In this document: piece after piece, positions 1-5,479 of the stretch | Layout: every line of letters starts with the position of its first letter | Position numbering within the stretch: the first letter of the stretch is position 1 | Origin: a virus | Lineage: Duplodnaviria; Heunggongvirae; Uroviricota; Caudoviricetes | IMG/VR virus record: IMGVR_UViG_2660238548_000026 | Span: 1 to 5,479 of that record | Direction: 5' to 3' (one strand) | DNA length: 5,479 nucleotides | The notes under the pieces: model-generated | Databases searched by the model: none | What the model saw: the letters and a program-made list of their open reading frames with translations, nothing else | Told to the model about the DNA's origin: nothing | Made by a program: the position numbers and the translations under genes

Positions 1-74
1 CCCGTAACGCCTCTGCCACGCGCGTAACGTGACAGGGATTAAAGGTAAACCAATTGGTTTTGCAAGTTTTTATT

Positions 75-1361
75 TTACCCCGCTTTCTTATGGGGCATAC
101 ATGGGACACTTTCAGATAGTCTTTTGTTAAGGAGTTCTATCTGTTCGTGATTGTTGTCTTTCATCCATGCTCCGTAAACATTGAATACCATTTGTGCGTT
201 TGTGTGGCCCATCTGGCTTGCGATAAAACTAGGATTAGCTCCTGCGGCAAGTGACCAGCATGCATAAGTATGCCTGGATTGGTACGATTTTCTGTGTCTC
301 AGACCTGCGCGTTTTAAGATACTTGTCCATGACTCCCTGATGGAGTCAACCTTGTAGTGAGGTCCGGACAACTGCTGCTGTTTTGTTACCTGAGGACTAA
401 AAACAAAAGTGCATTTATGCACAGCAGTTCTCCCATATTCCCTCTGCTTCACCTCTACAGAATGTTGCTTTCCAAGCATGGTCATTTCCGCCTGGCTTTT
501 AAGAGCATCAATAGCTGGTTGAACCAGATGAATTGTCCTTCCGGTGCCTGCATCGGTTTTTGGTGGAGTGAATTCGCCAAGTTTTGTATAATTTCTACGG
601 ATGGTTATAGTCCTTGCTTTAAGGTCTATATCTTCCCATGCCAGCGATACCAACTCCCCGTGACGAATACCCGTGTATACAGCGAGAATCCACAGGTTTT
701 TTGTTTGTTGATGACGGCAAGCCTCAATAAAACGAATAAATTCGTCACGGGTGAGAGGATCTGGTTTTACCTTGGACTTTTTTAAGGGAGCCAGACCGTT
801 AAATGGGTTTCCTGAGGTATAACCATTATCTGTTGCAAATTGAAACATTCCAGCTATGGTTGTCATATAGTAGTTTACCGTGACCACTGAGCGCCCTTTT
901 ATGGAAGAAGTCTTTCCATTAGAAAGCTTTTGGTAACCGGTCAACAAATCTCTCCTTACGAAAAGTAAATCCTCTTTTGTTATGGATGAAACCAGTTTTT
1001 TTTCACCTAACATTGGTAACATGTTTTTAATTACTGACTGGTAACGGTTAAGTGCATTCGCACAAATCTCAATTTTCTTAAGGTCCAACCATTTTTCCGA
1101 AAGTGCCTTAACGGTTATCTCTCTTTTTCCCAGACCAAAGTGTTTCAGGTTAGGGGAATTAGGGAACTGCGCGGCGTAGTCGAAACTCCCCATTCTGATT
1201 GCAAAACAAACGGAAGTGCGAAGTTCACCAGCGATCTTCCGGTTTTTGGCTGTGTCAGGAACACCGAGGTTTTCTCTGACACGTTTGCCATTATAGTGAA
1301 ACCATATACGGAGTGATCCTCCATGGTTTTCAACGCCTGTCGGGTATGATGCGTTACTCAT
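75..1361 (-). CDS. int: Tyrosine-type site-specific integrase, 428 aa, Rac/IntR-like with an N-terminal arm-binding domain of the DUF3596 type
   Basis: Full-length ORF. C-terminal catalytic motifs are visible: 'TGIRHGE' (box I Arg), 'HRKSYQSRHTYACWSLAAGANPSFIASQMGHTNAQMVFNVYGAWM' (His/Arg/His and the terminal Tyr). N-terminus 'PTGVE...RIWFHYNGKRVRE' resembles Rac-type integrases as I recall them. SD 'GGGAGG' lies about 6 nt upstream of the ATG at 1361. Confidence 0.9.
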   Translation of the reverse strand: MSNASYPTGVENHGGSLRIWFHYNGKRVRENLGVPDTAKNRKIAGELRTSVCFAIRMGSFDYAAQFPNSPNLKHFGLGKREITVKALSEKWLDLKKIEICANALNRYQSVIKNMLPMLGEKKLVSSITKEDLLFVRRDLLTGYQKLSNGKTSSIKGRSVVTVNYYMTTIAGMFQFATDNGYTSGNPFNGLAPLKKSKVKPDPLTRDEFIRFIEACRHQQTKNLWILAVYTGIRHGELVSLAWEDIDLKARTITIRRNYTKLGEFTPPKTDAGTGRTIHLVQPAIDALKSQAEMTMLGKQHSVEVKQREYGRTAVHKCTFVFSPQVTKQQQLSGPHYKVDSIRESWTSILKRAGLRHRKSYQSRHTYACWSLAAGANPSFIASQMGHTNAQMVFNVYGAWMKDNNHEQIELLNKRLSESVPCMPHKKAG

Positions 1362-1394
1362 TAAACCTCCCAGACGTCCAGGAGCATTAACAGG

Positions 1395-1649
1395 TTAACC
1401 GGAACTTGCATTTTTGGCACCTGGTTGTTTCTGGTTTTCGATCCATCGCATAATTTCTTCGATGTTGTACAGGCATTCACTGTAATGCCCAGGATCACCT
1501 TCTACAGCGTAATGGCGGTATTCTTTTCCCTGCATCCATGACTTTCTTCTGGCCCGCTCGATGGTGCCGGGCTTTAGCCCTGTTGATGCAATAAGGACTC
1601 TCTCCGTACACCATTTGCTGGGGGTTATCTGATAGATGATTGTCTGCAT
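1395..1649 (-). CDS. xis: Excisionase-like / recombination directionality factor (84 aa)
   Basis: Small basic ORF immediately upstream of int and co-oriented with it (33-nt gap). SD 'GAGG' about 6 nt before the ATG. The assignment rests mainly on position and size; the sequence similarity to excisionase-like proteins is my recollection only. Confidence 0.55.
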   Translation of the reverse strand: MQTIIYQITPSKWCTERVLIASTGLKPGTIERARRKSWMQGKEYRHYAVEGDPGHYSECLYNIEEIMRWIENQKQPGAKNASSG

Positions 1650-1667
1650 GCCAACCTCATAAAACTT

Positions 1668-1802
1668 TCATCCACGGCAGTGGAACCACACGTCAAACAT
1701 TCGTTTCACAACTTCACGGCAGTAGAAGCCGTCGACATCACGGGTCAGGTCGTAGCGATTGCCGAATGTCTTGCGAACCCAGAACTCAAAAGCCGTATGC
1801 AT
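1668..1802 (-). CDS. Hypothetical small protein, 44 aa (MHTAFEFWVRKTFGNRYDLTRDVDGFYCREVVKRMFDVWFHCRG)
   Basis: Not in the supplied ORF track (below its size cutoff). Near-consensus SD 'GGAGGTGA' ends 6 nt before the ATG at 1802, and the SD overlaps the TGA stop of the upstream 80-aa gene. The ORF fills the gap between that gene and xis; its stop is 18 nt before the xis ATG. Confidence 0.45.
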   Translation of the reverse strand: MHTAFEFWVRKTFGNRYDLTRDVDGFYCREVVKRMFDVWFHCRG

Positions 1803-1805
1803 GTA

Positions 1806-2048
1806 TCACCTCCGTTGCATTGCGCGTAATTTTTTCAGGCGCATTTCCTGCTCAGTGCCCGCCAGAATTTTGCGGTACTCCTGTTGGTCAATATGTTCGA
1901 ACAGGTTGTTGAACTCACCAATGCGTACCCGTCCGGAGCGCCCGTCCATGCGTCGAAAGAACACTGAGTGCTGAGTACTGCGAGTAATCACCACAGGGTA
2001 TCCGGCTCTGTCCGTGTATATCTGACCACGTTGAATCAGAGCGAACAT
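1806..2048 (-). CDS. Hypothetical phage protein, 80 aa (possibly DUF4222-like)
   Basis: ORF in operon context. Its ATG sits 4 nt after the TAA stop of the upstream 28-aa peptide ORF ('TAAAGGAATG'). The family assignment is a weak recollection. Confidence 0.5.
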   Translation of the reverse strand: MFALIQRGQIYTDRAGYPVVITRSTQHSVFFRRMDGRSGRVRIGEFNNLFEHIDQQEYRKILAGTEQEMRLKKLRAMQRR

Positions 2049-2052
2049 TCCT

Positions 2053-2139
2053 TTATCCCCAGCGGAAAAGCGAATACAGAATAAATGCCACCGCTATTGC
2101 AACTCCAACTGCGGTGAATGCTTCAGGCCAATTCATCAT
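2053..2139 (-). CDS. Small hydrophobic single-helix peptide, 28 aa (MMNWPEAFTAVGVAIAVAFILYSLFRWG)
   Basis: Not in the ORF track. Strong SD 'AGGAGG' 4 nt upstream of the ATG. The start overlaps the stop of the DUF550/DUF551 gene (ATGA), and the stop is 4 nt upstream of the next gene's ATG. Composition matches a single transmembrane helix with aromatic/basic flanks. Confidence 0.4.
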   Translation of the reverse strand: MMNWPEAFTAVGVAIAVAFILYSLFRWG

Positions 2140-2801
2140 TTCACCTCCTGCGGCGGTTCTGGTAGCTGCATCCAGTGGGTTACCTCTTTGAGATACAGGT
2201 CTTCGCCATCACCGTCATCCCAAGTGGGCTTGCCATCATTAAACCAGTCGCCATATACGCCGACCTGAGTGTTGGGGATGTTTGGTGGGTAGTTGTTTTT
2301 AAAGTCAGCTGCTAACACATAGCATTGTCGCTCTCCCATTTCAGGCATTCGCTCACTACAGCTTATCCAACCATCCGGAGTTACCGGAGAGTTGCCGGGT
2401 TCTTTAATGTGCAAACGAGGCTCACCATCTTTTGGTTCAGGCCACTGGCGCTCCATGTTGATCTTCAATTTATTTTCCATAGCAGCGGTAATTTCAGCAT
2501 CACTGATACCAGCACGGCGCTGTGCATCCCACAACAGGAACTGCATATCAGCCCACTCGCTGAGATCGTCAGGTTCGGCTGCGGCTTCCAGTGCCTCTTT
2601 TGAGAGATGTTTCAGCGGACCAATGGGGCCAACGCAGCCAAATGTGGAGTCAGACCATTTGGCATGCTCGTGGCGAATCAGTTCGCGTTCCAGTGATGCC
2701 AGTGCAATTCGTGCCAGTTCCATTTGTTCGCCACGAGTAAGCCCGTTTTCAAGCGGATTTTTAATGAACAATTCAATACGTTCTTTGGTAATAGTGGTCA
2801 T
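2136..2801 (-). CDS. DUF550 (dATP/dGTP pyrophosphohydrolase-type N-terminal domain) fused to DUF551, 221 aa
   Basis: N-terminal region '...EWADMQFLLWDAQRRAGISDAEITAAMENKLKINMERQWPEP...' and C-terminal '...GDWFNDGKPTWDDG...VTHWMQLPEPP' match my memory of DUF550 and DUF551 proteins common in enterobacterial prophages. SD 'AAGGA' about 8 nt upstream; 10-nt gap to the upstream gene's stop. Confidence 0.7.
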   Translation of the reverse strand: MTTITKERIELFIKNPLENGLTRGEQMELARIALASLERELIRHEHAKWSDSTFGCVGPIGPLKHLSKEALEAAAEPDDLSEWADMQFLLWDAQRRAGISDAEITAAMENKLKINMERQWPEPKDGEPRLHIKEPGNSPVTPDGWISCSERMPEMGERQCYVLAADFKNNYPPNIPNTQVGVYGDWFNDGKPTWDDGDGEDLYLKEVTHWMQLPEPPQEVK

Positions 2802-2811
2802 TTGTTAGTCC

Positions 2812-3567
2812 TTAAAGTGCTAGTTGCAATTGCATTTCAAAGCGGTCGCGTTGTTCACAATACGCAAGAGAACCAGGGCTATTGTGTGCCTCAATCCGTT
2901 CTACCATTAATGCTGCGCGTGTCTCTTTACTTGCAGGTGCATAAGCCCCAGACCAGGCTTTATCAATACCGATGTTTCGAGCGACGTTCGTACTATCTGC
3001 GCTGGCTAAGGGTAATTTTGTGAATATCAGCGGATTTAACATGCGCAATCCATGTAGTTTCGTAACCGGCTGACCATGCCCATCAACAATGTGACGAATC
3101 AGGTCTTTCATTCTGGCTACCGCAAGAGTTGGGCGCTTTACGTCATAGTCGCCACAACTACCGATAGCCACTCGCGGAAACTCATTGCACAAATGAATAA
3201 ATCGCTCGTCACTTTCATTCATGTGCCACACTGGAACGCCAGCTAGTTTTCCGTGAGGCCACTCATTCAGAAGCGCATCATTTTCCTCCTCTCCGCCATC
3301 AATAACATCCGGGATAATGGCAAAATCGAATCCTGGGTGATTCTTCCAGCGAGCAACAAACTCGTAGTAATCGCTCCAGTCGATTTTGTTTTTGCCAGCT
3401 GCTTTCCAGGCGGTGAATGCACCGTTGTCCAGCGCGAACGACTGACAGTATTCAGCCGCGAGATTGATCTGGCCTGAATGCGCAAAACTGATAAACGCAT
3501 GTCGCCCTTTCCATGCTCTCATTGCGCACGTATCAGGAGTAATAGGCCCACCGTGGTAGTGAATCAT
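2812..3567 (-). CDS. TGT-like protein (queuine/archaeosine tRNA-ribosyltransferase-like motifs), candidate DpdA-like 7-deazaguanine DNA transglycosylase, about 251 aa
   Basis: The ORF track extends to 3609, but the ATG at 3567 (MIHYHGGP...) has SD 'AAGGAG' upstream and lies 1 nt after the Ea22-like stop, whereas the ATG at 3609 has no SD and would overlap that gene by 41 nt. Motifs in TGT order: 'LDNGAF' (res 46-51, cf. TGT 'TDSGGFQ'), 'AIIPDVID' (cf. 'IFDEC'), 'VAIGSCGDYD', 'ADSTNVARNIG' (res 190-200, cf. E. coli Tgt 'FDCVMPTRNARNG'). No C-terminal CxCxxC...H zinc subdomain. Confidence is for the CDS; the functional call is about 0.5. Confidence 0.7.
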   Translation of the reverse strand: MIHYHGGPITPDTCAMRAWKGRHAFISFAHSGQINLAAEYCQSFALDNGAFTAWKAAGKNKIDWSDYYEFVARWKNHPGFDFAIIPDVIDGGEEENDALLNEWPHGKLAGVPVWHMNESDERFIHLCNEFPRVAIGSCGDYDVKRPTLAVARMKDLIRHIVDGHGQPVTKLHGLRMLNPLIFTKLPLASADSTNVARNIGIDKAWSGAYAPASKETRAALMVERIEAHNSPGSLAYCEQRDRFEMQLQLAL

Positions 3568-3568
3568 C

Positions 3569-3976
3569 TCACTCTCCTTTGATGCGAATGCCAGTAGCGC
3601 GGATTGCATCGATGACTTCAGAAACTTTGTATGCCATTACCGTTTGGTAATCATCGTGAAAATCTGTTCGATGAAGCATGCTGCTACGTTCCGGGAGCAG
3701 TATTTCCCGCGCTTCCAGTTCTGCAATGCGCTTTTTTGCTGCTTCCAGTTCATCCAGTAATTCCAGCACGGTAGCCGGATTAGCCTTGGCAACAAAATCC
3801 CGGACTGGCTTACAATCAATCTCCGCAATGGGTTGATACGATGTGTAGCCATGCTGTCTTGTATAACTACCGTGACGAATAACGAAAAAATCACCATTTA
3901 TTTTTTTAGCCTGCCACTTATCTTCACCGGCTTTCTCTGCCGCTTCACGCAGTGCCTGAGAGTTAATTTCGCTCAC
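3569..3976 (-). CDS. Ead/Ea22-like family protein, 135 aa
   Basis: N-terminus 'MSEINSQALREAAEKA...' and coiled-coil 'LELLDELEAAKKRIAELEA' resemble lambdoid Ead/Ea22-like proteins as I recall them. The start is GTG at 3976 (shown as M in the track), overlapping the TraR-like stop (GTGA), with SD 'GAGAGG' about 8 nt upstream. Confidence 0.65.
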   Translation of the reverse strand: MSEINSQALREAAEKAGEDKWQAKKINGDFFVIRHGSYTRQHGYTSYQPIAEIDCKPVRDFVAKANPATVLELLDELEAAKKRIAELEAREILLPERSSMLHRTDFHDDYQTVMAYKVSEVIDAIRATGIRIKGE

Positions 3977-4194
3977 TTCGAACCTCTCTGTTTACTGATA
4001 AGCTCCAGATCCTCCTGGCAACTTGCACAAGTCCGACAACCCTGAACGACCAGGCGTCTTCGTTCATCTATGGGATCGCCACACTCACAACAATGAGTGG
4101 CGGATATAGTCTGGTAGTTCAGACGACGCATTTTTATTGCTGTATTGCGCTGTAATTCTTCAATTTCTGATGCTGAATCAATGATGTCCGCCAT
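3973..4194 (-). CDS. TraR/DksA-family C4-type zinc-finger protein, 73 aa
   Basis: Four-Cys motif '...THCCECGDPIDERRRLVVQGCRTCASCQE...' matches the phage TraR/DksA C4 zinc-finger pattern (Cx2C...Cx2C with 'G.PI...RR'). ATG at 4194 with 'AGGGA' upstream; first gene after the 4195-4292 intergenic gap. Confidence 0.75.
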   Translation of the reverse strand: MADIIDSASEIEELQRNTAIKMRRLNYQTISATHCCECGDPIDERRRLVVQGCRTCASCQEDLELISKQRGSK

Positions 4195-4243
4195 CTTTCA
4201 TTAATCCCTGAATTGTTGGTTAATACGCTTGAGGGTAAATGCG

Positions 4244-4272
4244 AATAATAAAAAAGGAGCCTGTAGCTCCCT
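4244..4272 (-). terminator. Candidate rho-independent terminator (minus-strand transcript)
   Basis: On the minus strand: AGGGAGC-TACAG-GCUCCUU hairpin (5 GC-rich pairs, extendable to 7 with a G.U wobble) followed by UUUUUUAUUAUU, 23 nt after the stop of the 4293.. gene. It lies in the only sizeable non-coding gap of the operon. Confidence 0.45.
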
Positions 4273-4292
4273 GATGATTTTGCTTTTCATGT

Positions 4293-4574
4293 TCACCGTT
4301 CCTTAAAAACGCCGTTTAACATGCCGATTGCCAGGCTTAAATGAGTCGGTGTGAATCCCATCAGCGTTACCGTTTCGCGGTGCTTCTTCAGTACGCTACG
4401 GCAAATGTCATCGACGTTTTTATCCGGAAACTGCTGTCTGGCTTTTTTGATTTCAGAATTAGCCTGACGGGCAATGCTGCGAAGGGCGTTTTCCTGCTGA
4501 GGTGTCACTGAACAAGCCCCATGTCGGCAAGCATAAGCACACAGAATATGAAGCCCGCTGCCAGAAAAATGCAT
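4293..4574 (-). CDS. Hypothetical phage protein occupying the slot of lambda orf61; start uncertain (93 aa from ATG 4574, or 71 aa from GTG 4508)
   Basis: The C-terminal ~70 residues look protein-like ('...IARQANSEIKKARQQFPDKNVDDICRSVLKKHRETVTLMGFTPTHLSLAIGMLNGVFKER'). The ATG at 4574 has no SD, and the first 22 residues are Cys/His/Gly-rich and overlap a more plausible alternative-frame peptide ORF. GTG at 4508 would overlap that peptide's TGA stop (GTGA), the same junction type as at 3973-3976. Confidence 0.5.
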   Translation of the reverse strand: MHFSGSGLHILCAYACRHGACSVTPQQENALRSIARQANSEIKKARQQFPDKNVDDICRSVLKKHRETVTLMGFTPTHLSLAIGMLNGVFKER

Positions 4575-4588
4575 TCAGTGGTTGTCAT
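4505..4588 (-). CDS. Candidate small hydrophobic peptide, 27 aa (MTTTECIFLAAGFIFCVLMLADMGLVQ)
   Basis: Not in the ORF track. ATG overlaps the TGA stop of orf63 (ATGA at 4585-4588); its stop overlaps the in-frame GTG at 4508 of the downstream gene. The peptide is helix-like and hydrophobic. The SD is weak ('AGG' 2 nt upstream), so expression would depend on translational coupling. Confidence 0.3.
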   Translation of the reverse strand: MTTTECIFLAAGFIFCVLMLADMGLVQ

Positions 4589-4776
4589 ACCTGGTCTCTT
4601 TCATCTGCTTCTGCTTTCGCCACCATCATTTCCAGCTTTTGTGAAAGGGATGTGGCTAACGTATGAAATTCTTCGTCTGTTTCTACTGGTATTGGCACAA
4701 ACCTGACTCCAATTTGAGCAAGGCTATGTGCCATCTCAATACTCGTTCTTAACTCAACAGGAGATGCTTTGTGCAT
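4585..4776 (-). CDS. orf63: Homolog of phage lambda orf63 (63 aa, function unknown)
   Basis: 63-aa ORF overlapping the downstream orf60a by 28 nt, the same length and overlap geometry I recall for lambda orf63/orf60a. The sequence appears near-identical to lambda orf63 as I remember it. Confidence 0.75.
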   Translation of the reverse strand: MHKASPVELRTSIEMAHSLAQIGVRFVPIPVETDEEFHTLATSLSQKLEMMVAKAEADERDQV

Positions 4777-4931
4777 ACCGCCTCCCGTTTATTATTTATC
4801 TTCTCAGCCAGCCGCTGTGCTTTCAGTGGATTTCTGATAACAGAAAGGCCGGGAAATACCCAGCCTCGCTTTGTAACGGAGTAGACGAAAGTGATCGCGC
4901 CTACCCGGATATTATCGTGAGGATGCGTCAT
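4749..4931 (-). CDS. orf60a: Homolog of phage lambda orf60a (60 aa from the second ATG; 62 aa from the ATG at 4937)
   Basis: The ORF track starts at 4937 (MAMTHP...). The second ATG at 4931 overlaps the exo TGA stop (ATGA) and gives 60 aa, matching the lambda orf60a arrangement as I recall it. Confidence 0.75.
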
Positions 4932-5479
4932 CGCCATTGCTCCCCAAATACAAAACCAATTTCAGCCAGTGCCTCGTCCATTTTTTCGATGAACTCCGGC
5001 ACCATCTCGTCAAAACTCGCCATGTACTTTTCATTCCGCTCAATCACGACATAATGCAGTCCTTCACGCTTCATACGCGGGTCATAGTTGGCAAAGTACC
5101 AGGCATCTTTTCGTGTCACCCACATGCTGTACTGCACCTGGGCCATGTAAGCCGATTTTATGGCCTCGAAACCACCGAGCCGGAATTTCATGAAATCCCG
5201 GGAGGTAAACGGGCATTTCAGTTCAAGGCCGTTGCCGTCACTGCATAAACCATCCGGAGAGCAGGCGGTGCGCATACTTTCGTCGCGATAGATGATCGGG
5301 GATTCAGTAACATTCACGCCGGAAGTAAACTCAAACAGGGCTCTGGCGTCGTTTTCGTACTGTTTTCCCCAGGCCAGCGCTTTAGCGTTAACTTCCGGAG
5401 CCACACCGGTGCAAACCTCAGCAAGCAGGGTGTGGAAGTAGGACATTTTCATGTCAGGCCACTTTTTTCCGGAGCGGGG
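4928..5479 (-). CDS. exo: Lambda-type exonuclease (Red-alpha / Exo), 3' portion; N-terminus lies beyond the right edge of the window
   Basis: The translated 174 aa ('[35 protein letters not shown]...[19 protein letters not shown]') corresponds to the C-terminal ~175 residues of lambda Exo (226 aa) as I recall it. The reading frame stays open to the window edge, so the M at 5452 is an internal Met, not the start. Confidence 0.9.

Follow-up and report, generated by a model that had tools for sequence, protein, structure and literature searches.

The window, by which we mean the whole stretch of 5,479 nucleotides that was analysed, represents the early left arm of a lambdoid prophage, with all of its genes on the minus strand (Table 1). 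In the closest complete genomes the integrase adjoins mlrA (yehV). The small open reading frame (ORF) that concerns us lies between the EaA-like gene and the DUF4222, xis and int genes, and not in the lysis cassette, where a holin or antiholin gene would stand beside those for endolysin and spanins. We showed by this arrangement that the ORF sits in the leftward early operon, in the exo-xis region, of a Stx1-type lambdoid prophage at mlrA/yehV. Near the ORF we found neither a promoter-like nor a terminator-like site of its own; no Rfam family matched the window, and the local RNA at the ORF folds no better than shuffled sequences (z-score of +0.39). The ORF is one of the inner cistrons of a long operon. 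A second candidate of a like type, i.e. a hidden small gene, was seen elsewhere in the window, at positions 4505-4588.

Table 1. Features of the window, ordered by position.
Feature	Position	Strand	Remarks
Integrase	75-1361	minus	
Excisionase	1395-1649	minus	
44-aa ORF	1668-1802	minus	
Downstream gene, 80 aa, DUF4222	1806-2048	minus	PF13973, 9.3e-16
Small ORF, 28 codons and TAA	2053-2139	minus	translation MMNWPEAFTAVGVAIAVAFILYSLFRWG
Conserved form of the gene, 27 codons and stop	2053-2136	minus	second ATG as start, MNWPEAF...RWG
Region coding for the predicted transmembrane helix	2065-2121	minus	AFTAVGVAIAVAFILYSLF, residues 7-25 of the 28-aa form
Upstream gene, 221 aa, dATP/dGTP pyrophosphohydrolase and DUF551, EaA-like	2136-2801	minus	PF04447, 3.8e-42; PF04448, 6.4e-20
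Shine-Dalgarno motif AGGAGG	2144-2149	minus	inside the last codons of the upstream gene (..Q-E-V-K)
265-aa protein, DpdA-like	2812-3609	minus	PHROG 887, 'queuine tRNA-ribosyltransferase'
Ea22-like	3569-3976	minus	
TraR/DksA zinc finger (orf73-like)	3973-4194	minus	
93-aa ORF	4293-4574	minus	
DUF1382 (orf63-like)	4585-4776	minus	
YqaJ/lambda-type exonuclease	4928-5452	minus	

Read on the minus strand, the region of the ORF is ...CAGGAGGTGAAATGATGAATTGG...CGCTGGGGATAAAGGAATGTTC or, in a second rendering of the excerpt, ...CAGGAGGTGAAATGATGAATTGGCCT...CGCTGGGGATAAAGGAATGTTC... The original prediction drew attention to three elements of this layout, all of which can be read off the strand as described. 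An AGGAGG motif (2149-2144) is followed by a 4-nt spacer, TGAA, and then by a first ATG at 2139-2137. This ATG overlaps the TGA stop codon (2138-2136) of the 221-aa upstream gene, making the sequence ATGA. At the other end, the TAA of the small ORF (2055-2053) is separated by the four nucleotides AGGA from the ATG of the DUF4222 gene at 2048. There is also a second in-frame ATG, at 2136-2134, which lies 7 nt from the Shine-Dalgarno (SD) motif and overlaps the upstream stop as TGATG. Judged from the window alone, such a combination of SD motif and open frame could be due to chance. The motif AGGAGG occurs three times in the window for 1.85 expected, a count that was reached in 53 of 200 shuffles, and open frames of 84 nt (28 codons) are common by themselves. 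Since one sequence taken alone could be a coincidence, the status of the ORF as a gene has to be settled by comparison with its relatives.

The relatives have the second ATG and lack the first, and the homologues start at the second. At four loci a GTG stands in place of the first ATG, and there the stop of the upstream gene overlaps the conserved ATG. As only the second ATG is present in relatives, the conserved product has 27 residues. Hence, the 28-aa peptide initially proposed is right in that the ORF of the window has 28 codons, whereas the conserved and likely product begins at the second ATG and is one residue shorter. The clade of the window gained an extra ATG at 4 nt from the SD motif, which may or may not be used.

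Searches with tblastn against phage records returned identical copies and diverged ones (48-70% identity) in 933W, VT2-Sakai, ArgO145, Av-05 and other phages. The DNA of each of these relatives has an ATG overlapping the upstream stop, then 27 codons, then a stop. Further loci came from scans of IMG/VR, of species-representative genomes and of plasmids. Altogether there are 47 distinct alleles of 84 nt encoding 20 distinct peptides, and every allele has 27 codons. One peptide, MTWPEAFTTVGIAMAVALVVYSICRWG, is encoded by about 18 DNA alleles that differ only by synonymous changes. The mean pairwise dN/dS is 0.24 in the frame of the ORF and 1.1-3.0 in four of the five other frames. When the alleles are joined in a minimum spanning tree, there are 80.5 synonymous and 56.5 non-synonymous changes, i.e. 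a synonymous share of 59% for an expected 25.5% (p=3.6e-16, binomial test).

The main set of loci was found by means of the peptide itself, which favours intact copies. Because of this bias, we retrieved 80 loci in a second way, by means of the DUF4222 protein encoded next to the ORF. An intact ORF lies directly upstream in 79 of them, and the remaining one has an extra G in a run of Gs. Among the DNA matches in E. coli, one copy carries an in-frame duplication of 6 nt, which keeps the frame, gives 29 residues and is the sole in-frame length variant, and another carries a deletion of 1 nt. Overall two copies are frameshifted. Since a few copies are disrupted in this way, the gene is dispensable in some prophages, and such occasional loss is as expected of decaying prophages. 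We also searched with a degenerate DNA pattern that fixed M1, W3, P4, A6, G11, A15, R25 and W26 and left out the stop codon. Its matches are family members only, every one with a stop after codon 27, and they added about 15 peptide variants, including those of a new clade, MNWPEAFAITGVAMAIAFLVYVICRWG.

These comparisons of alleles show the minus-strand ORF at 2053-2136 (or 2139) evolving as a genuine gene under purifying selection, and we are highly confident that it is really translated. This bears out the view, put forward from the window, of a coupled gene and not a chance ORF: dN/dS is low, length is fixed, and the SD motif and the stop/start overlap are found behind unrelated genes (see below). 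The proposed conservation with variation at synonymous sites in related prophages was found, and the ORF is kept in relatives alongside its flanking gene.

An SD-like core lies 5-10 nt ahead of the conserved ATG in all of the 83 distinct contexts. In 54 of these contexts it reads AGGAGG and lies 7 nt away, and in 14 it reads GGAGG and lies 10 nt away. A long upstream ORF whose stop codon overlaps the start, as ATGA or TGATG, is present in 77 of the 83. The upstream proteins are mosaic and of Ea type, and end in at least five unrelated C-terminal modules: a DUF551 domain (..LPEPPQEVNQ), an Ea22-like coiled coil (..NIEQEVNR), the end found in Av-05 (..AMLKKKGMNQ), and two others (..NGLISVEDILR and ..VIAGIGVEVK). 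What lies downstream also varies and includes DUF4222 at +4, hok/sok, terminator-like hairpins, toxin-antitoxin genes on the opposite strand and other small ORFs. DUF4222 is the downstream neighbour in several clades and not in all of them, and hok/sok stands next to the ORF in 933W and in many prophages of E. coli. On the upstream side the recombination junctions are no more than about 15 nt from the ATG, and on the downstream side they coincide with the stop codon. The SD motif and the ORF thus behave as a module of about 100 nt that recombination has moved among unrelated neighbours. As the module has no constant gene partner, the peptide probably acts on the host or by itself. Its last codons, R-W-G, are kept where no coupled gene follows, and hence their conservation is not explained only by a role as SD motif of DUF4222.

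The module is common. DNA similar to the 87 nt of the ORF was found by blastn, at a query coverage of at least 80%, in 1555 of 5426 complete E. coli genomes (~29%). These DNA matches correspond to 2838 places, up to seven per genome, of which 110 are on plasmids. The matches on plasmids are mostly in non-mobilizable replicons of ~91-116 kb from E. coli, E. fergusonii and Salmonella. Two plasmids of this group that we examined are IncY and carry the ORF, unannotated, after DUF551/Eaa genes. IncY plasmids are phage-plasmids, and IncY is the incompatibility group of P1. Copies are also present in the phages VT1-Sakai, VT2-Sakai and 933W of O157:H7, and in the virulent phage Av-05 (Vequintavirinae) and related large phages. 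When one genome per species was scanned across bacteria by a pattern search, the ORF was found only in Escherichia, in Shigella and in two very short contigs, which belong to assemblies of Acinetobacter and Xanthomonas and look like contamination.

Small membrane proteins are systematically missed by annotation. The stretch of 84-87 nt is a gap between two genes in every annotated record that we inspected, i.e. Stx1 phages, BP-4795, YYZ-2008, 933W, ArgO145, Av-05, several RefSeq chromosomes of E. coli and the IncY plasmids, and RefSeq/PGAP leaves the ORF uncalled in each of these records. By a look-up of exact sequences we found a few GenBank submissions in which it had been called, under the name 'hypothetical protein' or 'bacteriophage protein' (ASL58468.1, of 28 aa; ETI78407.1 and AOM45384.1, of 27 aa; and EIL24003.1). 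The description of the gene as unannotated is thus accurate for RefSeq/PGAP and the phage records inspected and too strong for GenBank, given these few calls. Profile searches of Pfam and NCBIfam with the peptide gave no family match, and the best PHROG match, to phrog_35838 of unknown function, is weak (E=0.085). Apparent fusions of the peptide to 'DUF551' in mixed 90% clusters were rejected, as they are partial gene calls at contig ends. A full-text search of the literature for the peptide strings returned nothing relevant, and a search of the literature on small phage genes gave nothing useful. In the part of the ribosome-profiling table of Sakai (O157) that we consulted, no ORF smaller than 93 bp is among those listed, and the peptide sequence was not found in the supplements of that paper. 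Neither was it found in the supplementary files of the 'cryptic microproteome' preprint (PMC11188072). As far as we could find, the family and its behaviour as a phage module are undescribed, while the kind of gene to which it belongs is already known.

Residues 6-24 of the peptide (27-aa numbering, used from here on) form a hydrophobic segment of 19 residues, with a mean Kyte-Doolittle hydropathy of 2.1-2.6 among variants and of 2.28 in the peptide of the window. This is well above the usual threshold for membrane helices. The net charge is -1 at the N-terminal end, where position 5 is Glu or Asp, and +1 or +2 at the C-terminal end, which has Arg25. The earlier description of one transmembrane helix bracketed by Trp and Arg agrees with this segment, with its acidic N-terminal end and its basic C-terminal end. 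The helix has no charged residues inside, no lipobox and no mature domain behind it. We consider a membrane-inserted single helix likely, and the positive-inside rule predicts that its N-terminus faces out and its C-terminus in. In sets of sequences that were not selected on those residues, W3, A6, G11, A15, R25 and W26 are invariant. One minor variant has Arg in place of P4, and one clade has Val in place of S22, which had been invariant in the first sets. Within the helix, G11 and A15 make a G-x3-A pair, a classic small-xxx-small motif of helix packing, which we regard as a lead only. Conserved positions do not cluster on one helical face (variability moment of 0.06, p=0.91, permutation test). 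Given this lack of significant clustering, any 'binding face' is defined only by the invariant G11 and A15.

On balance, we lean towards explaining these observations by a selected gene for a single-helix membrane peptide that modulates a larger membrane protein. Translation of the early-left transcript would yield the peptide each time, i.e. upon infection or induction, and a repressed lysogen would be without it. Its translation might start by termination-reinitiation or by coupling driven by the SD motif. Peptides of 27 residues are shorter than the ribosomal tunnel, YohP being a comparable case of the same length, and because of this shortness insertion into the inner membrane would be post-translational. 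There the peptide would be a single-pass helix, N-out and C-in, with Trp3 and Arg25-Trp26 at the two membrane interfaces, and would exert its effect within the membrane plane. It might bind laterally, helix to helix, to a larger membrane protein, perhaps through G11-x3-A15, and could shift the activity of this partner toward lytic development or host takeover.

Single-helix regulatory microproteins have at most 50 residues, carry aromatic or basic residues at the membrane interfaces, are often missed by annotation and bind a larger membrane protein. AcrZ, MgtS, KdpF, CydX, PmrR and YohP are of this kind and provide the closest likeness to the peptide, whose size, hydropathy and charge layout fit theirs. 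Unlike them, it is borne by phages, coupled within an early operon and mobile among unrelated neighbours, and it is homologous to none of them. Provided the gene is real, we tentatively favour the modulation of a membrane protein over a role as toxin or exclusion factor, at something short of even chances. We do so because many of the characterised bacterial peptides of like size and shape act in this manner, because the helix lacks polar or charged residues that could line a pore, and because the invariant residues are interface anchors and a small-xxx-small pair. The context mildly favours a role in lytic growth, rather than in lysogeny, since the gene is also carried by the virulent Av-05 and by the IncY phage-plasmids.

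One might instead suppose that the peptide kills the host or damages its membrane, in the manner of Ibs, ShoB, TisB, DinQ or Hok, or that it blocks division like the early-left 'kil'. Its size and extreme hydrophobicity match those of small toxic peptides, the lambdoid early-left operon encodes host-killing functions such as kil (annotated in this operon in Phi24B), and the hok/sok module adjoins the gene in many phages, 933W among them. We nevertheless find such a role improbable. Most contexts lack hok/sok, which is a module separate from the gene, and residues that could line a pore, i.e. charged or strongly polar ones, are missing from the helix. Up to seven copies per genome are tolerated. 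The peptide shares with type I toxins (Hok/Gef, TisB, IbsC, ShoB, DinQ) that it is small, hydrophobic and predicted to lie in the inner membrane, but these are defined by an antisense RNA and by a tightly repressed transcript of their own, and the ORF shows neither. No opposite-strand promoter-like site near it, no Rfam match and no unusual RNA structure were found, which are weak tests, and its translation is coupled to that of an ordinary operon gene with a strong SD motif instead of being tightly repressed. It is also present in a virulent phage, where addiction has no role. The missing antisense RNA and repressed transcript, together with coupled translation, multiple copies and presence in a virulent phage, make a type I toxin or addiction role unlikely. 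We give still less credence to a factor of superinfection exclusion or immunity that blocks the entry of phage DNA, like T4 Imm, HK97 gp15 or P22 SieA. It is true that a membrane peptide in the accessory early region of temperate phages is reminiscent of these proteins and of lambda SieB and RexB, which are likewise accessory membrane proteins of early or immunity regions, and that each lambdoid prophage tends to have its own copy. Yet, the peptide is smaller than the known exclusion proteins. These often contain two or more helices, and temperate phages express them from the prophage, whereas the ORF is coupled into a PL-type operon and no promoter-like site was found that would allow its expression from a repressed prophage. 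Furthermore, it has no homology with them, as no match to families of exclusion proteins was obtained in Pfam, PHROGs or NCBIfam.

The remaining explanations do without the peptide as an effector or place the conserved element elsewhere. The act of translation might matter instead of its product, with the ORF serving as a ribosome relay or coupling spacer, or else as a recombination linker between mosaic phages. The overlap with the upstream stop and the gap of 4 nt before DUF4222 do have the layout of a relay, the R-W-G codons (CGCTGGGGA) could be the SD motif of DUF4222, and the junctions of the mosaic coincide exactly with the two ends of the unit. We hold this to be very improbable in view of the selection on the amino-acid sequence itself (the dN/dS given above and the single 27-aa peptide shared by some 18 alleles) and of the length fixed at 27 codons. 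A relay is further at odds with the fact that mostly there is no coupled gene next, the ORF being followed by hok/sok, hairpins or opposite-strand genes, and that R-W-G and the rest are nonetheless conserved. It is barely conceivable that what is conserved is a structured RNA, a plus-strand gene in an antisense frame or a C-terminal membrane tail by which -1 frameshifting extends the upstream protein. Of 105 contexts, 103 have the wobble-aligned antisense frame open, and this frame has the same synonymous excess, but for a wobble-aligned antisense frame to share the synonymous signal is a known geometric artefact. We rejected an antisense gene since no start codon is conserved in that frame: its first start is found at anything from -39 to +74 codons relative to the region or not at all, and the window offers only a 25-aa ORF starting with GTG that covers 8 codons of the region. 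A structured RNA element was rejected on the absence of Rfam matches and on the fold z-score given above. Relative to the upstream gene the small ORF is read in the -1 frame, which has no stop for more than 13 codons upstream of the ORF. But no X-XXY-YYZ slippery site is common to the five upstream ends, for which reason the fusion was rejected, and the ATG and the SD motif are always present in all five upstream contexts.

The surroundings of the gene have received some attention. The exo-xis region is reported to be expressed in the very first stages of lytic development and to promote lytic growth, and its small accessory early genes to influence the lysis-lysogeny decision (PMC8614690, PMC10789677). 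Published work also links the region to the induction of Shiga-toxin prophages. The lists of described genes in the exo-xis papers mention no membrane protein, and the word 'transmembrane' is absent from a review on the modelling of exo-xis proteins of lambda, Phi24B and 933W. The ORF shares region and operon with orf60a, orf63, orf61, orf73, ea22 and ea8.5, and relative to these described exo-xis genes it would be an unrecognised, membrane-embedded member. Phi24B is the best-studied model of the exo-xis region. We checked its first 12 kb, which contain its exo-xis region, and the ORF is absent from them and from the corresponding junction. As Phi24B lacks the ORF, the published phenotypes of its deletions are uninformative on this gene. 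Where a phage has the ORF, experiments that delete or clone its exo-xis region would involve the ORF without the experimenter's knowledge. A large survey reported tens of thousands of clusters of intergenic small ORFs in Enterobacteriaceae, under purifying selection and mostly hydrophobic or possibly transmembrane (PMC11188072). Our ORF fits this description and differs by its tie to phages and by its stop/start coupling.

The ORF is thus solid, common and found in medically relevant phages, an uncharacterised gene of a known kind that RefSeq/PGAP has missed in spite of the presence of similar DNA in ~29% of the complete E. coli genomes, including the Stx1 and Stx2 phages of O157:H7. For annotation pipelines it provides a pattern, since gaps of 84-87 nt between phage genes of the same strand, with a stop/start overlap and an SD motif, may hide genes. 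It is also a compact candidate that is easily tested, with 84 nt, a clear start and stop, and natural allelic variants. One might go further and speculate, although we find it rather doubtful, that it encodes an effector of lambdoid and Stx phages that is made in the first minutes of lytic growth, binds a specific protein of the host inner membrane and shifts the outcome for the phage. If so, a transporter, a protease, a division protein or a membrane-bound defence protein would be candidate targets, and lysis timing, burst size, the lysis-lysogeny decision or the yield of Shiga toxin would be measurably shifted. The gene would then be among the most widespread uncharacterised phage genes of E. 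coli and a hidden contributor to the phenotypes ascribed to the exo-xis region.

The window holds a second small hydrophobic ORF, in all likelihood a further genuine gene for a membrane microprotein. Its ATG shares bases with the TGA that ends the orf63-like DUF1382 gene (ATGA), and at the other end its stop, also TGA, runs into the GTG/ATG at 4508, the start that PGAP assigns to the next gene. The three genes are thus linked in a coupling chain. We found the ORF at 92% identity or more in 175 phage records; those of lambda, HK630 and phage 21 are among them and label it 'putative membrane protein', with an RBS. Its 8 DNA alleles differ at about 8 synonymous against 2 non-synonymous sites, a divergence too low for a firm test.

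Features of the window and of the loci fetched for comparison (L numbers)
Feature	Locus	Position	Strand	Remark
Second 27-aa hydrophobic ORF	window	4505-4588	-	peptide MTTTECIFLAAGFIFCVLMLADMGLVQ
265-aa DpdA-like protein	window	2812-3609	-	strong match to PHROG 887 'queuine tRNA-ribosyltransferase', E=5e-104
Microprotein gene of clade MNWPEAFAITGVAMAIAFLVYVICRWG with second small hydrophobic ORF	L268	10391-10600	+	likewise L271, L284, L332
Microprotein gene with hok/sok-type locus	L006 (933W)	1201-1650		also L260-L262
Phi24B junction without microprotein gene	L382	2640-2925
Frameshifted microprotein gene, E. coli strain 4/4	L261	1496-1580		1-nt deletion in codon 2
Frameshifted microprotein gene, IMG/VR contig	one of L180-L259			extra G in G-run
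Acinetobacter idrijaensis contig with microprotein ORF	L012			369 nt
Xanthomonas pisi contig with microprotein ORF	L016			431 nt

Small hydrophobic ORFs also occur next to the microprotein gene itself, i.e. the gene for a membrane peptide that in the window lies between the DUF551 and DUF4222 genes. Clade MNWPEAFAITGVAMAIAFLVYVICRWG carries, 36 nt after it, another such ORF (MSDDISLAMEGALAVIAVVGVYCLVVFLMDRLGN) preceded by an SD of its own (AAAGGAGGGAATATG). Genes for small membrane peptides can thus stand in tandem where the Ea gene array ends. A type I toxin-antitoxin locus of the hok/sok type (hokW/sokW, hokD) comes immediately after the microprotein gene, about 150 nt further on, in 933W and in many prophages of E. 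coli, and the junction sequence TAAAAACGGTTTGCGGGAAAAGG recurs in many otherwise dissimilar phages.

In Phi24B the DUF551 gene ends in ..PPQEVNRG and is directly followed by a GTG-started DUF1382-like gene in place of the microprotein gene; the several overlapping small CDS deposited there (vb_24B_4c, 5c, 6c) look inconsistent. The two frameshifted copies reflect either decay of the prophages or homopolymer sequencing errors. The Acinetobacter and Xanthomonas copies are E. coli-type ORFs with E. coli phage flanks on very short contigs, most likely contamination of these non-enterobacterial assemblies.

The DpdA-like protein had no match in Pfam. Its gene lies directly upstream of the dATP/dGTP pyrophosphohydrolase/DUF551 gene, and together they may constitute a 7-deazaguanine DNA-modification (anti-restriction) pair of the prophage.

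Follow-up and report, generated by a model that had tools for sequence, protein, structure and literature searches.

This locus raises the question of whether a short gene in a lambdoid prophage encodes an enzyme that alters tRNA, as its database name says, or one that alters DNA. The window, meaning the whole stretch of DNA that was analysed, is 5,479 nucleotides long. Copies of the gene in RefSeq E. coli genomes are labelled 'hypothetical protein', and RefSeq phage records and PHROG name its relatives queuine tRNA-ribosyltransferase. Judging from sequence and fold comparisons, the product is probably a minimal stand-alone phage DNA-guanine transglycosylase of the DpdA family, belonging to the 'DpdA-only' gamma-proteobacterial clade and predicted to act on DNA with a base supplied by the host. 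The protein is not a discovery, as Hutinet 2019 had already listed close relatives among 'DpdA-only' phage genes. The gene and its surroundings comprise the following features:

2812..3567, minus strand: CDS of the predicted 251-aa stand-alone DpdA-type (TGT-superfamily) transglycosylase; stop codon TAA at 2814-2812
3574..3578 (3578-3574), minus strand: strong Shine-Dalgarno sequence AGGAG, read from the sequence, 6 nt 5' of the ATG at 3567-3565
3569..3976, minus strand: Ead/Ea22-like gene, upstream in the same operon (Pfam PF13935, E = 2.6e-17)
2136..2801, minus strand: next gene downstream, whose product combines a dATP/dGTP pyrophosphohydrolase domain (PF04447, previously DUF550) and DUF551 (Pfam)

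The minus-strand open reading frame that ends at 2812 has its first ATG at 3609, which would give 265 aa, and an ATG at 3567 that gives 251 aa. The 251-aa start is the correct one. The longer frame was rejected because it overlaps the Ea22-like gene and because both the Shine-Dalgarno sequence and the RefSeq call (WP_000582233.1, an identical 251-aa product) point to the shorter one. The stop codon of the Ea22-like gene (TGA, 3571-3569) falls between AGGAG and the ATG, which indicates that the TGT-like gene is translationally coupled to its upstream neighbour.

Within its lambdoid prophage the gene is part of the early-left (pL-type) operon, with the recombination genes on one side and xis/int on the other. 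The neighbours are those named in the earlier note, with the Ead/Ea22-like gene upstream and the DUF550/DUF551 gene downstream, followed by DUF4222, excisionase and integrase genes. The same note had singled out this specific architecture as worth testing; it proved to be lineage-specific mosaicism. Of 80 related loci, only 22 had the Ea22-like gene and 30 had a DUF550/DUF551 homologue, which lay immediately next to the gene mainly where the relative was at least 98% identical; SfI has neither neighbour. We therefore rejected a functional module of the three genes.

Profile and structure comparison, which had been proposed as the check on the DpdA assignment, showed strong homology to a phage DpdA whose function has been validated genetically. 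The 251-aa protein matched PHROG 887 (E = 2.3e-103), which also holds the DpdA proteins of CAjan (E = 8e-96), 7-11 and MED16. BLASTP against CAjan DpdA gave E = 3e-9, and hhalign of the two families gave 99.0% (E = 4e-18, 174 columns), at an identity of only ~15-25%. In the fold search, the top four matches were all TGT-superfamily proteins sharing the TGT-type (beta/alpha)8 barrel, with DpdA and Cap10 structurally nearer than TGT. The sole sequence-level PDB match, by HMMER alignment, was DpdA (7ui4) and not Cap10. On these alignments, the resemblance to DpdA/TGT is far beyond chance, and PHROG 887, BLASTP, hhalign and the fold search together bear out the proposal of a stand-alone DpdA-type protein.

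Several searches returned nothing. Pfam and NCBIfam gave 0 families at E ≤ 1 for the 251-aa protein, PF01702 included, and the PADLOC scan gave 0 matches. A phmmer search of the protein against PDB sequences found nothing, the target family profile against the PDB found only GCN4 coiled-coil noise, and hhalign of the target family against a single-sequence E. coli Tgt produced no real match. The CAjan family profile likewise retrieved nothing from the PDB. The failures to reach TGT directly do not count against membership, because these tests miss the validated CAjan DpdA as well.

These results also bear on the database name, under which the protein would be a tRNA-guanine transglycosylase altering host or phage tRNA. 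The PHROG and RefSeq product names agree with such a role, and both the fold and the catalytic Asp residues are common to TGT; the name, however, is inherited by homology. Bacterial Tgt (PF01702) has 375 aa, an N-terminal beta-sheet lid, a zinc subdomain (C302/C304/C307/H333) and tRNA-binding surfaces, whereas the phage protein has two-thirds of that length (251/375 = 0.67), no PF01702 match and no CxCxxC...H. The absence of the zinc subdomain had been claimed, and we found no CxCxxC where E. coli Tgt has C302xC304xxC307; the five Cys residues (14, 41, 127, 138 and 237) are scattered and not conserved. Moreover, the structure is nearer to DpdA/Cap10 than to TGT, the closest characterised relatives work on DNA, and the host has its own Tgt. 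We thus regard a tRNA substrate as highly improbable. The motifs on which the TGT resemblance had been based occur as described, with LDNGAF at residues 46-51, AIIPDVID at 83-90, VAIGSCGDYD at 133-142 and ADSTNVARNIG at 190-200, and the TGT strings set against them, TDSGGFQ, IFDEC, YAVGGLAVG and FDCVMPTRNARNG are all literally present in E. coli Tgt.

Among the pathway-linked DpdA1 enzymes (CAjan gp35 and 9g DpdA), the TIM barrel is shared with the phage protein, as is the PHROG in the case of CAjan. Neither CAjan DpdA nor the 251-aa protein has a CxCxxC zinc motif or a Pfam TGT match. CAjan DpdA is longer (306 aa) and carries N- and C-terminal extensions, and its gene adjoins folE, queD, queE and queC, which the gene studied here lacks. 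The motifs DSGAF, MASVLDG, GGMV and SCDSS of CAjan correspond to DNGAF, IPDVIDG, GSCG and SADST. Net charge and pI were uninformative on DNA binding, with a pI of 6.3 here and a median of 5.75 in the validated CAjan family.

Residue conservation was counted among 70 relatives and in a set of 48 sequences that covers both the DpdA-only and the pathway-linked clade (target, 7-11, MED16 and CAjan families). The putative active-site positions are encoded as follows:

3427..3429, minus strand: codon of D47 (LDNGAF), predicted general acid/base, corresponding to Salmonella DpdA D95, CAjan D63 and E. coli Tgt D89
3307..3309, minus strand: codon of D87 (IPDVID), candidate base-recognition Asp, putative order-equivalent of DpdA D130 and Tgt D143
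3223..3225, minus strand: codon of H115, invariant His ending a barrel strand, candidate counterpart of DpdA H181 / Cap10 K154, which read the Watson-Crick edge
3052..3054, minus strand: codon of H172 (KLHGLRM), invariant His, corresponding to DpdA H234 and CAjan H187 and aligned to 7ui4
2995..2997, minus strand: codon of D191 (SADST), predicted catalytic nucleophile, corresponding to Salmonella DpdA D256, CAjan D206 and E. coli Tgt D264
3151..3162, minus strand: codons of G136-S137-C138-G139, aligned with Salmonella DpdA G206-G207-M208-V209 (7-substituent pocket; HMMER to 7ui4)

The catalytic Asp candidates proposed earlier were D47, D87 and D191. Two of them align to the acid/base and nucleophile of the solved DpdA: D47, invariant in 70/70 and 48/48, was matched to D115 of the 7ui4 chain (D95), and D191, an Asp in 69/70 and 48/48 and set in an S-x-D-S context, to D276 (D256). 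The third, D87, is conserved (69/70, compared with only 39/70 for an Asp at position 90), and its equivalence is suggested by order and register. It lies three residues past strand 80-84, a register that matches that of the invariant CAjan D105 past strand 98-102; MAFFT and hhalign, however, pair D90 rather than D87 with the invariant CAjan Asp. H115 is invariant (48/48) and aligned to CAjan H132 by hhalign, and its proposed match to H181 comes from order only. D87 and H115 occur in the right order, at strand ends, for the base-recognition Asp/His of Salmonella DpdA (D130/H181). H172 is invariant in both sets (70/70 and 48/48), F51 aligns to F99 of 7ui4 (aromatic gate), and L174 corresponds to DpdA L236 (base stacking). 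D47, H115, H172 and D191 all lie at the C-terminal ends of barrel strands, and the catalytic residues remain invariant down to ~33% identity across 813 clusters (50% identity clustering).

The pocket for the 7-substituent differs from that of the preQ0-inserting enzymes, which counts against the DpdA reading. CAjan and bacterial DpdA (7ui4) have GGMV, whereas the 251-aa protein has G-S-C-G within a clade consensus of GS[SC]G, together with DNG instead of DSG. In Salmonella DpdA, the backbone of M208 binds the preQ0 cyano group and V209 excludes bulkier substituents (PMC10164549). A Gly occupies the V209-equivalent position in 50/70 relatives, and Gly at this position has been reported as opening the eukaryotic TGT pocket for queuine. 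Read from the alignment, the change from GGMV to GSCG bears on predicted substrate choice and not on family membership, and GS[SC]G in the DpdA-only clade may be a new observation. As V209 is replaced by Gly, Met by Ser/Cys and DSG by DNG, a different or bulkier base could be inserted. The clade might thus represent DpdA with re-tuned base specificity rather than a weak preQ0 insertase, taking another or bulkier host base (ADG, preQ1 or gut-salvaged queuine), an idea that we hold only tentatively and consider doubtful. If true, it would account for dADG rather than dPreQ0 in 7-11 and MED16, which lack a known amidating enzyme, and sparse marks in Stx/lambdoid phages could serve a purpose besides general anti-restriction.

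A rival reading is a functionally diverged TGT-like enzyme that still binds a 7-deazaguanine but places it, or keeps it, on a target other than DNA, or one that exchanges another base under altered pocket specificity. The precedent is Cap10 of type IV CBASS (9NTN), which binds deazaguanine on the CD-NTase N-terminus and works with the QueC-like Cap9 (10.1101/2025.04.06.647259). The phage protein resembles Cap10 in its fold and in having a catalytic Asp/His pair, and H172, by its spacing, is a candidate nucleophile partner analogous to H226 of the Cap10 D248/H226 pair (10.1101/2025.04.06.647259). Identity to Cap10 is nevertheless 9%, with no sequence-level match, the only such match in the PDB being DpdA, and the H/D pair is invariant in CAjan DpdA too. 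No Cap9/QueC-like, CD-NTase or other CBASS genes were found in the window, up to 20 kb away in either direction in a related prophage, or among the 80 related loci (for QueC-like genes, by tblastn with CAjan QueC as query, a search of limited sensitivity), and PADLOC was null. Furthermore, deazaguanine is present in the DNA of both tested DpdA-only phages (7-11 and MED16), and the gene occupies a lytic early operon, not a defence slot expressed in the lysogen. We consider this alternative unlikely.

The DpdA assignment does not extend to the bacterial Dpd system. Salmonella Montevideo DpdA (7UI4) has 413 aa, a structural zinc site and the insertions Ins1-3 and Ins8, the last of 128 residues; it requires the ParB-like ATPase DpdB and is encoded within a dpdA-K defence island (PMC10164549). 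The phage protein has none of these insertions and no such zinc site, its gene has no dpdB or dpdC-K neighbours, and PADLOC gave 0. The lack of Ins8, proposed to be DNA-binding in the bacterial enzyme (PMC10164549), is a further point against a DNA-acting DpdA.

The nearest known proteins are instead those of group 3 ('DpdA only') of Hutinet 2019: BTP1 gp23, SPN3UB, SfI gp34, HK106 gp29, 7-11 gp032 and MED16 gp38. Identity to the 251-aa protein is 92.8% for Salmonella BTP1 and SPN3UB, 67.6% for Shigella SfI and 35-38% for E. coli HK106, 7-11 and MED16. These relatives share the motifs DNGAF, IPDVI[DG]G, PVWH, HGLRM and SADST, and the temperate members carry the gene in the same early-left accessory slot before xis/int. 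We found no substantive difference from this clade, in which the present gene represents the E. coli / Stx-phage allele.

The relatives also come from genomes without preQ0 genes. As the earlier note stated for the window, que genes were absent, and none were found in the complete Stx1a_EH2115 genome or the 80 related loci either, by tblastn of a sensitivity so limited that CAjan QueD and DMCA QueD fail to find each other. The PSI-BLAST/HHpred classification of Hutinet 2019 backs the absence for BTP1, SPN3UB, SfI and HK106. Caulobacter phage DMCA carries a clade member whose translation is coupled to that of a QueD/PTPS gene.

The chemistry known from phage DpdA proteins points to DNA. Deletion of dpdA in CAjan, where ~32% of G is replaced by dPreQ0, abolished dPreQ0, and 9g DpdA alone in E. 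coli placed dPreQ0 in plasmid DNA at 0.03-0.3% of G (PMC6884629). Within the DpdA-only group, Salmonella 7-11 contained dADG at 0.02% and Pantoea MED16 at 0.13% of G, and mycobacteriophage Orion, a point against the DpdA reading, had no modification (PMC6884629). The two chemically analysed gamma-proteobacterial members, 7-11 and MED16, are virulent and ~36-38% identical to the 251-aa protein. Our literature searches turned up no experimental work on BTP1 gp23 or on the DpdA of any temperate, lambdoid or Stx phage. The claims that DNA is a more likely substrate than tRNA and that the enzyme would depend on the host 7-deazaguanine pool agree with the computational evidence of homology, fold, residues and the absence of nearby preQ0 genes. 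The suggested role in evading restriction is doubtful, with only 0.02-0.13% of G exchanged in tested DpdA-only phages and no visible protection in MED16, the only one of them examined by restriction digest.

If the enzyme works as TGT and DpdA do, D191 would attack C1' of a deoxyguanosine flipped into the barrel pocket, and guanine would depart with the assistance of D47, leaving an intermediate in which enzyme and DNA are covalently joined. A free 7-deazaguanine base would then attack this intermediate and be installed in DNA after replication. Because the phage carries no preQ0 genes, this base would have to be drawn from the queuosine pathway of the host, as preQ0 or possibly as preQ1 or ADG. 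Since the gene sits in the early-left operon of a lambdoid prophage, lambda biology suggests expression during lytic growth and not in the lysogen. The expected outcome is sparse, probably sequence-specific marks (~0.01-0.3% of G, dADG or dPreQ0) and not bulk replacement, because sparse modification is what tested DpdA-only phages show.

The first half-reaction of TGT/DpdA is itself a base excision through a covalent Asp intermediate. An enzyme stopping there would act as a DNA glycosylase, removing guanine or modified guanine with no new base, for example against 7-deazaguanine-modified competitor phages or host DNA. The base-supply genes are absent from the phage, in keeping with such an activity, and glycosylases directed at deazaguanine DNA are a known defence theme (10.1101/2025.10.29.685425). 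Those enzymes, however, are structurally similar to canonical DNA glycosylases, and the passages considered make no mention of TGT. Net insertion of dADG in the relatives 7-11 and MED16, the coupling of the DMCA member to QueD, a base-synthesis gene, and an operon slot that implies expression during the phage's own replication all argue for base exchange, and we find a pure glycosylase quite improbable.

If the predicted transglycosylase is active, temperate enterobacterial phages would mark their own DNA with 7-deazaguanines from the host queuosine pathway. Host que genes would then be tied to phage fitness and to sensitivity to defences that depend on modification, for example GmrSD-like enzymes or deazaguanine-specific glycosylases. 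The carriers include the well-studied Salmonella and Shigella phages BTP1, SPN3UB and SfI. The practical outcome is a corrected annotation and a testable hint on pocket specificity, not a new kind of system.

The gene was found in 201 of 5426 complete E. coli genomes (~4%), the carriers being Stx-converting and other lambdoid prophages. Such a limited distribution, together with the very low or absent modification in tested DpdA-only phages, would suit an inactive remnant spread by lambdoid mosaicism. We give that explanation hardly any credence: the catalytic residues are invariant across the 813 clusters, 77 of 79 related copies are intact, and the median dN/dS of 0.04 indicates purifying selection.

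The window covers the left arm of a lambdoid prophage, and all of its genes lie on the minus strand.

Gene order in the window
4928-5452, minus strand: YqaJ-type exonuclease, first in order
between the exonuclease and TraR/DksA genes, minus strand: DUF1382 gene, then a small ORF
3973-4194, minus strand: TraR/DksA zinc finger
3569-3976, minus strand: Ead/Ea22-like gene, directly before the gene in question
2812-3567, minus strand: DpdA-like gene in question, 251 aa
2136-2801, minus strand: dATP/dGTP pyrophosphohydrolase (PF04447, formerly DUF550) + DUF551 protein
after the 2136-2801 gene, minus strand: DUF4222, excisionase and integrase, in that order

A mechanical call placed the start of the DpdA-like ORF at 3609. 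We rejected it in favor of the ATG at 3567, which is preceded by AGGAG at 3578-3574; the Ea22-like stop codon lies one base ahead of this ATG, and RefSeq WP_000582233.1 is the same 251-aa product. The earlier note had read this product as a stand-alone TGT-like protein, and that observation is confirmed. Its four TGT-like motifs lie at the residues given, the TGT strings it cited occur literally in E. coli Tgt, and the protein contains no CxCxxC. The motif was also absent from every phage DpdA we looked at, including that of Escherichia phage CAjan, so the missing zinc subdomain is no argument against DNA transglycosylase activity.

The window protein had no match at E ≤ 1 in Pfam, NCBIfam or PADLOC, and phmmer returned none among PDB sequences. 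CAjan DpdA, which deletion showed to be required for dPreQ0 in the phage's DNA (PMC6884629), likewise has no Pfam match even at E ≤ 10. The silence of curated libraries is therefore a family property and does not speak against membership. In PHROGs, the window protein matched phrog_887 (E = 2.3e-103), as did CAjan DpdA (E = 8e-96) and the DpdAs of Salmonella phage 7-11 and Pantoea phage MED16. The entry is named "queuine tRNA-ribosyltransferase"; a tRNA enzyme, as this name says, is disfavored. BLASTP aligned the window protein with CAjan DpdA at E = 3e-9, pairing LDNGAF with LDSGAF and ADSTN with CDSSS. An exhaustive search gave 813 clusters of relatives at E ≤ 1e-3, from which 70 diverse relatives were picked for the clade alignment. 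The profile comparison proposed in the earlier note, run with this alignment, found the 27-sequence CAjan DpdA family at 99.0% probability (E = 4e-18, 174 columns).

The window gene is the E. coli/Stx-phage allele of a known DpdA-only phage gene, i.e., one from phages with dpdA and without preQ0 genes. The identification is correct and of a known kind, not a new system; the gene type was catalogued as DpdA-only in 2019 and is named in RefSeq phage records. Identity to the window protein is 92.8% in BTP1 and SPN3UB and 67.6% in SfI. The gene occurs in 201 of 5426 complete E. coli genomes, annotated there still as hypothetical, and a literature search found no experiment on the close clade. A 1719-bp record, OR850331.1 ("Staphylococcus phage SA 1298 Kay"), also encodes a 92.8% identical protein and is most likely mislabelled or a contaminant.

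In a merged profile of the target clade, 7-11, MED16 and the CAjan family (48 sequences), D47, A50, H115, G136, H172, D191 and S192 were invariant. Searched against 177,635 distinct PDB sequences, this profile had a sole match, Salmonella Montevideo DpdA (7ui4_A; E = 0.032, two stretches). The 7ui4 chain numbering equals that of the paper plus 20, an offset that reproduces D95, F99, M208, V209, L236, D256 and F265 as named in the paper (PMC10164549).

Window protein residues aligned to Salmonella DpdA (7ui4), with roles from PMC10164549
D47: D95, general acid/base
F51: F99, base gate
G136-S137-C138-G139: G206-G207-M208-V209, 7-substituent pocket
H172: H234
L174: L236, base stacking
D191: D256, nucleophile

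Two of the three catalytic aspartates named in the earlier note, D47 and D191, thereby align to D95 and D256, either of which abolishes guanine exchange when changed to alanine, according to the same source. The third, D87, is kept in 69 of 70 relatives, versus 39 of 70 for D90. In the models, D87 lies three residues past strand 80-84, in the same register as the invariant CAjan D105, three past strand 98-102. Yet automatic alignments pair D90, not D87, with D105, and for this reason we only infer that D87 is the third active-site Asp.

The AlphaFold2 model of the window protein, built from the 70-relative alignment (pLDDT 94.1, pTM 0.89), alternates strands and helices. In the PDB, Foldseek matched the model only weakly, to generic TIM barrels, and TGT ranked 35th. 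For calibration, we folded a protein 99% identical to CAjan DpdA (pLDDT 78.6) and searched with it in the same way. Its top five matches all belonged to the TGT superfamily (DpdA 14.6, TGT 12.5, QTRT2 12.4, ArcTGT 11.5, Cap10 10.7); generic barrels scored ≤ 8.6. By this comparison, the window protein has a more stripped-down barrel, and its model resembles Cap10 relatively more than the validated CAjan DpdA does.

A DpdA-type base-exchange enzyme is the best-supported reading of the window protein. D191 would form a covalent deoxyribosyl intermediate, D47 would serve as acid/base, and a host-made 7-deazaguanine would resolve the intermediate after replication; a pure glycosylase, lacking the exchange step, is disfavored. 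As the earlier note stated, the window holds no preQ0-pathway gene, and in a near-identical prophage none lies within 20 kb of the gene in either direction. With limited sensitivity, tblastn with CAjan FolE, QueD, QueE, QueC and the transporter found none in the complete Stx1a phage genome carrying the gene or in 80 related viral contigs. Hutinet 2019 reached the same classification by PSI-BLAST and HHpred. Use of a host pool has a precedent: 9g DpdA alone in E. coli yields dPreQ0 in plasmid DNA at 0.03-0.3% of G (PMC6884629). Moreover, in Caulobacter phage DMCA (L010 4705-5726) a gene for a DpdA-like protein with this clade's motifs (37% identity) overlaps start-to-stop with a 98-aa QueD/PTPS-like gene (PF01242; 22.5 bits, Pfam cut-off 22.4). 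The annotation shows no further que gene within 5 kb. Judged by sequence, this pair is a positive link of the clade to the 7-deazaguanine pathway, and would give a temperate Caulobacter phage part of that pathway.

By analogy with 7-11 and MED16, a low modification yield is expected. dADG in these DpdA-only phages was 0.02% and 0.13% of G, respectively, MED16 DNA was still cut at the G-containing restriction sites tested, and no modification was present in mycobacteriophage Orion, which grows on a host lacking the pathway (PMC6884629). Restriction evasion, suggested in the earlier note, is for these reasons the weakest part of its reading.

Alignment columns revealed systematic active-site differences between this clade and the pathway-linked CAjan family.

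Active-site motifs, this clade versus the CAjan family
Motif 1: DNGAF versus DSGAF
Motif 2: IPDVI[DG]G versus MASVLDG
Pocket: GS[SC]G versus GGMV
His strand: HGLRM versus H[AG]FGI
Nucleophile: SADST versus SCDSS

Salmonella DpdA has the GGMV pocket of the CAjan family, whereas the window protein has GSCG. For the Salmonella enzyme, PMC10164549 proposes that the M208 backbone binds the preQ0 cyano group and that V209 keeps out bulkier substituents; eukaryotic TGT, without the corresponding valine side chain, takes queuine. The pocket Gly is common to 7-11 (GCMG) and MED16 (GSSG), which contain dADG, not dPreQ0, and encode no known dADG-making enzyme (PMC6884629). The motif differences may matter. 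A shift of base specificity in this clade is therefore conceivable but, being suggested by a low-scoring alignment, seems to us rather unlikely.

The gene appears to be maintained: median dN/dS was 0.04 (maximum 0.20; 67 distinct alleles) and 77 of 79 related copies are full-length, and a relic gene is disfavored. The L058 copy is cut by a contig end, and a ~91% identical copy in an IMG/VR contig (L042, 10001-10753) has a premature stop at codon 169.

The "specific architecture" of Ea22-like, TGT-like and DUF550/DUF551 genes emphasized in the earlier note did not hold up as a conserved module. BTP1 has the window's order (Ea22-like, DpdA-like, DUF550 (eaA), xis, int). In SfI the order is exo, DUF1317, DpdA-like, DksA-like, DUF4222, xis, int, and neither Ea22 nor DUF550 adjoins the gene; phage HK106 differs from both. 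An Ea22-like gene occurs in 22 of 80 loci and a PPHyd/DUF551 gene in 30 of 80, with direct adjacency essentially limited to relatives at least 98% identical; adjacency to the pyrophosphohydrolase is not conserved among more distant relatives. What is conserved is the slot, an early-left accessory region between recombination genes and xis/int, and not the neighbors. HK106 gp32 (L008 2078-3085, 336 aa), two genes upstream of the DpdA-like gene, fuses an Ead/Ea22-like domain to DUF551, whereas in the window two separate proteins, encoded on either side of the DpdA-like gene, carry them. Both domains shuffle freely in this region.

The window itself is recombinant, as a comparison of 75-2801 with L001 and L011 showed. 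Its 2812-5452 genes share ~100% identity with the Stx1a_EH2115 phage and the E. coli 13E0767 prophage. The 2136-2801 product is 91.7% identical over its first 157 aa only, with divergence from there on. The xis/int module (DUF1233 excisionase, Arm-DNA-bind_2 integrase) differs, with integrases 27% identical. At least 80% of the window is covered in only 6 of 5426 complete E. coli genomes, in 3-4 pieces. In near-identical relatives (L012-L026, L065), the next gene always begins 14 nt past the DpdA-like stop; its first 40-46 aa stay about the same, and the remainder varies (PPHyd + DUF551, other fusions). The pattern looks like a mosaic junction within the PF04447 gene.

The coding strand showed no sigma-70-like promoter. 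By analogy with lambda biology, the DpdA-like gene would be expressed by antiterminated early-left transcription in lytic growth. At 4254-4272 (minus strand), the interval separating the TraR/DksA-like gene from the ORF at 4293-4574 contains a terminator-like hairpin of 8 pairs followed by a T-run. Should this terminator be real, the DpdA-like gene would need antitermination to be transcribed.
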